A stretch of DNA of 63,833 bases, filler included, from Craspedostauros australis (lineage: Eukaryota): assembly GCA_030167865.1 (NCBI GenBank). It is 10 parts of 10 records of this genome, joined end to end, with 100 filler letters (N's around TTAATTAATTAA, not from the genome) between each part and the next. Parts side by side here need not be neighbours in the genome. Positions count along the whole stretch, not along the records: positions 9,019 to 14,503 come from JALAGF010006337.1; 9 more parts are not named here. One strand, 5' to 3'. Under the pieces are notes generated by a model. That model saw only the letters and a list, made by a program, of their open reading frames with translations, was not told the DNA's origin and made no database searches. Positions 1 through 63,833 of this stretch are shown here, one piece after another. Positions within the stretch are counted from its first letter, which is position 1. Each line of letters opens with the position of its first letter. Both the position numbers and the translations under genes were made by a program.

Positions 1-317
1 GTCATGGATGATGCCCTTTCTGAGTTGTTCTAGTCCCTGGCTGACACATGCCATGATCTCCAGATGGGGTGATCATCAATGTGTTGGTCATCATCTTCCT
101 TCACATGATTTAGATATCGTGGCCTTTTCTTGATTCACAGAGGACAGGCTTGTTTTCTTGGTAGGACTGAGGTCATTCCCGTGTGATTCGTGTCGTGGTT
201 GGAATGGATAATATTCAAAGGTGTGACGAATAATATCCAAAGGTGTGACAAATAATGTTGGGAGTTGCGGCAATCATGGGTATCTTTCCGACAGAGTCGT
301 ACCCTCGATTCCTGACA
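1..317 (-). mobile_element. Probable LTR or repeat insertion starting TGTCAGGAATC (runs off the window)
   Basis: Starts with TG exactly where the PS-repeat coding pattern stops. The same TGTCAGGAATC start recurs at 12825 and 60945 (+). Confidence 0.4.
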
Positions 318-1961
318 GGAGGGCAGTGCAGACGGCGTCTCGGACGGAACCCGCGATGGAGTGTCTGACGGAGAAAATGAGGGCGTCCAAGAGGGCGAAA
401 TGGTTGGGGCGCTGGTTGGACTGGACGTGAGAGGTGTGGGGAAAGGAGTGGGAGAAAAAGTCGGAGAGTCTGTGAGCAGGGTATCCTTGCCAATACAGTA
501 CTCCTCCACTTTTTCACCAGTAGGATTGCTCCCGGAGCTGCTGCCTCCCTCAGGACAGGCTCCATCGATATCGCCAATGAAGTAGAATTCATCAGGGCTG
601 CACTCGTCCTTCGTCATGCATCCCCTGCAGCCTTCAACACTGCCGCATCCATCAGGAGGGACGATGATGTCGGTTCTCATCCTGTCACTGAAGCCCATCT
701 TCTCGCATGACCCGTCGGCAGCGCAACCACCAGCACCAATGGTCAGGCTGCTTGCGCGCTTGCCAGCAGTACCATAGTTGACAGTGGAATGGGCATCCTT
801 GCAGGCATTGCTGCCAACGCACGCATTCTCACCGATGTCAATGTGGCTGCGGATGCGGATGGTGGCCTTCTGCACGACGCGGCGTCCAGCTGACTTGCAT
901 GCGTCTGATCCGATGCATGCACCAGAATGGATAGTCACATCACCATGGGAGCGGCGTCCTACTCCCTCACAAGATTGAGGGGTGGTGCATGCCATCTCAC
1001 CGACGAAGGTGACACCTGTGATGAAGGGATTGATCTCGTTCTCATTTATCAACTCGCATGCACTCGCGCCAGTGCAGGAGGAATCGAGGATGAGGGGATT
1101 GGGGCCCATATCCTTGCATGCGCTGTCACCAGTGCATGCTGTGATGGCGATGGTCATGAATGGAGGAGAGTTGGAGGCGGAACCGGTGACAGAGGTGCAT
1201 CCCGAGGGTCCTTGGCAGCATGGGTCTGCGACGGGAGGTGACTTGGCCATTCCAATGGTCATGCAGGCCTCCTCCATTGCATCCGCTCGCTCGGTGACGA
1301 GAAGCAGGTTGGTGGCAGCGACCAGGGCCAATTGGCCAGCAAGGATGTTGCTGGATGCGTACGTATTGAAGAGCTTGCGAGCAGCTCCTTCACCGAGGTC
1401 TCCTGCACATCCAAAGAAGTTCTGAAGCTGCTCGGATTCCTTGACGGCGCTGATGGCTTCGCGGCAGGATGGCTTGTTCGCATCGCAGATGATGGTCTTG
1501 GTGCTTACCTCTTGTGATGAGAGGATGGTGGCACCGTCCGGCTTGCAAGCGACTTCGATGGTCGCATCGAAGGGCTCTGGGTCAGAGGCTGGTTGAGTGG
1601 TAGGCGGCATTGAGGGCATCTCAGCTGGAGGGCCCGTTGGTGGTCCGGTCGGTTCATGCGTCGGCGAGGTAGTCGGAGGACCTGTGGGTCCAGCAGTCGG
1701 CGATCCAGTCGGCAACGCGGTTGGCGCAGAGTTCTCGGGAGTACCCGGGTTGTCTGTGGGAGGCTCTCGTTCGGCCTTGTTTTGTTTCGCCGCCTTTGCG
1801 TTGTCATCAGCGCCGGCCTTGAGGGCGCGGATCCTGTTCATCGCCGTGCGGAGTTCTTTTGTTGGATCCACGGGGGTCCGGTTACCACGGAGCACGGCAT
1901 GAGTCAACACCATGTCGGAGAGGAAGAGCACAGCCACGATGGCTGCCTTCATGTTGATCAT
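318..1961 (-). CDS. Secreted Cys-rich / Pro-Ser-Thr mucin-like cell-surface protein (family member 1). The 3' end is probably interrupted by an insertion at 317; the ORF reads through to a stop at 135.
   Basis: Signal-peptide-like MINMKAAIVAVLFLSDMVLTHA, PT-rich linker, a helical Cys domain, repeated xACxGxxAC motifs, then PS/PT repeats. Aligns closely with the paralog at 59342-60691. After PSETPSALPS the protein becomes unrelated sequence starting at TGTCAGGAATC (minus strand). Confidence 0.8.
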
Positions 1962-4900
1962 GTGGATCATGGTTGCTTGGTGGTTGCTGCTTGTCGGTTG
2001 CTTGGATTGCGCACTGCAATTCTTTTTCGTGTTCGACACGGAGAGAGCAGCGCAGAGTAGAGCAGTGTGGATTGCGGGCATATGTACTCGTACCGGCGGG
2101 ATACGAGAGGTGTGGGATTGAGTTGAGTTGGGCAGAGCAGAGCGGAGTTGGAGTCGATGACACAGTATGCCACCACCATGCAAAGCAAGCGCATGATCGA
2201 AACGACAGGCGTGGGGGACGCGTGACATCATTACGCATCACACCTCCCATGACGATGGCAGCTGATCCGATGGGAGCGTCCTCCCAAGATGCTGCCGGTG
2301 TTGCTGATGATCCTGACGTGTGCACCTGCTTGAGGCAGCACGCTGTGTCGGGCAGGACGAGTGCTGCGAACAAATCCTCCCGTCGTTGGCTCCGCGCCAT
2401 GCAGGGAAATGGTCATCTTGCAAACCAGCATCTGCAATTGCTCGATGAGCGGGACGCACCTTTGGTTTGTATCTGGCTTTGGCCGAAGAGAGGCTTGTGA
2501 TCACCTGGCAATGCCTGTCGATTGCTGTGTGGTGATGCTGTGCTTCGGAGTCCAATCTGTTCGTCGATTGTTTTTATGAGAGATGTTGTGTGGATGTTGT
2601 TGAAGGCAACGAAGTGATTTTCACGGACGCAAATCCACATGCACATGCAGTGAGAGACGCAGAGAGGAATAGTGCGATGGGCACTGTGGTATTGTTGCTG
2701 CATCAACGACAGACGTATACTCCTCTCTCCACTACTCTGCTCATGTGTGCACGCACCCACTTGTGGAGTCGAGTATTTGGAGGAGCATTGCTCATTCATT
2801 CATTTGTTTGCTCGTTCTTTCATCCGATCCTTCATCTCTTCAGCTCAGTCCACCAGCGTGATCCGCACCAACGACGACTGGTTCCAGTCCTGTCGGTGTC
2901 CACTCATTTCTCGATGTTCTCTCGGTGAGGCTGTGGTCACGACCGCCTCCGAAAGAGCAAGAAACCAGCAACTTCGCGAACAGGAACTGTCGTGTTGAGA
3001 TTTATTGACATCGGTCGGAAGTGCGAGTTTGTCGAGATTTATTGATCCATAATAAAGGAACAATGACAGTTCTGTCTAACAAGAAACGAAAGCAAAACCA
3101 TCACATCACACAACCACCCAAAACAACAAGGAATTATGAACCGGCGTCGACTCTGTCCACCCCACGAAAGAGTATTTATTGTGTTGTTCTCCGTGACAGC
3201 TTTGTTGCCCCCTGTCATTGATTTGCGTCACGGAGAAAATCCGGTATCGGAAGGTTGATCACATCAGTGTTGGTGGTCTGTACGGAATGAGCGATCGAAC
3301 CATAAATCCCCTCAGAGAGCCCAAATTCTGTTGGGACGCAACAACACCCCAGCTTCTGTTTGTTATCGTCCGCTGAAGTTGATGTCCATTCTGCAGTCAA
3401 TGCCACCGTGGGGTGGAAGACAGAAACAGACAGGAAAAGAGAGGGCGGAGAGAGAACGAGAGAGGGAGAGAGAGAGAGAGACCATTGTGTTGCATCACCA
3501 TATTCGCCTGTTCTCGTATGGTAAATGCTTCAACAGAACAGTCCTCTCGATCATTCCAAACACACGTTCTGTCTCTGCGAGAGCAGCGACAGTCGTACCA
3601 GCATCATTGTAACAACAAAAGTAGCGACATTGACGACGGCAATGCCAATGGCAGCGCATCATGAGCGTGTGCGCGATGAGAAGCACAACCAAGACCATGA
3701 GCACGACCAACCTCAAATTCGTTGCAGCGTGCGTCATTCGTGATTTCTGTATAGGGTTCTCTCGACGAAGATTAAACAAGCCTGACCTCGGAGAAACGCA
3801 AACGTGAAGGGAGGCTTGTGCGCCTGACGTCCACAAGTGACGTCACCAGACGAGGAAAACGGGAAGCGGTTGTGGCAACATCCCAGCCCCTACGAGGCGT
3901 AGCAATTCCGACAATTGAAAACCCGCAACGAACCATTAATACTCCAGACTGAGAGACAGACAGACAGAGAGCGGTGCCAGATCAACTCACGTTTGTTGAC
4001 AAAATACGGCACAGCGGATGCGCTGGTCGATCCGCACGTGTTTAGTGCAATGCATGATGCTTCGCTCCGACGTTGAGTGATGTCTCTCCCTCTCAAACGT
4101 TCTGGACTTTGCTCGAGATGACTATTGGATACTTCACGAGGAACCACCTCATTCGACAACCGAATCGATGGACACGATGGCAACCGCACACACAGATTCC
4201 ATTTCAATAGACAAGTTTCGCATTCCACTCGGAGGACCTCAGACGCCATGTCACATGCGAGCAATTCGATCGAGTCGACCAACACTTTGAAATGGACATT
4301 CTAACTTGTTGTCTCCGATGTCCAAGCCAAGCACATATCTATAATCCTTATAATCTCCTTATAAATGATTAACCGATACATTCTTGGGTTAGACCCTGTT
4401 TTCAGTTTTATGGATGGCTGAATGTGTTCATTCTAGCCACATGTGTCCAACAGCACAAAACTCGTTGGTTTTTGCCGAAGGTTCTATGATGTAGTTGAAG
4501 TTCATCTAAAGAACAGACTACTTTCCACTTAGTGTATCCTGTGTCGCACTATGAAATTGTTTTTGGCGCGTAAATGTTGGGGCGAAACCTTCCACCTACA
4601 AATACGAAAAACTCCTATTCTCCCTCCTTCTCCCACTCTTACTCACGAATCACTGCTGATTCAAAACTCACTTGAATCACCGAGATCAATGTACTCCGGG
4701 AACTATATGCTCCTCTGAAATCTCGTGTTGCACCTAACTCTGATTCCATTGTCAGCCATGTCAACTACCGACTTAACTCGACGACAACAAGGAGATCCTC
4801 CCTGCTTCAACATGAGCAGGGAATCTAACACCAATTCGTGTCGCCTGACAACCTGCGTTCTCAACCATGACTTCAATCAAGATGTCAAGCCTTTGTACTC

Positions 4901-5251
4901 GAGCATAGAATGACTACCACAGATAGTGGAGAGAGAGAGAGAAAGAGATTGTCCGTTCTCAGCACTGAACCTCTGATGATCAGTGCAGAGCCACACCATC
5001 CAACTGAGCATCGTTTCTTCATCCTACATCTTAATCTGATCAACTCACAATGCAGACTATTCAATATAACAAATTGCACAACTCAAGATCAGCACAGCAA
5101 CTCTAATCTATTCATTGTCAACTACTACAATCTTCTCAGACAGTCATCCTTCGCCAACTGCAACCCCAGCTTCATTGAAACTGGCAGTCAGCTAGGCCTT
5201 CTCTTCCGGATTGTGTCACAACGTTACACGAAAATCCAACTTGCGTGTATA

Positions 5252-6198
5252 TGTTAAGATGTACATGTATATGGGAGTTAGGATTCGGGTTCAGTTGGCG
5301 CGAATCGGTAGGAGATGCCTCACAAACTACCGGTTTTGGGATAACCGTGTAGTGCAGTTCAAGAGGGGTGTACTGGATTGAAGATGTGTTACTGCAACAA
5401 TGAGTAGATGAGTGCTTTTGAACAAATCTCTGTCTGGTTACTATGAGTTAGCTAGTAGTATTGGTAGGATGAAGAAACGATGTCACACAGCTTGATAGGA
5501 CCCTGCACTGATGTACTTGGTTTGTTGGCAAGTTCCGCTCACGGTAACCTACGATCGTGGAAGATGATGTTGGTTGATAGTCATCTGTTTGCTATTTCAT
5601 TACTTGGTTACTCCGATACTCTCGGTGTACACCAGTTGTCTTGCCTGATGCTCTCGGTGCTTCAATCTGTTTCGTAGATTCAGTCTCCGACTATGAGTCG
5701 GTACGCGAGATCCTCTCTCGCTCCTCTCTGTATTCTCTCTCTCTCTCTCAACATCGTGTACTCGTGCTACACGATACTCCGTGTTCAATGCATACTCCGC
5801 ATTCGACACTCCGTTCGTTCAGTACTGGCTCCTACTCCATGAGTACTTGCTATTTGAAGTTCACCTTCTGTATCCATGATCTTCATGGGTCATCGGATCT
5901 TCGCCTCCTGCTCTGACTTGGAGACAGATGTCGACGTGGTGACATGATGACATCCAGTCGACGTCAGTAGGCGTCCTTCTGCTCTCCAGATGTCACGTTC
6001 CATTGGTGATGCAGTAGTCTGTCAGATGATATTGTCATCTGAGGTTTAGTTGGGAAGTACCTCGAGATTCTCTTGGTACCATTGATGGATGGACGGACGA
6101 TCTTCNAATTCTCTCAGAAATCGTCATTTGCAAATTTCCTCCAGAAATCTTGCCCCTTTTCATGTGTTCCGTTTCCCCTGTAATTCTGACGAATCACA
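5252..6198 (-). mobile_element. Candidate solo LTR (~950 bp) nested in another LTR-like repeat
   Basis: Minus strand reads TGTGATTC...CATGTACATCTTAACA (TG...CA). Flanks GTATA (5247-5251) and GCATA (6199-6203) form a 4/5 matching 5-bp TSD. The end motif resembles CATGTACATCTCGACA at 6313 and 6905. Confidence 0.5.
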
Positions 6199-6225
6199 GC
6201 ATACTATCGACACGAATGTAGTTAT

Positions 6226-6905
6226 ACCGTCCAAGTGTGTATGAGAGAATAACGGGTGAACGATGCACATATACACGTACATGTCGACATATACTCACAT
6301 GTACATCTCGACAGACGCAGCCACTTTTCCCGGGACCTGCAGAGCCTGTTGTTCGGAGATGTTCCTCAGGTGCACTGCACACACGACAACCAGCCACGCC
6401 TGTTCATACCGATGCGCAAAGCGATGCGCCGCAGCCACAAACCCCAAACAATGAGACAGACGCATGCTCTCATCGGATCCACAGATCAAAGAAATCGCGT
6501 GCAATGGCGTCGGCAACTTCTCCCATTGCTCGTCATCTTTGTCGGCCATATCCCTAATGAGTTTTTTGCTGACAAATTTGGCACATGTGCCAAATTTGTC
6601 ACTTCTTTTGGGTTCGCATCAACAGCGCACGTTGGCCTCCACGTGTAGGTGGCAAGATCGCATGCCAGACCAACATGGTCCTTCAGTGTGGTGGCTTCTC
6701 TCATTGTTTAACTGGAACCTTCTGGCGCAGGCAATTTCCGCTGCAAACAAGGCCACATAAGGAATTCNNNNNNNNNNNNNNNNNNNNNNNNNNNNNNNNN
6801 NNNNNNNNNNNNNNNNNACCGTCCAAGTGCGTATGAGAGAATAGCGGGTGAACGATGCACATATACACGTACATTTCGACATATACTCACATGTACATCT
6901 CGACA
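6226..6905 (+). repeat. Two copies (6226-6313 and 6818-6905) of an LTR-end-like sequence ending CATGTACATCTCGACA
   Basis: Near-identical ~88-bp direct repeat with a few substitutions. The second copy abuts and truncates the SIT reading frame at 6905/6906. Confidence 0.65.
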
Positions 6906-7891
6906 ATCGGAGACTCTGAAGATGTTCTTGCCAGTTCCGACCTCGACATCGAGAGTGGTGACACGGGCGATGATGAAGAAGCACATGGTCACGCAGATCT
7001 GACGTCCGATCATGAATCCTGGAAGGTTGCGTCCGTCACGCGGAAGAGGAGCTTGCAGGTCTTGCGGGCCATTGGGTGGTCTCCACGCTCCTCCTTTGGA
7101 AGCTTGGCGACAGCGAAGAAGGCGATCTGCATACCCTCGAGCATACCCACGATGGACATGAAGAGGAAGAGGAGGATGCCAACCATGGCGTAGCACAGGA
7201 TGGCGAGGGAGATGAGGATGCGGCCCCAGTAGAAGAGGTTCTGGGCACCGTCACGTGGTGGTTCCTTCGACTCGATTTCCTTGCCGGAGGCCCAGACGAA
7301 GAACATCTGGACGAGGTAGCACGAGTGCAGAAGTCCAGAGAAGTCGATGGCGAGGGCGACATAGAGGGTGAAGACGGCGAAGAAGTTGTTGACGCAGTCA
7401 AGCATGCAAAGGGAGGCGTTGACTTGGGAGTTGAGCTGTCCGGCTTGAGCGGCCATGAGGATCATGGCAGCTCCGGATCCGAGGAAGATCTGGATGATGA
7501 TGTCTGGGAGTCCGAAGACTTCGGCGTCGGCGAGCGGGGCACCGCACTGGTTGATGGTGAAGACCATGAGGAGGACCATGAACTGACGTCCTATGAGGTA
7601 GTGATCGAGGTTGTCACCCTTGTGGGCGAGGGAGGTGCACTTGTGGCTGGTTGGGTGGGATTCGACGTAGAGGTCGCGGTCGACTGGTGGGAGACCGACG
7701 AGAGAACCCTGTCCTCCCTCCGCCATGTTGAGCCAGACGAGGGTGGCGATCATGATGACGACGGCGACCACTGGGTGGACCTCGGACGAGACCTTGGTCT
7801 ACTCATTGAAGATGAGTCCGCAGACGATGGTGATCGAGAAGATGAAGAGTCCGGTGGAGTACACCGACTTGACGAGCTGAATGGGATCCAT
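6906..7891 (-). pseudogene. SIT: Silicon (silicic acid) transporter pseudogene
   Basis: All four GXQ motifs are present (EGGQ, GRQ, EGMQ, GRQ), as is CMLD. Lesions: in-frame TAG at 7799-7801 (FNE*TKV), an apparent internal deletion after LAILCYAM, a frameshift near 7040 (LFR then DGRNLPGFMIGRQ in another frame), and 3' truncation by an LTR-like repeat. Confidence 0.92.
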
Positions 7892-8446
7892 CTTGGCTGT
7901 TGTTGTTTGTTGCTTCTTGTTGCTGCGATGCATTGCAGAGATTGCAATGGTTGAAATTGTGAGTGATGCAAAGTCAGGTTCAATGAATGTCGTGAAGGCA
8001 TGTGTGGTTGTACGTGGTCGTATGCTGTCGGTGGAACGCATTGGTTTCGAACAAAACGGATGTGAAACGATCGCATGGAGACGCGCACACATTGAGGACA
8101 AAGCGATTTGTGGCGTGATTTTGACACCATGGCAGAGAGTAGACTGCTCAACGCTCTGCGAACACAAGATGATGATTGTAGAGTGGTTGATTGTGTATTG
8201 TATTTTTTGTTGTATTCTATTGTATTCTATTGAGTGTATTCTATTGTATTCTATGTTCTATGTTCTATGGTGTATGGGGTGCTGTATGGTTGCTGTGTAG
8301 ATGGTTGCTGTATTGGTGTTGGTGCTCGGTCGTGATGAGATTCACTTCCTTGCGTGAAAAATTGCGTGTGGAGATGTGCGAGAATGTATGTGCACGGGGA
8401 TGCGTGAGGATTCACAACAAGCCTCGTCGTGCTGCAGCGCATTGGT

Positions 8447-8918
8447 TTATGCCATGACACTGTCATCCGAAGACTGAAGACGAGCCATGAAGAGGTCGGT
8501 CATGCGGTTGCCGCCCTGAAGCTTCGCAGACTTCACGATGCTTGACACATCCTTGTCCCAGATCTCCTCGTAAGACTTGATCAGTCCGGACACTGGGCAG
8601 CGCTTCATGACGACGGTTCCGCTCAGGAAGCACTTGGGCGAGAATGGACCGCGGAATGTCAAGTCCTCCTCGAAGCGGAAGGTCACGGCGTGCTTGGTCA
8701 CCGAAAGGGTGTCCTCGATGAGTCGCGACTCGCATTCAGCTGCGTCAAAGAGCATGCGGCAGCCGCGGACCCATTGCTCGCGGTAGTACTTGCCGTCAAG
8801 GTCGGATCCGTCCTTGAAGGTGGCCTGCTCGTCATAGATGGATTTGGTGACATCGGCGGTGACGAGCGACTTCTTGTTGACGATGTCGCTGATGATGATC
8901 TGTGCCAGTTGCTCGTCC
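8447..8918 (-). CDS. 3' fragment of an NTF2-like / DUF2358-type protein (5' end lost at contig edge)
   Basis: Open frame from the gap: LVTADVTKSIYDEQATFKD...FRFEEDLTFRGPFSPKCFLSGTVVMKRCPVSGLIKSYEEIWD, a pattern I recognise from DUF2358-type proteins. Codon usage is strongly coding-like. Confidence 0.6.
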
Positions 8919-9018
8919 NNNNNNNNNNNNNNNNNNNNNNNNNNNNNNNNNNNNNNNNNNNNTTAATTAATTAANNNNNNNNNNNNNNNNNNNNNNNNNN
9001 NNNNNNNNNNNNNNNNNN
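8919..9018. other. Artificial contig linker N44-TTAATTAATTAA-N44. The 12-mer is at 8963 and recurs at 14548, 19319, 23426, 28959, 33404, 57112, 59286 and 62658.
   Basis: Identical 100-nt structure nine times. The 12-mer gives stop codons in all six frames, a standard concatenation spacer. Confidence 0.97.
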
Positions 9019-10255
9019 TGAGATGAACATCGTCAATGGCAGATGAACATCGTCAATGGCAGATGAACATTGTCAATGGCAAATGAACTATCTGTCAACA
9101 TCGAATGAACTATTGTTAACACATTCCAACTACAGGAGGATGGCACAAGTCCCATGAAATGGCTGACTTGTGGGGGAGGAGGGGGAACTACACCATTCCA
9201 ACTACAGGAGGATGGCACAAGTCCCATGAAATGGCTGACTTGTGGGGGAGGAGGGGGNNNNNNNNNNNNNNNNNNNNNNNNNNNNNNNNNNNNNNNNNNN
9301 NNNNNNNNNNNNNNNNNNNNNNNNNNNNNNNNNNNNNNNNNNNNNNNNNNNNNNNNNNNNNNNNNNNNNNNNNNNNNNNNNNTGGCACAAGTCCCATGAA
9401 ATGGCTGACTTGTGGGGGAGGAGGGGGAACAACACCATTCCAACTACAGGAGGATGGCACAAGTCCCATGAAATGGTTGACTTGTGGGGGAGGAGGGGGA
9501 ACAACACCACCAACTGTGATACTCACACATCCACATGCTCACACACACACACACGCTGCCACACCATACAACCAGCCACAACACACAACAACACGTGAGA
9601 CCGTGATGCAACAGTCAACACCAAATGAACTATCTGTCATCATCAAATGAACTATCGTCAACATCATTCCAACTACAGGAGGATGGCACAAGTCCCATGA
9701 AATGGCTGACTTGTGGGGGAGGAGGGGGAACTACACCATTCCAACTACAGGAGGATGGCACAAGTCCCATGAAATGGCTGACTTGTGGGGGAGGAGGGGG
9801 NNNNNNNNNNNNNNNNNNNNNNNNNNNNNNNNNNNNNNNNNNNNNNNNNNNNNNNNNNNNNNNNNNNNNNNNNNNNNNNNNNNNNNNNNNNNNNNNNNNN
9901 NNNNNNNNNNNNNNNNNNNNNNNNNNNNNNNNNNNNNNNNNNNNNNNNNNNNNNNNNNNNNNNNNNNNNNNNNNNNNNNNNNNNNNNNNGGAGGATGGCA
10001 CAAGTCCCATGAAATGGCTGACTTGTGGGGGAGGAGGGGGAACAACACCATCAACTGTGATACTCACACATCCAGGTGCTCACACACACACACACTGCCA
10101 CATGATACAACCAGCCACAACACACAACAACACGTGAGACCATGATGCAACAGTCAACTCCAAATGAACTATCTGTCAACATCAAATGAACTATTGTTAA
10201 CACATTCCAACTACAGGAGGATGGCACAAGTCCCATGAAATGGCTGACTTGTGCC
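9019..10255 (+). repeat. Higher-order tandem array: 20-22-bp ATGAAC repeats + 72-bp units + CA-rich linker, repeated with ~540-bp period
   Basis: 72-bp unit CATTCCAACTACAGGAGGATGGCACAAGTCCCATGAAATGGCTGACTTGTGGGGGAGGAGGGGGAACWACAC (e.g. 9122 and 9194). The linker at ~9510-9620 recurs at ~10050-10160. Copy number is obscured by N gaps. Confidence 0.95.
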
Positions 10256-11900
10256 CATGTCAAGGTGTGTTGGGCCTATGGAGAGATCATTCGGCGATTC
10301 CCGTCTTGGAGAGACATTGCCTACGCAAAAGGAATTGGAGCAGTGAGATTGAAATCAGCCACATACGCTCAGATCGAACTGAACCTCAGGGGCGTCCAAA
10401 TGAACAGCTCACAGGACGTGCTCCAGGCGGAACCGATCATGCTGGCCGACATTCGCAGATTCCAGGAGTGCGCTGCACCCAATCCAGAAACGTACAGGAA
10501 CATCGCCCTGCTCTACGTTATGTTCGAGACTGGAGCCAGGAGCGTCACATTTTGTCAACCAAGTCAGAAGGCTCCCAGGAAAGATCACTTGACAGGCCAA
10601 TGGACCATTGCATATCCAAATGTGAAGGTTGGAGAAAGCCACCTTGACTACAGGCATGTCATATTGTTGCAGGAGGCATCAACTGCATTTGAACGACTTT
10701 GGAGATGTCGCCACAACGTGGATTGGACACAGAAAGGGAACACATTCTGCATCCAGTCGCCCAATGCAATATACAAGTTCCTTGGGCACCTTTGTCTGAG
10801 CGCAGGCTACCCCAAGCAGTACTTCTCTGCGCATTCTGGACGAGCTGGTGCAATAAACACAGCCATATGCGATGCCATTCTGGCTGGGAAGCCAGTTTCT
10901 GTTGGCCAAGCAAATGCAACAATTCTGGGAGACTTCGCCACCAACTCTGAATGCATGAGATGGTACTACAGGGACGTGTCGGACACCATCGAGCAGTACA
11001 AGGGGCACGCAAAAGGACACGTCGAATCTGACTGTGTTGCAACTGCATCGCAATTTGCACAACATGCTGCAACCAATCACTCAACAGCACCCATCTTGTG
11101 GGGTGTCCTACAGCAATGGCGTATACAAGGAGGCTGTTGCAATTTGCAACGAACTTGATTCCTCTTGGCAATTGGACGATTGGTGGCGCGCACAGGGCAA
11201 CTCCTGGCGGACCAATGAGGTGTTTGAAGAAGCTGGCCTTCGGCTTGAGGTCAGTGGCCGCCTTCACAAACAGGTGCTGCAATGCACAGAGCTGTACACG
11301 TCAAAGCAATGCAGCCATCCAAGAAGAATCGGCAATATCATCAAACTCATGATTGGAGCCGGTGAGTTGAAAAGGGAAATGCTGATCCCCAACCACTCAA
11401 TCAACGTGTCTCCACATTTCCTACGCTACTTCCTCCTTCCTCAACAGCCATCAAAGGAGGCTCGCCAAGCACCAAGGCCAAGACAACGATATGATGCATC
11501 CAATTCAACCAGCCTTGACCTGTTCCACCAACACTTATCCAGTCGAGCATGTGAGCGAAACATTGGCTTCATCTCAGTTGGAGACAAACAGTACAATCTC
11601 GCAAAATTGAGCACAGCGCAGTGGAAGATGCTGAGACGACGCGAGCAGCCGAAGGTGGTAATCGATGCATCTGAGTTCTACTCATCAAACCCAGCTGCTG
11701 TCCTTCCGCGGGAGGTGCATTCCAATGCTGCTGTCAATCAGACCAGCGCGAAAACGATTGGTCTCTCAACTGACAATCCTCCTGTCCATCACAATGAGAC
11801 ATCAGAGATGGATGATGCCATGGATAACAATCCTGGAGCAGCAGAGATAATTGATTTGATCAGCATTGCTGTGGAAGAAGAAACAGAGGGAGATATTTAA
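10217..11900 (+). mobile_element. Tyrosine recombinase gene (Crypton/DIRS-Ngaro-like), with a +1 frameshift near 11005 and the N-terminus missing or in an upstream exon
   Basis: Box I RNIALLYVMFETGARS, Lys in PNVKVG, box II YFSAHSGRAG (HxxR) and LGDF...MRWYY nucleophile region. The coding pattern continues in ORF 11034-11900 after a GGGG run. Confidence 0.8.
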
Positions 11901-14030
11901 GCAAAATAGTATATTCGTGAATTGTGATGTGATGTACGAGTTCGGTGTGGTACACTGACAACGTGTCGCCTTGTGTGAAGGAGCAATGGAGCAAAACCAG
12001 ATCAAGTGGCGATTTTGGAGCGGAGGCAATACCTGGAGCTGAATAAAGCAACACTGTAGTGAAGCAGGTGACACGAAGGCGAAACGATCGATATGCAACG
12101 AGAAACCAGCTTCAGCAACTCACCTTGGGTGAAAAGAAAAGCGCATGTTTTGCGCGGCGTCGACGTTCCAGTCTTTCAACGACCGTGTTGGGATTGACTG
12201 GAAAACATGCTGCAGCATGAGGCCGGAGGAATGTTGGCTGTGGCTGCTTTGTTTGTGCAATATTGACAGCAGCATCACTGTTTTGGAGATCTGGTCATGG
12301 AACAATGAGGAAGGCGATTGTTGTTGTTGTTGCTGCATTGGTGACTCTTCAGCGACTGCAATGGAGTAATCTGGAGTCAATGAGAGGAGAGTGGAGAATG
12401 GATAACATGTATTTTGCTATTTTGTTGCAACGTGTCATGCCCTGTCCTGTCCCGCTCTTCTCTGCCCAGTGCTGCACTGTTCTGTTCTGCTGTTGTTGAC
12501 GATGATGTCTGGTTGCACATTGTGACATGCGAGGATAGGATGGTGTACAAGGAGGGCACGCACATAGATGCAAAATGCCAAATGAGATGGTGTGATGGAA
12601 AAGAGGAACAGTGGACCGCAGCAGCAGAGTGTTGTGAGAAATGGCGAGCAGCATCCACAATCATTCCCTCCCAACCAATCATTTGAGCCACAACGCATCA
12701 AAGTCGAAGTCATTGTCGTTGCTGACTGCGCTCGCGCGAAACATTGACGAAGTGACAAGCACGGTGTTTCCATATACGATCGTAGTCATACTTACCGAGT
12801 ATGTACGGAGTGCATCTCGAGGTCTGTCAGGAATCGGGTGTTATGAAACACGTGATTGCCGCACCTCCCAGGAGTATTTGGAGTCAAGTGTTGTGAAACA
12901 GTAAATTACCGCACCTCCCGATGTGACATTATGAGCATCAAAATGTGAGGTACATGATGAGGCGAAGGCTGTCCTGAGACGAATGGCGAATGACAAGTGT
13001 GGATTGAATGGTGATGACTGTGAAGGATAATGCAAACATCCAATACACTATTGCATGTCACAAGGGGCAGCGATGTTGTGTTCGTGACCAGCATGAAGAC
13101 ACACATCACTGNNNNNNNNNNNNNNNNNNNNNNNNNNNNNNNNNNNNNNNNNNNNNNNNNNNNNNNNNNNNNNNNNNNNNNNNNNNNNNNNNNNNNNNNN
13201 NNNNNNNNNNNNNNNNNNNNNNNNNNNNNNNNNNNNNNNNNNNNNNNNNNNNNNNNNNNNNNNNNNNNNNNNNNNNNNNNNNNNNNNNNNNNNNNNNNNN
13301 NNNNNNNNNNNNNNNNNNNNNNNNNNNNNNNNAGGGATGGATGCCTCAACACGAGAAATCGTGTGAGAAATCGTGAGAACAACGGTTCAACCGTGAGAAC
13401 AGTTGTGTCTCTTGTGCTTTGTGAAAACACGAAGATGATGATCCGACTGAGTGAAACGAGTCGGTAACGCCTGTGAATCAATGATGTCTATGCTGACGAA
13501 ACTATTGGTAGAGGGCAGGAGATGGAATATCTGAGATGCATGATGAGATGCANNNNNNNNNNNNNNNNNNNNNNNNNNNNNNNNNNNNNNNNNNNNNNNN
13601 NNNNNNNNNNNNNNNNNNNNNNNNNNNNNNNNNNNNNNNNNNNNNNNNNNNNNNNNNTATGTATGCTTTGGCAAATGGAATTGAAAGTGATGAAGATGTT
13701 GTACTCACAGTTCCAACAATGCAATAACATGAATAGGTAACCAGATACTACTAGTAGAGACTGGGGTACCCCGGATTTCCAACAGAGGTCGGTGGCAGCG
13801 GAAGATAATGATGTGCAGAGGTGAGCGCGTAATAGTGATATGGAATACGAGTACTCATCTGCAAGGCACGGGAATTCCGCTGAAACTGTCACACGTTCGC
13901 ATTCGACCACTCTGACTAATCATCAACTTCGTACGTGACTTGATTGGAACGACTCAACACTCGGAGTATATCCACAATGATAACGTATATAACCGTTTAG
14001 TGTTTGAAATCCGAACACCATCTACCCCGT

Positions 14031-14315
14031 CAACAAACGTTGAAAGTGCTCAACAAACGTTGAAAGTGCTCAACAAACGTTGAAAGTACTGAACAAACGT
14101 TGAAAGTACTGAACAAACGTTGAAAGTACTCAACAAACGTTGAAAGTACTCAACAAACGTTGAAAGTACTNNNNNNNNNNNNNNNNNNNNNNNNNNNNNN
14201 NNNNNNNNNNNAACAAACGTTGAAAGTACTCAACAAACGTTGAAAGTACTCAACAAACGTTGAAAGTACTCAACAAACGTTGAAAGTACTCAACAAGCGT
14301 TGAAAGTACTCAACA
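14031..14315 (+). repeat. 20-bp minisatellite (CAACAAACGTTGAAAGTACT)n
   Basis: At least 11 visible near-identical head-to-tail units around an N gap, with no spacers. Confidence 0.95.
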
Positions 14316-14603
14316 CACATCGAGAGTAGTCATTGTTGGTATACGATCCCATGACAGTGCAGCAACAATCTCCCATGTTTGCGGCCTTCGTTCAGTCAGG
14401 GATATTCACAACAATGACATCACACATACACACACACACACATCACGCATCGTCTCCCAATTATCACAGTTATGTCAAAGAATCGTTTCGCGCCGTTACA
14501 AACNNNNNNNNNNNNNNNNNNNNNNNNNNNNNNNNNNNNNNNNNNNNTTAATTAATTAANNNNNNNNNNNNNNNNNNNNNNNNNNNNNNNNNNNNNNNNN
14601 NNN

Positions 14604-15978
14604 CCCAAACCACCCATGCCAGCAACCACATCGACGACTGTGGCGACTCCCCAGATGAAAGAGAGACCCTTGATGAATCAGTGGGAATGCCATTACCACC
14701 CAGGAGACCAGTGATCATGGAGAGGGCCTTCGATGCTCCCAATCAGTTCAGGAAGATTGTTCCAAGTCCATCTCCACGCCCAGCAACCAGTCCAAGGCTG
14801 GGAGAGGAGCATCTGGATATGCACCCAATGCCATTGACCCCACAAGACGGGTCAGTGACCGGAAGATCGTTCCCCATGACGGCACCAGGTGCCAAGGAGG
14901 CCACCAACCCAAGGAAGAGGACCAGAATGGACCTTCCCATGCCAGAGCCATACCCATCCCCAAGGCGACTCCAATCCTGCAACGTCATGCCAAGGGCACG
15001 AACGACAGCCATGAACTACATTCCCAACCATCTGCCCATCCTCGACCCTACCAACAGGATCAGAGCAGTCCCCCGCACTGATCCCAGATCGGACCAAGCC
15101 ACCCAAGACATTACCGCCACCCTCCACCGTGAAGGAATGACCCACATCAATGAGATCCAACAGACCACCATCACCACAAGGCTCAATGAGGAACTGGAAC
15201 GATTGGCGGACGAAGACAGCCAAGATCCCATGTGCGAAGACATCGACGAACTTGATGCATGGAATGCGCATGCCGCTATCTTGNGCTGCAGCACGGTCAA
15301 CGCTACGATTAGCTTTCTTGCTTCCAGTCAACTCACGTTGCGACGTGAGATGAAGGGGAGTAATAGAGCTAAACTAGCAGTTAGGCTAAGGAAGGATTTC
15401 CTGGAACACATGACTCGTTTTCCCACGAATCCGTCTGAACCACGTTTCGGACATAACCACGTTTGGAGCACGCACAAGTCTTCGAAGAAACTCTTTGAAG
15501 TCCAGGACCCATGGAAAAAGGGTCCCCATGACTGGGTCACCGGAACCCCTCCCCACCAAAAACTTGATGCCGATACAAGACTNNNNNNNNNNNNNNNNNN
15601 NNNNNNNNNNNNNNNNNNNNNNNNNNNNNNNNTAATAGAGCTAAACTAGCAGTTAGGCTAAGGAAGGATTTCCTGGAACACATGACTCGTTTTCCCACGA
15701 ATCTGTCTGAACCACGCTTCGGACATAACCACGTTTGGAGCACGCACAAGTCTTCGAAGAAACTCTTTGGAGTCCAGGACCCATGGAAAAAGGGTCCCCA
15801 TGACTGGGTCACCGGAACCCCTCCCCACCAAAAACTTGATGCCGATACAAGACTGCTGGATCGACGGTACAGTTCCACGTGGGAGTACACGCAAGATGAC
15901 CTTCGCCCAGCTTCCAACTCCATGAAGGAAACTCTCCCATGGTACTGGAGCTACGCAAACCCTACGCCCGTTTTCTGA
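14604..15978 (+). other. Unidentified Pro-rich ORF fragment and repeat-derived sequence. 15361-15582 is duplicated at 15633-15853 across a gap.
   Basis: Long open frame 14681-15649 with no motif I recognise. An imperfect direct repeat GGTAC..GCTACGCAAACCCTACG lies at 15941 and 16009. Confidence 0.3.
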
Positions 15979-16789
15979 CAGCAACCCAACAAAAGGGCCC
16001 CCTCCTGTGGTACTTGGGCTACGCAAACCCTACGACCTTTTTCCAGGGCAACCCACACAGGGTGTCACACCAACAAGAATAATTGCACTAATCTCATAAT
16101 CCGCACGTTTCTTCACCATCTACCAGTATTCTCAATTGACTACTTGTGGAACAGAAGACTCTCGTCCGGACCCGCTTGCCAATCAAGCCTCTACAGCCAA
16201 CAACAGCTAACAAGTGATAAGCCATTACGTTTGGGCTCTATTAAGGCATCTCAAGGATGCACTGGTTGGTCCCTGCATTCGTGATTCGGAAACGCTGTTA
16301 TGGCATGGAGGGGTATGTACGAGGTGGAGCGACATGATGTGTAAAAAAGGAAGTGAAATAGCTGACATGATGAAAGGAGAGGACGAGACGCTGATCGCAA
16401 TCCATTTCCAATCCATGTTCAACCGGGCATCGCACAATAGGATACAAGAGCACTTCACTCACTGACGTAATGACGCGAGTCAGCACGTCGCAGGATTGCT
16501 CGAATACATGAATGCATACCACTGATACGAACGAACCATATCATCGCCATTTCGTCTCAAGACGAGTTGCCAGAGACGGAGACAGCGTCATCGATATCGA
16601 TACTGTCTTGCTGGTGGTTTGATAGCGTCTCCGGAATCAATTGCAGTTTCTTGCTGATGCTCGTGGGGATAGGCAGACCATCGGGGGACTGCAAGAGCCC
16701 CTGCAGATACGTCCTCTTCGCAGTGCGGATGGTCAGAACGCAGCTATTGCCGTAAGTACCCCAAGCATTACTATTGAAAATATTGAAAT

Positions 16790-19274
16790 CGGCTAAATAT
16801 ATTTACCGCGCCGAGAAAAATGCCCTTGGGGGCGAGATTGGGCAAACATTGTCCCCAATGCATGCCCCTTCGCCCACGAAACAATACTATTCGGTGGATT
16901 GGTGACACAAGAATTGATCCCGACGCAGCATCTCCCATTGCAAGTTGCCCTTACCTCGCTTGCGCTGCCTGCGAACAGCAAGCGGTTTATGGCGAGAGCC
17001 GAGAATAGAGCCCGGGTCAAGACTTGATGGGTGGAAACGCCGCCTGTGAAGAAAGACTGAGCAACAGCGGGTGTATTGGCTCCAGGAGGTGAAGCACCAT
17101 TGCACCCAATGATGCTCCTGATCAATAGACTCTGTTTGGGGTCCAAGGCCTCAACTGCAGTGACAAAATCTGCACACACACCTTCAGAAGCGCCACAAGT
17201 GACCATTCCTGGAACTTCATTGAATGTTGAATCGACATCTCCGGGCGTTGAAAGACATCCGACCTTCAACATAAATATCCGCGTTGGCATTGATGATGGC
17301 ATATCGGACGGAATGCTGGATACAGACGGTAGACCAGATGGGGCATCAGATGGAAGTTGAGAAGGAATGCCGGACGGTGATATGGATGGAAAGTCGGATG
17401 GCAGACCTGACGGCGTCATGGTGGTAGGAATGATGGCAAACTGGACGGTAAGTCCGATGGCAAGGATGAGGGCAGATCAGATGGTTGGTCTGACGGTAAA
17501 TTTGATGGAACTTCCGACGGCATCCGAGATGGGAGACCTGATGGTAGATCTGATGGTAGATCAGATGGCAGGTCCGAGGGCAGATCCGACGGCAAGCTTG
17601 ATGGTAGATCTGACGGAAAGCCCGAAGGCAGGTCTGACGGCAGATCGGACGGCGTTTCAGACGGCGTTTCAGACGGCAATCCTGACGGTAGATCTGATGG
17701 GAGCTCGGATGGCATACCCGAAGGTTGACTCGATGGAAGATCTGATGGTAAATCGGACGGAAGCTCGGACGGCAGATCAGACGGTAAGTCCGAAGGCAGG
17801 TCTGACGGCAGGTCCGACGGCAGCTCGGACGGCAATCCTGACGGAAGGTCTGATGGTAGATCTGACGGTACATATGATGGGAGCTCAGATGGCATACCCG
17901 AAGGCTGACTCGATGGAAGATCTGATGGTAAATCGGACGGTAAGTCCGAAGGCAGGTCCGATGGCAGATTTGACGGCAACTCGGACGGCAATCCTGACGG
18001 AATGTCTGATGGCAGCTCGGAAGGCATATCCGAAGGCTGACTCGATGGGAGATCTGATGGTAGATCGGACGGCAGCTCGGACGGAAGCTCGGAAGGAAGA
18101 CTTGATGGTAGATCTGACGGAAGGTCCGATGGTAGATCTGACGGTAAGCCCGAAGGCAAGCTTGATGGTAAATCTGACGGCAGATCCGACGGCAATCCTG
18201 ACGGAAGGTCTGATGGTAGATCTGACGGTACATATGATGGGAGCTCAGATGGCATACCCGAAGGCTGGCTCGATGGGAGATCTGATGGTAGATCGGATGG
18301 CAGCTCGGAAGGAAGACTTGATGGTAGATCGGACGGAACACTTGATGGTAGGTCTGACGGTATCTCGGATGGGNNNNNNNNNNNNNNNNNNNNNNNNNNN
18401 NNNNNNNNNNNNNNNNNNNNNNNAGATCTGACGGAAGGTCCGATGGTAGATCTGACGGTAAGCCCGAAGGCAAGCTTGATGGTAAATCTGACGGCAGATC
18501 CGACGGCAATCCTGACGGAAGGTCTGATGGTAGATCTGACGGTACATATGATGGGAGCTCAGATGGCATACCCGAAGGCTGGCTCGATGGAAGATCTGAT
18601 GGTAGATCTGACGGTAAGTCCGAAGGCAGGTCCGATGGCAGATCTGACGGCAACTCGGACGGTAATCCTGACGGAATGTCTGATGGCAGCTCGGAAGGCA
18701 TATCCGAAGGCTGACTCGACGGAAGATCTGATGGTAGATCGGACGGAAGCTCGGAAGGAAGATCTGATGGTAGATCGGACGGAACACTTGATGGTAGGTC
18801 CGACGGCATCTCAGATGGCAGATCGGACGGCAAGTCTGACGGTATCTCAGACGGGAGGCTTGATGGTCCACTAGACGGCAAGCCTGATGGTAGATCTGAC
18901 GGCATTTCGGACGGAACCTCAGACGGAAGATCGGANGGAATCTCAGATGGAATATCTGAAGGTGATTCCGATGGTAGATCCGATGGCAGACTGGAAGGCA
19001 TTGCAGACGGGAGGCTNGACGGAGCCTGAGAGGGATCCTCGGANGGAATTGAGCTGGGACCCTGAGACGGGACCTCTGACGGAACCTGGCTTGGATTGGA
19101 TGATGCAAGAGGTGTGGGGAACGGAGTTGGAGAGAACGTGGGACAGTCTGTTGGAAGCGTGGCTTTGCCCACGCAGAACTCATCCACCCTCTCGCCCGTT
19201 GGACTGCCGTCGCTTCTCTTTGGACACGCTCCACCCGCATCCGAGATGAGATACACCGCATCGAAGTTGCATTC
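16790..19274 (-). pseudogene. 3' part of a Cys-rich/mucin-like family member with a very long (PSDL)n tract and a second Cys/helical domain; frameshifted
   Basis: The start ECNFDAVYLISDAGGACP..PTGERVDEFCVGKATLPTDCPTFSPTPFPTP matches member 1. Then ~1.7 kb of 12-bp PSxL repeats. Frameshifts near 17420, 16880 (IVF/VGEGACIGDNVCP) and probably ~16840. Confidence 0.75.
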
Positions 19275-19726
19275 NNNNNNNNNNNNNNNNNNNNNNNNNN
19301 NNNNNNNNNNNNNNNNNNTTAATTAATTAANNNNNNNNNNNNNNNNNNNNNNNNNNNNNNNNNNNNNNNNNNNNCATTTGCCGTCAGCGATTGGGTGGAC
19401 AGAGATCTTATCCTGATCACCGACGTGCCTTCGGACCTCAATGCCGCGGACGTGTGCACCAAACAGACGCCTGTGGTTCTGTTCTATCGGCATACGGATC
19501 TGCTCATGGGACGCATACCGCCTTTCTACGTACAGCCATGAGTGCTCCCCATGGAGTGTGGTGATCCCTGTCTTCTCTACGACAGAGTCGATTATTTCCG
19601 CTAGCTTACGCCAGCGTGGGGGGGGGGTGTTGGCATCCGTACACCCGTACGATGACAGACGTCATCAGCAGCAGCAGCAGCGAACACAACAAAAGTCATC
19701 ACCACTCTGTGGCCATAAATCCATCA

Positions 19727-20560
19727 TTAGCACCAAAACACACACATCACACTCTCACGATACTGACACTTGGGACCCAAAACGCGTTCATCCCCGATGT
19801 AACCTTTGTCAGCGACAACAACTTCGCCGTCGGTCAACTGGTTCTTTAAACCAAACCGAAAGATGCTGAGGTCATTCCACATGCCACAAGGAAAGGGTCC
19901 ATTGGTCCACACGATGTCGCCACCAGTAATTGACAGGGCGATCTCATACCGAACGCCTGGGCCCGAGAATTTTGGAGAATACCATCCCTCTGTGAACGGT
20001 TGGGGCTCTTGAATTCGCATGTCAACTCCGTCAACAGTGACAAGCGCTTTGTCCTCTGGCGACGCTTCACGAAACCGATTGGGCCAGTGAATCTGCAATA
20101 ATGAGGAAGCAATTGGCGTTCTGTTAGTGGTTCGCTTATGGAAGTGAATGGAACATGAAAGAAACATTTCAGATCGCATTCGACGACTTACCACGTTGGG
20201 CTTGACTCGGGCTATGATGTCCAACACGATCCAGACCCATTTGCGGAGAGTGGTGCGATTTGTCCTCAACCACAATGACAAAACGCCTTCCGTGGCGTAC
20301 TGTTTTAGAAACGCCGCAGCCCACATCAGGTGCTTTGGGCATAAGTCATGCCGAAATAGTCCTGCTGCACCAATTTCATTCCACAGCATGTGTATCACTG
20401 TCCCTGAAGTGCCAAAAAACGAGTGGAAGGTTCGTTGATTGTCCGTTGGGTTGGCACGTCGTTGGATGTCATCAAACCCGGTGTTGGCGCCAATAAGGGA
20501 CCAGCCCAACCAGTCGAAGGTTCCAACTGCGAGTGCATAAGGAGGGAGTTGATCTGCCAT
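19727..20560 (-). mobile_element. PIF/Harbinger (IS5/ISL2EU-like, DDE_Tnp_4) transposase, 3'-truncated; intron 20191-20093
   Basis: HTH-like N-terminus (HLMWAAAFLKQY...TTLRKWVW), VTVDGVD, WYSPKF.GPGVRYE, GPFPCG.WND, ADKGYIG. In-frame 99-nt GTAAGT...TTGCAG intron. The third catalytic Glu motif was not found. Confidence 0.85.
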
Positions 20561-22268
20561 GGCTCCAAAGGTCCTTCTTGTGTTTTGTGAGAGTTTGATG
20601 GTCCCAACTCATCCTCTTGGATGGATACACAATGGTGAAAACTGAGAGGTCAACAACTAGTACAACTTCAAGCCTGGCACATCAACCGTGACAGCGATAC
20701 CGTCGATGAGCCATTGCAAACGCTGCACTGATGCGGCTGTGATGTGGTGTCATTGAACTTGTGTTGTGAACCTGAGCCTGTTTTAAGATTATTTATTTCC
20801 TTTCTTCTGTTGACGTCAGCGTGGACAACCCACTGCATACTGTAGTTGTGACGCCACCCTCGGCAGCCGCCACGTCTGTGCTGGATGCCGTTTCCATGTT
20901 CTGGTGCAAATCGTTCGCTGTTCTTCGTGTCAACACAAGCAATGGGTCCGCCATTCGAAGGCTCGCGTTAGATGGCGGAGACGGCGAGCTTCACATCTGA
21001 TTGGAAGGTGCCATCTTGCTTTGCATCAACGGAAGCATCGCTCGCATTCAGGCAAGATTCAATAACGACAGGGGTGCGTCAAGGAGCGCCAACTCGCATA
21101 GTCACTTGTTTGTACCAGCAGGCCATCTCTCGCAGGCGTACACCACAGTGGACCCAGCACATGCACATGTAGTAGTACACTCAGGATTGCAATGTTCTAG
21201 TAAAGCTAGTTGTTTTGGCAAGGTACCTCGTCGTTGCGGGATCCAAAGTGACACTGCGTTGTTACAATCAGTGTGCTATGGCATGATTCCTATGGGCGAA
21301 ACATCGATGATGCGTGAGACAAGACCATCAGTAGTGGCATATTATCACGGTCCCCATTCTGTAAACGTGGATTCACGCGTCTGCACCACATGCCCCTCTT
21401 TGGCGACGAGACACGCAGAGTCTCCATCGCGTCATCACAATCTCACTCGTATTTCCGTGTGATGGTGTCACATTGCATTCGCGCATACAAGTACGATGGC
21501 GATGATGACACTCGACATGCGAGGCAGACGTCATTCCTCGACTTGATGTGGTCGCACCTCTCTCCAGCATTGACGTCACTTGACATTGCACAGATGACGA
21601 TATGCCGTCGCTCTGGGATGTCAGTCGCCCAGGGCTCTGCCACATCGACTGACTTCCCCGCATGGTTGGGAACTGCTGTGATTTTGGTGTGATTGTGGGG
21701 AGCGGCCCCCACACTCATGTCATGTTGGACACCCACGTGCTCTGACATCACCAATGTGACACAATGTCAATTAACTACATCAACGACCTTGTCACCCCCA
21801 TCCGCATGCATGTCATGAACGTCATCTGACGTAGGTCGTGCGCGGACGCAGCACCAGCAACGGAGGTATTCGCNNNNNNNNNNNNNNNNNNNNNNNNNNN
21901 NNNNNNNNNNNNNNNNNNNNNNNCCGTGTATTTGCATTCCCTGCTGTTGGTGTCGCACACTCCTTCTCTGCCCCACAACAGTGCGGATGTCGGCACGCAT
22001 ACACCACGAAACAGGCGAATCCGGATGAGGAGGAGTGACGTTGTCTATCGACGACTGTTCATGTGTGGCGCTGTCTGATTCTGACACACGTTCGATGCAT
22101 GGCGCGTGTTGTTAGGACGCTTTCTCACCTTGGACGACTGGCAGGCCGATGCACCATTCTGCACAATGATGTCGCTCTGCGTCAGTCCACATGCACATCG
22201 ACACGTCCTGCACTACTTCCACAACAACCACGAAATTACCCCTTCTGGAAGCGCGTGCACCACGAATG

Positions 22269-23381
22269 TTCCTGTCTGATTGTTTGCACCAACAATGTAC
22301 AGGCGTTGCGCATACACTGCCCGTGCACACACATTGACTTGGCATTCCCTGCACACGCACATTCCCTGCACACGCACATTCCCTGCACATGCACATTCCC
22401 TGCACATTCACATTCCCTGCACTTCATGAACATGTGATGCCACGAAGTCCGCATGGCGTATGTATGTCTCATGTGAGTCTGTACGGTGTCGCATACGACA
22501 TATCACCAACACACCATCTCCCCCTCGTGCTTGGTTTGCACGGGTTAAAATAGCAATAGCAACGATTGGGCACCCTCCCTCAAGGCATTAGAGACGCACA
22601 GCCGCGCATGGAATCGTGCTGTCCAAGCGGAAGGTGCAGTTGTGACGGTTTCGGTCAACAATTTGCTTGTGAACTGTAGGTGGTGGGTGTTGGAAAGGAA
22701 TGAAGGAATGTCTTAGCCTTGTCCTAACCATGTCCGCAGTATGTCTTGGGAAATCTGCGGATGGGAAAATGCTGACATGCAAATNNNNNNNNNNNNNNNN
22801 NNNNNNNNNNNNNNNNNNNNNNNNNNNNNNNNNNCCAACAATGTACAGGCGTTGCGCATACACTGCCCGTGCACACACATTGACTTGGCATTCCCTGCAC
22901 ACGCACATTCCCTGCACATGCACATTCCCTGCACATGCACATTCCCTGCACATTCACATTCCCTGCACATGCACATTCCCTGCACATTCATATTCCCTGC
23001 ACATTCACATTCCCTGCACATCATGAACATGTGATGCCACGAAGTCCGCATGGCGTATGTATGTCTCATGTGAGTCTGTACGGTGTCGCATACGACATAT
23101 CACCAACACACCATCTCCCCCTCGTGCTTGGTTTGCACGGGTTAAAATAGCAATAGCAACGATTGGGCACCCTCCCTCAAGGCATTAGAGACGCACAGCC
23201 GCGCATGGAATCGTGCTGTCCAAGCGGAAGGTGCAGTTGTGACGGTTTCGGTCAACAATTTGCTTGTGAACTGTAGGTGGTGGGTGTTGGAAAGGAATGA
23301 AGGAATGTCTTAGCCTTGTCCTAACCATGTCCGCAGTATGTCTTGGGAAATCTGCGGATGGGAAAATGCTGACATGCAAAT
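22269..23381 (+). repeat. ~600-bp segment duplicated across a gap, containing a 17-bp minisatellite (CATTCCCTGCACAYKCA)n
   Basis: 22269-22784 is near-identical to 22835-23381 apart from minisatellite copy number. Confidence 0.9.
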
Positions 23382-23872
23382 NNNNNNNNNNNNNNNNNNN
23401 NNNNNNNNNNNNNNNNNNNNNNNNNTTAATTAATTAANNNNNNNNNNNNNNNNNNNNNNNNNNNNNNNNNNNNNNNNNNNNACACTTCGAAGGTGTCCAG
23501 CACATCTCTGTGAGCGCATACCATTGCACAGGGGTGTGGTGCTTGTCTGTGGTGCTTGTCTGTGGTACTTGTCTGTGGAGAGTCATCCGAGACAACATGG
23601 CGTGTTCCTGCATTCAGCTCAACACGGCGAGCTTGGGGATGGGTGCAAACATGAGTGCAAACATGAAAGCATGAGAGCATGTGGACAGATCTGCATCAGC
23701 CTGGGAATGCAACATTGTACATCACAGAGTACAGAACACAATTGAAGTAGAGTACGTAAACAGTTTTAGATTTTGAAGAAACCGCTCATGTCCTGTACGA
23801 CTACTGAATATTCGTCATCTACTCTCCTCAACTTCATGACGAGTTCGTTCCCCAGTCTTCTGTGGTGGTGCT

Positions 23873-24225
23873 TCACTTGTCCTCCTCCTCAGCAGCGCTG
23901 TTGCTCTCACTTTCAAAGGATGATTTGATGGAACGCACGAAACCCACCAATGTTACACGATCCATGTATGAATCCACTTGCGCACTACCCTCATCTTCAT
24001 CCACAACCTTGTACAGCTCCATCATAGACATGCGACTGTACTCGTCATCAACACCATCGCTGACTGTTCCTCCACTGCAAAGGACTTGGATGCCTCCCAT
24101 CAGTTGAGGTTGTTGAATGATCTTGTTGAAATCTGGATGACCAAGACAAGCCTGTGCATTTTGAGATACCACTCTCATTGCCGCATCTTCCAACACTGAA
24201 CAGCTGTGTTGATGGGCGAATATCA
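23873..24225 (-). CDS. Second copy (allele or paralog fragment) of the ankyrin-BTB C-terminus with a different tail
   Basis: Near-identical to 24391-24750, including downstream sequence, but ends SSFESESNSAAEEEDK rather than SPSGQLRLAARKRKRSQEK. Confidence 0.65.
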
Positions 24226-24390
24226 NNNNNNNNNNNNNNNNNNNNNNNNNNNNNNNNNNNNNNNNNNNNNNNNNNAAACAGTTTTAGATTTTGAAGAAAC
24301 CGCTCATGTCCTGTACGACTACTGAATATTCGTCATCTACTCTCCTCAACTTCATGACGCATTCGTTCCCCAGTCTTCTGTGGTGGTGCT

Positions 24391-26415
24391 TCACTTCTCT
24401 TGGCTCCGCTTTCTCTTTCTCGCCGCCAGTCTCAGCTGTCCAGAGGGTGATTTGATGGAACGCACGAAACCCACCAATGTTGCACGATCCATGTATGAAT
24501 CCACTTGCGCACTACCCTCATCTTCATCCACAACCTTGTACAGCTCCATCATAGACATGTGACTGTACTCGTCATCAACACCATCGCTGACTGTTCCTCC
24601 ACTGCAAAGGACTTGAATGCCTCCCATCAGTTGAGGCTGTTGAGTGATCTTGTTGAAATCTGGATGAGCAAGACAAGCCTGTGCATTTTGAGATACCACT
24701 CTCATTGCCGCATCTTCCAACACTGAACAGCTGTGTTGATGGGCGAATATCAGCGTATCAATCATGGTGTCCTTTGTGAGGTGCTTGCGAGCCAACTCCG
24801 CTTCAAGAACAAGCTTGAGTCGCCAGAAACCGAACTCGTCGGCCACAAGGATCAGCTGCTGCAGATCGTGTTGTCCATTGAGGATGGGAGTTGGCTGGTC
24901 ATCGCCATCGTCATGATCGCTCTCATCGAAGGATATCTCCCCCTTGTAGATGCATTCGATGACATGGCGGACATATTTGGGTTGGAGGTCAGGAAGAGCC
25001 ACGGTTGTTTGGATGGAGTCAGTGATCGGGTCAGCGACAGGGTCAGGAACATGATCAGTGAGAGAATCGTCCCATGAAGATGACAGCGAGGATGACGATG
25101 ACGGTGGGGATGATGGCTTGGTCAAAGATAGATGGTGGATTCCAGAGTCGATCAATGTTTGAATCGATGGGACGGTGACCACAAGGACTCCGCTGTTTGC
25201 CTTGATCGGTTGTTGTCGGTCGCCTTGTCCACACAGGAAAACGATGTCTGCGTTCGCCTCGGTACGAACAGCGCTGCAACGATCTTGGCCGATGTTGATG
25301 TTGGTCGTTGTGTTGATGTTCGACTTGTTGTGCTTGGGTGTTGCTGCGGCAGTGCTTGTGATGCTTCGTTTGTGAAGCTGTAGTTGTGAGCTCAGGTGAC
25401 TGAGACGCTCCATGATCGATTTCATCATGTCGATCTGATGTGTTGGATCGATCACATCGAGAGGTGTTCTGTTGTCGTTGTTCTTGATGTCGATATCGAT
25501 GTTAGCGTTGGCCGATTCGATGAGGCACTTGACGCAGTCAGAATGACCAAAGCAGCATGCGCGATGAAGGGGAGTGTCACCATAGTTGTCTTTGCAGTTG
25601 ACGTTGACCTCACACGATTCAATGAGATACTTGACACACTCGAGATGGTCATTGCGGCATGCCAGATGAAGAGGAGTGGAACCATAGTTGTTTTTGTAGT
25701 TGGCGTCGACCTTCGCAGAGTCGACGAGATACTTGACACACTCGAGATGACCATTGTGGCATGCCAGATGAAGAGGAGTGTTATCATATTCGTTTTTGAA
25801 GTTTGCATCAGCCTTCGCAGAGTCGACGAGGTACTGGACACACTCGAGATGACCTTCGGAGCATGCCAGATGAAGAGGAGTGTCATCATCGTTGTCTTTG
25901 CAGTTGGTGTTGGCCTTCGCAGAGTCGACGAGGTACTTGGCACACTCCAGATGACCATTGGAGCATGCATCATGAAGAGGAGTGCCACCATCGTAGTGTC
26001 TGCGGTTGGTGTCGGCCTTCGCAGAGTCGATGAGGTACTTGACACACTCGAGATGACCTTCGGAGCATGCCAGATGAAGAGGAGTATTACCATACTCGTT
26101 TTTGAAGTTGGCATCAGCCTTCGCAGAGTCGACGAGGTACTTGACACATCCGAGATGACCATTTTGGCATGCCAGATGAAGAGGAGTGTTACTATCTTCG
26201 TCTTTGCAGTTGGCATCGGCCTTCGCAGAGTCGACGAGGTACTTGACACACTCCAGATGACCATTTTGGCATGCCAGATGAAGAGGAGTGTCACCATCGT
26301 CGTCTGCGACCTTGTTGACATCAACGCCTTCCTTCTGCTTCTTCCATTCCTTCAACACAGACACATCACCTGCCTCGGCAGCATCAAGGAGTTGTTGGTT
26401 CGAAACATCCACCAT
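24391..26415 (-). CDS. Ankyrin-repeat + BTB/POZ(-BACK-like) protein, putative cullin-3 substrate adaptor
   Basis: Eight ~34-aa TPLHxAC..GHLECVKYL repeats plus caps. BTB-like ADIVFLC...LPDLQPKYVRHVIECIYKG...LILVADEFGFWRLKLVLE, then DTLIFAHQHSCSVLEDAAM. Confidence 0.88.
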   Translation of the reverse strand: MVDVSNQQLLDAAEAGDVSVLKEWKKQKEGVDVNKVADDDGDTPLHLACQNGHLECVKYLVDSAKADANCKDEDSNTPLHLACQNGHLGCVKYLVDSAKADANFKNEYGNTPLHLACSEGHLECVKYLIDSAKADTNRRHYDGGTPLHDACSNGHLECAKYLVDSAKANTNCKDNDDDTPLHLACSEGHLECVQYLVDSAKADANFKNEYDNTPLHLACHNGHLECVKYLVDSAKVDANYKNNYGSTPLHLACRNDHLECVKYLIESCEVNVNCKDNYGDTPLHRACCFGHSDCVKCLIESANANIDIDIKNNDNRTPLDVIDPTHQIDMMKSIMERLSHLSSQLQLHKRSITSTAAATPKHNKSNINTTTNINIGQDRCSAVRTEANADIVFLCGQGDRQQPIKANSGVLVVTVPSIQTLIDSGIHHLSLTKPSSPPSSSSSLSSSWDDSLTDHVPDPVADPITDSIQTTVALPDLQPKYVRHVIECIYKGEISFDESDHDDGDDQPTPILNGQHDLQQLILVADEFGFWRLKLVLEAELARKHLTKDTMIDTLIFAHQHSCSVLEDAAMRVVSQNAQACLAHPDFNKITQQPQLMGGIQVLCSGGTVSDGVDDEYSHMSMMELYKVVDEDEGSAQVDSYMDRATLVGFVRSIKSPSGQLRLAARKRKRSQEK

Positions 26416-28111
26416 GTTGAGATGATGGTCGATGGTAGATGATTGTTGAGCGTTTGTTAGTTGGATGGTGCGTGAACGATGAGTGGACGATGCGTGGACG
26501 ATTGTTGATTGATTGTTGATTGTTCGATTGTTGGATGATTGGTTGCCGAGGATGATTTTATGGCATGATGCCTGCTTTATGAGATGAAATGGTCAAGATC
26601 CCGATTGTGTGTCCCAATTCCACCAGTGCAACGACGACCACGTGAACGAGTACGAATACGAGTATGTACGCGTAGTTGTATGATGCCGTGTGATGAGCAG
26701 CATGCCAACGCCTCTTGTTGGTGGATTCGAGCGTGGATTTCGATACCTGGAGTAGGACTCGCACAACGTTGTTGTCTCCTTGCCTCTGTCTTTCATTGTC
26801 TTTCATTGTCTTTCTCTCTCCTTCTGTCGCTTTCTTTCTGTGTTGGTCTCCGTCCCTTGATCACCATCCCTTGATTGCCATCCCACGATCGTGTCCTGCT
26901 TCGGTACGAGTACGATCTATGGAGTGTTGTGGAGGAGGATCACCAGCGTGGAGTCTCAACACCCGTCGTGTCCTGGTTTTGTTGAGTCATGTGGGGTGCC
27001 AGGAAGTGGAGTTGGACGAGAACACTCTCCGCAAGACGATCTTTGTGGGTTGTGGGAACGAAACGAGGGATCTTGTGTGATGAGAACGGAGTATCTTCGA
27101 CTCGTGGGATCGTTGAAACAAGTTGGGACAGACTAGCTCCGGGACTGACCCGGGACTTGACTGTCCATTCCGCGTACACGGTATTCGGTACCCAAGACCG
27201 ATACTGTGATGAAAGGCTACCGCACACACGATGTGTAGTTGAACTGCAATCCATGCGTTGTTCACCCTCCAGCTCATGCACCCCTGCCACCTGTCCAACT
27301 CGTCACCCTGACGAACAAGCACCCATCTTGAAGCATATCCATGTGAATGGATCAGCTGCTGTTCTACGGGTAATGATACTGGAGGACTGTATGTGTGCAG
27401 GATCACCACGGTATGCTGCTGCGCAACAAAGAACGGCTGAAGTACGACAGCACGAACCCCACCTTTTTACTCGATCGTCCTATCAATAGCAAGCTTAACA
27501 CATAAAGCAAGCAATCAGAAACAATCTTCACAGCTTACTTCCGAGTCTACTACAGTTACATCATCGTCTGATACAGCTTTGTCCTCAACATCAAACGGCG
27601 TCAAAACCGGTTGAAGGACAGACCATCCTCCTGACAACGTGCGAAAGACACAGAATACCAACTAAACAGAACAATGACCAGTGTCACCAATCGAAAGCAT
27701 GAAGAAGGCGATCGATCAATCGATGTGACACACATCCAGTTCGAACTGTTCGGGCAATGTTGTCATTGGTTCATTTGGTCATGAGAGCACGAGCCATGTG
27801 ACACAATTGACTGTGTCTCGTGATGCATCCTCATCCATGTGAATGTGGTTGTGCTCCGATCCACACAAATAGAATACCAACTAGAGAGTGCTCTGTATTT
27901 GGTATAGTAGTATATTATACAATAGAATAGAACACATAGTGATTCTTTGTAGTCTACGGCTTTGTGTTCATGAAGCAGCGTAGCCTTTGATATTCGTCTG
28001 ATGCCAAGTGCATAGATCGTTCGTGGCAACGTGAATTGCCTTTCTGTCATTGCGAAGCCACTGTGCCGAACGCTGCTGAGTCGAGTACCATTGTTCGGAC
28101 CAGCTCACATT

Positions 28112-28407
28112 TCACTTCTGCAACTGTGCCATGAGGGTCGCCATCTGATCCTGCAGGACTTGCAGCTGCGAGGCAGCCGTCGCCTTGAGGCTGGGTCCGA
28201 GCTGCTGGATGCCATCAGTATCATTGAGCCTGACGACCTGACCATCACCGATGTTTATCTCGAAGTTGGCGCCCTCGTAGTTTGTTGGTGATGTTTGGTT
28301 GTTGTTGCCCTTGTGCTTCTTGGTGACAGTTGCAGCAAGTTGCATTCGTACTTGGCGTTGAAATCCCGGATCTTCATCCTTTTCACGGCCCTCGATAGCT
28401 TGAGCAT
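28112..28407 (-). pseudogene. Possible Borealin/CDCA8-like gene relic
   Basis: MLKLSRAVKRMKIRDF resembles the end of the Borealin N-terminal helix. FEINIGDGQVVRL...LQVLQDQMATLMAQL resembles the C-terminal dimerisation domain. The two parts are in different frames with the middle missing. Confidence 0.35.
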
Positions 28408-30130
28408 GTTGGCGATGTGTGTGTCAATAGGACTGAGTGTGTGAATCGATGTTGTTCGCTTATACAATATATATTATTCCATTATAGATATAATAGAATA
28501 TATAATGATAGAATGTTAGAATGGGATTGATGAGTTTGGGAGTTGCAGTCTGCCCACGTGACAGCGGCTCACCCAGCTCTGTGGGAAGATATGGGTGCGA
28601 GGTGTTCGCTACATTGGTGGTGGTCAAGCGAGTCACGGGCGGGACTAGAATCAACAACAACATCACTGTCAATCACAACAACCACACCAACAACGAATCT
28701 CAGCTACGGTAAGGTTCTGGTGGTCCCCAACATTGCGCGCAAGGTATCGAACAGGCCCCGACGCAGAGTCCGACACACTTCTCTTGTCACGGAACTTCGG
28801 CAGGTCATGCCATCGGTGGTGGAGCAGGAATCGCACGCATCCTTCAACTTCGTGGTCAACGGCGACGACAATAATACCAACAACAATGCCAGTCCAACAT
28901 CATTCTCCCTCTTCNNNNNNNNNNNNNNNNNNNNNNNNNNNNNNNNNNNNNNNNNNNNTTAATTAATTAANNNNNNNNNNNNNNNNNNNNNNNNNNNNNN
29001 NNNNNNNNNNNNNNTACTCATACTACAACCGCAGCACAACAGATACAACGAGCATCGCATCGGCGGAGGCACCTTTGGAATGAAGCAAAAAATGTGACGG
29101 TTTTTGTGTCGGCGTGGCGACGATGTGTGCGTGCGCATGTGATGATGTGTGTGATGTCCACAAGTGGAAAATGTCAATCGATTCCGGAGCAGCTAACGGT
29201 GTATAACGTGTTCCAAACGAACGAGGAGGAAGGAAAAAGCTGGAGACACCAACGTGAATGGGCACCAATCGTTATTAACTCGGAACACCAAAGAACCTTC
29301 GGAAAACTACATCGTGGAAGGCTACGTTTGACCCCTACGACTTCAAATATTTGATGGTCCATAAAACTTAAACTATGAACTTTAAGTTTCTGGGTAATTT
29401 TCCTGTTGCTATAGAGACTATAATGAGTTGGTTTATATCCTTGGTTGGGTTTAAATCGAAGAAAAATTGCCACTCTACTTTACCAAAGGTTGGTCGACTC
29501 ACTCACCTGGGTCTTATGAACAAATAAACTGCAATTTTTACGTGCAGTATCTCCGTTTGAGTATCTCGAGTTGACAAACTCCATTGTCGCAACTGAACGA
29601 CGATTCCGACCGATACCTTCATGATATCATGGCGATGGGACTATCGTATGCTCCGTATTGTTGTCGCTCATCTCAAGTACTACCACCAAAATACCAAGAC
29701 ATACGAAAAATTGACAAAATTGTTTCAACAAAATCCCAACAAAACAAGGACAGAAGTGTCCCTTTGATGTGAACGGCGACACGGCGCCATCGCCACCAAC
29801 TATGCCAACATCAACACCAGGAGTGGCATCGACACAGAAAATGGTATCGACACTGTCATTGAGTCCAACTATGCAGAGGCTTGCATTAACAAAAAGGTCC
29901 AACCCATGCTCTGTATAGTGCTTGGAACAACTACCTGCTGAACACATTCAGCCACGCTTCCGACTATCCCTTCATGACCCAGGCCCAATGCGTTCATTAT
30001 ATCCTTTTTTCGGCCCGTGTTAAATTTTGAACGAGGTTTCCCTACCAGGAGCTACGACAGAAAGCCTTCTTTTTTAATCTAGTTCGGAACCATTCTTCTT
30101 TTCACACGGTTTTACTAGTAAAAAAATTCG

Positions 30131-33100
30131 TCAGCCCTGATCCTGACCATGGTATGTAGCCCAGTGTTGCTTGCAGATGTAGACATCACAGATGTTGCAC
30201 ATCCTTCTCACTCTTTTCGGTTTCACCCCTGCCTTTCCGTCTTGCTTTGCTTTCGCCTTCAAGAACGCACAGTATGTGCAGGTCCGCTGGCACCCTTGTC
30301 TCACGATGAGCTCCTTGTGGTCGCGATACTCTCCTGTCAGTCTCTTCAAACTCAGCGTTGGTGACTTTCTGCTCATTCTGGATGCTGTTTGGATCGATCT
30401 TGGCGCTGGCCTTGATGGTGTGGTTGCCTGTGCCCTTGCCCTTGTTGACCTCGATTCATACATGACACCTTTCGCAACAAGCCGTTCAATCATCTNNNNN
30501 NNNNNNNNNNNNNNNNNNNNNNNNNNNNNNNNNNNGACCAGCATGTTGTGGGCGATCCAGGCATTCACCCTCAGGATGTCCAGCAGGTGAAACATCAGGG
30601 GCATCCACACTCGTCGGCATCGGAGATTCGGTCCGTAGTAGGCGATGAACTGATCGCACTTGTCCACGCCTCCCATCCGGTGATTGTAGTCGTCAATCAT
30701 CTTCGGTATGCGAATCCTCGCGTTCCAATTGCTCCCCCACACTTGTTTGAGGTGAGACTTGTTCGTCTGGGTCTCCCTTGGCTTGTGGCGATCCTTCTGC
30801 ACTGTCTCATTTCCGTAGTGGATGGTGCTGACCATCAAGACAACNNNNNNNNNNNNNNNNNNNNNNNNNNNNNNNNNNNNNNNNNNNNNNNNNNNNNNNN
30901 NNNNNNNNNNNNNNNNNNNNNNNNNNNNNNNNNNNNNNNNNGGAGGGAAGCCACGACGATTCCGAGCAGTGCCAACGATTCCCAGCCCCATTCTCCTGGA
31001 GTTCTCAATCACAGTCTTTGTTGTGAAAAGATTATCCATTGCCACGACATGCCCCAAATTTGGATCAAGAACAGCCATCAACTCTTGCACTGTGTTGTTG
31101 ATCTTCGTTGTCTTATCCAGTCTTCCAGCAGGANNNNNNNNNNNNNNNNNNNNNNNNNNNNNNNNNNNNNNNNNNNNNNNNNNGGGCATCCACACTCGTC
31201 GGCATCGGAGATTCGGTCTGTAGTAGGCGATGAACTGATCGCACTTGTCCACGCCTCCCATCCAGTGGTTGTAGTCGTCAATCATCTTTGGTAGGTGAAT
31301 CCTCGCGTTCCAATTGCTCCCCCACACTTGTTTGAGGTGAGACTTGTTCGTCTGGGTCTCCCTTGGCTTGTGGCGATCCTTCTGCACTGTCTCATTTCCG
31401 TAGTGGATGGTGCTGACCATCAAGACAACGTTGTTGTCAACCCATCTTGTGATGACGTGATCATCAGATTGTGTCCACAGATACAGCAAATTGAAGCGTC
31501 CATCTTCAATATCCTTCAGCTCCTTGGGAGGGAAGCCACGACGATTCCGAGCAGTGCCAACGATTCCCAGCCCCATTCTCCTGGAGTTCTCAATCACAGT
31601 CTTTGTTGTGAAAAGATTATCCATTGCCACGACATACCCCGAATTTGGATCAAGAACAGCCATCAACTCTTGCACTGTGTTGTTGATCTTTGTTGTCTTA
31701 TCCAGTCTTCCAGCAGGAAGGATATGGTACATGAACCCAGATGCAGAGCAGCACAGCGCGAAGAACTTGTATCCTTCTTTGATGGGCTTTTGCTTCATGC
31801 GATGGGTTTGGCTTGATTGGCCTTTGAAGCGTACCATCATCTCGTCGATGGAGCAGGCAAACCCTGGCTTTGCGCACACCTTCTGAGAGACCCGGTTGGT
31901 ATGGTCCAGCAGTAGTTGGACCTTGGCATACCATGAGCGATCGGAAATGATCACAGGGGGCATTGAAGGTGGTGGTGGTGCAGGTTTGCAGGCTGCCCTG
32001 CTCTCGGACCCATGTGGGGCAACATTGTCAGAGAGGTCGGATAGCGTTGATGAGGATGCTGAGGCATCAGCTGACATTCCAGAAGTTGTGGCCGTCTGCG
32101 ATGATGATCTGGTGCCGCGGCTCTGATCTGTTGGAGAGACATCATCATCCATATCGTCTGCAGATGTATCGCTGCTGTCAATTGAAGAATCTGACTGGCC
32201 ATCCAAGTGTTCAGCCATTGCAGTGAGATGGATGTGATTCCAAATGACTTGGTATTGTGCTCTTGTCATGTATGTCATGAGCTCGTGAGAAGGAATGGAA
32301 ATGGAAGCAGCTCTCCAGTAGTCTCTCTTTGCAGGGGCGTCAAAGAAGCCCATGTAGAAGTACATTGCAAGGAATATGTACAGTTCACATACTGTCACTG
32401 GTTCAGCATTGGATCGACTGTTTCGAATATGATTGTTGGTATGAAGCTGGATGCTCTCCACAAGAGTCTCAGGGAAGAAGATTTCCAAGATGCTCTCAAT
32501 CGTGGTGGCAACATTTGGTATTCCATGGAACTTGGGCTTGTGATTGCCCACAGGGAGTGGTGTGTAGTTGCTTTGATGGTTGCTGCTGATGTTGATGGTG
32601 TACTGACTGCCATCAACTGTTGCATGGGTGCTGATGCTTTCCTGGTTCCCAATGCTTCCTTCAGATGGGTCAGCTGTGATTGCAAAGTCAGTTGTGATGG
32701 TTTCATTTGATGGGCTGGCATCAGTTTTGATGCATGCAGTGTTGCTCTGATTGGATGCCGTGTCCATCTGCGTGGCCATATGCGTTGACATGCGTGTGGC
32801 CATGCGCCCAGCAATGCCAGACGGATTGCTGACGATGCTTGTTCCATCCACTGCAGGTAGTATGACGATGCCAGCATCAATTTTGCGATCCACTGCAGGT
32901 GGAATGATGATGCTGGCATCGATTTTGCCCTCCACCGCAGGTGGCACGATGATGCTGCTCTTGCCATTGGTGTGCATGGTGGTTGATGAATGATTGGTTG
33001 TTGGCGGGTTGTCGTCGAGGCCCCTGAGGGTGGTCGAATCCAGAGGCAGCCATTTGCATGGAGGAGACCAATTCAACTTTGGAGAATCGTTGAGGAAAAC

Positions 33101-33214
33101 CACATGCGGACGAGAGCTGGTGTAGGGGAGATCAGGCTCTGCAAAGAAGGACGGCTGGCTGCTGGTTGGTGTGGAAGGTGGCTCCTTGTGCTTGGCACGG
33201 GTGAACTTGACCAT
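30131..33214 (-). mobile_element. piggyBac transposase (DDE_Tnp_1_7 with C-terminal Cys-rich domain); internal duplication across gaps
   Basis: SIDEMMVRFKG, KPIKEGYKFFALC, VAMDNLFT, YNHWMGGVDKCDQ and CTYC...CNICDVYICKQHW. TTAA|CTCGG at 29276 is a possible 3' terminus. Confidence 0.93.
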
Positions 33215-33227
33215 GATGGATGATCCA

Positions 33228-33320
33228 TGTGGTGATGTGATGATGTGATGATGTGATGATGTGATGATGTGATGTTGTGATGTTGTGATGTTGTGATCTT
33301 TTGATTTTGTGATGTGATGG
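33228..33320 (+). repeat. (TGATG/TGATGTGA)n simple repeat just upstream of the piggyBac start codon
   Basis: Directly visible. Confidence 0.85.
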
Positions 33321-33459
33321 GAAGGGGAGATGTGACGACAAAAATGGGATGGAGAGACCNNNNNNNNNNNNNNNNNNNNNNNNNNNNNNNNNNNNNNNNN
33401 NNNTTAATTAATTAANNNNNNNNNNNNNNNNNNNNNNNNNNNNNNNNNNNNNNNNNNNN

Positions 33460-36142
33460 GCCCTTCAGCTTGCGGAGGGCTGTCGATGCATGCCGGAGGT
33501 ACGTCGCAGCAGGCGATAGAGCGGCCATTTGCAGCGCATGCTCGCCCGTTTGAAGATTGCGCTGCAACGTTTCCAAATGATCCTTGCTGGCCACACAGTT
33601 CAGATGGTCCGTCGCTATGAACATGAAACTGGTGTCGTTGCCAGCCGAAGTGCGCGCATGAGTTGTGGAGGAAGAGTCCTGCAGACTACGACTGTGGCTG
33701 AGTGATGTATCCGTGCACAACTCCCACAGACATCGGCCGACACGCAGCCGGAGCTTGGTGCGGACCTCTCCGAATGGAACCAGTCCCCGGGCTGCCTCCT
33801 GAATGCGATCATGAGCGAAGCGGTAGGTGGTTCCGCCGATGGCATTGTGCAGGAGGCCTTCGAGCACGGCTTGCTCCAGCAGCTCGGAAAGATCGCTGCC
33901 GCGTTCGTCCGCAACAAGTGCAGGGTGGGAATTGGCACGGTCTCTGGAGTGCTCGATGATCTCGTCACTGGCCCGGTTGTGTTTCTCTTCGTAGTCCAGC
34001 ACGATCTGCAGCAAGTCAGAATCGAACGATGATCTGATGTACGATGCGATGGCCAGCGCCTTCTGCAGGGCGACAGGCAAAGCCTTCATCTGGGATGAGA
34101 TGAGACGGAGGACACCCCTTGAATTGGTTGATGATGAACTGAACTGGGAGAGCTCATCGGTATCGAGCTCATCATTCAGCGCCCATTGGGACATGATGCG
34201 GTCATACTGGAGGATGCTCTTGCGCTCCATCTCTTGTAGCAACTGTACAGAATGGAAGATGTTGCCATTTGTGCGCTTGAAGAGGTAGTCGGTGATCTTG
34301 GTGAGAGCATCATCTTCCTCATCTTCCCCATCTTCTTCGTCACCACTCGCTACGGGTATGTCGACATCGATGGAGTTGTGCCGGTGAAGGAGTTGAGTGA
34401 TCCATGAGTGGAGCTGTTGCTTCGTGAAGCTTGCGACATGAATATTGGTGTATGGTGATGTGAGAGTGCGGTCGTCATGGTCAACGCACTGTGATGCATC
34501 ATCTCCCACCTCTTGTGCTTGTGATTGACGCATCTCACTCAGCAGCTTCATGAATGGGACATCGGGATCCAGATCCAGCAGCTCGGTTGGTGAGTGGGGA
34601 TTGTAGTCTTGTCGGATCGTGCCGAGCCACAGGAAGTTGGGATGGCNCATCGTGGTGGACATGAGNTCCATGCTCTGCTGGGATGCCCATTGCAGATCAT
34701 CGAGCACCAGTATNATTGGGGATGCCTTCGATGAGATGGAGGTCAAGAGCTGGGAGAAGGCGTACTGGAATCTGTTCCAGACAGTGTCATTGGCAGTGAT
34801 CTGAGAGGAAGTCGCTTCGGGTTGTGGTTGTGGTTGTGGTTGTGGTTGTGACTGGGATTGCGGCTTTGGCGACTGGTCGGTATTGTCGTTGACGTTGTTG
34901 GCGTCGTTGTTGATAAGGATGGAGAGTGATGGCACGAAAGACAGCAGGAGGTTGATCTGTTCGGATGTCAACGTGCTTGCCTTGATCCGAGCTCGCAACC
35001 GCTGTAAATCCATCCTGTGTGCAGGAGCAGAGGTGCTGGATTTGCCGATGTTTGTATGCGTGGCGGTAGATGTGGCCAGCGCGGCACACCATCCTGAAAA
35101 TGCTTGCGTGATGGCGGAGTAGGGATCGTTCTGCTGGTGCTTTTCGAACTTGCCCTTGAGGATGTGCACGCCCATGCCTGTGCTCTTGTTCTGCTGTTCG
35201 TGGCGGATCTGATCGCAGAAGGCATCCACTAGATGCGACTTGCCGGTTCCGCTTCCACCCCAGACGAATGCAGCCGGNNNNNNNNNNNNNNNNNNNNNNN
35301 NNNNNNNNNNNNNNNNNNNNNNNNNNNAGGATGGAGAGTGATGGCACGAAAGACAGCAGGAGGTTGATCTGTTCGGATGTCAACGTGCTTGCCTTGATCC
35401 GAGCTCGCAACCGCTGTAAATCCATCCTGTGTGCAGGAGCAGAGGTGCTGGATTTGCCGATGTTTGTATGCGTGGCGGTAGATGTGGCCAGCGCGGCACA
35501 CCATCCTGAAAATGCTTGCGTGATGGCGGAGTAGGGATCGTTCTGCTGGTGCTTTTCGAACTTGCCCTTGAGGATGTGCACGCCCATGCCTGTGCTCTTG
35601 TTCTGCTGTTCGTGGCGGATCTGATCGCAGAAGGCATCCACTAGATGCGACTTGCCGGTTCCGCTTCCACCCCAGACGAATGCAGCCGGGATGGATGGTG
35701 AAGCGTCATTGTTGTTCGATCCAACTTTGTGGGTGGAGGTGGAGGTGGGGGGAGGGACAGAGGATGACAATGCTGGTGATGTTGACGAAGATGCTGCAGT
35801 TGATGGTTGGGCCGTAACGGTCGATGGTGCTGGGGAAGTCGCGGTGCCTTTATGCATCATCTGGTTGAAGACTTGATGCAGGATCTGCAGTTCCTGGTCT
35901 CTGCCATAACAACTTGTGGTGTTGCCACCTCCATGGTTCTTCTCAAAAAGGCTGGGGGCCGCAGCAGCGCTCGGATCCATGTCATGTTGCCGAGAGTGAT
36001 CATGATCCGCGATGTTGCTGGGCGACGCTGTGGTGTCGTGCATCGTGGAAGTCGCCGCGGATGACTTGGCCTTTGATGACACCAACGAGGAGGCGTCGTC
36101 GTTGCAGCTCACAGTGCTTGCCATTGTTGTCATTGTCGCCAT
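33460..36142 (-). CDS. STAND-like AAA ATPase (AAA_16/COG3899-type), paralog B. Cut by the contig end; 34917-35277 duplicates 35328-35688 across a gap.
   Basis: YGRDQELQIL, Walker A GGSGTGKS, Walker B LVLDDLQWA, TNGNIF, YRFAHDRIQEAA. Confidence 0.85.
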
Positions 36143-37571
36143 TGTCGGCCTTGTCGCCGGCGGATCAGGCTGTGAGTTGGTATCGTTGAGTCGGCTTGAG
36201 TCGAGTCTGGGGAAGCGGAGTACGCATAGAGTATGTAATTATGATGCCTCCCCTGTTTCCTTCGGTCACTCTGAAACAATTGTTGCGGTGCTGTCGCTCG
36301 TACGAGCTTTGGGTATGCATGTACCTTCGTGTCTGACGAAAGCAGAAGAAAACTGTTTGGCCACCATCATCGTGCCATAGTCGTAACTGCGCGGGCTGCG
36401 AGGGTGAATGTTTGCGTGAAGCGTGACATCGAAATTGTCAACGAGCCTTCAAGCTCGGCCAGGCCGCTTCCATGATGGACGCGTGCGCTAACACGGTTGG
36501 AGCGCTTGACACCCTTTGTGTTTTCCTTGTTTGGTTTGGGGAGGAACAACCGAGAACCGTGGGACAGGAACGCATTAGACGCCTTTCGCGTTCAGCACAG
36601 CGCCTCCTTTTTATCTACAGAGGCGATTCCACTCTTTCATTGTGAAGGTCTCCGAACTAATAGTCCCACCCACGCTCCGAACGCCCCACCAAACGCAATC
36701 CCGGAATCTATGAGCACTTTTGTGTCATCATTCTATGTTCTCTGATGTTCGGCAACAAAGACGACGGTTACTCCACTACGAGTATGCCCTCGCACGGAGA
36801 AAACGGAGCAGCAGATGATCACTTCGCAGCCGAAGCCAGGCGCAACCCGCGAAGAACGTTGTTTTCTGGTCTTTTCGTCCTTGGGGTTTGGCGTCTCCAC
36901 ATTCAGTCCCTATCAAGAGTATCAACGTGATATCCCTTCCATCGCTTGTTGACATGTTTGGCGTAGTGACTGTATGTCAAGGGTTTGCTGAGTTTTCATG
37001 TCTGTTGGTCTACCAAACAAACAGTTGGGAGAAACAGACGCAACCCCACAAACATACGAGAAGCGAACAGACATTGGTCCAAATGCAACCACAAATCGAT
37101 ATCGACCGGAACCTTCAAGGCCATTGACTCCATGGATTCAACTCCACACTTGAAACGAAGAATATGGCGCCAATCTTCTTCCCAGACACTTTTCTCGTGT
37201 CCAAACTCAACACATCAACGGATGACATCAGAGACGACGATGCTCGCCATCGCATTTCACACCAGCTGGGGGCCAGCTCTGGCGTGTGACGATAGATTCA
37301 AGCCAATGTATAGTACCGCCCAGGAGTTGGCCTCATCCCGATCTTGGTAGGTGGTTGCGCGAGAGGGCATGGCCGTATCATGCTCGTGCTTTCCATATCG
37401 CGAGCAGCGTGGACACATGCATCAACAAGCCTACGATTATGCATGGGCCCAGCACCTATGCTCCCACATCATCACAGGTCATTCCATGATTGGCATGTGC
37501 CGCAACACAATTCCATGCTACAGGCATGATGTACGACGATTCAGTTGTGTTTCTACTGCCGACGAACTACG

Positions 37572-40500
37572 TTATGAGATGTCCGTCAAAGCAGAATGGT
37601 CATCCGCGTCATCTGGCGGTAAGTCCCCGTTGCTTCCGGACACGCGATTGCCTGGCTCTCCATCAACTTCTTCCTTTATCGTCGAAGTTTTTGATGCGCT
37701 TGCTGCTGAGTTCCTGACTGATACTGTTGGTCCGCCAGCATGTTCCTGAGTGTACACCGTCGCCAGATCAAACTGAGTTGCCATTCCGTGCTGAGGGGAG
37801 AACTCGACCATCTTGCTTCCGATCTTCTTACTCTGCGTGGCTTTCCCAAGTTGCTCCTCGTTGATGTACTGGCCACGTTTGGTGCGCAAGTCGTCACACT
37901 TGGCAGCTGCACCCCAGGCCTGATAGAACTCCATTGCTCGGGTGAAGTAAGGACCTGCCAGATCATCGCTGTCGATGCTGGATCTCAGTACGTGCTCGCC
38001 TGCCATCTCGCATGCCAATCCGGCCTCGTGGATTTGGCCGTTGCGTTGCGAGACGCCAATTGCCTTGTCATAACATTGGCGTACGTACGTTGGCATCGAC
38101 TCACTGGAGGTGATGGATTTCATTTCTGCTCGCAGAAGCAGGTAGCGGTTCAGCACGGCCTTGCCCTTGGTGTCGCATATCTTCTTGAGTTGTTTCTTGT
38201 ATTGACGCAGTACCTTGATATACTTGCGTTGGTCAGTTTGCCAGTACCGATTGGACGCCATCAAGCCAGTGAAGAGTGGGATCGTGGTTTGTGAAGTGAA
38301 GTCGGTCGCGTTGAGCTTGGCCGCCTTGAACTTCTTGTAGATCATTTCTGCATCCTTATACCTTCCGAAGTAGGTGGTGAGGAACAGCCGCTTCCAGTAG
38401 ACGGCGATCTGGGTGAGGGCATCGCTCTGTTCGTGGGCCTTCATGTCCGCGAAACTCTCCCAATTGATTTGGAGGATGCCCATCATATTTTTGGCGCCGT
38501 TGGTGTACTCGCGGATGGTATGCGTGTGGGCATTGTTCTTGTACATTCGAATTTGCTCGAAGAGCTGGTTGATCGCGGGTATCAAACCCGGGAGCGGAGA
38601 GCCTTGGATGAATGCGTACGAGATGGAGCCGAACAGAGCCAATATGCCTTGCTCGAAGTCGCCGGCTCTCATGGCCAAAATACGTGCTCGTCGAAAGTTG
38701 GCAACGATGTCCGCTGGTGGTCTACAGAATGGATCGATGAAGGACGATGCCACCAGGTATACTTGCCCAGCAGCTTTGTTGTCCTCTCCAACTCTGTCGA
38801 TGATAGCTTCAGCCAATTTGATGAACCTCTTGGCGTTTCTGTAGTCTCCGATGCCATTGTAAATGATTGCCAACATGGCGAAGCCATTTGCAGACTCACC
38901 GCAGATTCCCGCCCGTCTCGTGAGGGAGACGATGCGTGTGATGCCCAGCAACCCGGAAATGGAGTCTTGGCACACAAAGGCACGAAGGGCCAGTTGCCGC
39001 AAGACCTCCATCGAGACCAGTTGTCGAGCATTTGTTGTCACGTGACTTCGCCGCAAGAATTTAGCATTGGAGACACGGCCGAAGTAACATTTCAACGAAA
39101 TCATCTGGCAAGCAACGTGGAGTGCGTATCCGCGTTTGGGATATGCACCGCAGAGTTGCGCGGCCTTCTCATTGAGGCGTAGTGCCTCTACGTTCTTGCC
39201 CTGTTGACTGAGAGCCTTCGCCATTGCCACGCGTGTGGAAAGCGTGTCTTGCGTGGATGCGGCGCGTTCCAGAACCTCGTTGCCAATTGCGAAGCCTTGC
39301 TCGTAGTTGCCCAGCAAGAGTTCGACATCGCACTGACTATGAAGCAACCGAAGAACCAAGTTGTAATGGTCCTTCCAGGGATCGCCCTTCAGCTTGCGAA
39401 GGGCAGCCGATGCATGCCGGAGGTACGTTGCGGCCGGCGAAAGAGCGGCCATTTTCAGTGCATGCTCGCCCGTCTGAAGATTGCGCCGCAGCGTTTCCAA
39501 ATGGTCCTTGCTCGCCGCGCAGTTCAAGTGCTCCGTTGCGATGAACATCAAGCCAGCATCATTGGCGATTGACGTTCGTGTGTGGGCTGCACGGGAAGAG
39601 CCATGCAGTCTGCTGCTGAGTGATGTATTCGTGCATATCTCCCACAGACATCGACCAATGCGCAACCGAAGCTTGGCGCGGACCTCTCCGTATGGGACAA
39701 GTTCCTGCGCTGCCTGCTGGGCGCGATCGTGAGTGAAGCGGTAGATCGTTCCACCAATCGAGTTCTGCAGCAGACCTTCGAGCACAGCTTGCTCCAGCAG
39801 CTCGGAAAGGGTTCTGTCGCATTCGCTCGGCACTGGCGCAAGGCTAGAGCCGGTGCGTCTGCCAGCGCGCTCGATGATATCATCACCGGCCTGGCTGTAT
39901 GTCTCTTCGTAGTCCAGCACGATTTGCAGCAACTCGGTATCGAAAGATGACCTGATGTACGATGCGATGGCCAAGGTCTTCTGGAGAGCGACAGGCAGGG
40001 CCTTCATCTGGGATGAGATGAGACGGAGGACATCTCTGGGGTCCGTCAATGATGACGGACCGAAGCCTGCGGCTCCGTCGATGTTGAAATTCTCTTTCAG
40101 CTCCCATTGGGCAGATAGGCTGTTGAACTTGAGGACGCCCTTGCGCTCCAGTTCCTGTAGCAAGTGGACAGAATGGAAGATGTTTCCGTTTGTCTGCTTG
40201 AAGAGGTAGTCAGCGATTTTGATGGGGAGAGCATTGTCATCATCCTCGTCTCCATTCTCGATATCAACACTGCTGGTGTTGTGCCGGTGAAGGAGTTGAG
40301 TGACCCATGAGTGGAGCTGTTGGTTCGTGAAGTTTGCGACATGGATGTTGGTGTACGGTGTTGCGAGAGTACTGTCGTCATGAGAGGCCCCGTCAGCGTC
40401 ATCGCTGCCATTGTCGACAGACGGTTCATCCTGTAGCTCTTGCGCCTGTGCCTGAGCTTGACGCATCTCACTCAGCAGCTTCATGAATGGGACATCGGGA

Positions 40501-41630
40501 TCCAGATCCAGCAGCTCGGTTGGTGAGTGGGGATTGTAGTCTTGTCGGATCGTGCCGAGCCACAGGAAGTTGGGATGGCCCATCGTGGTGGACATGAGGT
40601 CCATGCTCTGCTGGGATGCCCATTGCAGATCATCGAGCACCAGTATAATTGGGGATGCCTTCGATGAGATGGAGGTCAAGAGCTGGGAGAAGGCGTACTG
40701 GAATCTGTTCCAGACAGTGTCATTGGCAGTGATCTGAGCGGATGCCGCTCCGGGCTGACATTGAGACAAGGACTTGGCTTGTGCTCCTGATTTCGATTTT
40801 GCCGACTGATCCGTGCTGTCGTTGTTCATAAGGATGGAGAGTGATGGCACGAAAGACAGCAGGAGGTTGATCTGTTCGGATGTCAACGTGCTTGCCTTGA
40901 TCCGAGCTCGCAACCGCTGTAAATCCATCCTGTGTGCAGGAGCAGAGGTGCTGGATTTGCCGATGTTTGTATGCGTGGCGGTAGATGTGGCCAGCGCGGC
41001 ACACCATCCTGAAAATGCTTGCGTGATGGCGGAGTAGGGATCGTTCTGCTGGTGCTTTTCGAACTTGCCCTTGAGGATGTGCACGCCCATGCCTGTGCTC
41101 TTGTTCTGCTGTTCGTGGCGGATCTGATCGCAGAAGGCATCCACTAGATGCGACTTGCCGGTTCCGCTTCCACCCCAGACGAATGCAGCCGGCATGAATG
41201 GCGAAGCATCGTCATTGTTCGGCTGGGCTGTGTTGGCGGAGGCAGATGCCATCGACGATGATGTTGACGACGATGACGCAGTCGATGGGAGGGTAGCAAT
41301 GGTCGATGGTACTGGGGAAGTTGCGGCGCTTTTATGCATCATCTGGTTGAAGACTTGATGCAGGATCTGCAGTTCCTGGTCTCTGCCATAACAACTTGTG
41401 GTGTTGCCACCTCCATGGTTCTTTTTGAAAAGGCCGGGAGCCGCAGCAGCGCTTGGTTCCCTGCCATGTTGAGAGTGATCATAATGATCCGCGATGTTGC
41501 TGGGCGACGCCGTGGTGTCGTGCATCGTGGAATATGCCGTGATCGACTTGTCGTCCGATGCTGCCAATGATGTCGATGATGTCATCGAGGTGGCGTCGTA
41601 CCTGTAGGTGCGGTTCGCAGTGCTTGCCAT
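37572..41630 (-). CDS. STAND-like AAA ATPase with long C-terminal helical/TPR-like region, paralog A (intronless, ~1350 aa)
   Basis: Same NTPase motifs as paralog B, FTHDRAQQAA, and C-terminal YDKAI...HEAGLACEMAG...YQAWGAAAK typical of COG3899-like multi-sensor ATPases. No kinase or cyclase domain is visible. Confidence 0.9.
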   Translation of the reverse strand: MASTANRTYRYDATSMTSSTSLAASDDKSITAYSTMHDTTASPSNIADHYDHSQHGREPSAAAAPGLFKKNHGGGNTTSCYGRDQELQILHQVFNQMMHKSAATSPVPSTIATLPSTASSSSTSSSMASASANTAQPNNDDASPFMPAAFVWGGSGTGKSHLVDAFCDQIRHEQQNKSTGMGVHILKGKFEKHQQNDPYSAITQAFSGWCAALATSTATHTNIGKSSTSAPAHRMDLQRLRARIKASTLTSEQINLLLSFVPSLSILMNNDSTDQSAKSKSGAQAKSLSQCQPGAASAQITANDTVWNRFQYAFSQLLTSISSKASPIILVLDDLQWASQQSMDLMSTTMGHPNFLWLGTIRQDYNPHSPTELLDLDPDVPFMKLLSEMRQAQAQAQELQDEPSVDNGSDDADGASHDDSTLATPYTNIHVANFTNQQLHSWVTQLLHRHNTSSVDIENGDEDDDNALPIKIADYLFKQTNGNIFHSVHLLQELERKGVLKFNSLSAQWELKENFNIDGAAGFGPSSLTDPRDVLRLISSQMKALPVALQKTLAIASYIRSSFDTELLQIVLDYEETYSQAGDDIIERAGRRTGSSLAPVPSECDRTLSELLEQAVLEGLLQNSIGGTIYRFTHDRAQQAAQELVPYGEVRAKLRLRIGRCLWEICTNTSLSSRLHGSSRAAHTRTSIANDAGLMFIATEHLNCAASKDHLETLRRNLQTGEHALKMAALSPAATYLRHASAALRKLKGDPWKDHYNLVLRLLHSQCDVELLLGNYEQGFAIGNEVLERAASTQDTLSTRVAMAKALSQQGKNVEALRLNEKAAQLCGAYPKRGYALHVACQMISLKCYFGRVSNAKFLRRSHVTTNARQLVSMEVLRQLALRAFVCQDSISGLLGITRIVSLTRRAGICGESANGFAMLAIIYNGIGDYRNAKRFIKLAEAIIDRVGEDNKAAGQVYLVASSFIDPFCRPPADIVANFRRARILAMRAGDFEQGILALFGSISYAFIQGSPLPGLIPAINQLFEQIRMYKNNAHTHTIREYTNGAKNMMGILQINWESFADMKAHEQSDALTQIAVYWKRLFLTTYFGRYKDAEMIYKKFKAAKLNATDFTSQTTIPLFTGLMASNRYWQTDQRKYIKVLRQYKKQLKKICDTKGKAVLNRYLLLRAEMKSITSSESMPTYVRQCYDKAIGVSQRNGQIHEAGLACEMAGEHVLRSSIDSDDLAGPYFTRAMEFYQAWGAAAKCDDLRTKRGQYINEEQLGKATQSKKIGSKMVEFSPQHGMATQFDLATVYTQEHAGGPTVSVRNSAASASKTSTIKEEVDGEPGNRVSGSNGDLPPDDADDHSALTDIS

Positions 41631-43521
41631 TGTTGTTTGCGTGGTATGTGGGAGAAGCTGTGGGTTGGCAATTGAGGCGGGTCGGGGTTGGATTGGGGTT
41701 GAGCTCAGCACGCTCTGGAGTAAATATGGCTACTGAATGCAAACTCACACAGATATTCTGTGCCAATGCGAATAGAGCCCACACCCGTGAATGTTGGTGT
41801 GTGATGGCTGTGATAGCCGAGGAATGCGACCATCGTGTTTTGGGAGTATCACGGCGATGCAGTTTTCTATTGCTGTAGGTGGTGTTACGGTCCCGTTTGG
41901 GGTCGTTGGCGGTTGTTGTCGTTCCTGTTGTTGCGGAAGAAGAGTGAAGGTCAGCACCAGCGCAACACAGAGTCTGTACCGACATTGACCGGTTCTTTTG
42001 CTCGCGCGAGTTTGTGACTGCTCTGCGCTGTCATGCCGCAGATGCTGTGGATGTTTTCTTCGGCGCGTCGTGTCTCGGTGCGCCTTTCGACGCTTCTGTG
42101 TGGTGGTTTCTTCTCCAGACGTTGATAACCAACAAGTTGGGGGCGACAATGTCACGTTCGGTGGTTCCGAGGGTGCAGTGTGGAGCGCTAACTTTTTCGC
42201 GAACGAGGTTCCCACAATTGTCGCTGCTGGGCTATGGGACTGAAATCTATCCAACAGCACCGCCAAACAGTTGCGTAACGCAATGGTGTGCTTGGAGGTT
42301 ATGCATTCCCACCCTTCGTCCACCCAACACCTTGGTGGCTGAAGTCGTACTCTGTGCAATAGAACGATGTCGCCCAAGACCCAATGCCCAAACACAGAGA
42401 CACAGATGCGAATGCCGAAAAATGCAGCCACCGCAAGTTCCGCGCTTGTTGCCTGTCGCTGTAGGTATGGCAGAAGCCATGACCGTAGCATAGGTCATAA
42501 TACCTTGTTGTGTGCACCAATCCACCGTTGGCACATTGATCATTAGCTTGTACATCACAGCCCCGTAGGTGGTTGTTTAAACCATCCCGAGAGAGTGTGT
42601 GTGTTCTGCGACTATTGCAGGGTGGAGTCCGCATGCGGTATGTATGGTGAATGTACCAAACGAGCAGAGAGCGATGCGAGATGGTCATTTGCTTTGATGT
42701 TGGAGATTGCACTGCGCCATGGAGTGTTGCTTGTGTTCCGTTTCTCTCCAAATGCACAGGTCGCAGTACACTGTTCACCCACACACCCAGAGAGAGAGAG
42801 AGAGAGAGGGAGCGGGGAGATTGTGACCTCCCATGAGGTGGCGAATGATGACTTCGGCATTTGCAATCGCCTTCTCCGCGTGCCACCAAAAGCACTTCAG
42901 TGCTTTGGACATCAACACAATCTCACTCCAAATCCCGTGGCGGAATCGCTGGTAAAAAGACGCGCCACCGGCATGCTTCCCCGCTTGTGCATGTTGTGAG
43001 CGGCGAAAGACGAAGTTGCGGTCATGTGTGTGTTCGCCATTCAGTCCTGTGTATCATGCCATTTCTGGTAATAGGTGACTGAAATGAAGGTCTTGTCATA
43101 GACATCAAATATAAGATTAAAAAATAATTTACCGTTATCACCTCGAAGGAAACTCAACTGGTGTTAATTAATATTTTACCTAAGCTTCCACAAGCGAACA
43201 CATCTGTGCGGGAACGACATGTACGACTCAATGGTTGTTCCCGATCAAACAGGACTAAATTTGAAAGACTAATGAAGCGCCAAGTTCTCGTTTCAACGGA
43301 CGATTGCTCCACGCGCATTTCTCCCGCCAAAATGCACCGCCACACAACGAAGTCGCAACGGAGAACGCAACGAAGAACACGACGAAACAAGCACACCCTC
43401 CCTCCGACCACGAAATCGGGCGGCAGAATCCATTGATCAAAACGCAAGGGCGAAGCAACACAAATAGTAGGAGAAGCAGAAGTACGCCACTCGACACACT
43501 ATTACCAAAAACCGTTCGACA

Positions 43522-46500
43522 ATGACGCCCCCTCAGCCCACCGCCGACGAAGGCACGGCAGCATCCGAGATGTCTCCAAGAGCATACCGATCCATCACGA
43601 AGAGCAAGGAACGGCGACGGTTTCAGAACCGACTCGCGTCGGCCATGACGGTGCTGACCGTTGTCCTCATGGTGGGTTTGTCGGTTCTTTTTGGCAAGAA
43701 TGGCGATGAAGAAATCAATGGCCTTGGGCCTATGGCTCGTGCCAACACCAACGCCAACGAATTCCTGGATTATCGCAGCAGCAGCAGCATGATCCAGGTT
43801 CCCACGAATATGCTGTCGTCGACAACATCCGACGAATGGTCTCATCCACCCGAAGGCAATCGCGCGTGGAGACGGCGCTGGCTTGACGACAATGACGGCG
43901 GCGATGCGGATGACAATGACGACGGAGACGTCGATTACTCCAAGTTCTCCTGTCATTCCATGTACGACCAGACCCCGATGCCAGGCAAGGAGCAGTGCCG
44001 ATTTGCCCGAGCTTGCAATCGTGGGAGAGGCATCTTCGCATCATGGGCCTTCTGTTCCAAGAAGTACAGCATCTTCACCATCTTCTGCATCATCTCGCCG
44101 TTCCTGCTGCTCTGGATGATCCTCCTGTTCCGCATGCTGGGATCCACGGCGGAGGATTTCTTCTCGCCGTCACTGGAGATGTTTTCTGGCAAGCTTGGTC
44201 TTCCGTAAGTATGGCAGCAATGCTGGTGCGTTCGTCAGTTCACGACGGATTTGACTTGAGTGTAGTAGGGTGCAGTGATCGAGGAATCGAAAACCCTGTG
44301 TGACATTTCTCAAAGATATCTATTGCCCATGGCCTCGAACATGCCCAACACTCACTGAGTCCTCAATTCCTTTCCCGCGCATGCAATATCTCAAATCAAT
44401 GTATCGTACCCACGCAACCAACGAACGAACGCAACGGACCGACAATCTGTAAACTTGTCTGGATCTTGCAGACCACGATTCGCTGGTGTTTCGCTGCTGG
44501 CCTTGGGAAATGGAGCGGCTGATGTGTCAGCGACCATGTCTGCCATCATCAGCGACAGCGAGAATGGGTACAAGCTTGCCATGGGAGAACTTACTGGTGC
44601 TGCCATGCTCGTGGGCGGCGTGATCTCCGGCGTCGTGGTGCTAGTGTCTGGAGGCGTTCCGTGTCGAGGTGCCCTCATCCGTGATGCCATGGCGCTGATA
44701 ATCACTGTGTTGGCGGTTTGGGGAACGTTCGTGAAGGGTGAGATCACGACGTCCTCGATCACCATCTTCCTCTCCCTCTACGTCCTCTTTGTCTGCCTCG
44801 TCCTTGCCGCGGACGTCTACCATCGGGCGGTCGTCCTGCCACGCCTGGCGCTGGTTGCGGACGACAGTGAACTTCAACGTCAAGCGTCGGCGGAACGCCA
44901 AATCAATGAGACAGCCGGCACCACTTCTGATGTTGCGATTTCAAGCGGAGAGAGTACGCCATCAAGTGATGGACTGATTTCGCCAGCGCAGGTGCAAGCG
45001 CAAGGACGGGCTGGCGGTACGCGCGTGCGCCCATCGCCGATCTCCCGAGTCATCACTGCGATCTCGAACTACGATAACCCAACCCAGGACGGTAACGGTG
45101 GCATCGTGCCAACGAACAGCGGTTGGGGAGTGGACTCTGACCAGCTGGAGCAGGACCAGCCCATCGTCCTCCATGGGCGGGACGGAATCCTCAGCGGTGA
45201 TCATCATCATCACCATCCAAGCCACAACAGCCACGATAACAGCGAAGACAGACCCGGAGGATTGCAGCCGTCAGGACAGCCGGATGAGTCGGGCGCATAC
45301 GAACTGGTGGACGACTCCATGGGTCAGATGTGCAGCGCTCGCAACACTGAGAGCTTCAGCGCATCCAACTGGAGCGGTGCGTGGAAGGACTGCAAACAGG
45401 AGCTGCAGGGACATGCGGTGGAAGTTTGGGAAGACATTTACTATGACGCCGATGTGCCAATCTTGGAACGGTTCCTGTTGACGTGCGAGCTCCCCTTCAC
45501 GTTCCTTCGCAAGGTGAGTGGTGTCCACAACCTTTTTGTCAGTTGAATGCGTATTCGTTTGTGGCATGGTACTGTTTTGACACGAGGTTGTGGCTCAGTG
45601 TCGATTTGTGTGCCGTGAGCATGTGCAGCAGCAGTGGGGGCAGCACATGTTGCTCAAGCACCATACTGCGACGCTGGTTTTCTAACGTCTCCCTTCTATC
45701 ATTGTCTCTGCTTCCCATTCCGTTGCATCGTCACATATCCGATACGACGCTGACACTTGAATACTGATTTGAAATTGAAAATTGAATTTGAACAGATCTC
45801 CGTCCCAATCCCATGCGAGGGGTACTACAACCGAGCGATCGTCGCGTTGTCGGTGGCGTTTTCGCCACTCTGGTTCGCGTATTACATCTCCCACGGGCAC
45901 CACCTCAACATGTTCTCGAGTGAGTGCTTAGTGTTCTTCCTGAGCTTTTGGGGCATCGCCATCATCGTTGCAATTCTGTTGGTCCGATTCGCGCCCGGCG
46001 GTGATGGCCAGATGTCGTTGAGCATCGCCACGCCTTTGGCTCTGTATGGCTTCTGCATCGCCGCCACGTGGATCGACTTCGTCGCCGACAACCTGGTATC
46101 GCTGCTGAACTTCATCGGCATCATCATGCGGATCCCAGCCACTATCATGGGGCTGACCATCCTGGCGTGGGGCAACTCCATGGGCGACCTGTCCGCCAAC
46201 CTCACGATGGCACGGAAGGGCCTTGCCAACATGGCCATGACCGCCTGCTTCGCCGGACCCGTGTTCAACATCCTGATGGGTCTGGGACTTGGCTTCTCCA
46301 GTTCCGCCGCAAGCACAGGGAATGCTGTGAAGGAGGTGTCCCTGTCGCCAACCGTCGTGGTTGGATTCATCTTCATCCTGCTCAACAGCATCGTCATCAT
46401 CTTCACTGGGCTGGTGCTTGGCAATGGACGCATCAAGCCATACTACGGGTACATCGCCCTCGCCCTTTACACTGTGTACGTCAGCATCGCGGTCGGCCTG

Positions 46501-46530
46501 CAGTTCACGAAACACGGAGAAAACCACTAG
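43522..46530 (+). CDS. Cation/Ca2+ exchanger, CCX/NCLX family; exons 43522-44204, 44472-45513, 45796-46530
   Basis: Alpha-1 repeat GVSLLALGNGAADV, alpha-2 repeat GLTILAWGNSMGDL, and STAEDFFSPSLE. GT-AG introns keep the frame. Confidence 0.93.
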
Positions 46531-47297
46531 AGCAGAGCTGAGGATTCTCTCCAGAGTAAGCGGTGAGCACACCACGAGGCGCCTCGCGTCATGGTCCTGT
46601 ACAGAACGTCCAAACCGCCATACTCAAAATACCATACGAAGGAATACCACTCCATCCCAACGATTGTGGGAAACATGAAGGCTACTGCACATACCATTGG
46701 AGTAGCACACGTATTGCGCTGTGCCCATCCATCCTCTTGTATTATATAATATTGTACAATACCTCGTACGAGTAGATCGTATTATATGGACGAGTATTTG
46801 CACACACATTAGTAGTTGTATGTAGGCACGAGCTACAGGATCCTCTATCTTGGCAAGATGCCATCTCGTTCCGTGGTGTAGAATTCTGTCCCAAAAGCAT
46901 CTATATAACGCCAATATAACGTTTCGCTGTGAGTCATACCGAAACACGACCAGAGCAACAACGATGAAACCAAACACGATCTTGTGGGCGAAGATCCTCC
47001 GCCTGTGCGAACGGTACGAAATGGGGTGGAGGGAAAGTCGCCGGAGAGACAAGAGCGGGCGTGTGGTTGCGCGAAAACAAGAACACAGGAGCAAGACCAA
47101 ACACGGAACCAACAAGAGACCATCGTTGGCAACAGACGCAACAGACGCAACAGACGCAACAGACACAATAGTCGCAACAGCAGCAGAAGAAGAGGACAGC
47201 ACAATCGTTGCACACCATATATCCCACGTATAAAAGCAGCGCAATTGAAGAGCGCAACCCTTGAAAGAACCCCCACTTGCAAAGAAGGTTGAAAGCG

Positions 47298-48449
47298 ATG
47301 GCAGATTCCGGCAAACCGAAAGCCAAGGAGAGCGGCTCAGACCCTGGCAGCGCGGCTGCGGGCGCCGATTCGAGATACTCGTTTGATCCCAAGGATCTGG
47401 AGAAGCTGTGCAAGGAGAAGCCATGGATGAAGGACCCCACGTACTTCCAGAAGGTCGCCGTGAGTCCTTCCGCCGTCATGAAGATGATGATGCACTGCAA
47501 CTCCGGCGTGGAGAAGGGCGTCGCGAAGGGTGGCAACCCCATCGAGGTCATGGGGCTGCTGCTGGGACGGCCGGACCCGCAAAACCCCAAGACGCTCATC
47601 GTGACGGATGCCTTCCCGTTGCCCATCGAGGGATTCGAGACGCGCGTCATCGCGGACGACCAGAACGTCGTCAACCACATGATCTCCCTCGGCGACTGTC
47701 TGGAGCGCACGCGCAAGGAGAAGTTCATGGGATGGTACCACTCTCATCCCTTCGACCTCGTCGATCGCTCCCACTGCTTTCTCTCCCAGACAGACCTCAG
47801 CACCCAGCTGCAGTGGCAGCGTGCCGAGGATCCGCACGGCAATCCCTTCGTGGCCATCGTGCTCGACCCGTTGCGCAGTCTGCACACGGCCACGCCCGAG
47901 CTCAAGGCCTTCCGTGCCTACCCGCCGGAATACAGCCCGCCTCCCAACACGTGCCCCGACATGTCCTTGGAGACGCAGGAGAAGATCCGGTTAGAGCACT
48001 GGGGGTCCTGCTGGAACCGCTACTACGAGCTGGGCGTGGAGTACTTCATGTCCTCCACCAGCCGCACGGTCATGGAGCAGCTCACGCACAGCTACCTCTG
48101 GATGAGAACGCTGCAGCAGCCGCAGGAGGTCTACGAACAGCAAAAGCTCAAGAACATCGCGGCGGCGACCAACGATCTGCGTGCTGCGGCCACCACCATC
48201 AGCGATTCTTCTTCGGACGGCCCTGGCGGCGGCGGTTCCAGCGGTGATCGATCGTGGATGGGAGCCTCGAAACGGGATCCCACCAGCGCAACTGGCGCCA
48301 CATCCATCGGCAAGGGAGACGGCATCAACGCGGCTGCCAAGAAGCGAACGGCAGAACTATCGGGCGCCGTGGACAAGATTGTGGAGTTGGCAACTGCCGA
48401 ACTGTCGCAAGCCTCGTTGATGGGCACCAAGACGAAGATATTTCAGTGA
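47298..48449 (+). CDS. CSN5: COP9 signalosome subunit 5 (JAMM/MPN+ deneddylase)
   Basis: KPWMKDPTYF, MKMMMHCNSG, IEVMGLL, FPLPIEGFETRV, GWYHSHP...LSQTD, KAFRAYP, YYELGVEYFMS. Confidence 0.95.
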   Translation: MADSGKPKAKESGSDPGSAAAGADSRYSFDPKDLEKLCKEKPWMKDPTYFQKVAVSPSAVMKMMMHCNSGVEKGVAKGGNPIEVMGLLLGRPDPQNPKTLIVTDAFPLPIEGFETRVIADDQNVVNHMISLGDCLERTRKEKFMGWYHSHPFDLVDRSHCFLSQTDLSTQLQWQRAEDPHGNPFVAIVLDPLRSLHTATPELKAFRAYPPEYSPPPNTCPDMSLETQEKIRLEHWGSCWNRYYELGVEYFMSSTSRTVMEQLTHSYLWMRTLQQPQEVYEQQKLKNIAAATNDLRAAATTISDSSSDGPGGGGSSGDRSWMGASKRDPTSATGATSIGKGDGINAAAKKRTAELSGAVDKIVELATAELSQASLMGTKTKIFQ

Positions 48450-48721
48450 ATCATCACATCGGCGTAGAACACGGCACAGTCGTCGCCAACCTAAACAGAG
48501 GCAACGATCGTTTTACTAGACAACTCATTACGGGTGTGGATACGACGAGAACAAAAGTTGCAATGATGCGAATCGCGTTTGGATGCATGTTTTCAAATGT
48601 TGATGGATTCAAGCAAGTGAATGTGCCTGTGGCATTGTTGTTTGATAGTTACGGCATTCATACAAGATTACTCCAGAGAGTGAATAGAAGAGAGCAGATA
48701 AGTATCATACTCGTACTGGTA

Positions 48722-51700
48722 TCACGCCTGTCTGCGTTGCTGCAACTGGTTCTGTGCTTCATCCTTGATCTGCCTCGTTTGCTCCTGCAAGACGCGTTTG
48801 TGCCTCCGCATGTCTTCCTCGTCGATGGATAACTCCTCCATCTGCTGACGGATCATCTCGGCATATTCCCTTCGCAGCAAGGCAGGGCATCGTCGTAACA
48901 CCCTGCACGGTGCATCGCCGTGCTTGACTTCGGCTGCAGCCACGCCTGCTTCGGATGTCGATGCTGCTGCTGCGTTTTCCACGTCTGCAGTGTTTGCGTT
49001 CGATCGCGATGCCGCCATTTGCATCTGATAATCGTGCAGACTTTGCAACCGGATATCCTCCATCTCCGAATGGAACAGCAGCATGGTGCAGGCGCTTGTG
49101 TAAAACGGATACACCTGCTCCACCAACGAATACAGGGACAAGCTGCCAGGACGGTCCACGTCCGTTTTTCGAGCGCGCTGCTCCAATTGGAATTCCGTGT
49201 GTACGAAGTACGACAGGCAGTGCAGGAAATGGACCAGGTGTTCCATCGTTTGTCGTGCCAGATGCAGCTGCGCGTTGGTCACCTGGCAGATACCCCACTC
49301 GTGAGGATAAGGTGCCATCACCCAGCGATGCAGTTGGATGATCACGACGTCAATGGCATTTTGGAGAAACCCATGCCCGTCGTCTTGATCAGCGACGTGT
49401 TTGTTTGCCGAGCTGGCGATGCCTGTGTTTGAATGCGGATCGGCGGCGCCGACTTCTTGCTTGACAGAACAGATACCGCTGTTGTTCCTCGTAAGTCCGT
49501 CTGAATCTCCAACCATGTCTATGAGCACATTAGTATTGTTTTTGCTCGTGCCCATGGCAGTGCTGTTGGTGTCGTTGTTGTTGGTGACAGTCGTGCTTGC
49601 ATCGCCGTTTTCGACCGTGGTGGCCATGTTCCTGGAGGTGGACCCAGCGAATGATTCAAGTGACGATTGGCGTTGCAAGTCCTTGGTGCTCGAATCTTGG
49701 AGTGAGGGGGTGTCGGTGAGCTGATCCGCTGCGGTGTTTGGAACAATCATTGGTGACTTGGTGCCAATCATGCGAGTTCGGAGCACCGTCATTCCAGATC
49801 GTTTCTGCACCTGCCCGAGCGACGTGAGCCAACACACGCACTGCTCGTACCAGTGGAACAGTTTGTGCTGGTGGTGGTGACGATGATGGAAGTGGGGCGG
49901 GCTGCGGTTTGGCTCGTTTTGATTTGAATCGTTGTCAACATCCATTGCGTCTTGGCCTTCTCCAGGTTCCTTCGTTTCCTCTTCGGAAGCAACTTCATTG
50001 CTGACATCATCGCAGTCGCGACCAGACGCGCATGTCACCGTGTCAATCAGCAATGGTTGTAGATCCTCCAATCCATCTAGAATGAGTGACACGACGTACA
50101 GCGCACCGTTCTCTTCTGGAATCGTTGGATGTGTGTCGTCGAATTCAATCTTGCTCAACCATCCCATGATGGTTGATGCTGCCGTTATCTCCACAACCTT
50201 TTGGTAGAGTTGCAGTATTGCGGTGAATCGTTCACAGCATACTACAATTGCACAAAAATCCACACATTGAATTGGAGATGGTAGTGATGACGAAGCAGAG
50301 CGTGCTGGCTCGCTCTGGCTTGACATTTTCCTTTGTTTCTTGCGTTGGTTCACGGCTGCTGCCGATGTTCCTGCTGCTGCCTGCATTGCGCCATCGTTGG
50401 CGGTGGCATCCGATTTGCTCGGTTTCAAAGGAATGCGTCTTCGAGAAGTCTTTTCGCGCATGTCCTGCCACCATTCCTTGCCAGCTCGTGGGTGGTACTT
50501 GAGCTGCTTCAGCAACGATCCAGACTTGTAGGGTGGACTCACAACCGAGATCACGCGATGTGATTGCTGAGCATCGTCACGTTGGCGCTGTTGGTTGTAT
50601 TGGTTCAGCTCCGAGTGAATGGTTTGGACGAGCGGAAGCAAGCAAGATTTGTGCAGAAAAGATGGCGGAAGAACATTCGTCCACCATGCGGATGATGACT
50701 GCTGCGGGATGTCTCGCCACAACGCAAGCAGGATCTGAACGACTTCCTTCACGACAGACACTGGTTGATGAGGCAGCAATGACTGCTTCATAGCATCCAA
50801 CAGAGTCTCCGTCGCAAAATTCGACAGTGCATTCTTCGGATATGAGAGTTCATCATGCGTTGATGATGTGGACGTGGATGTTCCAGTTGCAAGGTTCGAT
50901 CCCTGCAATTGCAGCCAGAGTGAAGAGTGAAGTGACTGTTCCTGTTCAATCATTGTACGATTTAGGTTGGCGATGGTTGTGTCTTTTTCGTCCGTGCTTT
51001 CCGTTTCGAGGCGCAGTCGAAGCCTCTGTTTCGTTCTGCCTCTTCTGGAGGCACCGCTGCGAACCCTGCTCTTGGCCCCGGTGTTTGCATTGGACTCTTC
51101 GTTCATTGCGGCGCTGGTGTCCTCATGTGCTAATGTACTAGTACGATGCACCTCTTGCAAAGTTTCCTCGCTGTTGGCTTCACCAATCGTCCGATGAATG
51201 GACTCGAGCAATTTTGCTCGGCTGACAGCGCTGGTGGATAAAACCTCGCGCACGAGCTTCCAGCACAGCAGTATGGACTCGGCGCTGCTTCCATGAGAAA
51301 CTCGCCATTCTTCTACCAGAATGTGCACAATGTTCCACATGATCAAGGCCTCATCAGGTATGCCAGTGCTGGCACCGTCGCCTGAACTGGCATCCAATGG
51401 CGCATTGACAACGGATAGAGGGACGATTGCAGTCTGAATGAGGGTGGATTGGAGTTTTGCTGAGATTCTAGCCGAATCGTTCGATCTATGTGGTTGCTGC
51501 ATAAAATCCGCGACGATTTCCAGCAGGTGCTGTACCAACCGTTGTGTGTTGAGGTGAGTGGTGGGTTCCTGGGCAAGAGGTGGGGATGGCGTGTTCGAGA
51601 TCCTTGGCATCTTGTGTTTGTGAGTTGTGTTGGGAGGTGCGTTGTAGGTGCTGCTGTCCTTCGTTCCGTCATCACCGTCAGTATCGTCGAGATTCATCGG

Positions 51701-51859
51701 CATTTGATCCGAGGTGTCATCAGCGGGTTGCGGTGCATCCTGTCGCTTTCTTTGTGTGATGACGGTGATCTCGGGCGGAAGTGTCGACTCAGATATCCCT
51801 GCTTTTGCCTGCAAGCGCGAACGCAGATTTTGCTCCTTTTGCCGTTGCTGTTGTTTCGC

Positions 51860-51898
<39 letters not shown>

Positions 51899-53122
51899 CT
51901 CGCCGTATGATTGTGTCTGCGTTTGTGTTTGAGTTTGTGATGATGACTGATTTTCGGATGGAGGTTTTCGTGGGGCTGGAGCAGCGGAGCCCATGAGCCG
52001 AGAGCCCAGGTGCGAAGTGGAGACAGATGAAGGATTCGGCGCATTCTGCAAAGTGGCCTGCCGTTGAATGAAGCGTTGGACGATGGGTGGGGCCGATGCG
52101 AAGGCGCCGTGACCAGGAGCACGCGCAGCGGACACAGGGGTTGTGGTGGGTGACTTGTTGGGAGATTGGGCGGCGTCCGCATTTGGGCGATACCGCTCGC
52201 CGACACGCAGCTTCTGCTGCTGCCTCGTGAATTCGTGTTGCAGCAAGCGGTAGTTGTTCTCTGCCTGCGTCAATTCCTGCTGTTGCTCCTTCTGCATCGT
52301 TTCGATTGTGTGGTCCTTTTCTACTTGTAGCGTGGCGACGGTGGCGGTCAAGTTGAAGTTCTCCTCTTCAAGATTCTCGCACTTGTTCTGCAGCTCTGCC
52401 ATCTGCTGTTGCAAGTGCTCAATCATGGCCGCTTGCTGCGGATTGGCGCTGCAGTTGCTGTTGGAGCTGCTTCCGTGGCTGTGACCGTGGCTGTTGCCGT
52501 GGCTATTGCTGAAGCCGCTGCTCCCGCTAGAATTGACCCCATGCCGTCCATGCAAAGGCGTCCGATTGGTAACCAGCGGTGTGGAGCTACCGCTTGACGA
52601 GTGATGTGTCTGTTGATGTTGCTGGTGATTCTGTTGCTGTTGATTGTGTTGCTGATACTGTGGTGTGAGCAATGAGAATGATGAGGAAGGCGCGGACTGT
52701 CGTCTTGTGTGAGTTCGTTGCACGTTCGTACGCGACGTGGTGGGAGTTCTGTAGCCATGAGACTGCTGCTGTTGCTGCTTGTTTGCCGTGGAGTACGGAT
52801 TCCTCGCCTGCGCAAACGATTCTTGGCTGTGCGTCGGAGTGCGGTAGGGATTCTGCGACATCGTCGTGAACTCTTGCGGCCTCTGCCTCTGGCTCAGCCC
52901 AGACATCGACGAGGGCCTGTTGGTGCGATCATGACTGGTGGCTGCGTTTGCACCCGCGCTGTTGTGGACATTCTCATTCCCATCTCCTCGCCCTTGTCTC
53001 CCCTTCATGTCTGTTCTTGCATGAGCTGCAGAACCACCAGCTCCACCGGCAAGACCATGCGCACCCGTAGCATTGGCCGCCCTTCCTCTGTGTCCATCAC
53101 GAGTCCCTCTATCGAAACTCAT
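48722..53122 (-). CDS. Large uncharacterised protein (~1470 aa): disordered Q/S/H-rich N-terminus, coiled coil, patchy helical C-terminal region
   Basis: 4.4-kb uninterrupted ORF with heptad-like MIEHLQQQMAELQNKCENLEEEN... The start MSFDRG is inferred. Confidence 0.8.
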
Positions 53123-53905
53123 GGCTGGATGATGACACAAACAAGACAAGGCAGTAGGGGATGCAAAGGATTGGTGGATCCACAAGGTGTGTGCCAAAGT
53201 AGCCCCTTGGTTGGCGGCTTGTTTGGTGGACGAAGTGGATGGAATGCGATGGACCTGTCGTGGTTGTGGTTTGTTGCTCGTTGCAAGCGTCACGGCAGAA
53301 CCAAGCGATGCTGCGTTTTGCGCGTTGTTCCCTCGTTGGGCAGTGTTTCTTGGCGGCAACTTTCGGCAATTGGACTTTTTTGCGTATGGCTTCAAGCTGT
53401 TGAAGTACTTCAGTCCAACAAAACGGGATACAACTGTGGCCATTAACCATTATTTAACGCTCAGTTGTTCTTCGCGCCAAAAAGTATCCTTGTTGCAGAC
53501 GTTCTTGGAGATGGCGACATGTTCATCAAACACGCCCCGCAACACGCTGATGAACATGGCGGGCGCGCGGTGACACAGAGTCGAACCACCACCAGGTTGC
53601 ATGGGACGGGATGGGACGTGATACAACGTGTAATACGCGCGTCCCAGCGATATCCAACGATATTTTATACAACGATGTGTGACGCTGTGTGACAATGAGC
53701 CATGACAGACCAAGCAAGAAAGGATGGCAGAATAGAACGAACAAGATGACACACTACGACTATACTCATAGTCAGCCAAGCTGAGCGATGTGGCTGAAGG
53801 CGGACAGAACCAAGAACCAAGACCAACGAAAGACAACGCAAAAGCAAGGCAAGGAGACGGAAAGAGCGAGGCAAGAGCATATAATACTCGAAGTGCACCC
53901 ATACC

Positions 53906-56900
53906 ATGGCCCTCCGTGCCTTCCATGCCAACCCGCAAGTGGGTGGCTTCGGCGGAGAGAGCTCAGGCATCCTGCGGGCGACTTCAGCATCTCTATTGCG
54001 ACATCAGTCTGTTGCGAGTACAACTGGCAAAGGCAGACAACACAAGCAAGATACTGCTGGCAGCACCGCTGATGCTGTTGACGACCACACAAGCGGCGAT
54101 GCCTTCTGCCAGATCGTCAAGGAGCTTGTCGACAATGCTGTTGATGCATGTGCCACTTTGCAAAGAACAACTACAACAACAGCAACAGCAAAGCAATCAG
54201 ACATGAAGCGTTCCTCATCGAAGAGAGGCCACAGTGTTGGCAATGGCAAAGCCAATGGCATACTAGTATGCAGCAAGAATGGCAGTGCCAGAGATGATCA
54301 GTCGCAACCAGGACATACCTATCAGTCCAACCTTCGTGTGAGAGTGGAGATACAACCCTACACATCCAACAATCACAACCACGACAATGATGACAACGAT
54401 GACAATGATGACAGCGATCGCAACGATGACTGTGACGACTCCATCCTCCAGGTTACAGTGTCTGATAATGGCTGCGGCATGGCGGACACCCAACGATGCG
54501 TCAACGCCTTCCACACCAGCAAGGCCGCAACTGCCACGGCTGGTCGCTACGGAATTGGTCTCACCCTCTGCCTGGTCCACGCACAACGGCTCGTCCCCAA
54601 ATCCTTCGCATGCATCACATCGGCACGAGCGGCTTCCAAGTCATTGACGAGAGCGTTCTTCATCGTCAACACTGCCAAGGACAAGGTGCTGTGTCACAAG
54701 AAGGAGAAGCTCGTCAAGAGCAACCCCAAGGAGAGCGGGACTTGCGTCAGTCTGTTAGTTCCGGTGAGTTCATTGATCTGTGCGTTCTGTCTCGCAACAT
54801 AGAGACACGTTTGTTTTGGACTGCTCGTTTGCGACAGCTGACACGTGATCACAGCCATGGTTGTCTCACCTCTCTTCTGTTTTGTTCTGCTCTACTCTAC
54901 TCCACTTCACTCTATTAATATGCACTCCATCGCATTCTACTCTCATATACTCTTACGTACTGATGCCAACGTTTGCATGTTGTGTCTCGCAGGGAGGGGC
55001 CGGAGCAAGAAGCGCATGGCCACGACTGGCTGCTTACTTTGCCAGATTCCAATGGATTGGACCTGATCTCCCATGCCGGCTGGAAGTCTTCGCGCCGACC
55101 CTTTCGTCTGTTCCGATCTACATTCGAACACTCTCGCCGCACACATCGACCGCGCAAGGCGTCAAGCACCTGAATGCTGGTTATGGCCAACCGAATGTAA
55201 CGAAGACTAATCATACTGCCGTGGAAACACCACATAGCAACAGCAGCGATGATAGTGACGACGACATTGGCAGCAGCAACGGCAAAGACGAGCACAAGGT
55301 TACGCACTGGACGAATTGGGAAGATGCATTCCGAGAATGCTCCAATGATGACAATGATGATTGGAATAATCCCAACATCCGCAACGACCAATTCCCTCAC
55401 CAACAGCACCATCAACATCATTCACCATCAGAACAGCAGCCAACATCTTTGCCATCGTGCAATCGACGTCAAAAGCAAATCTCGCCACACGATGCACACA
55501 AAGAACGACGTGCGCACATTCTTCAAGCAGCGTCGATGCATCTGCAACAGCCATTGCAAGTTGGTATCGAGAACGTCGCCCATTCCAAACAGGTCATTCG
55601 CCTCTCTCAACGATCTGCCCAATCAACTCAGAAGCTCGCTGTCAACAAGAGATCAGCGACCGCCAACAGCAGCGACGCTGCACAACTTCATGTCGACATG
55701 ATTGTATGCGGCGCTAGTGAGCAGTCCACAATTGATGAAGAACCCAACGAGAACGGTGATCTTTCCTTGCACGGAACATCCATCCAAGAATTTCTTCAGG
55801 ATCATCATTCACCTACCCACTACGCCAACGCAACCAATATGGATGAAATGGCATCATCCGCCACAATGGAAGTCATCCGATTCGTCAACGGCATTCCATT
55901 GATGGATGGAGCAGAGGCCGTTGCTTGTGGCTTGATGCATGGGATCCGCAGCAAGACAGTGTGGGGATCCTTCGGGCTGAAAGCCATCCCGACGTCACAC
56001 GGGGATGACAGGGACAGCAGCGGCAGCAGAGGCACCAGTAGTCATCCGCTCAATCATCCACTGAATCTTTCAGAGCATGCGAAACAAAATTCCGTTGCAA
56101 CCACATCAACACAGACCAGGACGCAAGAACAAGTGCAAACGAGCGTGGCGGCAGCAGCAGCAGCAGCAACGTCGAGGATTTCAAACAGTCACCAAATCAA
56201 GCACAATTTCGAAATTCATGATAGTGACCAAGTCCTTCCGTTCCTTGCCGATGCCAATTCGATTCATCGAAGTGACCCGCGTACTCGTACGAATGTCACT
56301 CTCGGCTCAGGACCACTCAAGCACTCCAATCAACACAAGAGCGGGCATCAACGGAAGCGCAAGGTGGCGCATTCGCATTCGATGTACACCACCAACATGG
56401 AAGGCAGCGACGATCACATCTTCATGCCAGCGAAGGTGCGCTTGGGAAGAATCATCGTCCTCATCCATCTGCATGCAAAACCATCGCTGTTGCCACTCCC
56501 AACCCTCTCCAAGGTAAGACGCTGATGGATGTATCCCATTCAAGGATCTACCATCCAAGGAGTCAATCAAGGTGCCAACAAACGCTGAGTTTCTCACAAC
56601 CACACTTGCTCTCTTCTGCATCAACTCGTACCCACGCACTATTCATAGGGCCGACTTCCGCTAAATCATCCACCGATCCAAGCCGCGTTGCACAACGGGC
56701 TGAGAGAATGCTTGAAATGCATACAGACGACCAACCCAAACCTGCTGCTGACTGCGCATCAACTGAGATCAGCCGAAAGAGAGTCACGATACGTACCTGC
56801 CGTTTCGTGGGCGCTATCGCGAATGATCATGAACTCCAGCAACCAGCACATGAAGTCGTCCGCCCTTTCCACCGTGCGTGGTTGGGATCCAACTATGAAC

Positions 56901-57067
56901 ATAGACACGCGCCAAACCAACCAACGCGCTCACAACGATTATCCCGAGAGCGATGAGAGAACAAAGGAAGTGAACACAATCACTCCAGACACCTTGGCAT
57001 CCATCATCAAGGAGCGGCTATTGGTGACATTGCAAGCTGCAGATGACGACCGCAAGAAATCGGTTGT
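53906..57067 (+). CDS. DNA topoisomerase VI subunit B-like protein (TOP6B/TOPOVIBL); exons 53906-54763, 54993-56513, 56649-contig end
   Basis: N-terminal FHANPQVGGF, GHKL motifs KELVDNAVDA, VSDNGCGM, FHTSK, GRYGIGL and SGT, and transducer motifs IRFVNGIPL, VWGSFGL and PTLSKG. GT-AG phase-0 introns. Confidence 0.85.
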
Positions 57068-57167
57068 NNNNNNNNNNNNNNNNNNNNNNNNNNNNNNNNN
57101 NNNNNNNNNNNTTAATTAATTAANNNNNNNNNNNNNNNNNNNNNNNNNNNNNNNNNNNNNNNNNNNN

Positions 57168-59241
57168 CGTCATCGGGACCGCGGGTCCCCGGACCCCGGC
57201 CAGCTACCATCCCCGAGGAGGTGTCAGCATCATTCCTCCCAGTACCCGCACTCGCCGTACTGTGGATGACGATGAGGACATCGAATCTGTGTCCCCCCCT
57301 GATCGGGCCAGATTTGCTACTCCAGTGACCAACCCTTCGGCACGCGTTGCAACAGCGGAAACTCCAATCGCTGCTGCTCCTGTGCCAAGTGTTGCATTCT
57401 CTCCGTCGAGCGCTCTCCCAGAGTCGTTCACCAAGGAGTTCAGCCGTGGTGTTAAGCGTGAGGCCCTCGCATTCCCCACCCTGAAGGANNNNNNNNNNNN
57501 NNNNNNNNNNNNNNNNNNNNNNNNNNNNNNNNNNNNNNNNNNNNNNNNNNNNTATCACATCGATCCTTCGTGGGAGCCGGGTCCATCGGACATGTTGTTC
57601 TACAACATGCAGAACAGGTACCTCTACTCTGTTCTGAGCCTCCATGTCAAGACTTTGCGTGGCGACCAGCTCCTTCGCAAGCACCAAGCAAGCAAGGACG
57701 GTCAAGCTGTCTATCAGAGTCTCATTGAGATTTACACCAATGGTGTCAACGGTGAGAGCGCGGCAATGGCACTTCGTGCTCGCATCGCCTCCTTCACCTT
57801 GGATAANNNNNNNNNNNNNNNNNNNNNNNNNNNNNNNNNNNNNNNNNNNNNNNNNNNNNNNNNNNNNNNNNNNNNNNNNNNNNNNNNNNNNNNNNNNNNN
57901 NNNNNNNNNNNNNNNNNNNNNNNNNNNNNNNNNNNNNNNNNNNNNNNNNNNNNNNNNNNNNNNNNNNNNTCCTACGTCCGTGACGAGATGCTCGCGGCCA
58001 TGCCATCCGGTTTCGAGATCAAGGCGGCTGGATTCGATCACCACCTCAACTCGGTTCGGATCCATGCTCAACGCCTCGATTCCTCTCATCCTCGTCAGGT
58101 TCAAAAGCGTAATGTCAACAACGCTACGNNNNNNNNNNNNNNNNNNNNNNNNNNNNNNNNNNNNNNNNNNNNNNNNNNCAATGGTGTCAACGGTGAGAGC
58201 GCAGCAATGGCACTTCGTGCTCGCATCGCCTCCTTCACCTTGGATAACAGCTGGAAGAAGAAGCGTGAGAACTTCGTGGACACCTGGCAGGGAATCATCT
58301 CCGATATCGAAGATATGGAAGATGACGCTCTGCCGGACAACACGAAGAAGACATGGCTGCATAACTCGATTGCTCCGGACAAGGATCTTCTGAATGCTCT
58401 CACAAGCACATCCTACGTCCGTGACGAGATGCTCGCGGCCATGCCATCCGGTTTCGAGATCAAGGCGGCTGGATTCGATCACCATCTCAACTCGGTTCGG
58501 ATCCATGCTCAGCGCCTCGATTCCTCTCATCCTCGTCAGGTTCAAAAGCGTAATGTCAACAACGCTACGACCGGTAAGGGAAAGGGTGGTTCTTCGGGCA
58601 AGTCTCCTGCCAAAGGCAATGGCAAGACTTACACCAACGACAAGCGTCCCCGCATTCCGAATGAGGAGTGGGCGACAATGTCTTGGGCCCAGAAGAAGGA
58701 CTACATGCACAACAACTCGTCCCGTGGTGCTGGCAAGGGCGACACTTCACGTGCCGCTAATAAAGCCAAGTCCTCTGGGAACTCTTCGTCCGACACGGTA
58801 CCAGGGTCCTCCGCGCCGTCAGGTTCCGGGGGCACTGCGGAACCCAAGGGCGGTCCCCCGGGATCTGCCATCAACCGCATGCTCGCCCAGGCGCGTCAGT
58901 CCAGCCAATCGACCTCTGACTTTGTCGATTCTGAGGGTGGCGCATGGCGACGTGTCAACTCCACCGTGGTCCGCTACAACTTCGAGACCTCGGTGGCGGC
59001 GAAGACGGGTGCACTCGTCGACAGTGGCGCCAATGGCGGCCTTGCTGGCGACGACGTTCTGGTCCTGTGCAAGACGGGTACCACGGCTGACGTGAGCGGC
59101 ATTGGTGATTCCACCATTGCGAGTTTGGATATTGGTACGGTCGCGGCCCTGCTTCACACGAGCAGTGGCCCGATCATCGCCAAGTTCCATCAGTACGCTC
59201 TATACGGGAAGGGCAAGTCCATCCACTCTACCAACCAACTC
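57168..59241 (+). mobile_element. Ty1/Copia (diatom CoDi-type) gag-protease fragment, with a gap-flanking duplication
   Basis: Gag-like DGQAVYQSLIEIY and KKTWLHNSI, RIPNEEWATMS, protease ALVDSGANGGLAGDDV, and FHQYALYGKGKSIHSTNQL. Confidence 0.88.
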
Positions 59242-59341
59242 NNNNNNNNNNNNNNNNNNNNNNNNNNNNNNNNNNNNNNNNNNNNTTAATTAATTAANNN
59301 NNNNNNNNNNNNNNNNNNNNNNNNNNNNNNNNNNNNNNNNN

Positions 59342-60691
59342 GCACTCCGTCTTCGTCATGCATCCCCTGCAGCCTTTGACACTGCCGCATCCACCAGGAG
59401 GGACGACGAGGTCGGTTCTCATCCTGTCACTGAAGCCCATTTTCTCGCATGACCCATCGGCGGCGCAACCGCCAGCACCAATGGTCAGGCTGCCTGCATA
59501 CTTGCCACCAGTCCCATGATTGACAGCGGAATGGGCATCCTTGCAGGCATTGCTGCCGACGCACGCGTTCGAACCAATATCGATGTGGCTGCGGAAGCGA
59601 AAAGATGGTGCTGATTGCTCCACACGACGGCCAGCGGAGTTGCATGCCTCTGACCCAATGCATGCTCCAGTCTGGATGGTGACATCGCCATGAGCACGGC
59701 GTCCCACTCCCTCACAAGATCGAGGGGTGGTGCATGCCATCTCACCAACGAAGGTGACTCCCGTGATGGACGGGTTGATCTCGTTCTCATTCATCAACTC
59801 GCATGCACTGTCTCCAGTGCAGGAGGAATCGAGGATGAGGGGATTGGGGCCCATATCTTTGCATGCGCTGTCGCCGGTGCATGCTGTAATGGCGATGGTC
59901 ATGAATGGAGGAGAGTTGGAGGCGGAACCGGTGACTGAAGTGCATCCCGAGGATCCTTGGCAGCATGGGTCTGCGACAACAGGCGATTGCATCGCCGCGA
60001 CGTCCGCACATACTGCCTTCATTGCGTCTGGTCGTTCGGTGACGAGAATCGCGTTAGTGGCAGCGACTAGGGTCAATTGGCCAGCAAGGATATCGCTGGA
60101 TGTATACTTGTTGAAGAGCTTGCGAGCGGCTCCTTCACCGAGGTCTCCTGCGCATCCAAAGAAGTTCTGCAATTGCTCGGATTCCTTGACGGCGGTCACT
60201 GCCTTGCGGCAGGATGGCTTGGTGGCATCGCAGATGATGGTCTTGGCGCTTGTCTCTTGTGGCAAGAGGACGGTGGTGCCGTCTGGCTTGCAAGAAACTT
60301 CGATGGCGGAGTCGAAGACGGCTGGGGGAGCTGATGGTTTGACAGTTGGTAGGAGAGTCGGTTGAGAGGTCGGCAAGGCAGTTGGCTGGGTGACAGGTGT
60401 CATCGAGGGCGATTCGGAACGCAAGTCGGTCGGCGGTCCAGTAGGCAATGCGGTTGGCGCGGTCGTTTCTGCAGCAGCCGGGTTTTCAGTGGGTGGCACT
60501 TGTTTGTTCTTGTTGCCCTTGTTGGTCTTCGTGTCGCCGTCGGCGTCCCTGAGGATGCGGGTCTTCTTCATCGTCGTATGGAGTTGCTCGGTTGGACCCA
60601 CGGGAGTCCTGTTGCCGCGGAGCACGGCGTCGACCGTTGCCATGTCGGCGAGAGCGAGAAAGACGACAAAAGATGCCTTGGTGTAGATCAT
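59342..60691 (-). CDS. Secreted Cys-rich/mucin-like protein (family member), 5' half only, cut at the contig end
   Basis: Signal peptide MIYTKASFVVFLALADMATVDA, then long stretches identical or near-identical to 318-1961. Confidence 0.85.
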
Positions 60692-61455
60692 GGTTGTTCG
60701 GTACTTGTTGGTTGGTGATTGATGGTTCAGGGTTGATCGTTGTTTGTTTGGTGTGATTGGTTGACAACTGGGATGGATTTATGAGATGAAGAGTTTGATT
60801 TGTTGGTTGTTCGGACCATTTTGTTTGCGTGTTCGATGTTGTGCATGAGGCAACATGGTACAGGAATGGCATGATGTCTAGGAGGCCATAGCTCCTCTGC
60901 AGCTGGGGCCTTCACAAACTCGAACCTTCACAACTGGCGACATCTGTCAGGAATCACAGGTACGATGAAACCGTGTGAAGATCAGCATCGTGTCAGTGGC
61001 ACACCACATGCAGATCAGCAACATGTAAGTGGCACACCAGGTGAAGAGAATTGTGCGAGTGGGACAATGAATGCAAAGTGTGAATACAAAAATGAAGAAG
61101 GGAATTTGTGCNNNNNNNNNNNNNNNNNNNNNNNNNNNNNNNNNNNNNNNNNNNNNNNNNNNNNNNNNNNNNNNNNNNNNNNNNNNNNAGTGAGTCGACC
61201 AACCGTTTGTAAAGTAGAGTGGCACTTTTTCTTCGATTACAACCAAACTAAGCATACCAACCTACTCATTATAGTGTCCATAGCAACAGAAAAATTACCC
61301 AGAATCTCAAAGTCCATAGTTTAGGTTTTATGGACCCGTCAATGTGCGCATTTTTGGACTACTCCTAAACTGGGCGATAGACATCCGACAAACTCGATCC
61401 AAAATAACGTGTTTGTGTTCTTGGTTTTGGCGAATTTGTTCACATTTTGAATTAA

Positions 61456-62613
61456 TTAGTCCTTATTTTGTTGCTCCATTTTCGCCATCAGTCTCCGTCT
61501 CATCCTCGCGCGAATCGCATCCCTCACTTCTTCCGGGACCCTGTCTTCGTTCTCCGCGTGCCTCCTGATGGTGTTGGCCTCACACCACATCCTATTCTCC
61601 CTTTCCTCTTCTTCCATCTCTTCCTCTTCTTCGCTCTTCTGCTGCTCTGCTGGCTTCGTACCTGTTGGATCCGCGACAGTTGCGGCTGTTGCTGTTGCTG
61701 TTGCAGGTGGTGATGGTGATGGTGATGGTGGTGACGGTGACGATGTGGATGCCATTTTTGTGTTGTTGTCGGTCGTAGTTGGTGCCGTGGCTGTTTTCTT
61801 TGCCGCGCGCTGTGCGTTGTTGTATGCTGCAGTCAAGTACGACTTTACGCGCATTGGACTTGCGTGCAACTGGATATACCAATCGGTCGCTGTTCCCTCC
61901 AGCTCCATCAGTCGACGGTGCGCTTCGTGTTCTGTTGGTCGATTTTTCGGGTCCTCTTTGGCTGCCGTGCTCATTTCATCCAATTTCTGCAGTACGTACC
62001 ATGGTAACTCCGCGTTGCTGCGCGTGGTTTTCACTGCCCAGCCCTTCACCGCGAGTCGAGGGATTTCTGCTTCCGCGGTCTGGTCTTTCAATTCTGCGGT
62101 GTGGTTGTGTGGCAGCTCTCCTTGTCCCATATTCAGTGCGTCGCGAAAGACGAGCGCTTTGCTCTCCACTGCAGTAGATCCGCGCTTTCGTGTCTTCTTC
62201 TTCTTCTTCGGCGATTCCGCGGTGAATGGTTCCTTTCCTGACGTGTGCGTCGCGATGGTGCGGATGCCCAGCTGGTTAATTTCCCATTCTTTCCATTCAG
62301 CGCACTGGACGAGAACATCGTCTGTGACACCAGATGCCGCCACCAAATTGGCCTCGTCTTCTCCAAACTTGATCTCGTGCGTTTGGCGTACCTTTTGGCC
62401 TTTCGCGCAGAAACGCTTCTTTGGCATGCCGGGGAAACTCACAACGCGCCCCTCCAGGCATTCTGCATCCACCAAAACCGTCGTTGTTCCTGCGATGTTG
62501 CCAGCTTCCAATGCGTCGAAAAGTTGGTGTTCCGTTTTGATGTCGTTGTCCTCCAGCACATACGCTCGCAACACAACAGTGATGTACGCAAAGTGCGTGT
62601 CAAGGCGGCCTTT
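61456..62613 (-). mobile_element. C-terminal part of a Sola-like (DDD) DNA transposase
   Basis: The frame is open from the gap: KGRLDTHFAY...YVLEDNDIKTEHQLFDAL..GNIAGTT (GKxxxD-like third-Asp region), plus a C-terminal GWAVK...VKSYL motif that I recall from Sola3-like proteins. Confidence 0.5.
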
Positions 62614-62713
62614 NNNNNNNNNNNNNNNNNNNNNNNNNNNNNNNNNNNNNNNNNNNNTTAATTAATTAANNNNNNNNNNNNNNNNNNNNNNNNNNNNNNN
62701 NNNNNNNNNNNNN

Positions 62714-63833
62714 CAAAACACCGTTGGAGTACTCCAAATATGGCGCGAAACAAAACAATTCGCAAAATCCAATCACACGTACACGAAGTCGCACATCCAC
62801 CCTCTCACGAAATCTCTGGAACATTTACCCCAAGCTTGGCATTGACTTGGCTTGCGGCAAAAGCCAGACTCAACCCTGTGATACTGACGCTCCTACACTT
62901 CTTTCTCTGCAAGGCCTCGCCTCCTTCTTCACTAATCGTCACGCTTTTGCATCTCCACAGAAGGCAGAAAACTGTCTCTCTCCCAACGCTCCATTCGAAT
63001 TGGTATGGGACAGTGGAGCTTCTATTTCTGTCACCAACGACCTCGATGACTTCTGCACCACCCCAAGTCTTCCACTGAAACCAACCTTTCTGAGTGGATT
63101 CCTCAAGAACATCCAAGTGAATGCGTTGGGGACAGTGGAATGGCATGTGCTCGACGTGCGTGGAAATCCACGCAAACTACGATTGCCCGCCTTCTATGTA
63201 CCCTTGTCCAAAGTGAAGCTCATCAGCACTTCGAGTCTCNNNNNNNNNNNNNNNNNNNNNNNNNNNNNNNNNNNNNNNNNNNNNNNNNNGTCCAAAGTGA
63301 AGCTCATCAGCACTTCGAGTCTCCTCGAAGAATACCCTGGAGAAACAATCGTCTTTGACAATTCTTCATGCAAGTTGAGCGGATTGGACGGGCACGAGGG
63401 TCGCAGCGCTGTTGTTGCCAACTACAAGAAGTCAACGAAACTACCAACTTCAGTTGGTTACAACTCGGACAACATCCACGACCTACCCAAAGCGCTCTCG
63501 TCAATTGTGTCAACCGTGTCAGACCACAACGTCAANCTCACTCAACCGCAAAANGAGCTTCTCCGCTGGCACTACCGCCTCGGGCACTTATCCTTCAACA
63601 GAGTGAAATTCCTTCTACGTTCAGGTGTTCTCACTGGATCCGAAGCATCCCGAAAAATGCACACCGCAGCCGCCAAAGTCATCGACCTCCCTCTTTGTGC
63701 CGCATGTCAGTTTGGAAAGTTACACCGGCGCCCTTCGCCAGGTATAACCCAACATGTCGTGCGTGACAAACAAGGTGTGTTGCGAACCGACCACCTGTTC
63801 CCAGGCCAACAAGTGTCAGTAGACCACTTCGTC
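62714..63833 (+). mobile_element. Ty1/Copia pol fragment (protease, gag-pre-integrase, start of integrase)
   Basis: VWDSGASISVTNDLDDF, GTVEW, AFYVP...LIS, ELLRWHYRLGHLSF...CAACQFGK and PGQQVSVDHFV. The frame is absent from the ORF track, apparently because it runs off the window. Confidence 0.9.

What the first reader, a model, noticed from the sequence alone, without database searches (positions are those of the whole stretch)
9019..11900. Tyrosine recombinase fused to a higher-order array of palindrome-containing 72-bp repeats
Seen: every 72-bp unit holds the inverted repeat CACAAGTC-N13-GACTTGTG, with an inner CCAT-GAA-ATGG hairpin. The last copy (10223-10255) has 10-bp arms, GGCACAAGTC/GACTTGTGCC, and runs directly into an ORF with R-K-HxxR-Y recombinase motifs. 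Array copies diverge from the gene-proximal copy right after GACTTGTG. Known: tyrosine recombinases bind inverted arms around an asymmetric spacer, and eukaryotic ones occur in Crypton and DIRS/Ngaro elements. Inference: the array could be recombination sites amplified by repeated circle excision/integration at the element's own 5' end, a self-rearranging cassette. The 13-bp spacer is longer than the usual 6-8 bp, so this is a hypothesis. No reverse transcriptase is visible on the contig.
Basis: partly seen in the sequence, partly recalled or inferred. Interest (0 to 1): 0.72.

Follow-up and report, generated by a model that had tools for sequence, protein, structure and literature searches.

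The report
Truncated recombinase fused to subtelomeric repeat
Chromosome ends in this alga carry a modular repeat with a conserved hairpin, and at some ends the hairpin is fused to, and supplies the start codon of, a shortened Cre-like recombinase gene; whether that enzyme acts on the hairpin is still open.

Summary
The palindromes and the recombinase are real. The protein folds like Cre and the window copy keeps R-K-H-R-Y, but it lacks the front of the core-binding domain, starts at an ATG inside the last palindrome, and is frameshifted. The array is not private to the element. It is a module of a telomere-adjacent repeat in a probable diatom. In 44 fetched contigs, 6 of 149 palindromes abut the gene, and 6 of 8 long telomere tracts lead straight into the repeat. 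Modules join arbitrary sequence at short telomere seeds with 0-4 nt microhomology, which points to break healing and recombination rather than site-specific excision. All six recombinase copies share one in-frame fusion and each has a lesion, yet variants shared between copies show purifying selection. A role for the hairpin is not excluded. It is about five times less variable than neighbouring modules. A sister variant with three compensated base pairs lies beside a paralogous recombinase. Two kinds of exchange map to its right half. Verdict: telomere-linked, Crypton-like recombinase genes captured by a subtelomeric satellite; the self-excising cassette is a minority reading.

The parts
9019..9121 (+). 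20/22-bp tandem repeats (module r20) at the scaffold start; in telomere-bearing contigs this module follows TEL-D-C
9122..9257 (+). two 72-bp A units (cores 9144-9172, 9216-9244): left flank, palindrome, G-rich box
9383..9506 (+). two A units after an N gap (cores 9386-9414, 9458-9486)
9507..9664 (+). module B (CA-rich spacer), related by eye to the older ~185-bp subtelomeric satellite
9665..9800 (+). two A units (cores 9687-9715, 9759-9787)
9990..10202 (+). A unit (core 9999-10027) and module B after an N gap
10223..10255 (+). gene-proximal palindrome with 10-bp arms; holds the start codon (10235) and the first codons M-K-W-L-T-C; folds as a 10-bp stem, 2-nt bulge, 4-bp stem and 3-nt loop
10235..11900 (+). 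YR-A: 5'-truncated Cre-like tyrosine recombinase with a conserved C-terminal domain; R 10538, K 10625, H 10832, R 10841, F (His/Trp slot) 10934, Y 10967; frameshift in the A run at 11011-11014
11901..12824 (+). 3' flank shared with other YR-A copies (about 95% with C6310); resumes at 13785 and is shared to about 13861
12825..13784 (.). TG...CA insertion (solo-LTR-like) with GAGGTC duplicated on both sides, absent from the C6310 copy

Best explanation
The array is the inner part of a modular telomere-adjacent repeat. Read from the telomere inward it runs (CCCTAA)n-D-C-r20-A-(B-A)n-E-short telomere seed. It is spread and reshuffled among chromosome ends by ordinary end dynamics: terminal breaks, telomerase healing at seeds, break-induced or microhomology-directed copying of another end, and unequal exchange. 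The arrangement is shown; the pathway is inferred. A Crypton-like recombinase gene family lives in the same subtelomeric blocks (shown for YR-A and YR-B). Once, a full-length YR-A gene was joined to the palindrome at a 6-bp look-alike (GCTGAC, the conserved Leu-Thr codons). This removed the front of the core-binding domain, and an in-frame ATG in the hairpin became the start (junction shown; history inferred). The fused gene was kept under purifying selection while subtelomeric exchange copied it to at least six places; the assembled copies are now decaying (shown). The hairpin itself is constrained, most simply as a promoter, protein-binding or single-strand element of the repeat (inferred). 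The recombinase is not needed to explain the array.
For: 156 pattern matches genome-wide against 4 for the control. Of 149 cores in 44 fetched contigs, 133 continue into the G-box, 6 into YR-A, 2 into a sister tail and 8 are cut; the left flank is canonical in 129 of 129 readable cases. Eight contigs hold 8 or more telomere repeats, all at contig ends; 6 of 8 run into D-C-r20-A and 2 of 8 into r184, another module of the same blocks. Of 35 module-end seeds (3-30 nt of telomere repeat), the 8 with an identifiable non-standard target share 0-4 nt with it; one target is the middle of a LINE ORF. Linkage between variants is gone beyond about 40 bp both across the palindrome and inside module C. 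YR-A has 6 residues before the column where the long homologues have 44-503, and no 5' half was found among 14 matches. YR-B reads G CTG AC in register with the site. Shared variants are 31 synonymous to 22 non-synonymous, private ones 40 to 102, p=2e-4.
Against: The 64-bp A unit is far less variable (pi 0.014, 157 copies) than modules B, C, D and E (0.06-0.10). A sister site has three base pairs changed on both sides, and all 4 copies lie just 3' of a YR-C paralogue. The YR-A fusion and the two A/C hybrid sites (C754, C6248) both cross over within the 10 bp right of the central base. The window contig holds no telomere tract, so its terminal position is inferred. Overall omega against three neutral models is only 0.64-0.83 (p 0.002-0.12). 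35 of 62 gaps in array contigs have an edge in the A unit, so assembly may distort copy number, conservation and linkage.
Confidence: 0.6

Rival explanations
1. The palindrome is the cognate site of this recombinase family (11-bp arms around a 7-bp spacer TGAAATG, or a folded hairpin), and the enzyme helps join distal arrays to proximal blocks. The YR-A fusion would be an exchange with a site inside the gene, as in integrases split by their own attachment site (recalled: SSV1/pNOB8 type).
For: Low diversity of the unit. Compensated arms in the YR-C-linked variant. Two independent junction types map to the right edge of the proposed spacer. M-K-W-L-T-C fits the family columns better than 95-99% of random hexapeptides. 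Purifying selection on the fused gene. Hairpin-type attP sites are described for phaeovirus recombinases (PMC12993054, passages).
Against: Perfect symmetry covers only the outer 8 bp; the three bases next to a 7-bp spacer are asymmetric, the reverse of loxP/dif (recalled). 0 of 129 left flanks are switched. No hot spot against the module C control. No reciprocal product. Module joins elsewhere are imprecise. Fold-back correction of an imperfect palindrome can also yield compensated arms, and the A and C variants represent one change, not many.
Confidence: 0.22
2. The D-C-A-B-E unit is a non-autonomous terminal retroelement (Athena/Coprina-like). Its RNA ends in about two telomere repeats and is copied onto exposed chromosome ends; the hairpin is an RNA element and the recombinase genes are cargo.
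For: Units read on the C-rich strand and end in TAAACCCTAA.. joined to varied targets with short microhomology. This polarity is what EN-minus PLEs use (PMC8557442, passages).
Against: None of 48 of the 102 RVT_1 matches read by eye looked PLE-like (LINE, gypsy, group II intron, TERT-like and DIRS/Ngaro-like, by recalled motifs). No hammerhead core in 316 kb by a strict pattern. No Rfam match at gathering level in 3 loci. At least three different module ends carry the seed.
Confidence: 0.12
3. Much of the array structure (unit number, uniformity of the 72-mer, lesions in the gene) is a short-read assembly product over a collapsed repeat.
For: 35 of 62 gaps border the A unit; several contigs overlap at 100%; the window frameshift lies in a homopolymer.
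Against: The fusion junction recurs in six contigs whose genes differ by 4-5%; the telomere-to-array order recurs in 6 contigs.
Confidence: 0.06

Closest known systems
CryptonS (oomycetes, Phaeodactylum; Kojima and Jurka 2011, PMC3212892, passages and supplement 1)
   Same: Recombinase-only, no reverse transcriptase, stramenopile host, extra conserved C-terminal region, low copy number.
   Different: No discrete 3-6 kb element with 5-7 bp terminal direct repeats was found; copies sit in subtelomeric duplication blocks; YR-A is 5'-truncated and starts inside a repeat. Direct sequence comparison with CryptonS was not possible.
TATE of trypanosomatids (PMC6681497, passages)
   Same: Tyrosine recombinase gene tied to telomeric hexamer regions, in tandem settings.
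   Different: TATE carries gag and RT/RNase H, has split direct repeats and inserts at one fixed position in the hexamer; none of these holds here.
Telomere-inserting nimavirus recombinases (PMC10871703, passages)
   Same: A recombinase family associated with telomere repeats.
   Different: Those sit in 280-400 kb viral genomes inserted into telomere motifs; no viral genes were seen beside YR-A, and the joins here are imprecise.
Subtelomeric tandem repeats bounded by interstitial telomeres in Pyricularia (PMC8381367, passages); yeast Y' elements (recalled)
   Same: Repeats at many ends, separated by short telomere tracts, reshuffled by breakage and healing; Y' carries a DNA-acting enzyme gene.
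   Different: Here the linked gene is a tyrosine recombinase and the repeat supplies its start codon.
EN-minus Penelope-like elements Athena/Coprina (PMC8557442, passages)
   Same: C-strand polarity, short telomere repeats at the inner end.
   Different: No PLE reverse transcriptase or hammerhead motif found.

Membership tests
Tyrosine recombinase superfamily | lambda-Int/Cre catalytic fold | tested here: met
   AlphaFold model of the uninterrupted C6310 copy, pLDDT 88.6; Foldseek best hit Cre, E 2e-5, probability 1.0; 6 of 42 profile hits pass the Phage_integrase cut-off
Tyrosine recombinase superfamily | R-K-HxxR-[H/W]-Y catalytic residues | tested here: met
   R102, K131, H200, R203, Y245 in 5 of 6 copies (C6310 has Leu at 203); Phe in the H/W slot where distant homologues have Trp
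Tyrosine recombinase superfamily | complete core-binding domain | tested here: not met
   6 residues precede the column where long homologues have 44-503; no 5' half among 14 matches
Crypton (CryptonS) | recombinase without reverse transcriptase | tested here: met
   no recombinase-bearing contig is among the 102 RVT_1 matches; copia RT pieces on C6310, C5636 and C5564 are separate insertions
Crypton (CryptonS) | discrete element with 5-7 bp terminal direct repeats | tested here: not met
   pairwise contig comparisons end at LTR insertions, repeats or contig ends, not at shared termini; the fragmented assembly limits the test
Crypton (CryptonS) | phylogenetic grouping and shared C-terminal region with described CryptonS proteins | not testable with these tools
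   no named CryptonS protein was retrieved; Atlas neighbours include unnamed diatom and oomycete clusters at 0.96
DIRS/Ngaro/VIPER/TATE | RT-RNase H in the same element | tested here: not met
   ORFs of one DIRS/Ngaro-like RT contig of this genome do not match the recombinase profile
TATE | insertion at one fixed position of the telomere hexamer | tested here: not met
   seeds of 3-30 nt end at varied positions; targets include non-telomeric sequence
EN-minus Penelope-like element | short C-rich telomere repeats at the inner (3') end | tested here: met
EN-minus Penelope-like element | PLE reverse transcriptase and hammerhead motif | tested here: inconclusive
   none in 48 of 102 RVT_1 matches read; no hammerhead by a strict pattern
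Telomere-adjacent (subtelomeric) repeat | next to telomere tracts at several ends | tested here: met
   6 of 8 long tracts; not shown directly for the window contig
Tyrosine-recombinase recombination site | 11-13 bp inverted arms around a 6-8 bp spacer | tested here: inconclusive
   an 11+7+11 reading gives 8 of 11 symmetric positions, all at the outer end
Tyrosine-recombinase recombination site | exchanges concentrated at the spacer | tested here: inconclusive
   two junction types map there; no hot spot against the control; 0 of 129 left flanks switched

The most novel reading that the evidence does not exclude
A telomere-linked tyrosine recombinase family acts on a hairpin site built into the subtelomeric repeat and helps shuffle or rebuild chromosome ends. 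Site and enzyme co-vary (A site with YR-A, C site with YR-C), and recombination at the site creates the enzyme's own start codon. This would be a host-level, integron-like end-remodelling system in a diatom.
Probability: 0.12. Interest if true: 0.85.

Novelty: new variant of a known kind. Interest (0 to 1): 0.52.

Why it matters
Eukaryotic recombinase-only elements are rare, and their sites are almost unknown. Here is a small, deeply diverged family (42 hits among 1.84 billion representatives) tied to chromosome ends, with a short candidate site that exists in two compensated versions. That makes a direct binding and recombination test possible. Even on the conservative reading it is a clear case of a subtelomeric satellite giving a start codon to a mobile-element gene that then stayed under selection. 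The searches and 119 of the held open-access library listed no paper whose title or abstract start describes telomere-linked recombinase genes in diatoms; subscription journals and Repbase were not searched.

Tried and rejected
Pfam on the window ORFs: no recombinase hit; one alignment member reached E 0.011. Word-based homologue searches: nothing. PDB by sequence: nothing. Metagenome loci: none confirmed, so the palindrome could not be sought beside homologues in other organisms. Sequencing runs: none was listed; expression, copy number and circles are untested. Rfam on 3 loci: only weak CA-rich matches. Hammerhead, twister, HDV, Helitron and SINE readings were considered by eye from recalled motifs and dropped. 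Loss of linkage across the palindrome first looked like a hot spot, but the module C control shows the same loss. A proposed empty site upstream in C6310 was rejected: the same junction occurs in 4 of 4 matches and is not recombinase coding sequence. The CRE-like LINE beside one seed is a broken target, not the mobiliser. CryptonS terminal words from the paper's supplement occur at the E-module end (TTACTG, and the reverse complement of CTGTAAG); this was treated as a lead only. Atlas search of the C-terminal domain: no usable hit. Earlier scan notes: none.

Full report
Setting. The window is ten scaffolds joined by linker gaps. The finding lies at the start of the scaffold spanning 9019-14503, which is contig C6337 of a 65.9-Mb assembly in 6734 contigs. 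A silicon transporter gene in the neighbouring scaffold (E 5e-118), TTAGGG telomeres and Atlas neighbours from diatoms and oomycetes point to a diatom.

Observation. All eight palindromes, the 72-bp period, the 10-bp arms of the last copy and the divergence after GACTTGTG are as described. Two N gaps hide the true unit number. As a single strand the site folds into an 8-10 bp stem, a 2-nt bulge, a 4-bp stem and a 3-nt loop (z -2.1 and -2.5 for two window copies).

The protein. Pfam does not see the window ORFs. A profile of ten in-genome rows found 42 relatives among 1.84 billion representatives, and 6 of the 42 pass the Phage_integrase cut-off. A model of the uninterrupted copy from C6310 (pLDDT 88.6) matches Cre best (E 2e-5) and phage integrases more weakly. 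The window copy keeps R102, K131, H200, R203 and Y245, with Phe in the His/Trp slot. A roughly 250-residue C-terminal region is shared with paralogues and has no usable Atlas neighbour. The genome holds six YR-A copies at 88-100% protein identity and several paralogue families at 35-40%. In a tree of 39 of the 42 rows, cut to the recombinase part (3 short rows dropped), YR-A groups with YR-B (96/90), next to unnamed assembly proteins.

YR-A is truncated. Only 6 residues precede the alignment column at which the long homologues have 44-503 residues; several library fragments have fewer. The only upstream ATG in the frame lies inside the palindrome. A search with the N-terminal part of YR-B gave 14 matches, all belonging to other paralogues or to a gene with the core-binding part only. 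The first codons M-K-W-L-T align without a gap to I-S-L-L-T of the family, and YR-B DNA reads G CTG AC in register with the site's GCTGAC. I infer one ancestral in-frame join at that look-alike. This also explains why the gene-proximal copy has the longest arms. None of the six copies is clean: the window copy has one extra base after the catalytic tyrosine, C6310 has Leu for the second Arg, and the other four have stops. Variants shared by two or more copies are 31 synonymous to 22 non-synonymous, against 40 to 102 for private ones (p 2e-4; without CpG sites 13/11 against 21/54, p 0.026). Over all variants, omega is 0.64-0.83 depending on the neutral model (p 0.002, 0.024, 0.12). This is the pattern of a gene selected in its source lineages and decaying in its present copies. 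An unassembled full-length source cannot be excluded.

The array is a subtelomeric repeat. A degenerate core pattern has 156 matches against 4 for the control. In the 44 fetched contigs that hold it, 149 cores continue into the G-box (133), YR-A (6) or a sister tail (2), or are cut (8); the left flank is the same in all 129 readable cases. Module mapping gives the order telomere-D-C-r20-A-(B-A)n-E-seed, with many rearranged versions. Eight contigs have 8 or more perfect telomere repeats, all at contig ends; six run into D-C-r20-A and two into r184, another module of the same blocks. YR-A always sits at the inner end of an array and reads away from the telomere side. A full-length YR-B (1600-codon frame) lies between two arrays on overlapping contigs, one of which ends in a telomere. 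The window contig has no telomere tract, so its position is inferred from module order.

How modules join. Thirty-five module ends carry TAAA plus 3-30 nt of telomere repeat. Many are followed by the D start. For the 8 with another identifiable target, the shared sequence is 0-4 nt, and the targets lie inside modules or in the middle of a CRE-like LINE ORF. Telomeres were also added at seeds inside E and r184. Such imprecise joins fit break healing and copying between ends, as described for Pyricularia subtelomeres (PMC8381367, passages). They do not fit a recombinase that needs an identical spacer. The polarity also fits EN-minus Penelope elements (PMC8557442, passages), but no such reverse transcriptase was recognised in 48 of 102 RVT_1 matches.

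Is the palindrome special? Evidence that it is: the 64-bp unit has pi 0.014 over 157 copies, against 0.062-0.101 for B, C, D and E. A sister site, TGCAGTC-N13-GACTGCA in the same flanking context, occurs in 4 contigs, each time just 3' of a YR-C gene in the opposite orientation. Three of twelve pairs are changed on both sides (one event, related rows). Two arrays end in an A-left/C-right hybrid site. Both that exchange and the YR-A fusion fall within the 10 bp to the right of the central base, where a 7-bp spacer would end. Evidence that it is not a recombination site: symmetry is perfect only at the outer 8 bp, whereas Kojima and Jurka give 11-13 bp arms and a 6-8 bp spacer as typical (PMC3212892, passages). 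No left flank is switched. The sister site is not an element boundary. Linkage vanishes across the core (mean r2 0.02, 26 units), but equally within module C beyond 40 bp (0.02-0.035, 45 copies). No reciprocal product exists in the assembly. In addition, 35 of 62 gaps have an edge in the unit, so short-read collapse may lower its apparent diversity.

Comparison. It works like a Crypton in gene content but fails the terminal-repeat test as far as the assembly allows, and it could not be compared with CryptonS proteins. It is not a DIRS, Ngaro, VIPER or TATE element (PMC6681497, passages). Telomere-associated recombinases are known from nimaviruses (PMC10871703, passages) and hairpin attP sites from phaeoviruses (PMC12993054, passages). 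A subtelomere-specific satellite is reported in Ectocarpus (PMC12477816, passages). The passages read from the Phaeodactylum telomere-to-telomere paper say nothing on such repeats (PMC9266582). Of supplements, only file 1 of PMC3212892 was read. Yeast Y', integron attC and partitioned archaeal integrases are recalled, not looked up.

Verdict. Real and unusual, but best read as a truncated Crypton-like recombinase captured by a telomere-adjacent satellite (0.6). A recombinase role for the hairpin has 0.22, with 0.12 for the full end-remodelling version. New variant of a known kind; interest 0.52.

Noticed in passing
L200:440-3085 (G000:C4492): 881-codon frame with only the core-binding part of this recombinase family (43% to YR-B) fused to a low-complexity and coiled-coil-like tail; looks like a domesticated DNA-binding derivative.
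   Followed up: partly
L071:3-4649 and L072:1-3858 (C5878, C1369): YR-B has a tail of about 900 residues, acidic then with 21-residue Pro/Ala/Thr repeats, after the conserved part; upstream are 103-bp and 120-bp tandem arrays.
   Followed up: partly
L079, L083, L084 (C5212, C299, C4886): 3'-truncated YR-B and another paralogue lie head to head in three contigs, with LTR-like insertions.
   Followed up: partly
L075:6035-6016 (minus strand; end of module E): A small inverted repeat TTACAG-GTTA-CTGTAA sits directly before the telomere seed; it contains words listed as CryptonS termini (TTACTG; reverse complement of CTGTAAG).
   Followed up: no
L075:6680; L166, L167, L168: A second fixed junction joins a T-rich, TATA-like stretch to the G-box in 4 contigs; an HMG-box-like frame (by eye) reads away from it in L166.
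   Followed up: partly
window 14030-14315: 20-bp tandem array (12 or more copies, one gap) near the inner end of the scaffold.
   Followed up: no
window 7010-7798 and 8447-8917 (minus): Silicon transporter gene in the preceding scaffold, next to a short ORF of no Pfam family.
   Followed up: no
window 135-2237 and 59342-60778 (minus): Two ORFs with weak DUF7640 hits (E 0.004 and 0.0008) on different scaffolds.
   Followed up: no
window 17346-19322 and 24391-26592: ORF with 12-bp-based low-complexity repeats; ankyrin-repeat BTB protein with 102-bp repeats.
   Followed up: no
L182-L184, L194, L195, L197, L198, L201; L185; L132: A DIRS/Ngaro-like RT family, a TERT-like RT and a group II intron-like RT (all by recalled motifs) among the RVT_1 hits; most others are long LINE ORFs.
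   Followed up: partly
L074:4033-5616 and 7398-8783 (C6310): Two MATH-BTB genes just inward of the YR-A copy.
   Followed up: no
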